A DNA stretch of 64,000 bases from Eledone cirrhosa (Eukaryota), in contig OZ024747.1 of the NCBI GenBank assembly GCA_964016885.1, forward strand, positions 78,988,001-79,052,000, given 5' to 3'. Position 1 is the first letter of the stretch; every line of letters begins with the position of its first letter. Below the pieces are notes generated by a model, which did no database searches, was not told the DNA's origin, and saw only the letters and a program-made list of their open reading frames with translations. Shown here one piece after another: positions 1-64,000 of this stretch. The position numbers were made by a program, and so were the translations under genes.

Positions 1-35
1 CATTTAGTTGAAAGTTGTAGAATAATTTGTTTTGT

Positions 36-210
36 GATGACAACTACTACTAATACTACTACTACTACTACCACCACTACTACTACTACCACCATCACCA
101 CCACCACCACCACCACTACTACAACTACCACCACTACTACTACTATCACCACCACCACTACTACTACTGCTACCACCACTACTACGACTACTACTACTAC
201 TACTATTATT
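36..210. repeat. (ACT)n/(ACC)n trinucleotide microsatellite
   Basis: Direct reading; it accounts for the poly-Thr ORF 34..234. Confidence 0.97.
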
Positions 211-1794
211 GTTATTTTAATAACAACAAACTAAGGTATATTCTTTGTTGTATGGAAAATCATAAAAGAAAAAAAAACTGATCCAATATAAAGCTCTACA
301 GATATATCACATTCATTAATATGATAGAGACCTATGTCCTTGCACTGATAACATTACACTGAATACAATCTGAAAATAGATGGTGAGAGCTGTTGAAGAT
401 TGCAGCTGAAAATAAAATCTAAATATTATGGTTTTATTTGCAGGCTCTTACCTGGATATACATTCAATTATCTGCTTGCATATAAAAGTGTGTGTGTGCT
501 TGTCTTTACATCAACACACTTGTTTTTCCAATGCACATGATGGCTAATCTATAATTTAGAAAACTCTGCCACACACACACACACAATTACACACACACAC
601 ACACACATATAGAGTTGTAACATTTTATTTTTACGACAGCTATAAAAAAAATATGTAAATATCTCACTTAGAAAGAAATTATTATTGTTTTGTATTATTG
701 CAAAATAAAACAAAATAAAATTATAAATTATATAATTAAGAATGACCTGACCTGAGAATATTGAGAGTGAAAGGAAACCTAGAGAATGAACAAAATAGAA
801 AAATATAATTAAACTTAATCTAAATTTGGAAACAATAACTTGATATGGGCTGTATATAGCCATGACATTTGATAACTAAAATCAATTGTCTCTTCCTAAA
901 TTGAGGATGCTAACTATTAAAAGCACAGGTCAGTCAATTAAAGTGATTTATATCCTTTTGGAATATTGATCTTTCTAACTGGCTGAAAAGCATTTGCATA
1001 ATCTAGTAGATAAGACATTTGCCAAAGGATGAGTAAGTTCTTTATTAATTTGCAACAAAAAACAAAAGGCATATTATTGTATTAGTCATAAATCTGAGTT
1101 AAATCTATCAAGATAACAACAAAATTTTTTCCTCGTAACTTAAAGTTTCAAATAATTAAAGATGTCCAGTATGGTTTATCAGATAAAGTATATCATGGTG
1201 AAATAAAAGAAACAAGAGCTGTTTTCCCCAATATTCAATCCAAAAGCTATAGAAATGAATTACAGTTCTATCTCCAGGTAAAATGGTAATGCCGGTCCCA
1301 TATATGAATCTTCATAACATTCATTACATGATCAATGATCATGGTAAATAGGGAAGGATACAATAAGTCAAGTTTGTACTTTCCTATCATTGTGTTACAT
1401 AATCACAATAAAAAATTGTTTAAATATTAACCAAAATGAAAGCAAAAACTACATCTGTTCAAGACCCTTATATATGAGTACCTAAGGTATGTTGATTGTT
1501 TGGAGGAAGCATAAGGTCAAGTTCTCTGGAGGTTGAAAAAACTCAAGAAAAGAAGTTTTCTCTCCAACATTAAATGAGGCAGCCTTGTGCAGAACTGTTA
1601 AGTTTTTTACAGCTATTCTTTTTTAAATATTTTCCAATAGTGTATGTACAAAACCACATTAAAACTGTATAAAATGCAGCACCCCACCCTGTGTATGGTC
1701 AGACTTTGAAGGTATGAAGATGAGTTGCTTTTATTTTTTATCTTTTCAAATCTGTTCAACCCAATCCAAATGGGGAAAATAATTTGGCAATAGT

Positions 1795-1995
1795 GATAAT
1801 TATGGCCAGCAATTTGTGGGGAGGATGAAATTGATTAAAATGACCCAGTACTGGCACTTTATTTTATTGATCCCAGGAGGATGAAAGGCAAAGTTGACAT
1901 CAGCAGGATTTGAAACCAGAACCTAGATGACCATAATAAAATATTGCAATACATTTCATCTAATACACTAATGATTCTGTCAACCCACTGTTTAG
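1795..1995 (-). mobile_element. tRNA-derived SINE with Nin/Deu-like central domain (decayed)
   Basis: Minus strand reads ...ctttgcctttcatcctcctgggatcaataaaataaagtgccagtactgggg-like; the same motif recurs more than ten times in the window. Confidence 0.8.
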
Positions 1996-2089
1996 TGGTA
2001 ATTATGACAACATATAATTGGTAACAAAATAGAATTAAAGAAACCTTAATACTTCTTAACAATTAAAAAGTGTTTGGAAAGATCCTAAT

Positions 2090-2326
2090 TTAACTCTTTC
2101 GTTGCCATATTTCTAATGAAATATACTTAATTTCAATTAATTAATGAGAAATTTTAAGGTATTTATTAAAATCATTAATTATCCCATTACTATGAAAATA
2201 AGTTAAAATATGGTTCTTATATAAAATTATGTTACATTTTAATTTAAATAGGAACACTTTAAAATGTGTGGTTTCATTTCAGAGAACCAGAGACAGGTTG
2301 GCATGGGTTGGTAATGAAAGGGTTAA
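2090..2326. mobile_element. piggyBac-like MITE, family A (TTAA-flanked)
   Basis: Ends ttaactctttcgttgcca...tggtaatgaaagggttaa; internal sequence shared with many copies in the window. Confidence 0.8.
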
Positions 2327-3247
2327 AGAATCCATACAGAGCATGAAGTCATTCATTTTACTTCATCTGGAGAAAAGTAGAATCTGCAAACTATATATTT
2401 ACCTTACTACCAGACCTTATATTCTCTGGTTCTCATACAACTATCAGTAAACACTTACAATGTTGATATCATGACAGTTGCATGAAAACCTTCACATGTT
2501 CATCCTACTACTTCTTTCTTTAACATATTAAACATGATATCTAATATTTCTTTTATAAAACACTATTTCAAAAAAACTGAATTTGTGTTACAGAAGAATG
2601 ATTATATTTCCCCTACCCATTCAAGTAAAATATGAACCACACTCAAGTCATCCAACCAATCAGCTTCAGCTTAATCTTTCATTTCAATTTGTGATCTGAA
2701 AACTACAATCCCAGTCCTTCTTGTCTAAATTCATTCATAAAAAAATGTTAATTTAAAGATTAATAAATATAAACTTACTTAAAGCATATGAACAGAAATT
2801 TGACACGGCATAAGAGAAATAAATTAGCATTCTTTATGATTTTTCTTCATTTTAAACAAAATGTTAATATAATTTAATTACAGTCAAGAAATACCATGCG
2901 AAAATCTATTTTTATTTTAAATCCATCAATCAGTGAAGAATATTCCTAATGAAATTATCTTTTCGAAGGTTTCATTTCAGTGTAATTGATAATAATCAGA
3001 CCATCAGCCTACACAATACAACTTTATTTGAAATTTAACAGCTTCCAAGATATCAGTATATAAAGCTAGCACTTTTATAGTTAAATTGAAACAAAATTGA
3101 AAAATAAATTCTCAAAAAAGGAACAGTCAAATTGGTACAGAGATAAAGAACCAAACTAAATAATTTATGATGTCTAGATCAAGTTGAACTTCAAGGCCCA
3201 TTAATCATGATTTAAAATGTTACCACACAGTTTTGTTTTAGACAAAA

Positions 3248-3545
3248 TGCAGGCATGGAGGAGTGATTAAGAAGTTTGCTTTGAAGTCATGAAGTCATGG
3301 GTCCCACTGCATCACATCTTGGGCAAATGTCTTTATCATAGCCTTGAACTACTCCAAACCTTGTGAGTGAAATTGAATAGATGGAAACTGTGAAAGCCCA
3401 TTGGATTGTACTTCTAATTCAAAGACCCAGCCATATCACATATTGTTTCATACGGATTCGGTTTTGGAATCATGTTAACAGTACACATGCCTGTGGAATA
3501 CTCAACCAGTTACACATTAATTCTTGGTAGATCTGTCATCAGACA
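3248..3545 (+). mobile_element. CORE-type tRNA SINE (decayed)
   Basis: tRNA-like head, then cttgggcaaatgtct...ccttgtgagtgaaattg...gatggaaactg; related copies near 14400, 34880, 44820, 55835 and 62775. Confidence 0.7.
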
Positions 3546-3959
3546 AAACATAACACAATCTAACTTAATTGAAAGATATACCTATTAACCTTTCATTTTT
3601 TGTTTGTCTAAGTTCCAAACATACATGATTCATTCAAGAAAAGATCAACTAAAATGTTACTCGATCTTATAGCTAAAGAAGATGATAGCAAAAAAGAATG
3701 ACATTTTATATCAACATAATTATCTTCATAAAACATATCTTAGCCTAAATATAAAAGATATATTCTTATGTTTTCTTCTCAGTTTTTCTTCTTTTTTTTT
3801 GCCATTATTACAATACACCTTTTAGAACTTGCAATTTACTCCATGTCCTTCTACTTAAAACTAACAATGGCCCCCTTCTTCTCTAAGTGGTTATTTTCCA
3901 AAATCAGAACTACCGAATGCAGGATTGGAATATTCTCCAGCAAACTCTCGACCATCTTT

Positions 3960-4162
3960 ATCTATTTTGATACTAAACTGCTTGAAACTGCATCTGGTTC
4001 TATTACACAACACTGTTTTAAAATGTTTATATTTATCCAAAAACCTTCAATCATAATTTTGTGTTAAAACCTTTGTTAAATATGTAAACATTAGTTATAT
4101 TATTAAATTCTGGAAATTATAGGCAGTATTTTTATTAGAAATATGGTTATGAAAGAGTTAAA
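3960..4162. mobile_element. piggyBac-like MITE, family A (decayed)
   Basis: Family body tgatactaaactgcttgaaactgc...aaatatggttatgaaagagttaa. Confidence 0.65.
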
Positions 4163-4559
4163 TAGTGATGACATATTTCAAGTCCTTAATCTCAGAACAG
4201 CATATCCTAAAATAACGACATATAGCCCCAATTAGGAGCATTGATTAAAGGTTTTGTTTAATCAATTACCATTGTATCATAAGGTTTACTGAAGCACAGC
4301 TATTGAAGACTACTTAATAACTCATATCTAAGTACGACCACAAAACACCAATCCCTATTTTGTTTAAACACAGTAATACAAAATATGCTCTTCCTTTATG
4401 CATCTTGTGTAAGAATTTCTCTATGAGCTTTGAACAATGACCCTCCTCCTCCTTCAGTGTAATAATATAAAAAAAGATTCTATTTTAGTCTTTAAAATTG
4501 ACATTTCAAAAAAGCTGAAGCTGAAGAGTAGAAAACATTAATATTAATGTCACTCACTA

Positions 4560-4890
4560 CGGAATCAGAATGGTTCAGTAGGTGAGTAGAGAGAAGAACT
4601 ACAGAAAACAATGGGAATAGAACCAGTGATGAATGTTATGAAGAGATATAGAATGAGGTGGTTGGGTCATGTGTTGGGGAAAGATGGAATTGACTGATTG
4701 AGAGGAGGGATGGAAATTAATGTGGAAGGAAGTAGAGGAAGACCAAGAACAATAAGGCTAAAGATGATGGAGGAGAAAATGGAAGCCAAAAAGTTGATGA
4801 GAGAGAGTGCAGATAATAGGGAAAAATGAAGAAGCCTGCCATGGGCCTGCAAGGCTAACTTCTGCTTTACTGGGACATGGCTTTAAAATT
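4560..4890 (+). mobile_element. RTE-clade LINE 3' remnant
   Basis: Translates to RMRWLGHVLG...VEGSRGRPRT (RTE ORF2 C-terminal RWxGHV and RGRP motifs) with stops. Confidence 0.75.
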
Positions 4891-5077
4891 CATGTACTCA
4901 TTATGCAATAATCAATTCACTAACATTGAAAGCCCTTGGAAATTAGAAACCTCAGTAAACATTAAAAATGTTTATTCACAATTACGCCCTAATAAAGAAA
5001 CCCAAAAGTCCTAAAAGTACACTTAGGGCAAAAGTTCTAAAATTATATATTATAGTCTAAATATAACCATGGACATT

Positions 5078-5345
5078 ATCATCATTTAACATCTATTTTC
5101 CTTGCTTGTATGGGCTAGTCGGGTTGTCCTGTATTCGGGCTAGACTAATCAGGTGATCACATCTTGCTTGTACATTCCATTTTGGGCTTTGTTTTCTGTG
5201 GCTTGATGCCCTTCCTAATGTCAAATATTTTATAGTGTGTACAGGGAGTATTTTATCATGGCTCCAGCACTAATCCCTTACAAGATGAACTAGGTGCTTT
5301 TTACATGGCACCAACACTACCACTTTACGGTCTGGACTGGTTGCC
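5078..5345 (-). mobile_element. RTE 3' end or RTE-tailed SINE with (GAT)n tail (decayed)
   Basis: Minus strand has ttaggaagggcatc and ends ...gatgttaaatgatgataatg, matching the tail of the young copies at 31.2 and 36.1 kb. Confidence 0.75.
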
Positions 5346-6878
5346 CTTGTATAATAACAAATTATTATTTTGCTCTTGATCTACAACTTACTTGGGCTTC
5401 ACTTGAAAATCTCAAATTTTTAATTATACTTTAATGTGGTAAACTTCGTTTCTTAATATTATTTAGCAGGAATATAAATTCAATTTAAAATAATTATGAG
5501 GACTAATTAACTAGCAGTTGCCCTGAAACAATTAAGAATAACATATATGTAAGCAAACTAACTTTGGTGTGCTATTTTCTGAAACTTTTTTCTTTTGATG
5601 TTTTATGAATGAAAACTTTAGCCAATAGTTAACAGGAAATGTAGTGGAAATTATCAAATACCTCATTCCCATGAGTTATTTCAGCTTCTCACTGTGACGT
5701 TTTGAATAAAATGTAAAAGTATATTGTAATTTAGTTTGTTCACACGCTATAAATTACCAGTATATACCAGTTAATTTATGGCAAATACTGATGTAATCTT
5801 AAAATATGTTTTATTTTATTTTAAGCTATAAATATCATTTTCCCCCTTTTTGTTATTTTTATTTTTTATTTCTTGCTTCTTCATGATGATAAACATATGA
5901 GAAGACATGCCTGCTATATCAAAAAGAACTTAGAGCTATACACTTGCATATAAACGATTAGTGTGTTAATGTTAGCATATACATATGTATAAGTGCATGC
6001 ATGCAAGAGTAAAGATGGTGAAAGAGAGAGAGAGAAGGAGAAAAAGAAAATAATTTGTGTGCATTATGTTTATGTATGAGGATTGGAGTGATGGTGTAGA
6101 GACATAGAGAGAGGAAACAAGATAGGGGTAGGAAGGAGAGAGAAAGAGGAAACAAGATAGGGGTAGGAAGGAGAGAGAGAAGGAAAGTAATAAAAGAAGA
6201 ATAAAAAAAATGATATGGTTTAGCACCTAAGCATGATTTACCATATTTTATTCTCAGCTGGTAACTGGAATAGACAACATATTTCCACAAACTTCTCAGT
6301 GTTGATAAAGTTAAATATAATCCTGGCAATCTTTTCTATTATGAATTCCATCAAGAATACAAGAATAGACTCTTTGGCCTCTAACTAGATTCCAATCTCA
6401 AGATAACACTTATAATCTTTAATTGTTTTAAGAACCTTTTAAAGTGTATTAAAAGACACCAAAAGCAACTGAAGTTAAACGTTTCATTTAATCCGTACTC
6501 ATTTGAATTAGCTGCAGTATTACTCTGACTATATAAATATAATCACTTCTATTATTTTATGTACTTCTCTAATATTATAATGGCTTGGGTGGATCATAAA
6601 GTCATATCAGTAATCTTTAATGAATATTTTGTATACAAATATATTATTTATTGTTGCAATATTGAACAAGTAACAGAATTTAGGATTCCATCTAACAATG
6701 ATAAGAAAAGATAAAAGAACTCCCTCCTATTATGACAGGTAATTTTTTGCACCTGATTGAGTGGATTGGAGTAATGGAAAAAATTATACCACACAGTCTG
6801 AGAATCAAACTCATGACCTTATGATTGTGAGCCCAGCATCCTAACCACTAAGCCATATACCTTTGCATTCAAATACAA

Positions 6879-7034
6879 CAGTAGTTCTCAACCTTTTTTT
6901 ACTCATGGACCCCTTTTCCCTTATTTTTTGGGAAGTGGGCTCCCCTCATAGCTATTCGACAAAAGAAAAGCTTATTCTAATTTTTGCCTGTGGACCCCCA
7001 GGAATATTACATGGACCCCGGTTGAGAATCACTG
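6879..7034. mobile_element. hAT (Charlie-like) MITE
   Basis: TIRs cagtagttctcaacc / ggttgagaatcactg; imperfect 8-bp TSD aaatacaa / aaatagat. Confidence 0.85.
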
Positions 7035-7484
7035 AAATAGATGAATAATTAAAGGTCTTAACATGTTCTGTGTTAGAAGTTACAAATTTATTTTACAAGT
7101 TCAAATTCTTCAAAGATACTGAGATATACTAGATTTAATATTGTACTAAAAACCATAATTTCTAATCATTGTAAATTCATAATTTTGTTCCAAAGAAAAA
7201 TATTTTTATCCTAACTTACTACCTCATTTTCTTAGCTGGAAAATGCATTTTCATGCCAAATCTATTGTTGTTTAATTAGTCTAGCAAAAGACTCCAACAG
7301 TAAAATATCTATTCTATAATTTGTGAAAATATCTGAAAAATACCAATATATCCCAAACATGCATAAGATATCAAAAGTAACAAGAAACAGAGGGATAAAG
7401 AATATAATAGTATCTAGGCATATTAACAAGATTTAAACTTTGTAAAAAGTAGTGTATTATATTCCTAAGAAAAACACCTTACAT

Positions 7485-7689
7485 TAACCTTTGCATGACA
7501 ATATTTCTAATGAAATACACTTTATTTCAATTAATCAAAAATTTTGAAGGATTTTCTAGAATTATTATTTCATTAGTAAGATAGCAGCTTAACATATGAT
7601 TCTTATATAATATTATAGTGGAAAATTTTAATTTATGTCGTGGCTGTGTGGTTTGGTGGTTTGTTTCTAAAGCATGTAGTTCCAGGTTC
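7485..7689. mobile_element. piggyBac-like MITE, family A (truncated)
   Basis: Starts ttaacctttgcatgacaatatttctaatgaaatacac; the other end is replaced by the CRE-like fragment. Confidence 0.6.
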
Positions 7690-7895
7690 ACTAAACTCTC
7701 CAAATATCGGTCGCTCTTTGACAGATTTGCGGTCAAGCCCGTAGCAGTGGAAACGTCTGGTGTCCTTGGCCCTAGGCCCTACTCATCACCATGGAGTTGG
7801 CAACCTGCAGGTGTGAGCCTTGCGAGCTGGAATGACTCATCCAATGCATCTCCCTCACCATCCTCCAGGGAAACACCTTTTCTATTCTGTCCGAC
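7690..7895 (+). pseudogene. C-terminal restriction-like endonuclease fragment of a CRE-type non-LTR retrotransposon
   Basis: TKLSKYRSLFDRFAVKPVAVETSGVLGP, then after a frameshift ELE*LIQCISLTILQGNTFSIL; matches the KY...P(V/I)AVETxG...QRISxAIxRGN pattern. Confidence 0.8.
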
Positions 7896-8477
7896 AGGGC
7901 CACGAGGTGGCCAGCATATGGGCCCCCATTTGCTTATAATAGGGAAAGATGGGGAGGGTGAGGAGGATGGAGGCAGTGAAAATGGGAATTCCATTATATT
8001 CAGACCTAATATATATGTATATATTTATTTGACAATATTTAAAATATATCACTTACCTCCCCATGGTGTCCTCGTTTTGCCATTCCATTTCACTTTACCA
8101 TGCTTAATAACACAAAGGAGAAAGATCTGAAGAACCCTGTAAAAAATAGGCAATACGTTATATATATAACAAGAAAAAAAGAATCTAAAAAATGAAATAA
8201 TAAAGGAAGCAGCTCTGTGTTTCGATGACCATAAACAAGTGTAATCTTGAATGTCTATGCTTCCTTGATATTGGAATCTTTAACTCCACTTTGCAACTAT
8301 AATGGCTCAGTACGCAGGACTCCCAGAGTGAACACCCTTACAATTGCAGCCACTTTACATCCAACTCCACACTACACTCACTTGGTAAATCCATCTCCCC
8401 TCTACCAAGTAGACATAAATAGGAAATGGGAAAACACCCCCAGATACCTTTAAACAATGTGTCCCAGAGTTAACCCT

Positions 8478-8690
8478 TATACATCCTAGACTGTGTCACA
8501 TCCTCCGGGGCAGTGTTGCTGTTACATACACATCCTGAATTGTGTCACATCTTCCGGAACAATGCTACTGTTACATACACATAACATCCTGGACTGTTGT
8601 TATACACACATCCTGGATTTCTATCACATCTCGGAGAGTGCTACTCATATACATACATCTTGGACTATGTCACATCTGACACTGCTACTG
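8478..8690. repeat. Degenerate tandem repeat (about 45-50 bp unit)
   Basis: Recurrent catacacatcctggactgtgtcacatc...gctactgtta motif, 4-5 diverged units. Confidence 0.7.
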
Positions 8691-10027
8691 AAAAATGTAT
8701 GACATATGATGATGATTATTTATATATATATAAAGTGAATGGCAGTCTTTAAAATGTCTGATAGATTGCTTTGCAATATTCATTCAAGCTCATTGTGTTC
8801 AGAGGTCACAACCATCCACGATCAATTTTGCCTTTCATCTTTTCAAGGTTAATAAAAAAAGTACCAGTTCAGTACTGAGGTGGTTTCTTCCTGTATATCT
8901 TTTTCTTACTTTCTCTCCATCAATCTCTTTCCTTCTCTGAAAGCTGTTTTCAGACTTAGAGAGTGGATGGGCTCCACTAGGTGTCACTACAGTGCCTCAA
9001 CAACTCTACCAGGAGATATGAGTTGATGTATTTCAAACCCGTGACACATGCGACTCCCCTCCTCTTCCTTTATTAAGTTGCCTATTTTTAATGTGACACA
9101 TCTCCTCTCCTATCATGTGACTATTGTCGTGTTATTTCGTCTTGGTGTCTCTCACATATTGTGGTGGCGGTTAAAATAGCCAAAACTTTCTCCTCTGAGC
9201 AGCACAGTCTCTGTGGGTCTCTGAATGTGTGTACCTTTGCTTTCACATCAAACTGACCCTTTTCAACTCGTATTGTAGGATTTAAATGCCAAACATTTAA
9301 TTCTCTACATGTAAGTTTTATTTTGTTTTTGTCTTAATACTGCCAAGTGCACCAGCAGAAGAGAGGTTGTCCTGTCTTTGACACAACTGAAGAATCTTTC
9401 TAACCCTTTGTTTGGTAAGCTTTCTCTCGCTGGATGCTCTTCATATCACCAACCAATTTACAGCGTGTTCTGGCCATCTCTATGCTACAAAGCATGGTGT
9501 TTGACGCTCGACCGATACTGCCAAGCCACCGCCCTTAATTTATAATAATTATAATGAGTAGTCTTGTCATAAAAGTCATTCTGTTTTATTTCTGTATCTA
9601 TTTATTATTCTGACAACTAACTTGACATTGTGTAGTTATCAAAATAATGTTTCCCCTGATAATGTATCAATACACCAAACTATTACCATTTCTCAAACAT
9701 AATTCATTATATTTGTAATGAAATACACTGTATTAAAATTCCTTTAAATTCTTGATTAATTTCAAAATTATTTGAAAACCATGGGCAGTCTCATTAGAAA
9801 TATGGTAACAAAAGGTTTATCTTTGAAAACACATGTAGCATGGTCATTTTAGAAATATGGTAACAAAAGGTTTATCTTTGAAAACACATGAAGAATGGTC
9901 ATTTTTTAAAAGTCTATGAGGAAAGTTTATTCTTTAAAAAAATGTACGCATTACATCAATTTACAATGAAGTGAACTGAATTAACAAAAGTTAAGTGTTC
10001 CGACCATAAACACAGAGCTGTGCTGGT

Positions 10028-12136
10028 CAGTGTTCTGACCATAGAGCTGTGCTGGGAAGAAGATATTGCACAGTGTCCTGGCCATAGAGCTGTGCTGGGA
10101 AAAAGATATTACACAGTGTCCTGGCCATAGAGCTGTGCTGGGAAAAAGATATTACACAGTGTCCTGGCCATAGAGCTGTGCTGGGAAAAAGATATTACAC
10201 AGTGTCCTGGCCATAGAGCTGTGCTGGGAAAAAGATATTACACAGTGTCCTGGCCATAGAGCTGTGCTGGGAAAAAGATATTACACAGTGTCCTGGCCAT
10301 AGAGCTGTGCTGGGAAAAAGATATTACACAGTGTCCTGGCCATAGAGCTGTGCTGGGAAGAAGATATTACACAGTGTCCTGGCCATAGAGCTGTGCTGGG
10401 AAGAAGATATTACACAGTGTCCTGGCCATAGAGCTGTGCTGGGAAGAAGATATTACACAGTGTCCTGGCCATAGAGCTGTGCTAGGAAAAAGATATTGCA
10501 CAGTGTCCTGGCCATAGAGCTGTGCTGGGAAAAAGATATTACACAGTGTCCTGGCCATAGAGCTGTGCTGGGAAAAAGATATTACACAGTGTCCTGGCCA
10601 TAGAGCTGTGCTGGGAAAAAGATATTACACAGTGTCCTGGCCATAGAGCTGTGCTGGGAAAAAGATATTACACAGTGTCCTGGCCATAGAGCTGTGCTGG
10701 GAAAAAGATATTACACAGTGTCCTGGCCATAGAGCTGTGCTGGGAAGAAGATATTACACAGTGTCCTGGCCATAGAGCTGTGCTGGGAAGAAGATATTGC
10801 ACAGTGTCCTGGCCATAGAGCTGTGCTGGGAAAAAGATATTGCACAGTGTCCTGGCCATAGAGCTGTGCTGGGAAGAAGATATTACACAGTGTCCTGGCC
10901 ATAGAGCTGTGCTGGGAAGAAGATATTACACAGTGTCCTGGCCATAGAGCTGTGCTGGGAAGAAGATATTACACAGTGTCCTGGCCATAGAGCTGTGCTG
11001 GGAAGAAGATATTACACAGTGTCCTGGCCATAGAGCTGTGCTGGGAAAAAGATATTACACAGTGTCCTGGCCATAGAGCTGTGCTGGGAAGAAGATATTA
11101 CACAGTGTCCTGGCCATAGAGCTGTGCTGGGAAGAAGATATTGCACAGTGTCCTGGCCATAGAGCTGTGCTGGGAAGAAGATATTACACAGTGTCCTGGC
11201 CATAGAGCTGTGCTGGGAAGAAGATATTACACAGTGTCCTGGCCATAGAGCTGTGCTGGGAAGAAGATATTACACAGTGTCCTGGCCATAGAGCTGTGCT
11301 GGGAAGAAGATATTACACAGTGTCCTGGCCATAGAGCTGTGCTGGGAAAAAGATATTACACAGTCTCCTGGCCATAGAGCTGTGCTGGGAAGAAGATATT
11401 GCACAGTGTCCTGGCCATAGAGCTGTGCTGGGAAAAAGATATTACACAGTGTCCTGGCCATAGAGCTGTGCTGGGAAGAAGATATTACACAGTGTCCTGG
11501 CCATAGAGCTGTGCTGGGAAGAAGATATTACACAGTGTCCTGGCCATAGAGCTGTGCTGGGAAGAAGATATTACACAGTGTCCTGGCCATAGAGCTGTGC
11601 TGGGAAGAAGATATTGCACAGTGTCCTGGCCATAGAGCTGTGCTGGGAAGAAGATATTACACAGTGTCCTGGCCATAGAGCTGTGCTGGGAAGAAGATAT
11701 TACACAGTGTCCTGGCCATAGAGCTGTGCTGGGAAGAAGATATTACACAGTGTCCTGGCCATAGAGCTGTGCTGGGAAGAAGATATTACACAGTGTCCTG
11801 GCCATAGAGCTGTGCTGGGAAAAAGATATTACACAGTGTCCTGGCCATAGAGCTGTGCTGGGAAGAAGATATTACACAGTGTCCTGGCCATAGAGCTGTG
11901 CTGGGAAGAAGATATTGCACAGTGTCCTGGCCATAGAGCTGTGCTGGGAAGAAGATATTACACAGTGTCCTGGCCATAGAGCTGTGCTGGGAAGAAGATA
12001 TTACACAGTGTCCTGGCCATAGAGCTGTGCTGGGAAGAAGATATTACACAGTGTCCTGGCCATAGAGCTGTGCTGGGAAGAAGATATTGCACAGTGTCCT
12101 GGCCATAGAGCTGTGCTGGGAAGAAGATATTGCACA
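10028..12136. repeat. 43-bp minisatellite, about 49 copies
   Basis: Unit cagtgtcctggccatagagctgtgctgggaa(g/a)aagatatt(a/g)ca repeated with no spacers; essentially two variable positions. Confidence 0.98.
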
Positions 12137-12906
12137 TTATCACTGTTTAGTAATTCCTTACCCTATCAACTTGGCCAGTTACAACTCTCAAAAGTGTTAG
12201 TATTAACAGTTTAAGAAAGAATATAATGGACAGCTATATTAAGAATATAAGAAGATGTTTTGACATTACTATTTCTGTTAGTATTGCTCAAAGCCCAATA
12301 TATTTATATCAGTTTATTTATGATGCTCTAAAATAGGAATAAAATATTTTGCACTAAGATCTAACATCCAAAATATAATATTGCTGCATATAGCTGCTTT
12401 GTACTAACTGACTATATTCAAATAACCCAAATTTGGACAATTTCTATAAAAATAAAATATTAAAATGTGAAAATGGTATAAACAAATGCATAGAGACAAG
12501 AAAAGTAAAACAATAAAGGGATGCATGGGTGTGGGAAATAGATTCTGATGATAAATCCTAAAACCATGAGAACTTGTACATAATGATATGAACATATGAA
12601 ATTGTATAAGAGGCCAATTGTTCAAAAACATATTTTTCTGAATTGATACTTTACTTAAACATTTAAGTACTAATATTAACAGAGTTATTTGAGGTTAAGT
12701 TGCTGTATTATTGACAACAATCAAGTGTGTTGGACTCATAATTATAAGGTTGCAGGTTCAATTCCTGGATCAGGCAGCATGAAGTGTTCTTAAGCAAAAC
12801 ATTACATTTCATATGGCCTTTCATGATAGAATTGAAGCCCTTATCTTCAAAACATCTGAGAAACCTCTTACAAAATGAAATTTCTTAAGAGGCCAACTAA
12901 ACTTGC

Positions 12907-13129
12907 TTAACCCTTTAGCATTTAAACCGACCATACCGGCCAGAATTCTCTCACCTCTTTCTGTTCAAACCGACTGTAACCGGCCACTCATACATATGTT
13001 AAGGTAATGTTCTCAAAATAATATCAAAATCTCATAGATTTGATACTATGTAAGATAATTATGTAAGATAAAGCCTTTACCACAAAATACAATAGTAAAT
13101 ATAGAGTAATGTAAATGTTAAAGGGTTAA
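12907..13129. mobile_element. piggyBac-like MITE, family B
   Basis: ttaa|ccctttagcatttaa...taaatgttaaaggg|ttaa; closely similar copy at 28894-29106. Confidence 0.88.
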
Positions 13130-13507
13130 GCATGAGCTGTAAATTTAATTTTCTAAGCTAAGGTTTAGTATTGTTTCCTTTACCTTTCCTAACTCAAAAT
13201 AGATCTAGAAAACCTCACAGTTAAGTGAAGTGATTAATAGAAGGAAAAACACCTAAATGAAAAAATAGTTGCTCCATCAAGTCATATGTAAATATCCATG
13301 ACTACATGAAGCTTACCTTAATCATCAGAGCATAGAAAATTAGATGTTAAATGTTTTATTTATATAGAGATATTTTAGTGCAACTTTTCATAGCAACTTA
13401 TGTTTGATACATGCAGAGATGAAGAAGGAACCATATGTCTAGTTAATGTGTTTAATATTGGGTTTTCCTAAATATCATATCTTAAATGTGTGTTTGTGTG
13501 TATATAT

Positions 13508-13745
13508 ATCATCATCGGCATTTAACGTCCATTTTCCATGGTATCTTGGGTTAGATGAGTTGTCCTATTTGAGGCAAGTCGAGGTCAGATGACCATGCAT
13601 TGCTCATACAGAACTGATTTGGGCTTGATTTCTACAGCTGGATGCCGTTCCTAATGCCAACCACATTTACAGTGAGTACTGGGTGCTTTTTGTCGTGACA
13701 CCTACATCGCTGCTTTACAATGTAGGCTGGGTACTTTTTGACCTG
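13508..13745 (-). mobile_element. RTE 3' end or RTE-tailed SINE
   Basis: Minus strand ...ttaggaacggcatccagctgtagaaatcaagcc...ggacgttaaatgccgatgatgat. Confidence 0.8.
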
Positions 13746-13754
13746 TCACCTAGG

Positions 13755-13900
13755 CATGACAGTTATGACATACATGAGTTTCCATGATGGCTATGACATA
13801 CATGAGTTTCCATGACAGTTATGACATACATGAGTTTCCATGACAGTTATGACATACATGAGTTTCCATGACAGTTATGACATACATGAGTTTACATGAC
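13755..13900. repeat. 28-bp tandem repeat, about 5 copies
   Basis: catgacagttatgacatacatgagtttc repeated at 28-nt spacing. Confidence 0.93.
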
Positions 13901-14054
13901 GAAACAAACTTAATTCCAACCTTTTTTATTCCATCATGTTTGATTGAAATACAATTAAAAAAAAACAGTTCAGTAGTTTACAACAATTTAGAGAGAGAGT
14001 GTGTGTGGGGGGGGGGGGGGGGGTGAGGACAGAATCCATAAATAACTAATGTTA

Positions 14055-14252
14055 ATAATTGTTTCTACTTTTGGCACAAGGCCAGCAATTATCCCAGTGT
14101 ATTACTGGTACTTTATTTTATTGACCCCGTAAGGATGAAAGGCAAAGTTAACCTTGGCGGGATTTGAACTCAGAATGGCAAGGGCCCTAACTCTATGTGG
14201 AAAAGCAATAGCGTCCAACCCTCTACCGATACTTCCAATCCACCGCCCTGCT
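14055..14252 (-). mobile_element. Nin/Deu-domain tRNA SINE, short-tail subfamily
   Basis: B-box-like gagttcaaatcc, then gcctttcatccttacggggtcaataaaataaagtaccag; shares a tail deletion with the copy at 25.9 kb. Confidence 0.85.
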
Positions 14253-14399
14253 AATAATGATTGTAGTGAACATATGTCATTATAATCATCCTCATCGACA
14301 CTTAACATTTTTTTCCATGCTGGGATAGGCAGCCTGCAATTTGTGAGTGTAACAACACCATTCCAGAGAATGCAAGTTATATTGAGATGTGAGACATTA

Positions 14400-14555
14400 A
14401 AAAGCTTCTGCAGTTACTGTGTACCAAATTCCACTCACAGAACATTGATCAACCTTAGTCTATAGGAGAAGACATTTACTTGAGATGCCACACAGTGGGA
14501 TTGAACCCAAAATCACATGGTTGGGGAGTGAATGTCTTAACCACACAGCCATGCT
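14400..14555 (-). mobile_element. CORE-type tRNA SINE
   Basis: Minus strand gcatggctgtgtggttaagac...gggttcaatcccactgtgtggcatctcaagtaaatgtcttctcctatag with A- and B-box-like motifs. Confidence 0.75.
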
Positions 14556-15499
14556 TTGCACATGAACAAAAATTATCAATGGAAAATCCCCAACTAAAAG
14601 AAAGAAAAAAAATGACATAAAAAGTGCAGTAGATAACAAAGATTTATTTAATATCTTCTCAGTCATCAATATTGCACAGACTTTAGTCTCACATTGAATA
14701 AGGAACAACAATATACAGAAGCTCTGCAGCTTTTATAACAGTAAAATACTGTTACCTACACATGAAAACAAATTCCTTAACTTTTCACAGCACAAAGTCA
14801 GTTCTGATCAAGTTACACTGTGAATCTCAGCACAAACCTTCATCTCAATTGAAAATCATGATCATCATCACCATTTAATATCTATTTTGCCACCTTACAT
14901 AGGTTAGGTGGTTGTCATGTTGGAAGACTAGACTGGTCAGGTACCACATCTTGCTTGTTCATTCCAATTTTGACTTGGTTTCTATGGCTGACCACTTTAC
15001 ATGTACTGGAAGCATTTTATTGTGACTCTAGCATTATCACCTTACATGGTGGACGGGATGCTTTTTGTTGTGGTACCAGCACTACTGCCCTAAAGTGCAG
15101 ATTAGGTGCTTTTTATTATAACACCAACACTATCATATTACACGGTGGGATGGGCTGAGTGCATTTTTATCGAGGCACCAGTACTCTTGAAGAACTGGTA
15201 GGAGTGGGAGGAGGGGGAGGTCATATCCCCATAGGAAGAGAAGCGTCAGGCTATGGAATGAAAAAATTAAAATGAAAATTGTTGTATACACCTATGTAGG
15301 TTTACCTGTTCTCCTATAATGTTGCACCTCATAGAAGATGTCTTGGGTGCTTTATTGATAGGGAGATAGGGCCAAAATGTAAAGAGAGGCAAACTTGAAT
15401 TACTCTGTCAGACTCTTGGTGATACAAGTATAAAAAATATTGACAAACTGTGAGACTTATTCAAGTGTAAAGGCAACAAGCAGTTATATAAAGACAATA

Positions 15500-16510
15500 A
15501 AAACTTACTTAAGAACCTGAAGAACTCTGCAAGAACAGGAAAATAATGAAAATATTGTAATTTGTACAAGTGATAAGAGCAACCTGTTTGTTATTATGGA
15601 TAAAGATGAATATATTACAAAAATAAATTATATACTACATGACAACAGCAAATTTATCAAAATTAAGATAATACTGTTCAACTAAAAATCAAACTCAACA
15701 AATCAATTACTGCTGCAAACATTCAAATAGGATTTATCCCTTTCCGTTAGATAGGAGAGTTTAGCCTAGCATATATCTACGGCACTGTTAAGATGCACAA
15801 ACAAAAAACCCTCTCCAACCCATAAATTCCCAAATCAATACACCCACATAAAATTGCCAAATGACTGAATAGTATTATAAATATATACCAGAGCAATACA
15901 GTATTTGTTCATCGGATGGATTCCAAGAAATTCTACAGAAAACCAACAAAGTTGGCAACATTTTCGCCATCTCTACTTAACTTTTTTACCAGCAATAGAA
16001 ATTATAAATATAGTATTAGATAATGTACACATACACATAATAAAACCACATTAATAGACAAAAGCACATCCTTAAAAAGTTCCTATTGGCTACACTACTG
16101 AAATGCCTTTCTGCTGTCCACAAAGCAATCTAGGCACCCAGATATGGGTTGTTTACTCAGGCCCACATTTATGGCTATTGTGGACAACAAAATTGTTCCT
16201 AAACAACATTAACTATATTAGATGTGTTAATACCATATTTATTGTAACAGATACATATGAATAGGCTAATATATTTAAAGATGATCTCAAAAATATATCC
16301 AAAATAACTCAACCATAAATTATTAGTCATAAATCTAAAAATAGATATAGCATAATGTACGTAAACAATACACACAGCAGCTAGTTTACACAAAAACACA
16401 AAAATGCCGATACAGGAAAGAAAATAGCAAGTACCCCATAGATATAATGCATCTGTAATAAAATCCCTCTTTAGACAAGCTTTTAAGTTTTTGTCTACAA
16501 AAGAAGCTAT
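15500..16510 (+). pseudogene. Heavily decayed Penelope-like element RT
   Basis: Fragments NENIVICTSDKSNLFVIMDKDEYITKINYILHDNSKF, LAYIYGTVKMHK and PHRYNASVIKSLFRQAF match the PLE DKG, YGxxKxHK and thumb motifs; many stops and frameshifts. Confidence 0.8.
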
Positions 16511-16810
16511 AACCCATTTCATACCAACCCACCCCAAATCATCTCTGGTTCTATAAAACAAACCCTCCTATTTTAAAGAGTTTCTATTTAAATTAAAACT
16601 TCCAACATATCTTTACTTTTGTTATGTTACAAATATCATCTTAATAATAAAATAAATACCATCTTAAAGTAAATCCTTTCAAATTCTTCAATAACTAATT
16701 CCAATGTAGCGTATTTCAGTAGAAATACAGTAATAAGAGGATTAAATAAGAAAATCTTACATTTAAAACTAAAATCAGTTCATAACAGTTACCTGAAGAG
16801 ATTAGCAGAG

Positions 16811-17240
16811 CATACCATAGTACCAGTCATAGCATAGTACCAGTCATACTATAGTGCCAGTCATACCATAGATCCAGTCATACCACAGTACCAGTCATAC
16901 CATAGATCCAGTCATACCACAGTACCAGTCATACCATATTGCCAGTCACACCATAGTGCCAGTCATACCATAGTGCCAGTCACACCACAGTACCAGTCAC
17001 ACCACAGTACCAGTCACACCACAGTACCAGTCACACCACAGTACCAGTCATACCATATTGCCAGTCACACCACAGTACCAGTCACACCACAGTACCAGTC
17101 ACACCACAGTACCAGTCACACCACAGTACCAGTCACACCACAGTACCAGTCACACCACAATACCAGTCACACCACAGTACCAGTCACACCACAGTACCAG
17201 TCATACCATAGTACTAGTCATACCATAGTACCAGTCATAC
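16811..17240. repeat. 17-bp minisatellite, about 25 copies
   Basis: Unit accagtca(c/t)acca(c/t)agt; accounts for the periodic ORF 16973..17245. Confidence 0.95.
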
Positions 17241-18487
17241 ACTGAGGTTGATTTAATCAACTTTACCTTTCCTCCCAAATTAGCTGTTTTTGTGCCTAAA
17301 TTAGAAATCAACACACACACAACATAACATAATTGTTTTCATTTTAATGTACATATCGTGCTTACAATATGACTACTTTTATACATATATTCATTCCTCT
17401 CTCTATCTATGTATATATTTATCTATCTATTTATTGCATACACACACATATATACATATATATATATTACACGATCGAACTGGAGAAATAAAATAAAATA
17501 TTTTTAATAACACCTATCATCAGTAGAGAAGTCCATCTGATTGTGTTCATTTATCGGCTATAAAATTAATTGAATGTATATATATAATAGGACGGAGGAC
17601 TGTTTCTCAAGCAACACTGTTCTAGAGGTAGTAATAGCATTATAATGATGTTGATGGGGAATTGTCAAGTAAAGAGAAACAAATCAAAAGAAAATGTCTA
17701 CTAAGTCCACTAACTTGAATATAATGAATATAAAAATGACTTGCCACTGTTGAAGGCTTAGGGCAAGGTAGAGGAACAGCCATTAGAGCTAGTGCCAAGT
17801 GTCTAACAGAAGTTGAACTGCTGCAAGTAGAATTGTGTGTGCCAGCCCCTGGTTGCCATGGTACAATGGCCAAGAATATCAGCAATCACAAGACCACTTC
17901 ACTGTATATAATCAAAGACATTTTCCTCTCAACAAGCAAGTTGCTGTTATTTAGAAAAGCCATCCCTCGAGCAACAAGTGTGTGTGAAAGTGTGTGCTGT
18001 GTGTATGTGTGTGTACACACACGTATGTGTGGATGACATACAATACAAATGTTTCAGAACAGTAGAAATATACTGGATTTACTTGCCATTAGTTAAGCTG
18101 CCATTAAATAAAGGATTTAACCTACATTCTTATATATTCTCAACACAAAACAACAAATCCGTTTGATTAAACACACACACCGCATGCACACGTGTACAAG
18201 CATACATATGCAGGATTCATTCAATTTACTCAGTATGGACAGCCAAAAGAAAGCAACGCAAGAAATACATTTAAAGATAATATAACCATTATTCAAGTCA
18301 GTGTTCTGTATTTAAACAAAATTCAAGATTATCTTAAAGCATTCCTTTTGAGTTTAGCATCATTCATTTAAGTGAAACTTATTAATTAGCTAATCAACTC
18401 ACACACATATATACACATGCACATACACACATATATATATATATACATGCACATATACATATATTATATATATGTATATACACATAC

Positions 18488-19910
18488 ATCATCATCACCG
18501 TTTGATGTCTGTTTTCCATACTAACATAGTTCGGAGTCACTGTCTTCACAGATGTGCTAAAGGCTACATCTTGCTTATGTAACTTCCTACACTGTACAGA
18601 ATGTACTGGGTGCATTTTATCACAACAGCAGCACTAGGAAAGCTGCTGTGCTCTTGATACAACCGAAGATACAGGTACAGGTTTTCAATGGCTGTTTTCC
18701 CTTCATAACAGAAACCACTTTACAGAATGTACTAGCTGCATTTTTCATGACACAGGCCTTAGAGAGGGAAAGATGGTTAGTCCTAAGTCAGGCATGTTTA
18801 GGGGTGAAAATAGGGCAGGTGTAAGAAATATGATCAGAATGATGTCATGGGTATGAAACAACAGATGAGGAGATAAGGGAACATGACAAGAATAATGCCA
18901 TGGGTGTATGACAAGTGTGGTAGGATTTAAGATGATGATGTGAAGGAGAAAAGAGACAAGAAAGTATGATGTCATTGGTGTATGGCAAAAGAAGGGGTAT
19001 AGTGTAATGATAATGGTTACTAAAGAATGATGGTGGAGTAAATTGTGACCAGAGGATGCCTAGAATAGAAGAAAGGATATATATATAGCAGGAATGGTGG
19101 AGTTTTTAGAGGTGTATAGGGTATCATGATTTATACTAGTAGGGGTGTCTTCTCCAGTCCCATGTGTCACCAATCTTTATGGTGTTTTATCATTGTTGTC
19201 ATGAGGCTCAGCTTCCTAAAGTCACTACTTTATCCCATGTCTTCCTTGGTCTACCCCTTCTAGTCTCATCCACTGAGATTTCACTGCACTTCTTTATATA
19301 GTTGTCATTTTCCATATAAATCACACATCCATATAAATGCAGTTTTCTCTCTTGCAAATTCCATCCAATTCCTCTTATACCTAGTTTTTTCTCAGTTTAA
19401 TTATGCTATGGCATTCAAACACACTAACATTACACGTCAACTGAAGCATACTCACTTCATTTCTTTCTAACCTTTTCAGATTTTCTGCTGTCAAGGCTCA
19501 TTGACATGTAGCATCACAGTTAGCCTGCAAGCATGCTGATTAGGTCACCTAGGTAGCAAAAGCTGTCCAAAACTTCTAAGGTGTCTCCCTGGCAATTGAG
19601 AGAGTCTATTTGTGCACTTAGTGCTTGCTATCCTGTGCACCCTGCTATCCTTTTTTGTTAACTTGCCTGTAATCCCACTAATATCTCTTGTGTGTCTATT
19701 TGTTACACTGTGTGCATCAAACAAAGCTACTTCTCCAACAGTATAGTGTTCCTGTTGTCTTTCCTACTTATCAGTTATTTGCTAGGTCTAGGATTTACCT
19801 CTAACTCTTTCATGGCTTTAGCTATAAAGACTAGCTTCACTAGATCATTAGCATAAGCAGTTCCTAAACTCCTCTGTTATGGCCTGGAGAACAATGATAA
19901 ACTGAGTCCT
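18488..19910 (-). mobile_element. Decayed RTE LINE (RT end, 3' UTR, GAT tail)
   Basis: Minus strand encodes IIVLQAITEEFR and a YADDL-like YANDLV near 19850, GRPRKTWD near 19240, and ends in a gatgatgatg tail at 18488. Confidence 0.7.
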
Positions 19911-21084
19911 GGAAAATGGATGTTCAATGATGATGATGATAATGATGATATAGCAATGAGACACTGTATTTTGTTTTAATCTAGATAGAAATTCGCACAA
20001 AGGTGTGTGTAACTTTCTACTATAGATACTACCAACACCACTTATGTCTCATACTGTAAAGTATAATTCCTATCTTCTTTACAGTTTCAGTCACCATTAG
20101 AGACATGTCAGTTGTGCATTTCTTCACCCACTCAACCAACTCTATTTCCAGCTTTGGTTTTCCACTTCTTTGATTTCAGTATGAAAGACACACCCTATGA
20201 TTTTCAAGTGTTTTCGAGATTAATCCATATTTGGAAAAGATTTAGCAATATAACTAATAAGATGGTTTTTAGAAAATAACATAACCAAATTTCTTACAGA
20301 AAATTATGATAGAAGGCTTTAGATAAATATAGATGTTAAATATGGTTTGGTATCAAAGAGGTTTTTGTGCCAGAGTTGGATATTGGGATATTGAACTCAG
20401 AAAATCCCAAATGATAACCAGCTACTCAGTTACCATTTCCCTCTGCATACAAGACTGCCTCCAATTTCTCTGCACTTGAGTATTATGCTTGTTTCGATAC
20501 TATGGCCAAGTGTATGAAATAAACCTGTTCATTTATGAACTACTTATTTTCACCAGTGAACAATAAATAATTCTTGTATAATACAACCATGTGTGCCTCA
20601 ATGTATAATTTCAAATTAAGTTGATATTAAATTAAATAAATTGTCATGATTAAAATTAAATCAATTTTCTAGAAAAAACAAAAACTGATCATATTAAATT
20701 AACAGCAATAGCACTTTTACAGCCAATACTAGAATTTCAAAGGTCACATTCAAATTTGCTTTTTGTTTCATTTAGGATATGTGAACTTTAACTGGTAGTA
20801 ATGCAAATATGGTTTCATTCAGTATTGTATTCAGTAATTATATGATGAAACATTCATTTTTCCTTTATGACATGGCCTGCCCTTGTGATTAAAATAACAC
20901 TTTACTTTGCAATCCAGAACACCTCATACCCCTGACTCCTCATTTTAGAACATTGGCAAATATCTTGCTTTTCACTTCTCTCCAATCTATTATAAACCTT
21001 ATGTCTGGATTCTCTTCTAGCAAATTAATATTCTTCTTTACTACCCACTTCCATTTTCTCTTGGTCTATCTTTACACACACAGA

Positions 21085-21123
<39 letters not shown>

Positions 21124-21128
<5 letters not shown>

Positions 21129-21284
21129 GTGGTTACACAACAGTTAGTTCACCATACCGAGAACAATTGTTTCACCTTAGCGGATCCTCAGCTCGTATAA
21201 CCATGTCCATTATGAGCTGAGGATCCGCTAAGGTGAAACAATTGTTCTCGGTATGGTGAACTAACTGTTGTGTAACCACTTCTA
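21124..21284. ncRNA. Perfect 71-bp inverted repeat; each arm carries a minimal type I hammerhead ribozyme motif
   Basis: Arms 21124-21194 and 21214-21284, 19-nt spacer; core gag-CTGAGGA-tccgctaaggt-GAAA-caattg-TT-ctc with palindromic CAATTG in stem III; flanked by (TA)n. Confidence 0.8.
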
Positions 21285-21381
21285 CCTAACTCGTCCCATG
21301 GACTGAATGCTCTACCACTACGGATATTCCCTTCCAGTGTTCTACCACTATATATATATATATATATATTTATTGTATAGG

Positions 21382-21432
21382 AGCTTCTACAGGACTAGAA
21401 CTGTTTCATTCAGATGAAATCTTCAGGAAGCT
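21382..21432 (-). ncRNA. Type I hammerhead ribozyme motif
   Basis: Minus strand agcttc-CTGAAGA-t ttca tc tgaa t-GAAA-cag ttctagtc ctg-TA-gaagct: 6-bp stem I, 4-bp stem II, stem III and GUA cleavage triplet; followed by AATAAA and (TA)n. Confidence 0.85.
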
Positions 21433-21928
21433 GGGTGTCATATTAAGTTCTGGTATTTATACATTTAGGTAGTGGTGAGGGAGGGGTGGTAGTTGGGGGG
21501 TAGGTTGGTATTTAGATACACAGGACCATAACATGGCACAGACGTTTTTTCTTTGGGGAGTTGTCAATTAGTCAGAGTGCTTTTGTAAAATAAAAAGAGA
21601 AAGAAAAAGAAAAAGAAAAAGAAAAAGAAAAAGAAAAAGAAAAAGAAAAAGTAAATAAATAAATAAATAAATAATAAAAATAAATAAAACCCCAAGAATA
21701 GTAATTCAACATATATAGTAGGGAATTTTTTTTAGGTGGGTTGGTATTAGAAGATAAACAAGACCAAATCATGGCACAGACCATTGTTCTAAGGTGAGTG
21801 GTCAGGTTAACATACAAGCTACAGGTGGCCAGAGTGTTTTTGTAGAATGAAAAGAATAAAATATATTTACATACTCACAACCACATACATAAACACTTAC
21901 ACACACATATATATGTATATCTATACAT

Positions 21929-22570
21929 ATGGTGGCTGCCAACTCGTTTTCGAGTACGGCCACTACTTTACATCCATGTAGGATAACCCCTACCGAAGCG
22001 CTGAACGAGTGTGACTTTTTAGTCCAGCCAGCGACTTGAAACCTCTGGTACAAACACTACACCTGTGACAATCATTGACACATAGTGCTAGGCCCATGGT
22101 AGGACAATTATTGACACATAGTGCTGGGCCCATGTGAGGACAAGTGCAGAGAGATCTCCAGATATAAAGCAATGCCTGTGCCGTGAAGCTTTTATAGTGA
22201 GCAAAGGCACTGCACAAAGCCAGTCCCACTCTCTTAACCAAGATGCTATTTACCAAAAAGAAGAACAAGTCAACATCATTGGATACCATCAGGGTTGCAG
22301 GTGTTATATCAGAGTTTTCCTTCTCCTAGAATTCTGCCTTGACTAAGGCTAAAGGGGTCATCTCTCCCGGTGATTTTGGATGGCCATTGACTCTTAAGAG
22401 CTCCTTTGCCCTTTGACAGGTTTTGTTTTTAGTCCTGCAGGATGTCCAAAGTCACCCTCCTCACCAAGAAACCTTGGTGGGGTTGCCAGTTTAGTCGCCA
22501 ACGACCCGACCATGAGACAGGTTGTACTGGGATACATGTTACCAGTAGCACCAACTGGTGACCTGACATG
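21929..22570 (-). mobile_element. Short non-autonomous RTE-like element, copy 1 (structured 5' part plus terminal zinc-finger 3' part)
   Basis: Encodes only [20 protein letters not shown] near the 3' end; no RT; embedded in TA/CA microsatellite; homologous to copy 2. Confidence 0.7.
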
Positions 22571-22751
22571 TATATATATATACATATATATATATATATA
22601 CACACACAAAAAAGCACATACACACACATATACACACACATACACATACACACACATATATACATACACATATATATATATACATATATATATATTCATA
22701 TATATATATATATATATAGAGATATACATATATATATATATATATACATAT

Positions 22752-23334
22752 ATGGTGGCTGCCAACTCGTTTTCGAGTACGGCCACTACTTTATATCCAT
22801 GTAGGAGGACCCCTACCGATGCGCTGAACGAGTGTGACTTTTCAGTCCGGCCAGCGACTTGAAAACTTTGGTACAAACACTACACATGTGACAATTATTG
22901 ACACATAGTGCTGGGCCCATGGTACCATGTGACGACAAGTGCAGAGAGATCTCCAGATATAAAGCAATGCCTGTGTGCCGTGAAGTTTTTATAGTGAGCA
23001 AAGGCACTGCACAAAGCCAGTCCCACTCTCTTAACCAAGATGATATTTACCAAAAAGAAGAACAAGTCAACATCATTGGATATCATCAGGGTTGCAGGTG
23101 TGATATCAGAGTTTTCCTTCTCCTAGAATTCTGCCTTGACAAAGGCTAAGGGGTCATCTCTCCCGGTGATTTTGGATGGCCATTGACTCTTAAGAGCTCC
23201 TTTGCCCTTTGACAGGTTTTGTTTTTAGTCCTGCAGGATGTCCAAAGTCACCCTCCTCACCAAGAAACCTTGGTGGGGTTGCCAGTTTAGTCGCCAACGA
23301 CCCGACCATGGGACAGGTTGTACTGGGATACATG
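22752..23334 (-). mobile_element. Short non-autonomous RTE-like element, copy 2
   Basis: [23 protein letters not shown] (C2H2-like); about 35 nt shorter at the 5' end than copy 1; flanked by TA/CA microsatellite. Confidence 0.7.
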
Positions 23335-23800
23335 CATACACATATATATATATATACATGTATGTATGTCTCTCCATATAAACTATTCTATACATACATA
23401 TACATACATATACACACATACATACACACACACAAACACACATATATATATATGCATATACACATATATACACATACACACATACAAATACATACACATA
23501 TACACATCTACACATACACGCACTCGTTCACACACATATATGTATTTATATATATTGGGAAAAAGTAGTGGGACAAATTATAAACTGAGCCTGATAAAAG
23601 ATTAAAATATTTATTATCACTACTAAATTATTAATATTATCATCAAGTAAATAATTACTATTTATCATTTATTATTTACCATTCACTATTTATTACCTAT
23701 CTTTTATCTTTTATCTATTCATTATTTAATCATTCACTTATTAAATAATAAATAAATGAATTAACCAACAAACAAACAAACAGATAAACAAATAAACAAA

Positions 23801-23835
<35 letters not shown>

Positions 23836-23865
23836 GTAAATAAATAAATAAATAAATAAATAAAT

Positions 23866-25582
23866 CTCGAACGTGTGCTGGCAGCAGTTCATAACTGCAC
23901 GAATGCAAGCATGAGCAGATATATACGTGAATGTGTGTGTGCGGCCACGGAACCTTACTCAGAGGCATACAACACAATATAAGACCTGGAGGGGAGGAAA
24001 GAAGGTAATAATGAGAGATGGAGGAGAGGAAAGAAGGTAATAATGAGAGAAGGAGGGACGGAAGTGGGATGGGGGACGGGGGTGGGGTGGTGATATGGGG
24101 GGGGGGGTCTGTAGTTTTTGTAATTTGCATAGTTCTTGTGCATGCAATTAGGGGAGTGTTCCGAGATCTTGTTGAGGAGAGGGCCTTTGGCGAATAGAAT
24201 CTCATAGCTCTCGGAGATACAGAGGTCACAGCAATTATGGCCTCCCGTGTAAGATCGCGCTCTCTGGAGTAGTCTCCATTGGGTCTTGAAGGGGATGGAG
24301 TTCCTTTTAAGGTGCCAGATGTGGGCGGCGAGTGTTGTTTGGTTAGATTTGTCTGGGCGCCGGAACGAATGTGTGTGGGCGTACCAGCGAGTCTTAAAAC
24401 TGTTAGAAGTCATCCCGATGTACGAGTTTCTTTTTTCATCGAGGCCTGAGAGTACATCGCATATATAGACGAGATCTTTTTTTAGACAGTTGTTGTTGAG
24501 GGGGCAAGTAGTCTTATCAGGGCAATTGCCATCGGTTGCTGGATGGGCTTCGGAAAAAGTAGACTTATTTAGCTTATTGACGTTATTGTTGGCTAAGTTC
24601 CTAGCTAGATTAGGTGTGGTAGAGTAGGAGAGTCTGATGGTATTCTTATTAAGGATTGTATAGTACCTATGTTGAGTGGGGAAGTGTTTTTGTAAAAGAG
24701 TGAAGAAAATTTTAGCTACAGGTGTTGAAACTTCGCGGTTGAAGGGGGGGTTGTACCAGCTAATGTGCCTTCGCCTATTCTTCCTGGGTGGGCGTGGGGC
24801 TATACTAAGGTAGGTGATCTTATCTCTAAAGCCACTGCGGGCCAGGGCCTTGTTGTAATAGGGGGCTGCTGCTCTAAAGATATCTTCATTGGCGGCGAGG
24901 CTGGATATCCTAATGGAGACACTTTTCACTAGGTTGTCTAATATATTTTTGGGGTGGTTAGAATTAACGTCTATTTATCTAAGGGATTCATTAGGTTTGT
25001 GGTACGGGTAGTAAAGGGAAGTTTCTAAGTCGAGGGTAACGTCTAGGAAGTTAGCTTTAGTTAAGTTCAAATCTAAGGTAATCCTAAGGCCTAAGTTTTT
25101 AAAGAAGGTGTAAAGGTTTTTCCTGAACCCATCCGTGGTCCTGGGGTTGATTTTGTGGAGGGCAAAGAGGCTGTCATCTCGGTAGAGACCGCCGGAGAGG
25201 CCTGTGAAGAGGGTCTTCAACCTGTGGAGGATGAACAGACCCACACGGTCACTTATTTCAGCCGAGTCGCTAGCACCCATGCTAACGTCGAAGGGGGTCT
25301 CAGATTTTTTGTTGATCCAGTGGGATCTGTCATGGTAAAGAAGTCTTACGTGCATGGAGGATCACATCCTGCTCGGCTTCGGTGATGGTGGTAAAGTTCC
25401 TGGCGAAGTTAATCGCGTCAATCAGCAGGCTCTCTGATATGGAGGCGTAGTAGTCCTCGATGTCTAGCTGCAGGAAACGGGTGTTGCATTTGTCGGGCAA
25501 ATCCCGGAACCATGTGATTGCCTCGGATGTCCTATTCCAGAGTGGGAGGGGTGAGGCAGCACGTAGTCTAGGTAGAATCCTG
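23866..25582 (-). mobile_element. Young 5'-truncated Penelope-like retroelement (RT plus C-terminal GIY-YIG endonuclease)
   Basis: Reconstructed frame FLQLDIEDYYASI...HARKT/LLYH (frameshift near 25345)...FDVSMGASDSAE...GLYRDD...NFLDVTLDL...SLR*IDVNSNHP (stop at 24975-24977)...CPLNNNC...LVY...YIGMT...FKTRWYAH...HIW...CDLCISE...LLN; (TA)n at the 5' junction and (TTTA)n at the 3' junction. Confidence 0.95.
23955..24929 (-). pseudogene. Penelope ORF 3' segment: RT thumb, Cys-rich linker and GIY-YIG endonuclease
   Basis: 324-aa ORF with WYNPPF, LVY...YIG, conserved R, H, E and N; continues upstream through one stop and one frameshift. Confidence 0.92.
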
Positions 25583-25626
25583 TATATATATATATATACA
25601 TATCATGTTTAATATAGAAATGGCTT

Positions 25627-25717
25627 CTACAGGACTAGAACAGTTTCATTCTAAAGAAATCATCAGAAAAGGGTTTTCTGATGATTTCTTTTGAATGAAA
25701 CAGTTCTAATCCTGTAG
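25627..25717. ncRNA. Head-to-head inverted pair of hammerhead cores
   Basis: Plus: CTGATGA-tttcttttgaat-GAAA-cagttctaatcctg-TA; minus: CTGATGA-tttctttagaat-GAAA-ctgttctagtcctg-TA; arms joined by ggg; same family as 21382-21432. Confidence 0.8.
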
Positions 25718-25929
25718 GACAACTTGTTTAACCCCTGCTAGTGTGGAAAAATAGACGTTAAATGATGATAATGATGATTATTGAAAGACTGCACATTAAC
25801 CAAGTCCAAATTTGACAAGTTCAAATCATGTAATGCCACAGAAATGTTTTCAAACAAGTGGTAGTGTAAATTCCCATCCAATACTGTGAGAATAAACAGA
25901 AAAATATATGAAGATGCGGAGTATAAGAA

Positions 25930-26116
25930 ATAATTGTTTCTACTTTAGGCACAAGGCCAGCAATTACCCAGTGCATTACTGGTACTTTATTTTATCGACT
26001 CCGTAAGGATGAAAGGCAAAGTCAACCTCTGCGGGATTTGAACTCAGACTGTAAAGAGGCGTAACTATGCTGGAAAGCATGGCGTCCGACTCTCTACCGA
26101 TACTGCCAATCCTCCA
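25930..26116 (-). mobile_element. Nin/Deu-domain tRNA SINE, short-tail subfamily
   Basis: ttggcagtatcggtagag...gagttcaaatcccgcagaggttgactttgcctttcatccttacggagtcgataaaataaagtaccag; CpGs retained. Confidence 0.87.
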
Positions 26117-26780
26117 TAAGAAATAATGATTTGGAATTTTGGCATGATTGTTATATGAACCATTATTGGTATCTTTATGATGATGGTAATAATACACATT
26201 TGTAAGAATAGGTATAGCTGTTCAAGTTGTTGCAACTCGTATCTGTGCAGGTTTATCTGGCCTCCTATGAGATCCAATCTCATAGGAGACTTCTTTTGTG
26301 CTTTAATGATATGAGCCTGAGTTATATCATGTCTAATTTTGGGGGTGAAAGGAGATGGGATTTATATTCGGAACACACAGAGCTGAAAAAGATACTGCAT
26401 GGAATCTCATCTGATACTCTAATAATTCTACCAATCCACCACTCTGGAATGGTACTTTATTTCATCAACCCCACAAAACAAAGCTGACCTAAACAGTACT
26501 CGAACACAGAAAACTGAACCAGAACAAACACAGCAAAGTATTCCACCTGACATTCCAACAATTCTGCCAATTCACAGTTTTAGAGAGTATAGTCTTTTAA
26601 ACTGGCTCCAGTACATGCCTAGGATATATTTTATCAACCTCAGAGGGATTAAAAAATTGAAAAAAAAACAGTAAGCCTCAACAGAATACAAATTCACAAC
26701 ACTATAGGATATAATTAAATACTGTAAAACGTTTAGTCCAGCACTTTGCTATTTCTGCCATGCCACCACTCTTGATAATG

Positions 26781-27280
26781 CTAACCTTTTTGATATCAAA
26801 CTGCCTGAAACCACTCCAGATTCTAAGATGCAAAGTTGTTTATTTTAACACCTTCCAAACAACAACTAGAACCATCACACACAATCGAGTATAATTTGGT
26901 AGTATGTACCATTCCTTTGCTAAGGAATTTAGATGCCCATGCAGTCACAAGCAGACACACTTTCAACCCTCACTCCTGTGAACCAGAGAAACATCCAGGG
27001 TGTAACAGCTGAAAGAAGAGAGGGCTGCATCAGCACTGAGTTGGTACTTTCTTTATCCGCCTCAGAAGAGTGAAAGGCAAGTGGACCTCAGTGAGATTTG
27101 AACTCAGAATGTAGAGATCCAGAACAAATATTCAACACTAACAACTCTGTCAGATCGGCTTCCTACCTTCTAAACAACAACTTAATGATGAGAAAATTTG
27201 CTCTATTACTAAACCCTTCCAAATTCTTGACAAACAATTGACAGTGTCTTTCATTACAAACATGGCAATGAAAGGGTTAA
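26781..27280. mobile_element. piggyBac-like MITE family A, interrupted by a SINE
   Basis: ctaacctttttgatatcaaac...catggcaatgaaagggttaa with the body split at 26850-27182. Confidence 0.75.
26868..27164 (-). mobile_element. Nin-domain SINE with a distinct tail and an 18-bp TSD
   Basis: TSD accttc(c/t)aaacaacaact at 26850-26867 and 27165-27182; gagttcaaatc B-box-like motif. Confidence 0.82.
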
Positions 27281-27289
27281 TACTTACAT

Positions 27290-27330
<41 letters not shown>

Positions 27331-28351
27331 GTGCCAATGCAGCTGTTCTACTGATGAAGCATATAAATGACCTTCAGAACATAGATAAAATCTATTATGA
27401 CTTTTACCCACTTGGTCAATCTAAAATTCTAGTTTGCAGATCTTATATTTAGTTAATTGCCTTCTAAACTATGAAAGTACAGAAGACACCAATACAGACA
27501 GACTTTGGATTATTCAGATGACACAATCTTCACTACAACCAACATATTTATAGATTAATTCAGTTGCATAGTGAAAGTAGTGGTGATAAAGGATGTAGTG
27601 CAGTGTTGAAGTGGCAGTGTTGAATATGGTAATAGCAATAATGTTGATGATAACAGTGGTGATGATAGTGTTTCTAGCAAGGATATTAATAAATGATATG
27701 CCAACTCAGGTCAAATGGCCTGCTGCTGGGAACAATGTATTCTGTTTCTATCAGATCATGTTAAACACTTAAATTTAAATTGTTAGATGAAAATGATTGT
27801 GAAACCTAGTAAGATTAAAAACAAAGCAGGTCAATGGGTAAATGAACTCACAATAAGTTGTTAATCATTCATCTCAACCAACTCATGGTGCTTTATATAT
27901 ATATATATATATATGCTAGTAGCGAAAGCAGATGTTAAAACAACAATGATGATATATATATATTCAGAAAGTCAAAGACTAGAAAAATACACAAAAACAT
28001 TGTTATCCAAAAGGATGTAGCTTTTATGAATGCAAGAAATCAAATTTCCTGACCACCACAAAAAAAAAAAAGAAAGGAAAAAAAAAAACATATTTCAGTT
28101 TATATATGACAAAGCAAAGCATTTACAAACTTTGTTTAGGTTTACAATTAATAGCAGAGATCATCTTTGCAGAAAATGATTAACTAAAAAGATAATGGTA
28201 AAAGACTATAACAGCAATAGTGCTAATGGTCGTGGTAACAAGGACAATAATAAATATGGTAGTGAAGGTATTAATGATGATGGTGACTATCTAAATATAT
28301 ACTTGTTTGGTTTCATCCTCAAATAGATTGTGAAACTAAAAATAAATTGTA

Positions 28352-28606
28352 TTAACCTTTTTGATACCAATCCTCTTGAAACCGCCCTGGATTATGATGC
28401 AAAATTGCTCATTCGAAAATGTTTATCGTTATTTTAAAACTTTTCATCATAATTTTACTTTAAAAGTTTTTCTTAAGTAATGTTCTAAATATCAGCTTTC
28501 TAACGAAAAACTTAGTTATTTTATTAAATTCCTCCATCTTATATTGAATATTTTCAAAATTAATTGAAACACACAAGCATTAGAAATACAGTAATGAAAG
28601 GGTTAA
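28352..28606. mobile_element. piggyBac-like MITE, family A (complete)
   Basis: ttaacctttttgatacc...gtaatgaaagggttaa. Confidence 0.85.
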
Positions 28607-28669
28607 AATACTTAATACTATAATACTAACACTATTACTTTGGATTTACTATTAACATATAAATTTTCA

Positions 28670-29121
28670 TTAACCATTTCACTACCATAATTCTCATGTA
28701 AGACTCATGTAAATTTGAAAATAATCAAGAATTTGGAAGAATTTAGTAATATATCTACAATAGCTTTCTCATTATTAAAATGATGTTTGGAACAAAGATT
28801 CTTACATAAAATTATGATGGAAACTTTTTAAATAAATATAAAGTTTCAAAGAAACAGTTTTGTATCACAAAGCCAGGACCAGTTTCAGGTGGTTTAACCC
28901 TTTAGCATTTAACCCGGCTATAACCGGCCAGAATTCTCTTACCTCTTTCTGTTCAAACTGGCTGTAACTAGCCACTCATGCTTAGGTTAAGGTATTTTTC
29001 TCAAAATAAATATCAAAATCTCATAGATTCAATATTATGTAAGATAAAGCCTTTAATGCAAAAATACAATAGTATATATAGAGTAATATAAATGCTAAAG
29101 GGTTAACACCAAAAGAATTAA
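28670..29121. mobile_element. Family A MITE (opposite orientation) with a nested family B MITE at 28894-29106
   Basis: Nested ttaa|ccctttagcattt...aaatgctaaaggg|ttaa; the host terminus resumes as caccaaaagaattaa. Confidence 0.82.
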
Positions 29122-29619
29122 CAAATAAATAAATAAATAAAAGAAATTTGAAGAGAGGCTCAAATGTGTGGATATTAGTACTTCTTTTTCATGTGGTACT
29201 AGAAAAATGTAGTTCCACCAAGAATAGGCAATAAATAGATGAAATAATGGGTACCTTATCTTCTGATTTTTTTAAAAAAAGTAAAAGGATAAAAACAATT
29301 TAGAAAAAAAAAAGCAATACATCTTTATTAGGATCATATCACTATATTTATAGCAGACCTTATCACATACCTTGACTTCATTCATCAAGCTGTAAGAATC
29401 CCAAGAAAATAACACCCACTAAGTGTCTTTAATGTACTGAAAACCACTGTAAAAGTTAGACAAATATTACTATCAATGACCATAAGCTAAATAAACAAAA
29501 CAGCATCTACAGTAATCAAAAGAGAAACCTGCCTGCTCGTATTTGAAAGAAAAACATTTTCTACAAGAAAAATATGTAAAAAAAACATTGCTACAAGAAA
29601 GTCAATATTGTAGTCTGTG

Positions 29620-30210
29620 TGTTCATTCAGAATAAAATTAGCAAAGACCAAAGTTTTAGTAAGTATAAAAGAAAACAAGACACTGATAGCATCAGAGTAA
29701 TGGCCATGCTTGATATACAGAAAAGGAGTAGGTAAGAATTCTATAAGGCATATTCAATGTAAAATATGGGTAGACAAAAATGATATTGCAGGTGAGCTAA
29801 CAAAGAGATTGAGTATGTGGCTAATAGACAAGGATATTTGGTAGTAAGAGCAGCAGTGAAATAAACTTTGCATAAAACAGGGAAGGTTTCATAAAAGTAG
29901 TTAATAGCTTCTATTACCTATGTAGCAGTTATGGTGGTGATGGGGAAATGCTCTGAAAGTGTAGGAATAAGAATAGGGTGGAAAAAGTTCAAGGAGCTTG
30001 TACAAAGGGATTCTCTCTCTCCAAGTAAAGAGTAGATAGTTTTGTATCGCATAAACAAAGACAGTTTCAGGTGGGTTGGTAACAAGAGTTATAATGGAGA
30101 ACAGATAATACTTGTTGCCTAAATGAGAAGCTTGATGCTGCATGATAGTGAGGGAGGGGCAGTGAATACCAAGGATATGCAAATGCTGAAGAGAAACTTA
30201 CAAGAAAAAG
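29620..30210 (+). mobile_element. Decayed RTE LINE ORF2 fragment
   Basis: IKLAKTKVLVSIKENKTLIASE*WPCLIYRKGVGKNSI and RIGWKKFKEL, homologous to the 35.2 and 47.5 kb copies. Confidence 0.75.
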
Positions 30211-31167
30211 GTCAATACTTAACTTTAAATTGGAAGTGTTTTTTTAATGCTTTTTAAATACATTTTTCTACATAATTTGCATTTTGAGCTGGCATTAAGT
30301 GCAGGTCAACTATCATGTGGATCAAGTCTTCCCTGGACCAACACCATCTCATCTGCTCTTGTAGTTAAAAAGTGGCAGTTGGCTCAATTCAATGCCCTAC
30401 TCATTAACCAGTACCTTGATAAGTGCACCTTCATCAGAATAGCTCAGCACCTTGGCTTCTGTATGTATCACACAATTGCTGTTGTAGAGCCATGGATGAT
30501 GACTTCAGACGATACCTGACCTCTTGTTACTAGACTGCAGGTTGGTTCCATTTGTATGTCACATTGAACAATGTCAAAAGGAACTTTGACAAATGGATAA
30601 CAAAAGACAACAATTCTGTAAAATTATCATCATCGTAATCATTTTACTTCCATTTTGATGGTGATAATTACATAGCATTTTACTTCCATTTTGATGGTGA
30701 TGATTACATACCATTTTTTTTTTTTTGTCCATCTGTTTCATGAACGCTACAATCTGGCAAAAATCATTCTTAATTTTCTATAATATAGATTGCAGAAACT
30801 GATATAGAAAGCTAAAATCATAAATTATGTTTAGTTTGCTACTTTAATGTTTAGTTTCTCTAAAGTTAAAACAGTAAAGCCGTGGCAAAATATTTATAAA
30901 AGCTTGACAAAAATTTAATGAGTATAATCTAGTGAATATGAATATGAAAGATATTTAATATCCTTGAATGCAAATCAACTGAGTTTTACAAAAAGTGGTT
31001 TTTGATTAGGTATGTGGTCAATTTTCTAGAGAATGGGACAGCTGATTGTATTAACTGCCATGTATTATTGGTCCATGTGCCTTCAAAATCTCAAAAAGGT
31101 CAAAAGCAAAGTCAACTCACAGGATTTGAATTCAGAATACAGCAGCGACAAAATTAACACTTCTATG

Positions 31168-31443
31168 CCCCCACCGCAAGGTGGTCGTGGAGGTGCCACG
31201 GCAAAAAAGCACCCAGCCCACACTGTAAAGTGGACGTGTAGGCGCCACGAAAAAGCACCCAGCACTCACTGTAAATGAGGTTTGTGTTAGGAAGGGCATC
31301 CAGCTGTAGAAATCAAGCCAAATCAGTTCCTGTATGAGCAAGGCATGGTCAGCCGACCAGACACTGTCCACAACAGGACAACCCGTCTAACCCATGCTAG
31401 CGTGGAAGAACGGACGTAAAACGGTGATGATGATGATGATGAT
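31168..31443 (+). mobile_element. Very young 5'-truncated RTE 3' end, inserted in the terminus of a family A MITE
   Basis: I see no mismatch against 36046-36321; (GAT)n tail; the host MITE spans about 31154-31678. Confidence 0.9.
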
Positions 31444-34400
31444 TACCATATTTCTAAGAAAACCCACTGCCTGTTTCAATTTTGATAATTATAAAGAATT
31501 TGGAGTGATTTAAAAAAAAACATTTTTGCATATTAAGCTGATGTTTGGAACATAACAAAATATTCTTACATAAAAATATAATGGAAGGTTTTAATATAAT
31601 TGTGAACACTTTAAATCAGATAGTTTTGTATCACATAAATGAAGACAGTTTCAGGTGGGTTGGTATCAAAATGGTTAAATACTATCATTTCAGTTAGCTC
31701 ATAACTTCTGATTATTTGAGATTTTGGTTGATACATACCAAAGATGCAGAGTTATAATGGAGAACAGATAATATTTGTTGATGCCATAATTAGGAATAGC
31801 TTGTAGAAAGGAAAACAAACAACAAAAATAGTTAAATGGGATTTTAGAAAGATAGCTTGGATGGTAACAACATAGGGTGGAGAAGACTTTTCAGTCATGG
31901 TGGAGGTATGACAACCTTTCTTGTGTTGGCACAACAATAAAATGCACTGCAAAATGGTTGGCATTAAAATACTCTGTAAAATGGTTGGCATTAGGAAGAA
32001 TATCCTATCGTAGAAAACATGCCAAAAGAATAGAGAAGCCTCTTCAAGTATTTGAACAACAAGACAACCTCTCTAGTGCTGGTGTCAAAATAAAATGCAT
32101 CCATTACATACTCTAGGGTAGTTGACATTAGGAAGGGTATCCAGTCATAGAAACAATGCCAAAAGAAAAATCACTCTCCCAATCCATATAGGAGGGTAGT
32201 AGCTCCAATCAAGTATTGACTTGCTCTGTAACAAACAATCCAACACATGCCAGCATTAAAAATGTTAGTGTAAAATAATGATGAAGAGATCACATATAAA
32301 ATTATGATAATGAGGATGATTATCTCAAAATAAAATGACAAAAAATAATGATCAGAAAAAATAAATTAATTTTCAGATCGATTCAAACTGTCCAGAATGA
32401 AACAAGCAGAGATTAAAACTGATAAAAACTGATGGGGTAAAGTGGTGAAATGGGAACTGGGTGTAAAGGTTTTAAAATGAAAGGTGTTTGAAGATATTAT
32501 ATGACAGAAGAAAACAGGCAGGTGATGAGGACAAATGAAGATTTGTTGAATGCTGCTGGCAAATAATGTCAGATTAGAGATGACTAAAAAAATTTTTTTA
32601 AATGACTATTTTAAAATAATACTTCTTATCCAAAAAAATAATGAGAATCAGAGAAAACTATTGATGAGGTAATAAAAGCTATTTATTTCAATCACCATCA
32701 TCATTATTTTACATAAGTTGAATGGGTTGTTGCGGTCTTAGATTAGATGGGTTGGGGGACCACATCTTGCTCATACATTTCATTTTCAGCATGGTTTCTA
32801 AGGCTGGATGCCCTTCCTAATGTCAACCACTTTACAGAGTGGACTGCACGCATTTTTTCATGGCACCAGCACTTTCACTTTATAGAGCATACTGAGTACA
32901 TTTTATAATTGCACCATTAATACATTTTATGAATGGAAGTGAAATGGATTTAAATAAAATATATATAAATGTAGTTGTTGAACTACAAATAAAAAAAAAA
33001 ACTGGTTTATTGTTAACCAAATTATAAAACACTTTTATAAATGAAAAGGAAAGGAGCTGATCATCATAACAAACCAAGGAATCTATGTTTCCAATAGTCT
33101 TTCCATTGCAGATACTATCTGCTGTTCTCAAATCCTAGCAGGAGCTATTTTATAATGACAATTTTCATGATAATGATGATGATAATAATACTGATCCAAA
33201 CAATTGGAATAGCCAAAACAATTTATAAAACATTTAGTATGATAAGATTTCTTTAATAGCCATGGAACCTTAGACAAATAGAGTTATCTTACTTCAGAAT
33301 ACAATACAATGCCTGTAGTGAGATACATATAATATAATGATTGCTTTTACTGAGGCACAAAGATCTTTTCTTTATAGAAAAAAATGTTGTATTCAAGTTG
33401 CATGCTGTATAATAGTGGTATTTATGTTTCCAACTAGAGATGAAAAGAGGATGAAAAAAGAAAACTCTAACAGGGTTTGAATTTGCAATAATCACCATGC
33501 AAGATATGGTAAAACAAATATTACAACTGTATGCTGCTTGTTATTCTCCGCAGCCTTTATAATAATTATTTCACTCTTCAGTATATAACTATAATGAGAG
33601 AAACGATATAGTCAACTTATTTACTTGACTGTATTACCCATACTTATCAACCATAAAGGAATAAAGGGGCAAAATTAATCTTAATTTCGTAAAATAACTT
33701 TTTCGTTATTAAACTGGTGTTTGTAACAAAGTTTCTTACATAAAATTATAATGGAAGGTTTTTAGAAAAATATAAACATTAAAATAAACAACTTCGAATC
33801 AAAGAGCCAGCTGTGGTATCAAACAGTCTGGTATCAAAAGGGTTAACAAAGGTTCTTACATAAAATTATGATGGAAAGCTTTTAGATAAATTCAAACACT
33901 TTAGAAATAGTCAAACAGTTTTGTTATGTAAAACTAGGAACAGTTTCAGGTGGTTTGTTATCAAATGTGTTAAGAAGTTGAAATTAGAAATATGAGACAG
34001 TGAACAAATGTAAAACACATAAATCAAACCAGACTATCTCAACTGTCTTTTAGTTTAATAATGGTTTATTGCATAGTTTATTGAAATTATCTCAAAGTAC
34101 GTAAGAAACTTGACTCGATTTCATGTAAAACTAATAAATTATACAACACACAGCAAAAGAATAAATTTCATAATCTTTTTGATTTCAAACTGCCCCTCAT
34201 TCTACAATAAATATAAAGTGTCTTTATTTATCTAAAAACCTTCCATCAAAATTTTATGTAAGTATCTTTGTTGTGTTCCAAACTCCAATATAATAAAAAA
34301 AAATTTTTTAAATTTTAAATAAAAAAAAAATTAAAAAAATTAAAAAAGTTATATTTCTAAATCACTCCAAATTTTGATTATTTAAAAAAAAATTATTTGA

Positions 34401-35203
34401 AAATCACTGACAGTGTTCTCATTAGGAATATGATAACAAAAATGTTAACTTAAATATAAGTGAAAGAAATATGTTAACAAAAGAGTCAGCATGAATATTA
34501 ATGAAAGAAATATGAATACACAAATCAATAAAATACCACCTAAGTTTTAACAAGTCACTTATTCAAATAAATGCTAAGCTACCATCACCAATTTCCTGAA
34601 TCCAAACTAGTAATAATTGACAGCATCCAAAATACATCAATATGTTAAAGAATAAACATCAAACAGTGTTGACCTCTTTGACCAAATTCCTGATATTACA
34701 CTCCCAATAATTAGTCATACAACATTGCCCCTTTATTTTAGACATGCCTGGCTATAACAAAGTAAATAGAGGAGAAGTAGTTTACAAAACAAAAATTATA
34801 AAAAGTAGATCTCAATGGGATTTGAACTCAGAACATAATGGGACTTAAGTAAGCTGCAAAGCATAGTCTCCAGATGCTCATATTGCTATGTAAAGAATTT
34901 CACTTCACAACTAGATGGTTTAAGGTTCTATCCTACTGTCTGGAACCTTCAGCAAGCATTTTCTACTCTAGACTCAAGTTAACCAATGCCTGTTTAGTAA
35001 AACTGGCAGACAATGTATGAAGACTTTATTAAGACCGGCAGACAATCAGGAAAGCCAGCTGTTCTTGTAAGACTGTTGTATTTATATGTTTTCTGTGGTT
35101 GGAGATGGTGGTGATTTTGTGGATGGGTGGAGGTCTTTGGTGAGGGATTTTAAAGAACAGGGAGTCTTTGAAAAAAATATTGTTAGATATATACAGAACC
35201 TAG

Positions 35204-36324
35204 ATCCCCTCAGGGAAATGGCCTTGCTCAGTATGTAGGAAAGGTGTAGGTAGGAACTCCATTCTCTGCCCCAAATGCAAACAATGGGTACACAAGAGAT
35301 GTAGCGGGATCTCAGGAAGCTTAATTAAGAATGTAGGCTTCACATGCAGCAGCTGTGCTGAGACAGCAAGCAGCAAACAGCCACAGGAAACAAGTACCAC
35401 CAATCTCTGGGAGGGCTCTGTAGAAACAGTAGACAGCTTCTGCTACCTAGGTGACCGAATTAGCAGCGGAGGTGGGAGTTCAGAAAGTACAATAACTAGG
35501 GTAAGAACGGGATGGAAGAAGTTTAGGGAACTACTACCACTGCTAGCTGCAAAAGGCTTCTCCCTCAGAATGAAAGGCAGACTGTATGATGCGTGTATCC
35601 GAACAGCAATGTTGCATGGTAGTGAGACCTGGGCGCTGAAGGTGGAAGACTTACGTAGATTAGAGAGAAACGAAGCCTGCATGCTCTGATGGATGTGTAA
35701 CAGTAATATACGTGAACGACAAAGCATAAATGAATTAAGAGAGAGACTGAGCATAAGAGGAATCAAATGCTGTGTGCAGGAGAGGCGGTTGTGCTGGTAT
35801 GGACATGTGATGCGTATGAAGGATGACAGCTGCATAAAAAGGTGCAGAGCATTAGAAGTTGATGGAAACCGCGGAGTGGGGAGACCCAAGATGACCTGGG
35901 ATGAGGTGATAAAAGCCGATCTTACCCAATTACACCTCTCAAAGGCAATGACACACGACCGTGACTTCTGGCATCACGCAGTAATACAGAGTACCCGACC
36001 TCCCATGGGTACAAGCTGAAGCATATAGACAATATGCCCCCACACCCCCCACCGCAAGGTGGTCGTGGAGGTGCCACGGCAAAAAAGCACCCAGCCCACA
36101 CTGTAAAGTGGACGTGTAGGCGCCACGAAAAAGCACCCAGCACTCACTGTAAATGAGGTTTGTGTTAGGAAGGGCATCCAGCTGTAGAAATCAAGCCAAA
36201 TCAGTTCCTGTATGAGCAAGGCATGGTCAGCCGACCAGACACTGTCCACAACAGGACAACCCGTCTAACCCATGCTAGCGTGGAAGAACGGACGTAAAAC
36301 GGTGATGATGATGATGATGATGAT
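35204..36324 (+). mobile_element. Young 5'-truncated RTE LINE with PHD finger
   Basis: IPSGKWPCSVCRKGVGRNSILCPKCKQWVHKRC...FTCSSC...FCYLGD...HGSETW...ML*WMC...WYGHVMR...GRPKMTWD; one premature stop; 3' UTR and (GAT)n tail. Confidence 0.95.
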
Positions 36325-39300
36325 ACACAATAATACAAGGACACAGATAAAAGTCAAGGTTCACACACACCCATACACATGACATCTACACTCTTGAAGG
36401 GTTCATTTATTCTAAGCATAAATCTATACAAATGAGATTTATGCTGGACTGATAATTGTCAGGTTCTGGCCAAAGAATTTTTTACATCAATGGGTTATTG
36501 ACACCTGTCGAATCAATTAATGGTGAAGGAGGTAGAATTTGCAACAATAGCATCATATATGTATAAACATACATATACGGATAGTATATGTGAATATTTA
36601 CGCACACACACATACATACATATAATCACTAAGCCAGATATCTATATCTACATACACAGACATGCGTATATATACACTAATTCGCATGGATACAGTCTCA
36701 AGAAGTACATTAACACCAAAATATCAATAATTTGTACACCAAAACAGATTATGCTCCTAACAAAATTAAGATTAACAACCAACAATACAACCAACAGCAC
36801 AATTGCTATCTTTTGAAGTAAATATCACATAAATCTTAGGACAGCATATCTTCAATTGAAACGGAGTGCAAGATGCTCGCAGTTAAACTCCATATAATAG
36901 ATCTGCACAGATAAAGCTGACCTTAGCTATATTATATATATATAATAATAACAATAATAATATTAACAACTACCAAGAAAAGAAAACTATGCAGTTGAAA
37001 TCGAACAAAGATTGTATTGATGTGCTAATTAGGAGCAAATTACATTTCAATACCAATATCAAAGTTTCTGCATGAATCATATACCTATTTTTGGAGAGAA
37101 AAATAAACATGGTCTGAGAGAGGTTAATAATATTTGGAAGAAATATCTAATAACTAAATAAGCCTTCATATTTCAATAGCATCATCATCACAATCATTTT
37201 ACATCCATTTTCTATGCTGGCGTAGATCAGATGGATTCCCATGGTCAAAGATGAGAGGTCAGATAACTCTGCCTTGTTTATACTTCCCATATTTTGGTAT
37301 GGTTTTTATGGCTGGTTGTCCTTCCTTATGTCAACCACTATTACTTTAAAAAAAAAAAAAAAATCTACAGTAACTCTATTGAGATGTAAAACTTGAATTT
37401 TAAAAGGTTTTACATTTTTTTAGTTGATAAGTTCTATACTACATAAGTAACTAAGATTAACTATTATGTCTCCAATTTATGAAACACTCTATAGTCTATA
37501 TCTCCTACAAAATAAATTTAAATAGTGACCACACAACATATTCATTACACAACCAACAACAATGGTTCAGGGATTTCTATCCTGTACCCTCTACAGTGGT
37601 ATTTTTTGTCTTCTTTTTAACTGTTTATTCAGGGAAGTAGGGACAGTCCCCCTGACCCTTTTCAGAGCCACCAAGACTGGAGGGCAGGCAGAAGGATGAT
37701 ATCCTCAAACCAGAGACCTCGATCAAATGATTGTAACAAACTGTGATAAAAACACTGAAGGGTCATGTAGTGTTGTTAAATTGATCAAAAGATTAATTGT
37801 ACCCTCCAAGTAGGCTACAGTAGCATTTGAACTCAGAACTCAAACAAAAAGCAAGAACAAATACAGCAAGGCATCTTATCTGATATTAACAAATCTGTTA
37901 ATCCACCACTCTGGACTAGTACTTTATTTTATTCACTCTGAAATGATGAAAGGAAATATTGACCCCAGCGAGATATGAATTCAGAGCACAGCCAAACCCA
38001 ATTGCTGCCTGATGACTCAAGAAATCTACTCCATATATGTCAGGCTAGTAACCCATAGATGACTGTCAGCTTCTCTAGTGGCTTTGGCTGTTCAATATCA
38101 GATCCCACCAACATTGTTTTTATATACATTCAATTAAATTTTAGATCTAAACAGAAGATTCAAATTAAATATTGTTAAACAATTAATCCAATTATCTAAC
38201 ATTTCTGTTAGCTTATGAACTCTTTTATTACTATATTTCTAACGAAAGACACTGCCTATACTTTTCAAATCATTTTTAAAATAATCAATATTTTGGAGAG
38301 ATTTAATAATATAACTAATTTTCTCATTAGTAAGCTAGTAAAATGATGGTGATGATGATGATGATGTTTGGATCATAACAAAAGTTCTTTCATAAAATTA
38401 TGATGGAAGGTTTTTAGATAAATATAAAGTAAATAGCTTTCCATCAAAGAACCAGGAGTGGTTTCAAGCAGGTTAATATCAAAAGGGTTTGAAAGACACT
38501 TTGATACAAAGAACTGTCCCAAATGAAAATATATAGAAACAAACAACCACAAAAGAAAGGCAGAGCAGCCATCCACCCATTGCTATTACTTCCCAATAAA
38601 ATTTTCAAAATCTACTTTGGACAATCTATTTGTTTGCTTTTTGGATTCCTTCCAAATGTATAGTATGTTATGTAGAATATTTTATTGTTGTTGTTATTAT
38701 TTGAGCTGATTTTAGGGAGATGGTTGTTCTTAAACCATAGATTGCCAAGTGAATAATGTAGTTGTTATAGTGGTTGTGATTGCAGCAGTATTGATATTAA
38801 TAGACAAGTATTGATATTAATAGACAAGTCTATTTTAGGTTTGATGAGTTTGATAACTAGCTTGTATTGGGTCTTTGACACAGAAATATGTATTGTTGAT
38901 CTTTTTATATATTTTGAGATTAGTGTGAATTTAGGAATTTTTTGACAACTAGTACATTCTATTGGGATGATCCGAACATATACATGTGTATATAACATTT
39001 TTTCAAACAAAAGCATATTTTAGCAAGATATTTCATAGAACCCACTATCCTAAATACACAATAACATTACTATAATCTATCAGGAACCAGCCCTATTGCA
39101 AAGCTAGAAAACTGATTGGAAATATAAAGAAATTGAGTAAATTTTCAAATTATTTTTATAAAATTTATTTTTAGAAGTGACTGTAATTCTTTCCAGGGTG
39201 ATAATGGTTCTGGCAGTGATCATGGTTAACAGAAACAGAATGGTTGATGGGCATCTATCATCATATTTAAGTTGGTAGAGGTGTTTGTGGTAGTGGTGAC

Positions 39301-39344
39301 ACTCCTTATTGCAGTCTTTGCAATAATAAAGGTAATTAATAATC

Positions 39345-39555
39345 ATTTCTAATTTAGGCACAAGGTCAGCAATTTGTGGAGATAGGAAAGTTGATTATAC
39401 TGACCCCAGTACTTGATTAGTACTTTATTTTATTGACCCTGGGATGATGAAAAGCAAAGTTGATCTCGATGGGAATTGAACTAAGTACATAAAGAACTAG
39501 TTGCCTTAAATCACATGGGCTGATGCTCCAATAGTTCTGCCAACCCATCGCCCTT
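39345..39555 (-). mobile_element. Nin/Deu-domain tRNA SINE
   Basis: Minus strand ctttgcttttcatcatcccagggtcaataaaataaagtactaatcaagtactggggtc...ccttgtgcctaaattagaaatg. Confidence 0.8.
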
Positions 39556-39705
39556 AATGGAAAATTAGTTGTCAATTACTTATGTTGAGTTGAGTCACAT
39601 TTCAGTATAAATGTAATAATTAAATCAGTAATAAAATTATATAATATACACTTTATTGTTTGTGTTTTTGTTATGTGTGTGACCAACACCAACCTGCCCC
39701 CTCAA

Positions 39706-39764
39706 TCCATGGAAAAATTGTCTTGCATGACACCGGTTTGTGGCACAAAAAGGTTGGGGACCGC
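39706..39764. mobile_element. hAT-Charlie terminal fragment (MER1/Charlie3-like end)
   Basis: tccatggaaaaattgtcttgcatgacaccggtttgtggcacaaaaaggttggggaccgc; the other TIR was not found. Confidence 0.65.
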
Positions 39765-40885
39765 AACTCTAAAGCACCCGATATTATTGCACTTATTTCT
39801 CAACTAAACTGATCAGCAATCATGTTTTGATTCCTAGTTTGAATTATTTCATTTACTTTGCTTTGCTCCTAGGAAAGCCATGAATGCCTCAAATTCCTGC
39901 TTATAAACCATTATAAATATAGATGTTTCAATAAGAAATCATCATTGTTGTCATCATTTTATGTCTATTTTCCATGCTGGATAGGTTGTCCTGATCCAAG
40001 ACTAAACAGTTCAGGGAACCAGATAGTGCTACATTCATTTGATTTTTTGGCATGTATACTGGGGGCATTTTATCATGGCACTAGCATTACCACTTTACAG
40101 AGTGTACTAAGGGCATCTTATCATGGTACCAACACTAAATCAACACATTCTATTAAGAGCAGAAGCTGAATTTTTGAAATGAATACTCTAGAAGATTTGA
40201 AATACATCTGACTAAAATGTAAAATACTTTTGATGCTGTATAATACTTATATTTTCATCAAATTAGTGAAACAAATGTAATAACACTTCCAATTCATACA
40301 TAGGATTCGTATTATGTGATTCATTAAATTATAGAAACATCCATAATAGTACATTGAAATATAAGAATTTATAGAACCAACCAACTTGTCTTAGTTTAAA
40401 ACTAATCATTAAAAGCAAATTATAATAAACTTGCACAACCATTTGCAGCACAGCATGAAAAAATACAGATAAATATGCATGTATGATTTTACTGTTGTCT
40501 AGATGTCATTTTACTAATTTATGCCTGTGCATTTTAATATGTATTTAACATTTTATTGTGAATGGCGTCACTATTTAGTAGTGTTTCTAAAAAAAAAATA
40601 TTCTATTTTCTCCATCCAATACAAAATTATATTCCAAAAAGCTCCCTACTTCTCGTCAGAAGTGTAAGGAATTATTGATTATAACTGTTTCACTGCAGAG
40701 TTATATGAATTGCTTGCATAAAGGGCTATTGGAAAGGAAGACAGACTTCAGTTGAATTCCAGATTAGACTATAGAAGAATTGATTTGTGTTGCAATATAA
40801 TTTCAATGCTGTTTGCCACAATTGGTATTTTACCAGCATCAGGCATTTTGTTCTATAGTTACTAGTAAACCCCTCTTCAAGTATC

Positions 40886-40928
<43 letters not shown>

Positions 40929-41795
40929 CAAAGAATATACTCCAAAGATCAATATAGATTTTATCTTGTAATTGTCATTATATTCTAAACAAAATAGTAA
41001 ACAAAATTTGACTGTATACTCACTTCTTTAGTATGTGTATATATATATACTGCATTTTATATAACATACTAAGTTAAAATATGCTTGTTTTAATTAGTTT
41101 TAGTTTTATTATTAAATTTTAGCATATATATAAAATGAAAAACTGATTGTAAATACAATTAGGAGGCCAGTTATGATGGCCAATTCTCTGTACATGCATC
41201 CCTTTCTTATTTTGGTATAAAAACAAACTGACAAACAAACAAAACTGATTCTGCCCTGCAGTTAAAGAGAGGCCAAGCAAGCAATTGCCAGATATTACTT
41301 CCAAACATTTAACACAGATGAATCCAAAGACCCAGTCTCTGGATATATGATAGCACTATTATAAATAAATACAAGCACCAAACTGAACAATATACATCCG
41401 CAGAAGCTAATTATTATCCTAAACTTACAACAAACTAATTAATCCGTTACTTCACTCTTCTATTAACAGAGTTTAATAGATTTCATTAAATTTCTCTGTC
41501 AACATTGTCTTGGTGGATATTTAGAGTTATTTTTAGCAGTGTTCTCATTAGTAATTACATTGTTATTGCCTGAAATAACTAATTATTCATGTATTGGATA
41601 GTTTATAAAATAGCGGTAGGAGATTAATAGGCTAAGATATGCTCTTCATTTTCTTCTGTCTATCTATTTATCTACAACCACATGTAGTAGTAACTACATG
41701 TGGTTTTTGCATCCCTTTCTTTCCCTACTTGCCATTTCTTTTTACTCTCATTGGTCTTTTTCTCATACATCCTCTCCTTTCTGTGTTTCTATCTT

Positions 41796-41820
41796 CTGAT
41801 GAAGGACTAGCATCCAAAAC
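41796..41820 (+). ncRNA. Degenerate hammerhead-like core (Penelope pLTR relic)
   Basis: CTGATGA-agga ctagca tcc-AAAAC; the expected CGAAAC appears as CAAAAC, consistent with CpG decay; preceded by a pyrimidine-rich tract. Confidence 0.4.
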
Positions 41821-42669
41821 ATTATGGCTCTTTTCTAGCTCTATTAAATGTTATACTAATATACCATTATCATGTTCTGTTAGGAAAGGCATCCATTTTT
41901 GTTGTGTGTGTGTAATTTTATTTGGGTGGGGAAGGAGATTAAGAAACATTTCGTACTTGAACCCTGTTGTATTTGTTTCATAAAATTAACAATACCATAT
42001 ATTGGAAATGTAAAGTGGTGAAACTGGTGCCATGATAAAAATGCACACAGTACACTCTGTAAAGTCATAGTGTTGGAGCCTTAGTAAAATCCATCCAGTT
42101 CACTCTCTAAAGTGGTAGTATTGGTGCCATAGTAAAATGTACATAATCCACTCTATAAAGTGATAGTGTTGGTGCTGTAGTAACATCCACCCAGTTCACA
42201 CTGGAAAGTGTTTAGCATCAGGAAGGGTATCCAGCCATAGAAACCATTGCAGAATGGGACGTATGAGCAAGACATAGTCATCTGACATGTCTAGTTTCCG
42301 AACATGACAACCCATCCAACCCAAGTCAGCATAGAAAACAAGTGATGATGATGAGGATGACATTCCCACAAATCAACTTAAATAAAACTAATTCCTGAAT
42401 TTAAAATAGTTGATTATAAATTGTATATTGATCAGTTGATCAATTCTCTGTTACCTGCCAATGACACATTTCATCTCAAAATTCTCGTATTGTTTTTACA
42501 TTAGTCTAATCAGTTCTTTAACTTTACTGTTCCCTACTCTTCTTTAAGCAAACTAGACCTCATGTCTTCTCATATATCTCTTTACAGTCAACAATCAATG
42601 CTTTTCACTAATTTATCTTGAACGTTATCTTGTAACAAAATGTTTTGTGTTGGATCTTTTTGTTTGTTG

Positions 42670-42701
<32 letters not shown>

Positions 42702-43618
42702 AGTCCTAAAAAAAATCTCCAAATTTAAATTGGTATCAGTAGATTTTCTCCCCATCTTAATGTCGTCAGCTTGTCACTTCCTTTTAAATATTGTGAAATA
42801 AAAATAAAATAAACCAAAATAAAAATTAGGGTAATAAACAGTCTTAATGCCCAGAAAGAAAATTTCCAAGAAAGTTTAGCAAGTGTTTGGAAAGAAATGT
42901 ATTTCTTTTTAATAGTTTCCAGATGAAATGGAATTTGTTAACTTCAAGATCCTCAATGAAAAATTATTTTTACTGGAGGTAAAAAAAAACTAAGAACCTA
43001 AAATATCATATTCACAAATTTCATATAGTTTAAAATGAGTTTTAGTTTCACTTCTCTGGTTTTTAGTTTGTTAAAAAAAAAAAACAAGATGACAATCTAA
43101 TATACAGAATGTAGGGTTTTCCGAAGCAGATTCTTTTTTTAGTCACTCAAATGTAAAGCACAATATTTGAACAAATTTCCTAGGAATCTTATCACATTAT
43201 CATAAGCATTTCCTAATTACTCTGAGCAATACATTTATCTGTCTCCATTTTCAATGAGAATAGGCACAGCTTTGTTGTTAATAGCAATATAGAGAAATAT
43301 CATCATAAATAATTCAGCAACATTTAGTATTTAAGATTTTGAAATACATTTAATTTCAAGTTAAAGAACTTCAAATCTGTCTCAAGCCTAGACGCTCAAC
43401 AGGCTGGAGCTTATTTACTTCCATTGGTGTCAAGTGACAAAGTACAAGAACCCTACCACCTGGATGAGACACCAGTCAATCACAGGGTTAGTCTACAGCT
43501 GCTGGTACAAATTTTAGCTACATGAAAGGGAGCAACCTGAAATGAAGTAATGTCTCTTTGATAGCTTTTGACATACTTCAATGTTTCAAAGAATTCAAAC
43601 TTTCTTAAATTTGGTGTT

Positions 43619-43842
43619 TAACACTTTTGATATCAGCCTGCCCCAAATTAGGTCTAGTTCTATGAAAAAAACCCACCCATTTTAAAAGGTTTTTTATTTA
43701 AATTAAAACCTTTCAACATAATCTTATATAAGAACCATATGTTAAGTTACATTCTTAGCAATAAAACAATTTAAGTAAATCCTTCAACATTTTTCATTAA
43801 TTGAAATAGAGTGTATCTCATTATGGTCACAAAAGGGTTAAC
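43619..43842. mobile_element. piggyBac-like MITE, family A
   Basis: ttaacacttttgatatcagcc...tggtcacaaaagggttaa. Confidence 0.8.
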
Positions 43843-44757
43843 TCACAAGAGAAATTTCAGCAGTTGGAACATAATATACTAAGCAGGGTAGTATATTAAT
43901 TTATTCATTTATGAAGTTAGGTCAGATTTACTTGTACTAATTTTCTGAAAAGTGGTATGAATATTATAACTTCTTATGTCTCTCTGAGAAATCAGTTTTA
44001 TATTTTAAATCTTAATAGCCAACCTAGTACATGGGTATTTAGTATTCTAGGCTAACCTATAATGTGCAGCTCCTTCACTGAGTTATGCACTTAATTCTGT
44101 CAAATAAAATAATTCCAGCTAATAAGCTGATGAACTTAGGTTTTGACACTTCTCATTCAGATTACACTAAAAGATTACTAAGCCTGCATTTTCTACTACA
44201 CAATCCACTCTCACTCCTGCTAAATCATGTAACAGGTCATAAAACCAGACAATCTTCTCGCTCACTGTAGATATTTTTACAATGCTGTAACTATTTTCAG
44301 TGACTTATTGGCCTAATGGTAGCACTGACCCTGACTTGTAGCTTTTATGAGAAATAATATAAAAAAAGATGGAGTAAAGAAAAAAATTATAATCTTGTTT
44401 CATAAAGTATTTAAAACATTACCTGATATTAAAAGATTAAGTTTTGAAATTTGACACCATAATAATAATAATGAAAATCATAATTTTTACATTAAGCACC
44501 AGCCCAGCAATTTGGGGGCGTGGGGGAAAGCCAATTATATCAACCCTATGTTATGCCAGCATGGATAGGAAGAAACTTTTGAAGCAGTTTTGGGGGGCCA
44601 GATGCCCTTCCTGATGTCAACTTATACATTATATATATACTATATACTGCTGACCTTATTTGAGCTACCACACTGCAGGGTGTATTATTTATGCTGGACA
44701 AAAACAAACTTCATTACTTGCTTTATGTGCTGTTTATATAAAGATTCATACAATAAA

Positions 44758-44821
<64 letters not shown>

Positions 44822-45949
44822 ATGGGCTTCTTTACATTTTCCATTGGCCAAATTAATTCTAAGGCATTGGTCAGTCTGGAGCTATAAAAGGAGACTCTTG
44901 ACTAAACTGACATCTAATGTGACGTATGGAACCTGAAATAAGGTGGTTGTGAAGTTAACTTCTTAATCACACAGCCATGTTTGTGTATATCATCATAATT
45001 GAATATCTTACAACTGACAGAGGGGAGATGGGTTGGATTCTACATCCTTTCAATTTTGGTGCCCAACACCCTCAAATATATTTTCTTTTTTTTTCATCTG
45101 CTTCTGACAAGAGACTGTTACACCTACCCCAAACGGTGTCACTCATTAATACAGATCCGGTAAAATAATTGGCATTAGAAAAGGTATCCAGCTGTCGAAC
45201 CCATGGTTGTCTTTAGCACTTTGGTAGATAGTTTGCATTAATTAAGTGTTATGGACAACAATCCTGCCTTTATTGTCTTGATTCAACAAAATAATATATA
45301 GAATTTTAAAAAAACAAATCAACAATATCTTATCTTACAAAAACAAATATTGTGACATAGATGAAATCATTACTTAAATATAATTCAGGTAGCAATAAAG
45401 GAAAGTTCTGCAGGGTTGTTGTTTTTTTTTAAACAACTGTTTATTCAAAGAGGGAAGAAAGTGGCAAATTGGCAAAGTCATTAAACCATCAGATTAAAAA
45501 TGGCATGGTATTTGTTCCAGCTCATAAAATTCCCATCATGTATCAGACATATGCTTTTATGACTCCATTGGGAGTTAAGGACCATTTATCTGACCATTGA
45601 GGTGAAAGGCAGTGCCCACAATACTTTTCAGTACCTCTGAGACTGGTGGAAGGGAGAGTCGTATCTAGAGTGGATTCCACACTAAAAGCACTTAAGGGTC
45701 AGGTGGTGGTTTCAAAGCATGTGATGGTTTAAATCACTCAAGTAGGACCACAGTAGACTTTGAACTCAGGATACAAAGAGCTGGAACCAATGCTCTAACA
45801 ATTACACCAATCCCCCACCCTAGACTGGTACTTAATCTATCTCAGAGATGAAAGTTAATCTTGACATGATTTCAACTCAGAATGTAGAGAGCTGTAACAA
45901 ATATTACAAAACACTTTACATTCTTGTGACACTAAACTCCGCCAGTTGC

Positions 45950-46130
45950 AGACTGCACATCAACATGTGATATCTCTCTCCACAAAGTTTGAACACCAGC
46001 AGCAGAGTTCAAAGAGCAAAGATCAAGTCCAGTCCATAAGTTGACATTATCAAGTCATCGTTTTGACTGCCGGCCTCTGCTTCTCTTACCAGCCAACCTT
46101 CCTTCCAGGCATAACCTACTCACACCACAA
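45950..46130 (-). mobile_element. RTE-type LINE C-terminal remnant (another family)
   Basis: LEGRLAGKRSRGRQSKR*LDNVNLWTGL. Confidence 0.7.
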
Positions 46131-47239
46131 GTTGATCTTTTTATATGACCGTATATTTTGACTTGACAATTGATGCAATTACACTCTCACAACTATGGGA
46201 GTTTCATTTCAATTGTAATTAGAAATGGTTTCACCTCACTATTTCCTATTTTCCCATTCACTATAATTCTAAGTATTTATGCCTAATAAAGGAATTATTA
46301 AAATGCTTAAAGTAAATTTCTTAATTTGTTTTTCAAAAATATCTCTGCAATGAGGGTCACGAAGTGGAATTTCTAACTTTTATGACATGAATTTTAATTA
46401 ATTCTAATTTTAAAATAGAATAACATTTATTGTATATATTTTCTTGATTAGAAATTATCATGAGATTGAGTAATGTTTACTTTTTTTAATTTTGTTAGTA
46501 AATATGTTTTAATTAGGTAAAAAGAAAAAAAAAGGACTGTATAAGCAAATCCAAATATAAGCTGACCCCTTATTTTATGTCTGAAAGATGGGAAGATCCA
46601 AACCCCAAGTAAAAGCTAAGGCAGCTAATCAACAAATTACATTTAGTTGCCATGGTTTTGTAAATTTCCATGAGTGGAAGATATTTTTATGAAGTTTTAA
46701 TATTTTGATATCTAAAATGTTTTTTTAAGCATTGTTTAAAGTATAGTTTTTATTTCACATTACAAAATGATTTTTTTTTTTACAATTTCAGCCATTTTAT
46801 AAAGTTTCAACAAGTTTTTCAAATTTCTGTATACTCGCTTTTAGCAAAACATGATAGCCTCATCTTGAAACAGGTTTTTATTTAACATAAAAACTGAATG
46901 CAAGGCATGCCTTAAAAAACTCGGAAATGATTTAACATGCTACAAGTCAATCCATTTTTCTGAAGTTATTCAAGCCTTATATAGTGAGCTTGATATCCGT
47001 ATATTGAACAGTAGGAAAATAAAAGCTTGTGCGAAAAAACTTTAATACATAAAATTCACAGAATAATTAAAACATGAAAAAATAAAGGTACATGATTGAT
47101 TCATTGGACTGTGTGAGTAATTGAGTATGTGCGTATATCTGTGACACTAGAATGAATATCCTCCACTTCCAACTAACTTACCTTCTGCCTAACAGACACT
47201 CTACCTGTGGGCAGTCAACTCCACTCTGATAGCAGTAAG

Positions 47240-47480
47240 CGAAGTCTTTACTGCTACAGGCTCTACCATAAACCTATCATTAGCAATCAGCCAATACTTA
47301 GACAGTTTGCCCTCTTGGCCTGGCAGCCAGCAGAGCCTGGACAGGTAGTTGAATGCACCAAGTTTCCACTAGAGAAAGTGTCTCAGCATGTAGCATCCCA
47401 GATGAGGGGCCTACTCCCATGTGAAACAGGAAGATTGTTATGCTGTCTGTCCGTTTGCCCTTCTCACAGTCCAGCCTCAC
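47240..47480 (-). pseudogene. CRE-type restriction-like endonuclease fragment
   Basis: Across two frameshifts: GKRTDSITIF / PLIWDATC*DTFSSGNL...PGSAGCQAKRA / KLSKY...DRFMVEPVAVKTS; matches the GKRPDG...WDATCxDT...KY pattern. Confidence 0.82.
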
Positions 47481-47524
47481 TTTATAATTGAAATGATCAA
47501 TAATGGGAACGACATCTAGTTTTG

Positions 47525-48866
47525 ATGCCGATGGGAACTTCTATACGCAGATGATCTAACGCTCATAGCTGAATCAATGGCTGAACTAGAGAAGAAATTT
47601 GAAACATGGAAGCATGGCCTAGAATCAAAAGGCCTTAAAATTAACTTGTCTAAGACTAAAGTTCTAATATGTAGGAAGGAGAATAGGGCACTGGTCCCAT
47701 CTGGGAAATGGCCATGCTCAGTGTGTAGGAAAGGAGTAGGCAGAAACTCCATTTTATGTCCCAAATGCAAAGTATGGGTGCATAAATGATGTAGTGGGAT
47801 CACAGGTAAGCTAACTAAGAATATGGATTTTATATGTGGCCGGTGCTCTGGTGCAATAAGTAGCAGCAAATGCCCACAGAATACTAGCTCATTCCATTGC
47901 CCAGATGGTTCTATAGAAATAGTGGACAGCTTCCGTTACCGTTACAGGTGGTGGAGGGTACTCCGAAAGTACTGTAAATAGAGCCAGAACGGGATGGAAA
48001 AAGTTCAGAGAGCTTATAGCACTATTGGCCGCTAAGGGTTTCTCTCTAAAAATGAAAGGCAGGCTGTATGATGCCTGCATACGAACAGCAATGTTACATG
48101 GCAGTGAGACATGGGCCTTGTGTGCAGAGGATCTACGCAGACTGGACAGGAATGAAGCTAGCATGCTCCGTTGGATGTGTAATAGTAATATACGCAAACA
48201 GCAAAGCATAAGTGAAGTGAGAAATTAGGAATAAGAGGGATCAGATGCTGTTTACTCGAGAGAAGACTACGTTGGTATGGTCACGTGATGCGCATGAAAG
48301 ACAACAGCTGTATAAAAAAAGTGCAGGGCGATCAAAATAGACGGTAGCTACGGAGTAGGCAGACCCAGAAAAACCTGGGATGACTTGATAAATTCCGACC
48401 TCACACACTTACACCTCTCCAAGACAATGTCACTGGACCGAGATCTTTGGTGCTACGCAGTAATACAGAAGACCCTCCTTGCCTAAGTACAAAGCGAAAC
48501 CTACAGTCAGTAGGCACCTCTTACCCAAAATACACCCCCGTCCCACTACCGCCATCTACACCACCCCTTTCGATGTAAAGCTATGTTGGTACCACAACAT
48601 CCAGTCCTAAATAAATGAGGTCGTGTAGGTGTCACAACAAAAAAACACATAGTCCACGCTGTAATGTGGCCGTGTAGGTAACACAGTAAAAACCTCCCAG
48701 TCCACACTGTAAACGTGGTTGGTGTTAGGAAGGGCATCCAGCCGTAGAAAACCTGCCAGACAGTCCCGAGCAAGACAACCAATCTTGCCTCAAGTGGGAC
48801 AATTCCCGTCCAGACCCATGCTAGCGTGGAAGATGGACATTAAACGATGATGATGATGATGATGAT
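47525..48866 (+). mobile_element. 5'-truncated RTE LINE with PHD finger
   Basis: WELLYADDLTLIAES...GLKINLSKTKVL...PHD...HGSETW...RLRWYGHVMR...GRPRKTWD with several lesions; (GAT)n tail. Confidence 0.95.
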
Positions 48867-48996
48867 GCACGTTTCTAAATTTACCATTAGTGATAAACAT
48901 TAATAGACAGTTCTTCAGAACAGCTTTATTCTACCACTTTCTCCCAGCACATTAAGCAATTGCTTAAAAATTCAGCAAAAACATATGCCCTATGAC

Positions 48997-49566
48997 CAAT
49001 GGCAGACTGGGTCTAAAAATATCGGGTGCCAGAAGATGAAGGGGGCCCACCAACATATAGAATGCTATCATTTAATTTTGATTTTGAAAGTAGGTTTATA
49101 ATTATTAATTTTCATTATACTTTTGTAGCTGTCTCAGTGGCTTAGTTGGAGGAATCGTAGTGGTGATCCTGGTCGGGAGTAAGGTTCCCAGTAAACCTTT
49201 TCAGTCTTTTTTTCTATGGGTTGTAAAATAAAAACTAAAAGACATTACATGTACTTCTTGACCAGGATTGAACCCAAGACCAGGATCTCAACTGTCTCTA
49301 GTACCTACCGCTAGGCCACTGAGACAACTACGAAAATCTTATGAAAATTCATACTTATAAACCTACTTTCAAAATTTTCAATAACAAAATGAAGTGATGT
49401 TGTTGACCAAATGCTTTGCTTAATTGTTTTATTTTATTTTTTTTTTTATTTATTCTCTCTCTTAGACTTCAGGTATTTTTTGAAAGCTAAGCATTGTCCC
49501 CTAAAATACTACAGTGGGCCCACTGGGGCCCGCTTGCCATTGGGCAACCTGGCAAGTCTGCCACTG
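48997..49566. mobile_element. Non-autonomous hAT transposon with a perfect 8-bp TSD and internal inverted tRNA-like heads
   Basis: TSD cctatgac at 48989-48996 and 49567-49574; TIRs caatggcagactgg / caagtctgccactg. Confidence 0.9.
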
Positions 49567-50274
49567 CCTATGACTAGTGTAGCTGAATCCCCATCAGAAA
49601 GGTAAAAGAAATAAATTGTATAAAATTCAACCAATCAATTAAATCAACCATTTCTCTCTCACTGCTGGGTAAAGACCTTTTATCTATATCTCCATAATTT
49701 TTAGCCTGATCTCCATTTTTTGTGATATTTGCAGACATTGGTGTACCATGATAGTACATGATAATACATTTCATGTTGGCACGGATATGCAGTCAATTTA
49801 ATCAACACCAGTACTTGACTGGTACTTTATTTTATCAAACCCTGAAGGATGAAAAGCAGAGTTAACTTTGGTGGAATATATATTCAGAATATAAAGAGCC
49901 AGAATGAATAACTTTTATATTTGTCTGGCACTAACAATTCTACCAATCCATTGCTTTACAGAAAATTACAAGGCATTTAAACTAAAGAACCAAGTAACGA
50001 AGGTAATAAAGATTCCTATCAAAAGCAAGATAGAGTTGTAGAGGAAAGGGTGCAGTTTGGATCTGTACCAGGAACAATAGATATGACGAGCGAGCCAACT
50101 GCCAGAAAGATTACTTAAGAACATTGTATTTATTACTGCGTGATAGAGTCATTTTAGCTAATTAAAAACACAAAAATTATATATATATGTAGAGGTTATA
50201 TTTAATTTGTTGGGATACAACAAGCAAAATACTTTATAACTGATATAAAGCACTCAACAAATTATTGGACTAAA

Positions 50275-50473
50275 TATACAATATATTAACAAATGGGAAC
50301 TATAAAACCATATTTATTTCATTATACATATTTGAAGGGTATGTCAATATTTATTTATAAAACTAACCTATATCATATTTTATCTGATGAAAGCGCACCA
50401 TAGTTTGCTCTGGTGGCCCTTGAAATATGTATAATGAAATAAATATAGTTTCCATTTGTTAATATATTGTATA
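50275..50473. repeat. Imperfect inverted repeat containing a degenerate hammerhead-like core
   Basis: Arms tacaatatattaacaaatgg...tatttatttcattatacatattt and aaatatgtataatgaaataaata...ccatttgttaatatattgta; core CTGATGA-aag...ctt-GAAA-tatg-TA starting at 50394; next to (TA)n. Confidence 0.6.
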
Positions 50474-52956
50474 ATATATTGTATATATATATATATATAT
50501 AATTTATTTCCTAATGTCAAACTTTTTGCAACAAGATTTGCAGTGGAACAGTTTCAGTGACCAAGTTGCAAACAGTGTAGTGAAAATTTTGACTCTAGGA
50601 AATAAATGATATATATAAAGTAAACAGATTCTTATATGTTTTTAAATTGCTAAAACGACTCTTCCATGCAGCATTTGTTTTAGTTTCAATACACAGCCTC
50701 AGACCAAGTCACTTGCCAGACAAGTACAACTCAGAAATTGCATATATTGACCTCAAGAAAACTTTTGATGGTGCCCCATGTTCGGAAATCAGAAAGTTAG
50801 ATGTAGATGAAAATGTTGTCTAGGTCATGAATTTAAATATTTCCAATTTCTTTTCAACAATTGTTTCATTTTCAAATTTATTAAGTTAATGACCCTGCAA
50901 AGATACTCATATAAAATGTTCACATAAGTGGTTAAAGATGACTTTGTATTTTCTGATATCTATTGCATAGAGGTAAACTTTGAGACAGAATATTATATAC
51001 TAGTCACAGCTGCAGGCCAGATAATGTTTTTATTTTATATTATTGGAAGCATCAGTGTGCAAGAAAGACAATTGTGCTGGTATGTTCATGCAATATGTAA
51101 AGAGAGTGGCAGTTGTATAAAGTAGTGCCAAACTTTTCAAGTAGGTAGATGTGGGATAAAGTTATGTAGAATGACACAGGATGGCAATAAAACCTACCAT
51201 GCTAAAGAAGACCTGCCCACCAGTACAAGCACTGTGATGCTATTGGTAAATTGTTGTGAGAGAATAGAAACTGCATGGCATGGAGAAGTCCCTCTTAGCC
51301 TTGTAGTGGATTAAACAATCTATCTAGTATTGGTGTCTCTATAAAACACATCCAGCCATAAAAACCATGCCAAAATATTGAGCTTATAAGCCATACTCCT
51401 ACGACCCATCCAATCCATGATAGTATGGAAAACAGACATAAAACGATGAAGATATTGATATGTCTGGGAGAGGGTGGGGTTTCTTATAAAAATGTGGATA
51501 CCCTGCAAAGCAGCTTCTCTTGACTAATCACAACTTTTCTCAGTGAACTAGTTGATAATTTACTAGTTTTGGTGGATAATTAGGTAAGGCTTAGAGAGTT
51601 TTGATTTCCAGTTTCTTCTCAATTTCATTAGTTATGATATGAATTATTTTGAGGTCATGGATATCAGCAAAATATTTTAGTTCTTTCTCTGTGACATATA
51701 TTGCTTCACTGTTATAATTTGAACCTTATATTGCTGTCAACACAAATTTAATGCTCTACTTCCTTTTTTACAATGACTGAAATTCTTTTCATTTTGAGTT
51801 CTGGAATCTTATAGGGATCATGACTGGAATTGAAAAAAGTGTTGTGAATAATATTTATTTTCTGCCAAGAAGGAAAAAGATCTTATGTATGTTGGATGAA
51901 AGTGTATATATGTGAACAGCAATTGGCTAAGCTAATGGAATATTGGATAAGTTACAAAAAGATCAACTTAGTGTCTTCTTTCTAGCATAATGTGGATCTA
52001 AAGCTAAAACATAAATGTCATAGGCTTAGTCTAGTTGTAAATAAATAGGATCAACTCTCTGCTGCTAGGTTTGGAGCATGATTTAGTTATTGTGTAGCAA
52101 AGAAGGATAAAGAAAGCTACTACAAAACTAAAGAAAGGCAATTTATTCAATATTTTAGTAGTAATACCTTTCAATTGTGAAATGAAATATTGACTATAAG
52201 AACAAGACCAGCAAATACAGAAATGCCCAGGAAAGAAAACAAAAGAATTGCCCAGTATTTCTTGAACTGAAATGTTTAATATTGTTCAATATGCAAAAGC
52301 TTTAATAAAGACTGCAAACCTCTGTATTTTGATTGTGTCATGTTCACAAAGGACTGGGATACCTTTAACCCTAATCTCAGATTCAGGTCAGAAGCTCCAA
52401 TATCATAGAAAGTCTTTCGATTAGATGTTACCTTTGGTTCTAATTTGGGTTCATTTGATACTATTCATGTCAAACTGGACACAACTTTTCACTACTAAAT
52501 GGGTATCAAACTTTACCATATCAATTATATATATATATAATAAAAATAATAATAATAATAATATTAAAAGGGAACAAAGAATCAGTATTGCATCATTTAC
52601 ATATTTAATTACATATTACATGTTTCATTGCCGATCTGCTCGAGGAACAATTGATTAATGTTTGATCCTGACTCTGGAATCGGAAGCTCTGCTACTACCT
52701 ATAACAATTATATATATTTTTAATATTGTTTAATGCCTATCTTTCATGCTTGCATAGGTTAAACAGGTTGTCACATACTAAGGTCAGACTGGTTAGGTGA
52801 CTATGTCCTGCTTTACAGAATATACTGGGTACATGGCATCAACTCTACCACTTTTCAGAGTGTACTAGATGTATTTTATCATGGCACTAACACTAAAGTG
52901 GTTGGTATATTCTCAGCAGGGCTAAAGCAGTCTTTCAATCCTGTGTGTATATGTAT

Positions 52957-53006
<50 letters not shown>

Positions 53007-53061
53007 CTCTAAACTAATGTATCAGTGTAGAGCATTGCCATGAGCTTATAAAAGATGAATG

Positions 53062-53127
53062 TTGACAGAAGGGCCTTTACTACAGATTCATTATTGAACT
53101 GGTCAGCAGTGAAGGTCCTTCTGATAA
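53062..53127 (+). other. Pre-miRNA-like hairpin (unverified)
   Basis: cagaagggcctttact pairs with agtgaaggtccttctg over 16 bp including two G-U pairs; the stem extends both ways with few mismatches. Confidence 0.35.
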
Positions 53128-53983
53128 GGTGGGTAACAAGACCTGGATTTTATGGGTAGATCGCTTCTTCTTACATTTGTAAATGTTTGTCATGCAATAA
53201 ACAACAGTTCAACAAATCAGTTATTTTATTTTACATAAAACTTAACTAAAGCTATACCAGCACAGAAGATTAATAAATTTCAAAAACTTCATTATATAAT
53301 ACTTTCTTTGTAATCAACTTTAAAATTCTTCCAAAATATCAAAATATATTAAAAATAAATTCCTAAAACACTGTTTTTATAATTTCAAGTAATTCCTCTG
53401 CTTCTTAATACTTATGAATTTAACAAGCTTAGATCTTGATTGATATGGCAAACTAAAGAATGCTAGTTAAAGAATAAGCAATTATAATGTAGAGTATGTA
53501 GAAAATTACACTGGAATGAGTTGTGAGGAGAGTAAATTGAAGGTTTCCATTTAAAGAAACTATTAGTTAAAGCAAGGCTTATTTCCAGAAATAGAAAGAA
53601 TGACTAAAAGATTTGTAAACAATGAAATATACTTGAACAGAAGCTAACTTGATTAAGTAGACAATTTGTTTAGTTAAATCCTCAGTAAATTTTCAAAACA
53701 GAGTAAATAGTTGATGAAAAGTTTGTCTTCTCCCAAAATAATAAAGTAATGATTCTGATAGCATGTAAAATAACAGGATTTTTTATATTTGATATAAGAA
53801 TAATGTCCAAGCAAATTTTAATACCCTTACTCATAGTCCTGGTACTGGATTTTAAATTAATATAGTTTTGTTGGTTTTATATACAATATGTGCTCTTAAT
53901 AATTCTTTCTAATATTGGCATAGGGAAGGGGAAATGACATGATTATTGTTGATATTCTAATTATTAATAAAGTTGGATAATAA

Positions 53984-54435
53984 GGTTGGTAAATTGGCAG
54001 AGTTCTTAGAGTGTTGGTCAAAATGCTTTGTTGTATTTGTTTTGACTCTTTACATTCTGAGTTCAAATCCTGCTGAGATTAGCTTTGCCTCTCATCCTTA
54101 TGGGGTCAATAAAACAAAGTACCAGTAACACACTGGGATCAATGTAAATGACCTTCCTATCTCCTTCAAATTGCTGACCTTGTGTCAAGTGTAGATATAA
54201 TTATTAGATATAATTACAGGCTGGTGGATTTGTAGAAACAGAGTGCTGAACAAAATGCTTTCCAGCATTTAGTTACAGCCCTTTATGTTGTGAATTCAAA
54301 TCATGCCAAAGTTAACTTTGCTTTTCATCCTAACAAAGTTGATAAACTAAGGTACCAGTTAAGTACTGGGGTTGATATAATCAACTTTTCCCTGTATAAT
54401 CAACTTTGCCTTGTACCTAGATTGAAAACCATTAT
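53984..54435 (+). mobile_element. Two tandem Nin/Deu-domain tRNA SINEs
   Basis: Two head-to-tail units, each with gttcaaatc/attcaaatc, ctttgc..tcatcct and gtaccagt...ctggg motifs. Confidence 0.82.
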
Positions 54436-57400
54436 TAGTATTACTACTACTGAAAGATTTAGTGCAGAGAAAGAAATGGCTCATGGCAATCAACATAAAA
54501 ACACTGACATAATCAACACAATTCAGTGATTTCTATATTCACTATGAATTATGAGTCTATTAAGATAAACAGACAATACAAAGGAAAACAATGAACAAAA
54601 ATATCAACAATCATTTCTATTTTTAAATAAATGTATGGCTCACTTTCAAAACTGAAAATATACTAAGTGGTATTGAAGGAACAGAAAATTACTATAATCT
54701 TGAATCAACAATAACAATTACACACACACAAAATGGAAAGAAATGAATCCTTTATTCTCATAAAGATGTTTACATCTCATTCTTAAAAGATAAAAAAACA
54801 ATGGATTTCATTGTTAATGTTAATTTTTTTGCCTTTTTTTTTCCAGGTCATAAAATCATAATAACTTCATTATTATATAATAGTTAGTACCATTTATAGA
54901 TGTGAAAGTTATGGAATGGGACTAATTTCTTTCTCAGTAGTTGATTGTCATTCAGATTTATGTCAAGCAAGCAAACTCTTGTTTATGCCATTACATTGCA
55001 TCTATAAGACAGGAAATAGTTATCTCTCTGTCTCAGCCAACCAAACAAGCAAATAGATTCAACTCTTCCATTACAGTTGCAGTTTAGTTTTTAAAAGAGG
55101 ATCCAGCTGTTAAAATATCTATTTCAACAAATTGAGCACTTTAAAGTCAAAATGTAAAGGAATGCAATGTAATACTGCAAGGCATTTAGTTGTAATGCTC
55201 CCATCCATTTATCATTATCACCCTAATAAAAATAATGTTTCACATTGCTAGAAGGTTACACAGTTGTAGAGAAAGGGTATAGTTGATGTAGCAACTGTAG
55301 GATATGTCTGATACTTATCCTGGTGGGATGAAATTTATCCTAGGAATGTAGAGTATAAAATAAATGCAATAACTCTTTCACAGAACTTTATAAACTTTTA
55401 CAAAATCTAATTTTTTGTGACATTAAGTAAATTTTATTGACGATTTAAAATTAACGAAATTAATAAACAAATAATTAAATTTCATATCATATGTTTTATG
55501 AAGAGTTGTCAGATTTCAAATATACTTTATAGCTTAATATTCAATATAATTAGATTTGAGTTAATTTTGTAACACACCGGGAGATTATTGGCGACAAACT
55601 AAAATAACACAGTTTGGAAACTTTTGGCCTATCAACTCTCCATCATTACATTGCTCTTAGAAAAATAAAAATAGCAATAATATTTCACCTGGACAACTTC
55701 TGAAATTATTAATAATTAGAATCTAATTTACAGTTAACTGTATTATTTTGAAAAGTCATAGAATATCTCTTACCCTGGCTTATAATTAATTCCCTCAGAC
55801 ATATAAACCAGAGTAAAAGATATAATAAGCCATGGGTGCAGGCATGATGGTATTGTTAAGAAGATTGCTTTACAATCACATAGTTTCAGGTTTGATCTCC
55901 TTGTGTGACACCTTGGGCAAGTGTTTTCTATTTCAACCTTAAAGCCTTGTGAGTGAATCTGGATAGTTGAAAATTATGTAGAGGCCAGTCATATGACATT
56001 GTACTTGTTCTCCCCACCTGGCCCTTGGGTGTCGTTATCAGAGTCCTCACTGCTAGCATCTGTTGAATGTGTTGCTTTACATGGTTACATTGTACCACTA
56101 GTGTTGGACGTTCTACAAAAAGGTCACAGGTGTTACCACTCTTCCTCCGATGAAGCAATCATCTAACTCCTACAAGTTGAAATCAGATCAGAGGATTCAT
56201 AAACCACCTTATTTCTATTTGTAACAAAAAAAGTCATAAATTTTTCTCTTTCCCATATCCTAACAGCTGTGGTGAAGGTGATAATCACCACATCCATAAC
56301 TGAACAGGATAACATTTTAAGATACTAAGAAATAACAGCAGGTTATTTTCAACTTGTGGAATTTGAGATGTTTAGGAGAGCTGAGTCACTCAAATTAAGG
56401 CTCTTTTCATTGTTGGCTGCTTATATTAGGTGATGTCTATGAAGGTGCTTGGTTATTCCAGCACTTGAGCCCCACTAGCACCTGTGACAATGCTGTGAGT
56501 TTGTTGAGTGACCTAAAAATATTAGAGAGAAACTCCAGCACCAATTGTTGTAGTATGTGATTGAGTATGTATGTTTTCTTCACCTTTTTCTTTTACCAAC
56601 TATGCTTATGTATATGGAATAAAATTATAACAATATATTTAAAAATAAAAAAAGAGTATCTTTACATTATTTCCTCTGTGGTTTTAGTAGTTTATTTATT
56701 TTTTAGCTTCTTTTGTAATTCTGCATTTTCTAATTCATTCAACTTGATGATACTCTGTTTAACTTCTAACTGAAGGCTGCCTATTCTATGAAGTCTCTTC
56801 AAAGTATGTTCATGAATGTGACTGTTAATTTTATATCAACGAATAAAAAAAATAATTTTCCAGTAATAAATAGCATCAAACCATTTTTTAGAAGCTCTTA
56901 GAGTTTACTTTCTCGTGAATCTAAAGACAAGACAAAAAATATTTTCATTACTATTCTACTAGACTATTCTTTCCTATTCTTACTAAAACCAGTAGCTAAC
57001 TTAATATTGTTATCATAATTAATTTAGTTGATCATAATAAAAGGACATCAATGTTTATATTTTCACTAGCATCACTCATTTCATTCTAGTTTCTATGTTT
57101 TCTTTGTGTGTGGAATTCTGTCAATAGAATATTAACTGAGTTTAGTATTCAACAGTTTTTTATGCTAAGAATTTTTCTGTAGAAGTGGACATGATTTCTT
57201 TAAGTGATTTAGAGTTTTAAATATCTATAAAGAATTTGGCACTTTCTAACTGGTTATTAATATCAGGTCTATCTAGTCTGAAGTTGATATCTACAATAAG
57301 ATCTCTAATGTTAAAATTAACTGTGTAAGTGTTTAGCCAAGAGTTGAGAAAATGAATTTACTATCATGAAACTCATACTTAGATATTGACACCAACCCTA

Positions 57401-58489
57401 AAGTTTTTCATATCCGATATGAAATTTTTAGCCAGAAGTTAATGTCCTGAGGGGGCCTCAGCATTAAGCCAAGCAAAAATTGGCAAGCTGATGGCCTAAA
57501 CAGATTTCTGTAGGCTTGATACAAGAAATTGATACTCAGTAAAATATTAACTCTGTAGATTAGTTGAACAGTTTCTTTGACACTGCTCCCAAAGACTTGT
57601 TAGAGGAAATCCAAAGAAAATTAACAGATTATTTCCAGGAATATGACAAGTAAATTCAATGATTCAATCTTTGACGTTACAAACTCATATTTCTCTTCTA
57701 AAATGCAAAACCTTGTGTCTAGAACAATCAATACAGAGGTTGCCCTGTTGAGATCAAAGCAACTTCTATAATGGTGGTACTATGATAAAATGCACCCAGT
57801 TCACTTTATAGAGTGGTAGGCATTAAGAACAACATGTAGTCATAGAAACCATGTAAAAAATTGAATGTACAAGTGATGCGGTTCCCCAACCCATCTAGGA
57901 GATCCTTAACTATACATAGAAACTGATTTGGATTATGACAGCATGGAAAGTGAATGTAAACGTATGATGATAATAATAATTTCAAACATTGGCACAAGCT
58001 CACAAATTTAGCGGTGGAGGGTATAGTCAAATTGAGACCAGTACTTGATTAGTACTTATTTTATTGACTAAATTTAACTGTGACAAGACTTGAACTTGCA
58101 TCTAAATGGGATATAACGTAATATGGTAAAGTATTTAAACTTGCACTATCATTTCTGCCAATTTTACATCAATAATTCTCTTTGTTTTGAGAAATAACTG
58201 TTTCTATCTGTCTTTATGAATCTTTGCCATACTGAGATAACAATGGAGGCTTTCTTGTCCAAGAGACCATCTTGAACAAATATCTTCATAGCGCTCCAGA
58301 ACACACTACTTTCCATATTTCTGTCCATTTTACCAAGATTTCCACCTGAATTTTCAGTTTTAACAACACCAGAATCTTATATTCATTATAAAATTATTTG
58401 TTCTCTTCAAGAATGGACAAATGAATAGTTGGTAATTATCAGTGTTTTTTTATGATGATGATGATAATAACAACAAAAGCAGCAAATGT

Positions 58490-58990
58490 TTTAAGGCCAT
58501 TTCCCCTGCTAAATAAATGTTAACCTTGCAAGCCCCATGACAAACTTCTCTATTTTGCCCTATCCTCTGCATCCCCCGCTCACAAAAGCCCCAGCTTTCA
58601 TTTCCTTTCCATAATCTTTAGCTATACCTTTTTGGTCTTCCCCTTCTAATTCCTTCCATATTCATTTCTATCAATCCTCTTCCTCTGTCACTTTCATCCT
58701 ACCTCAACAAATGACACAATCATCTCATCCTATTCCTCTTTGCAACATTCATCATTGGTGCTATTCCTATCATTCCCTACAATTCATTATTTGTTCTCCT
58801 CTCCATAAGTGGAACTTAGCTCATACCCTGAACCATTCTTGTTTCTGTTCCTTCCAGCCTTCGCTGCTGATCCACATTCATCATCCATGTCTCACTCCCA
58901 TTAATCATGGCACATCTCACATATACAATGTACACCTTTCCCTTCAGTTTCAATGACATTCAACTCCTCATTAATACACCACTCAGGAGA
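58490..58990 (-). mobile_element. RTE 3' remnant related to 4560-4890
   Basis: Shares the terminus catgg(g)gcttgcaaggttaac...atggccttaaaa and GRPK-like coding remnants. Confidence 0.6.
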
Positions 58991-60225
58991 GGATTTTAAT
59001 TTTCATTCTAAACCAAACACTATTTTGATAATCCAAGTCATATCATATCTTCAAAATTTCTATCTGGTGAGCAATAGTAATCATTGTACAATGAGTCTCT
59101 AAACTTCATTATACTGATTATCTATGTTTCATTAAACATCACTATTATGAGTGCAATGTTACAATCATTTAAATCACTTAATGTACAAATACAGATCTAA
59201 TTGTTTTCTAATTTCAGCTATATAATTTATAGAGTCCTTGGTCTACTAGAGATGAATAACGACTTACACAGACTCAAACTGACCCAAAAGTACTTCCATA
59301 ATCTAATCATTTGAGTAGTATAAACATAGTGAAACATTGCAGAGGAAATTCTTTTTTTTTTTTCTCTTATAATTTAAAACTGTAGTTACACTTACATTAA
59401 ATTTATCAGAAATATGTTTTAATACACACTGAGTTGTATTTAAATATTTATTATTTAATTTTTTTGAGTTGAAGGGCTGTGGATATATCAATAGTTAACA
59501 TAGTTTTAACTTTTAGTTCAGTCTAATTGGAGCCAATATTTCTAGAACTCTGCTCAATTTTGCAATGATATATATAAAAGTGATATACAACTAAGTGAGG
59601 ATGTACATAAAAGAGTTCATACGATCATTAACCACTGTATTTTTAGAATTATAATTGTAAGTTCTGTCTTCTATATATTACTAAAACCTGTTGTGTAAGA
59701 TAACTACTGTTATTGAAGATTAGAAGAATTGTTAGAGTATTTATTCTAGATCTTTACATTCTGAATTCAAATACCGCTAAACTCGACTTTACCTTTCATC
59801 CTTCCAGAGTTGATGAAATAAAGTACCGGTCAAGTATTGGATTTAATCGACTCCCACCACACACACACACAAAAATGCTAACCTTGTGCCTAAATTGGTA
59901 ACAATCATTAAAGCACAAAATATTTTATGATAATTGTGTTTATGCAGTCTTATTCTTTACAAAAACAAAGCTATTTACTCAACTACATTAAATTTTGAAC
60001 ATCTTATACTTAGTAATTATAATCACTCCTGCAATGTGTGGATTTAAAAGCTTGATGATACAGGCTGCCAATTTTTCACTTTAAGAATCCTTAGAGTTAT
60101 ATACTAAAATGAATCGCTGCATAACCATTAAGATTGCATAAAGTTTTAGAATTTTAAAAAAAATTGCAAAACATTTTACACAGAGTATGTGTGTGTGGGT
60201 AGGTGTGTTTGTTTTGTTTTCTGCT

Positions 60226-60500
60226 GCCAACATCAACAGAACTTTCAGCGACATTTAACATGTAGATCTTCTGGTAAAAATGTCAGGTTGAGGGCTCTAT
60301 TCACCTCTTGTCTCTTGGATCAACAGCTTCCTGTCAAATCACGCCAGCACTGCAAGTACTCGAGGAACTCTCTCTGACTCACATTCTATCCACTCTCACA
60401 CCCAGGCAAGAACTACATGCAGCTTAGACATCTCATACCAAATCTGCATTGAAATCATGAACAAGGGTCTCAAAGATATTCTCCAGTGGGTTCCCGTCAA
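60226..60500 (+). pseudogene. Decayed CR1/L2-group RT fragment
   Basis: ANINRTFSDI*HVDLLVKMSG*GLYSPLVSWINSFLSNH...GTLSDSHSIHS resembles DISKAFDRVWHxxLLxKL...WIxSFLSNR. Confidence 0.65.
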
Positions 60501-62261
60501 TTTTACCACCATCAGTACAAGAACGTAATTACTACACATATCAAGAATTATCGTACCTCACTCCCTTTAGATATAAACAACATGTAACTAGAACCTTCAG
60601 GGTTGCTACAAATGCTAGGCCTCATCAACACTGATGATCTCCTACATTAGTTGACTAGTATTGGTTCTTGAAACATTAACTACATCAATCTCAATAGTTT
60701 CAGAGGACCTGTGAAGAGTACAAATGAACCAAGTCAACATAGGGTACAGAGAACCCTTGTTGAGAATATGAAGATCTCTCAAGCTCTAGTGATACAATCA
60801 AATGCACCCAGTACACTCTGTAAAGGGGTTGTCATTAGAAAGGGCATCCAGGTGAAAAGACTCTGCATATGAGCAAGACATGGTTATACAATCATGACTT
60901 TTCACAAACCATGATGACTCATCCAATCCAGGCCAGCATGGAAAACAGACATAAAATAACGATGTTGATGATGATATATGCACTAGAGAAAAGAAAAATA
61001 TCTTATATTACATTTAACTATTACAACTGGCATCTTCTAGCCTTGAGTCAAAAACAATTCTTATCTCATTTAATAATTATTTTACATCCCTTTTTCAGTC
61101 GTGCATAGAGCAAAACTAGGAACTACTTCCCCTTCATGGTTATATGGGTGATATTATTGAGAGGATTCTAAGTGTAAATTCCAACTAGTTCCCCTTCATG
61201 GTTATATGGGTGATATTATTGTGTAAATTCCAACTAGTTAAGAAATATCTGAATTTGCAGAAGTATTCAATCCATTATATAAAAATATAAATAAATAAGT
61301 GTATAAATTTATATAAATATAAATGAATGAAATTATTGCAGCTTAGCATTAGATGATTAAATAGTTTTAAATCCTAAAATCTACATGACAGATTTTGTAT
61401 GAATACAAGGAAACTATATTCACAATAAATTCTATGCTTTAAAATATATCATCAACCATTATTTAAAAATATGGAATGAAAATGCTGTTGGATTCTGCTG
61501 CTGATGATGATCTATAACACTTGTATGCATGTGTACAAGGCACTAATAAATATAAATGTTAAATGTAAGTGTGCAATGCACCAAAACCAGGCAGGATAGA
61601 AGAATATGATCAATAGAAAATTATTATTGGCAAGTAACCAGAAACATGTAGCTTTAACCTGCATTAAAATGGGGTATTAAGTATCAAATACATTCTACAG
61701 AAACTGTTAAGGGACTAGTCAAATAAAATAAGCCAAAATAATACTAAACCTCAATCTTTTATATAGTTGCAATAAAACATACATTTATTGATATATCTTT
61801 TAATATAGATTTCTTTAAAACTCTTACTATATTCAACTAATTTTTGGTAAAATAAAACATTTAAATACCAAGGGTAAATTTTTTCAAGGAAGATTACAGA
61901 TTCCAATTGTTTATCATTCAAAAGTCAATATATAGAAATTTTGTAATAGTTCTGCTTAAAAACTGAGCAAAAAAAGATTGCTTTTATTATTATGACTTAA
62001 TAGTATTTCTCAGAGATTATGAAAGAAAAAAAAAGTCCTTTATATGTTAACATACTACTAAATAACAAACACGAGAAGAAACGCCCTACTGTTATTTAAA
62101 ATGGTATTTTTAGTGGCAATTTGTATTTTTTCAAATGAAATGTTAATGTAAACAGAACAAATTTAAAATATGCATATATATATATATATATGTGCGTGTG
62201 TGTATATATGAGAGTGTGTGTGTATAATTTTAATTGTTTTGATAGATAAAGTGATTATACC

Positions 62262-62516
62262 TACTGATACCAAACTGCCTGAAACCACCCCAGGTTCTAT
62301 GAATCAGAACTGTTTTGGAATATTTATATTTATCTAAAAACTTTCCATCTTTCTTCATAATTTTATGTAAGAACCTTTGTTAAGCTATGCTTCAAATACC
62401 AGCTATAATGAATAAGTTATTTTACTAAATTCCTCCAAAATTCTTGATTATTTTCAAAATTATTTGAAAATCATCGAGGTGTATTTCATAACAAATATGG
62501 TAATGAAAGGGTTAAA
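62262..62516. mobile_element. piggyBac-like MITE, family A
   Basis: gataccaaactgcctgaaaccacccc...aaatatggtaatgaaagggttaa. Confidence 0.8.
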
Positions 62517-63306
62517 TGGGGAGGGTGGAAGAAGGCATTAAATAAAGAAAGACACCATAAATCTATTTTCTAACAAAATTCTTCAAATAAAAATATGTTA
62601 AATTAAATGTAAATTGCTTTAAAGAATATCAAATTCAATAGTTTTAGAGGTAAATATACTGGAGGGAATAATTATATAGAGCTTAATGTTAGTCACAAGT
62701 GAATGAATTCCACATCTGCACAAAATATTTACAATCACATCTGTTCATATTTGGGATAAAGTATATAGAGTCAAACATTGATGTGTGGTTAAGGAGTTTA
62801 TTTTGCGAACACATGGTTTAAGTTTCAGTCGTGCTGCATGGTATTTTAGGCAGGTATTTTCTACTATAGCCTTGGGTTAATCAATGCCTCTTGAATGAAA
62901 TTTGGTAGATGGAAACTGTAAATCTACTACATATATATTTATATGTGTGTGAGTGTGCCTGTGTCCTTGATTACATTATTTATTGACTGGTTTGATGAAA
63001 AGGGAACAATAAAATAAGCACCAGTCTTGGAAAGAAATACTAGGCTAAATCCCTTTAAGGCAGAGCCCCAGCATGGCTGCAATCTACTGACTAAAACCAG
63101 TAAAAGGTATATAAGAAGAATCTTTTATCATCACATCAAAGGCAATGTACTCACCACATACACATACTAAACTACATTAAAAAAAAGGTTGTTTATCTGA
63201 TTTGCCAGCTTACGCTCACAAACATAACATTTGGCCCAAGTTGTAATTATTCATAGTTAACTCTACAAATGCTGCCATGGCCCTTTGAACTTATTGATTA
63301 CTCCTG

Positions 63307-63530
63307 TTAGTCTACTTGTTATCCCACTACATCTCTTGTGTACCCAAGATTTACACCATATGGAGTTTATGCCTAGCCCTTTTCTACATGTTGAGCAAGG
63401 CCACTTACCTGAAGGAATCAGGGTCTTGTCTTCTTTCCTACTCACTAGCACTTTAGTTTTGGCTAAGTTTACTCTCAGACCCTTTGATCCCAAATTCTGT
63501 TTCCATAGTCGGAACTTATTTCCTAGTTAC
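63307..63530 (-). mobile_element. RTE LINE ORF2 fragment with partial PHD finger
   Basis: GLRVNLAKTKVLVSRKEDKTLIPSGKWPCSTCRKGLGINSIWCKSWVHKRCSG. Confidence 0.85.
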
Positions 63531-64000
63531 ATGTGTGTGATAGGTTAAAGACACATCAAGGATAGTTCCATTTTTGTAGTAAAGTGTGTTGTTACAAGTG
63601 AAAGGAAGCAGGAAGTAGTTCATTGATATACAATAGATTATGAAACAACCATAGCTTGGGTTACTCTAGATTTGATAGGATGTGTGTCAGATTGAGCCTC
63701 ACGATACTGGAGTGGCCTTACAGGAAATTCCTATTCAAGAGATAGAAGATATACGTCAGCCAATAAGTGGACAACTTAGCTTGGATGTTCTCACATCAGA
63801 GACAGTGATACTTTGCTGATGTACAAACAACCACATTGCTTCCATCAATGTACTTAATGGCAAAAGACCATTATCATGTGACATAGAAATGCAACTGATA
63901 TACAAGACACACCAAGTCAATGCACTTTTTTCTATTTTCATCATCCCCAATGTGTCTCCCCAACCAACTCTAACAGTAAATTCACCTTCCTAGACCTGTA

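What the first reader, a model, noticed from the sequence alone, without database searches (positions are those of the whole stretch)
21087..25717. Microsatellite-seeded retroelement cluster with five hammerhead motifs bracketing a Penelope element
Seen, in minus-strand order: inverted hammerhead pair (25627-25717), (TA)n, Penelope RT/GIY-YIG, (TTTA)n, two short RTE-like elements in TA/CA tracts, a diverged duplicated segment, a hammerhead of the same family (21382-21432) with AATAAA, (TA)n, a second palindromic hammerhead pair, (TA)n. Nearly every junction is a microsatellite. Established: Penelope pLTRs carry hammerheads, form inverted structures, and some clades prefer microsatellites. Inference: a nested hotspot in which one minus-strand transcript could be cut by same-family ribozymes about 4.2 kb apart, releasing an RNA carrying the passenger elements.
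Basis: partly seen in the sequence, partly recalled or inferred. Interest (0 to 1): 0.75.

Follow-up and report, generated by a model that had tools for sequence, protein, structure and literature searches.

The report
Penelope pile-up, not ribozyme-released cargo
The five self-cutting RNA motifs are real, but they belong to three separate Penelope-type jumping-gene insertions that piled up in a TA repeat, and the two short elements between them are younger, independent insertions, so this is likely an ordinary nest of mobile DNA rather than one RNA unit that is cut out with passengers.

Summary
All five hammerhead motifs are in the sequence (5 found, 0 in each of 100 control sequences). The motif at 21388-21426 is the Penelope element's own end (pLTR) ribozyme: in 10 sibling loci the DNA on both sides of the two short RTE-like elements is joined without them. 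The element is a decayed, 5'-truncated Hydra-clade Penelope-like element. The short elements have 99-100% identical copies genome-wide and landed later in its 3' UTR. The two inverted pairs are separate head-to-head stumps of other Penelope families; their hairpins are predicted to mask the ribozymes. The 4.2 kb bracket was found only here; no RNA data were available. What generalises is the stump anatomy: one long-tailed plus one short-tailed arm in 45 of 45, 49 of 49 and 18 of 18 paired arms, with 5' ends clustering at the first base of ribozyme stem I, 29-30 nt below a TATA box, not at the cut site. This likely records two primings on uncut RNA. The scan already reported that reading on other DNA; the layout is in print.

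The parts
21087..21125 (.). (TA)n target remnant, left flank
21124..21197 (-). Family B stump, short-tailed arm; hammerhead core 21191-21162 (CUGAGGA, GUU)
21194..21349 (+). Family B stump, long-tailed arm; hammerhead core 21217-21246; family B has its own Penelope-type ORF elsewhere (37-48% identical to family A)
21350..21369 (.). (TA)n between the family B stump and the 3' end of element A
21364..21930 (-). 3' end (pLTR region) of Hydra-clade Penelope-like element A, ending at the short 3' site; includes the internal repeat 21499-21567 / 21735-21804
21382..21432 (-). Element A's own type I hammerhead: 6-bp stem I, CUGAAGA core, GUA site, palindromic stem III loop; 21432 is the predicted transcription start
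   Evidence: start site inferred
21454..21461 (-). TATA box 29 nt upstream of the first base of stem I
21931..22567 (-). Full-length young RTE-like non-autonomous element (subfamily with a 36-nt duplication), inserted in a TA tract of element A's 3' UTR
22568..22754 (-). TA/CA tract of element A's 3' UTR left between the two insertions
   Evidence: same tract in uninterrupted sibling L034
22755..23334 (-). Second RTE-like element, another subfamily, lacking about 28 nt at its 5' end
23335..24100 (-). 3' UTR of element A including TA/CA tracts and (TTTA)n 23742-23865
24100..25583 (-). 5'-truncated RT + GIY-YIG reading frame of element A, with one stop codon and one frameshift
25584..25600 (.). 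(TA)n between element A's truncated 5' end and the family A' stump
25601..25672 (-). Family A' stump, short-tailed arm; hammerhead core 25666-25628 with a mismatch in stem III and a weak stem I
25674..25717 (+). Family A' stump, second arm; core 25678-25716, tail lost
25718..25781 (+). 3' end of another dispersed repeat abutting the A' arm (RTE-like label recalled, not tested)
   Evidence: matches in L009, L046, L053, L067

Best explanation
This region is a stack of five insertions that likely arrived one after another in (TA)n: one decayed, 5'-truncated Hydra-clade Penelope-like element whose own end carries the middle hammerhead, two younger RTE-like elements inside its 3' UTR, and two tiny head-to-head stumps of other Penelope families that supply the other four hammerheads. 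Shown: the family assignments, the uninterrupted sibling copies and the long-plus-short anatomy of the stumps. Inferred: each insertion leaves (TA)n on both sides and so renews the target. The stumps likely form when the element's enzyme cuts both strands of (TA)n and primes reverse transcription twice on an uncut, TATA-driven RNA that begins at ribozyme stem I, once from each of two fixed internal start sites; the two cDNAs are then joined head to head. At this locus the four stump ribozymes are predicted to be masked by their own complements, and nothing suggests a function.
For: Sibling continuity: window 21349-21930 continues into 23328-25583 in other copies. Of 20 sibling loci tested, 10 hold anchors on both sides of the insertion site and none of the 10 has the RTE-like element between them. 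L031 is a pLTR-ORF-pLTR unit with two family A hammerheads 3068 nt apart. Age order. Separate families: A' has 1,917 exact 44-mer matches and occurs mostly as stumps; B is linked to a different ORF. Stump rule: among the first 70 listed of 13,591 long-tail matches, 45 have an adjacent inverted arm (46 by script, one spurious hit L343 dropped) and all 45 are short-tailed. Among all 90 exact family A motif copies, 49 have an adjacent partner, all long-plus-short (pairs with two matching arms count twice). In family B 18 of 30 have a partner, all short. 5' ends: 17 of 90 lie exactly at the first base of stem I and 23 of 90 within -7..-4; 23 of 70 lie within -8..-4 and 1 of 70 at the cut site, that one ambiguous. 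TATA-to-stem I distance is 29-30 nt in 59 of 66 copies from three subfamilies (related copies, not independent). The short arm reaches further 5' than the long arm in 17 of 45 pairs, which a fold-back from the long arm cannot give. Stem I shows compensatory changes between subfamilies. Hairpin masking.
Against: No RNA-level test: the start site and the use of uncut RNA are read from DNA ends only. 41 of 90 family A arms and 25 of 70 long arms have no adjacent inverted partner. Deletions at palindrome centres after insertion could mimic 'short arm reaches further'. 22 of 45 pairs are symmetric within 3 nt and do not discriminate between models. The order of the A, A' and B insertions is not fixed by the data. 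No ORF was found directly linked to A' in 5 extended loci, and no autonomous partner was found for the RTE-like elements. One other family A copy (L240) carries a related RTE-like element in the same tract; it differs by 22 mismatches and lacks the 36-nt duplication, so it is read as an independent insertion.
Confidence: 0.85

Rival explanations
1. A minus-strand read-through transcript is cut at the A' and A hammerheads 4.24 kb apart and releases an RNA that carries and can mobilise the two RTE-like elements.
For: The two motifs are co-oriented and 4240 nt apart. pLTRs can mobilise intervening DNA in trans in rotifers (PMC3846280, passages). A and A' share the stem III sequence, so a mixed dimer is conceivable. 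One other family A copy holds a related RTE-like element in the same tract.
Against: The A' motif is preceded by its complement and is predicted to be masked, has a stem III mismatch and lacks the upstream TATA region. The A'-to-ORF junction was seen only here among 40 scored of 1,865 candidates. The RTE-like elements are younger than the host and 0 of 58 of their loci lie beside family A unique sequence. All sampled genomic arms that contain the ribozyme span its cut site, and 5' ends do not pile at the cut. In vitro, a Penelope ribozyme is dispensable for insertion (PMC11167929).
Confidence: 0.03
2. The pile-up is as described, but the head-to-head stumps arise by self-priming or fold-back of a single cDNA (or an antisense template), as proposed for rotifer Penelope elements.
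For: Explains identical subfamily variants in both arms and the one-sided tail. Many centres are symmetric around a self-complementary 4-6-mer. Proposed in PMC3846280 (passages).
Against: In 17 of 45 pairs (A superfamily) and 5 of 18 (family B) the short arm holds 5' sequence absent from the long arm, so it cannot be a copy of it unless later deletions removed it.
Confidence: 0.2
3. The palindromic stumps are a self-propagating non-autonomous hairpin element that is copied as a unit.
For: Very high copy number relative to ORF-bearing copies (rough support). A few loci share an identical centre (L293/L320, L323/L339, L294/L345).
Against: Centres are mostly different from copy to copy, with fillers and staggered ends. 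The promoter region is not included in the stumps, and arm ends coincide with the two 3' ends of ORF-bearing copies.
Confidence: 0.06

Closest known systems
Hydra clade of C-terminal-endonuclease Penelope-like elements, e.g. Hydra-1_Obim, Hydra-2_Amil, Penelope-1_NV (PMC8557442: section 11, passages, supplement passages and part 2 read)
   Same: DKT and RW(K/R) motifs, CxCx5C linker, no CCHH finger, CxxC and CxH around the catalytic E and N, type I hammerhead with GUA or GUU, (TA)n targeting, inverted 5'-truncated copies.
   Different: Family A's unit is about 3.75 kb with a long microsatellite-rich 3' UTR (published members generally under 3 kb); it reads RWR; its stem III has an 8-nt loop with a palindromic core. 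Several sister families here exist mainly as stumps of about 200 nt.
Penelope insertion units with inverted pLTR, junction palindrome and one-sided tail (PMC3846280 passages; PMC8557442 Fig. 2 legend)
   Same: Head-to-head arms, tail on one arm only, TATA and initiator-like motif in the pLTR.
   Different: The tail here is about 65 nt rather than 30-40. The counts show a strict long-plus-short rule and 5' ends at the predicted start, which favour two primings over the published self-priming idea.
PAc (Poseidon) of Anolis in vitro (PMC11167929, parts 1-2 of 4 and passages)
   Same: Two internal reverse-transcription start sites that define the tail, both target strands extended, AT-rich targets, uncut RNA as template.
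   Different: There no start-site bias between strands was seen and the ORF starts inside the ribozyme; here the two ends of an insertion use different sites in all counted pairs and the ATG lies 177 nt below the core.
Non-LTR retrozymes (bioRxiv 10.64898/2026.07.22.740005, part 1 of 5; PMC7229834, listing only)
   Same: Non-coding type I hammerhead repeats related to pLTRs.
   Different: Retrozymes are head-to-tail tandem arrays; these are inverted pairs that mask each other.
Bipartite non-autonomous RTE elements (PMC5786205, passages)
   Same: About 600 nt, no long ORF, fixed 5' end, a C2H2 finger remnant like LINE C-termini in the same genome, microsatellite 3' end.
   Different: No autonomous parent was found here, so the RTE label stays likely, not shown.

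Membership tests
Hydra-clade PLE (element A) | Single ORF, RT followed by C-terminal GIY-YIG endonuclease | tested here: met
   Sibling L379 has 541 aa in one frame through RT and EN; window copy broken. Pfam gives no RT or GIY-YIG hit, so the assignment rests on motifs.
Hydra-clade PLE (element A) | DKT in place of DKG; RWK motif | tested here: met
   PSDKTKN and IRWRSFF in siblings L031, L034, L381; K reads R. The part is missing from the truncated window copy.
Hydra-clade PLE (element A) | CxCx5C linker; CCHH finger absent; CxxC and CxH flanking E and N | tested here: met
   CNCPDKTTC, single C between VYI and YIG, CDLC..E..N..CMH; the window copy has lost two residues of the linker.
Hydra-clade PLE (element A) | Hammerhead in pLTR; insertion into (TA)n | tested here: met
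Hydra-clade PLE (element A) | Generally shorter than 3 kb | tested here: not met
   About 3.75 kb ribozyme to ribozyme (814 nt plus 2941 nt of window without the two insertions); a descriptive trait in the paper, not a diagnostic one.
Hydra-clade PLE (element A) | Phylogenetic placement with published Hydra RTs | not tested
   Published sequences were only read and compared by eye; no tree built.
Type I hammerhead ribozyme | CUGANGA / GAAA / NUH core with three stems | tested here: met
   stem I compensatory changes across subfamilies. The A' minus arm has a stem III mismatch.
Type I hammerhead ribozyme | Self-cleavage | not testable with these tools
   No assay. Rfam models do not match; monomers fold no better than shuffles; a stem III dimer duplex is predicted at -9.4 kcal/mol for A and -3.0 for B.
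Non-LTR retrozyme | Head-to-tail tandem units each with a hammerhead | tested here: not met
   Pairs are inverted; no tandem hammerhead array among the 53 rows.
pLTR-bracketed cargo mobilised in trans (Adineta Pen3a type) | Two direct pLTRs of one family around the cargo, moved as a unit | tested here: not met
   The upstream motif is another family without pLTR upstream sequence; junction unique; cargo younger than host.
Bipartite non-autonomous RTE element | 5' and 3' parts match an autonomous RTE | tested here: inconclusive
   Finger remnant resembles LINE C-termini in L155 and L270 (RTE label recalled); no parent found.

The most novel reading that the evidence does not exclude
The thousands of stumps are a genomic record of how Penelope-like elements integrate: a TATA-driven RNA that starts at the first base of its own ribozyme is copied uncut, twice, from two fixed internal start sites, one on each end of a double-strand cut in (TA)n, never twice from the same site; the ribozyme then acts as a switch that removes cut RNAs from the template pool.
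Probability: 0.55. Interest if true: 0.5.

Novelty: new member of a known kind. Interest (0 to 1): 0.25.

Why it matters
The locus itself is ordinary. It is a clear example of how (TA)n-targeting elements of different classes nest and create a false appearance of a ribozyme-bracketed cassette. The family-wide counts bear on an open question, how head-to-head Penelope insertions with a one-sided tail are made, and give a short template (about 200 nt), two start sites and a predicted transcription start that can be tested in the existing in vitro system. The scan had already noted this reading on other DNA, so this window adds counts and a Hydra-clade example, not the idea.

Tried and rejected
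Rfam: no hammerhead, HDV-like or twister match at gathering score over the window or at E<=10 over 20900-26000; the hits are hairpin and microsatellite matches to miRNA models. Pfam: no RT or GIY-YIG match for window or sibling frames. Expression: no RNA holder listed; this is no evidence either way. Three runs of unknown kind, one sample, contigs only, were laid on L031:4300-5460; they show opposite-strand joints at the stem I start but cannot show RNA ends. On window 25350-25850 no contig bridged the (TA)n junction, which proves nothing. Protein search with the finger peptide against longer proteins: none of 10 candidates scored. The one 341-aa open frame beside a finger hit was a microsatellite. 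An ORF linked to A' was sought in L128, L129, L132, L133, L134 and not found. Cap-copy test (extra G before stem I), a lead from e1-10352193: 8 of 15 arms not explained by the partner have G, but several of these G's can come from partner fragments; inconclusive. The candidate hammerhead at about 23950-23965 that I considered as the element's own ribozyme did not pass the descriptor and siblings show the true one at 21388. AATAAA as a poly(A) signal ending the element: full copies read through it into the tail and ORF and family B lacks it. One search failed on a coordinate-parsing slip and on an off-by-one; both were rerun. Literature: 7 searches listed no paper giving a long-plus-short count or placing stump centres at the start site; the library lacks most subscription papers (older Penelope papers among them), so absence is weak, and bioRxiv supplements were not seen.
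Full report
Observation. A type I hammerhead descriptor finds five tight motifs in the 64 kb window and none in 100 Markov controls. The two inverted pairs, the 4240-nt spacing of the two similar motifs and the microsatellites are confirmed. Rfam does not recognise the motifs and the isolated motifs are not unusually stable. That is expected for the minimal, probably dimeric Penelope hammerheads described in PMC4209133 (parts 1-2 of 4 read).

The middle hammerhead is the element's own. Searching the genome with it and extending the hits shows that window 21349-21930 continues directly into 23328-25583 in other copies. Of 20 sibling loci tested, 10 hold anchors on both sides of 21931-23334 and none of those has an RTE-like element between them. 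L031 is a complete pLTR-ORF-pLTR unit with two such hammerheads 3068 nt apart; it carries a 3' UTR deletion. An undeleted unit is about 3.75 kb and the ATG lies 177 nt below the ribozyme core. So the (TTTA)n, the TA/CA tracts and the 'duplicated segment' are the element's 3' UTR. The window copy is 5'-truncated at 25583, has a stop and a frameshift and its frame is 96.0-98.6% identical to ten sibling loci.

Clade. The sibling proteins show DKT, RWR, a CxCx5C linker, no CCHH finger, and CxxC and CxH around the catalytic E and N. These are the features given for the Hydra clade (PMC8557442 section 11), whose members insert in (TA)n and carry GUA, GUU or GUC hammerheads; one octopus member is already listed (supplement). 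Pfam does not detect the domains and no tree was built.

The two short elements are later, separate insertions. The lower one has 18 other top-scoring copies listed at 100% over 636 nt; the upper one belongs to another subfamily with 39 other copies at 99% or more among 40 scored. They differ from each other by 18 mismatches and three gaps, among them a 36-nt duplication. Their copies sit in TA or TATG tracts, and 0 of 58 lie beside family A unique sequence. One other family A copy, L240, has a third variant in the same tract; this is the only result that leans towards the passenger idea, and the sequence differences point to an independent hit. The RTE label rests on a C2H2 finger remnant and on the bipartite type described in PMC5786205 (passages); no parent was found.

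The two inverted pairs are stumps of other Penelope families. The upstream pair (A') is 85-87% like A; a 44-mer of it has 1,917 exact matches, and its copies are mostly tiny head-to-head pairs in microsatellites. No ORF was linked to A' in five extended loci. The lower pair (B) is linked elsewhere to a different Penelope-type ORF, 37-48% identical to A. Only the window itself spans the A'-to-ORF junction among 40 scored of 1,865 candidates. In RNA that crosses either palindrome the ribozyme core is predicted to be paired with its complement (unpaired probability at most 0.001; 30 and 34 kcal/mol to open).

How the stumps likely form. Copies end at one of two 3' sites, about +65 and +131 from the core. 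In the first 70 listed of 13,591 long-tail matches, 45 have an adjacent inverted arm (one further script hit, L343, was spurious) and all 45 are short. In all 90 exact family A motif copies, 49 arms have a partner, all long-plus-short (the 32-mer also catches some sister-subfamily copies). In family B the count is 18 of 30, all short partners. 5' ends cluster at the first base of stem I (17 of 90 exactly; 23 of 70 within -8..-4), which lies 29-30 nt below a TATA box in 59 of 66 copies from three subfamilies. One of 70 ends at the cut site, ambiguously. Contigs from one unnamed sample show opposite-strand joints at the same place, so the palindromes are not peculiar to this assembly. In 17 of 45 pairs the short arm holds 5' sequence that the long arm lacks, which argues against fold-back unless later deletions are common. 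Family B ends are more spread, from about -48 to +3. The simplest reading, inferred, is two primings on uncut RNA, one from each end of a cut (TA)n. It fits the in vitro behaviour of the anole element, which has two internal start sites, extends both strands and does not need its ribozyme (PMC11167929), and it differs from the self-priming idea in PMC3846280 (passages). A test for a copied cap G was inconclusive.

The nested, microsatellite-seeded hotspot is right, and pLTR-mediated cargo transport has a precedent. Here the bracket is an accident of neighbours: different families, a masked and damaged upstream ribozyme, cargo younger than its host, and no second copy. Transcription and cleavage were not testable.

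Novelty. These are new families of a known clade in a known layout. Earlier reports of this scan reached the double-priming and start-site reading on other DNA, in this genome and others; I had noted it before that look-up, and those notes are not independent support. One of them reports ends at the cut site in another genome, which is not seen here. Interest 0.25.

Noticed in passing
window 10028-12136: A 43-nt minisatellite of 49 copies at 98% identity.
   Followed up: no
window 25717-25781: The second A' arm stops one base past its GUA site and abuts the 3' end of another repeat over a short shared stretch; the same repeat end lies beside stumps in L069, L095, L286 and L316.
   Followed up: partly
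L240 (G000:C3, about 363,253,700-363,254,300): A second family A copy hit by a third variant of the RTE-like element in the same TA tract of the 3' UTR, so element A carries its own insertion target.
   Followed up: yes
window 22480-22567 and 23250-23334, minus strand: The 5' end of the RTE-like element is fixed and folds strongly (-36 kcal/mol over 110 nt); a 5' ribozyme is known for RTE elements, but Rfam found none.
   Followed up: partly
L380:5366 and L380:5690; L379:1697: Further hammerhead-like families unrelated to A and B, one as an inverted pair 324 nt apart.
   Followed up: no
L382:1089-3074: [quoted passage not shown]
   Followed up: no
L294 and L345: Two loci 20 Mb apart share the same aberrant stump centre, which suggests that a stump is occasionally duplicated as a whole.
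   Followed up: no
window 50384-50433: A loose hammerhead-like match that failed the tight filter.
   Followed up: no
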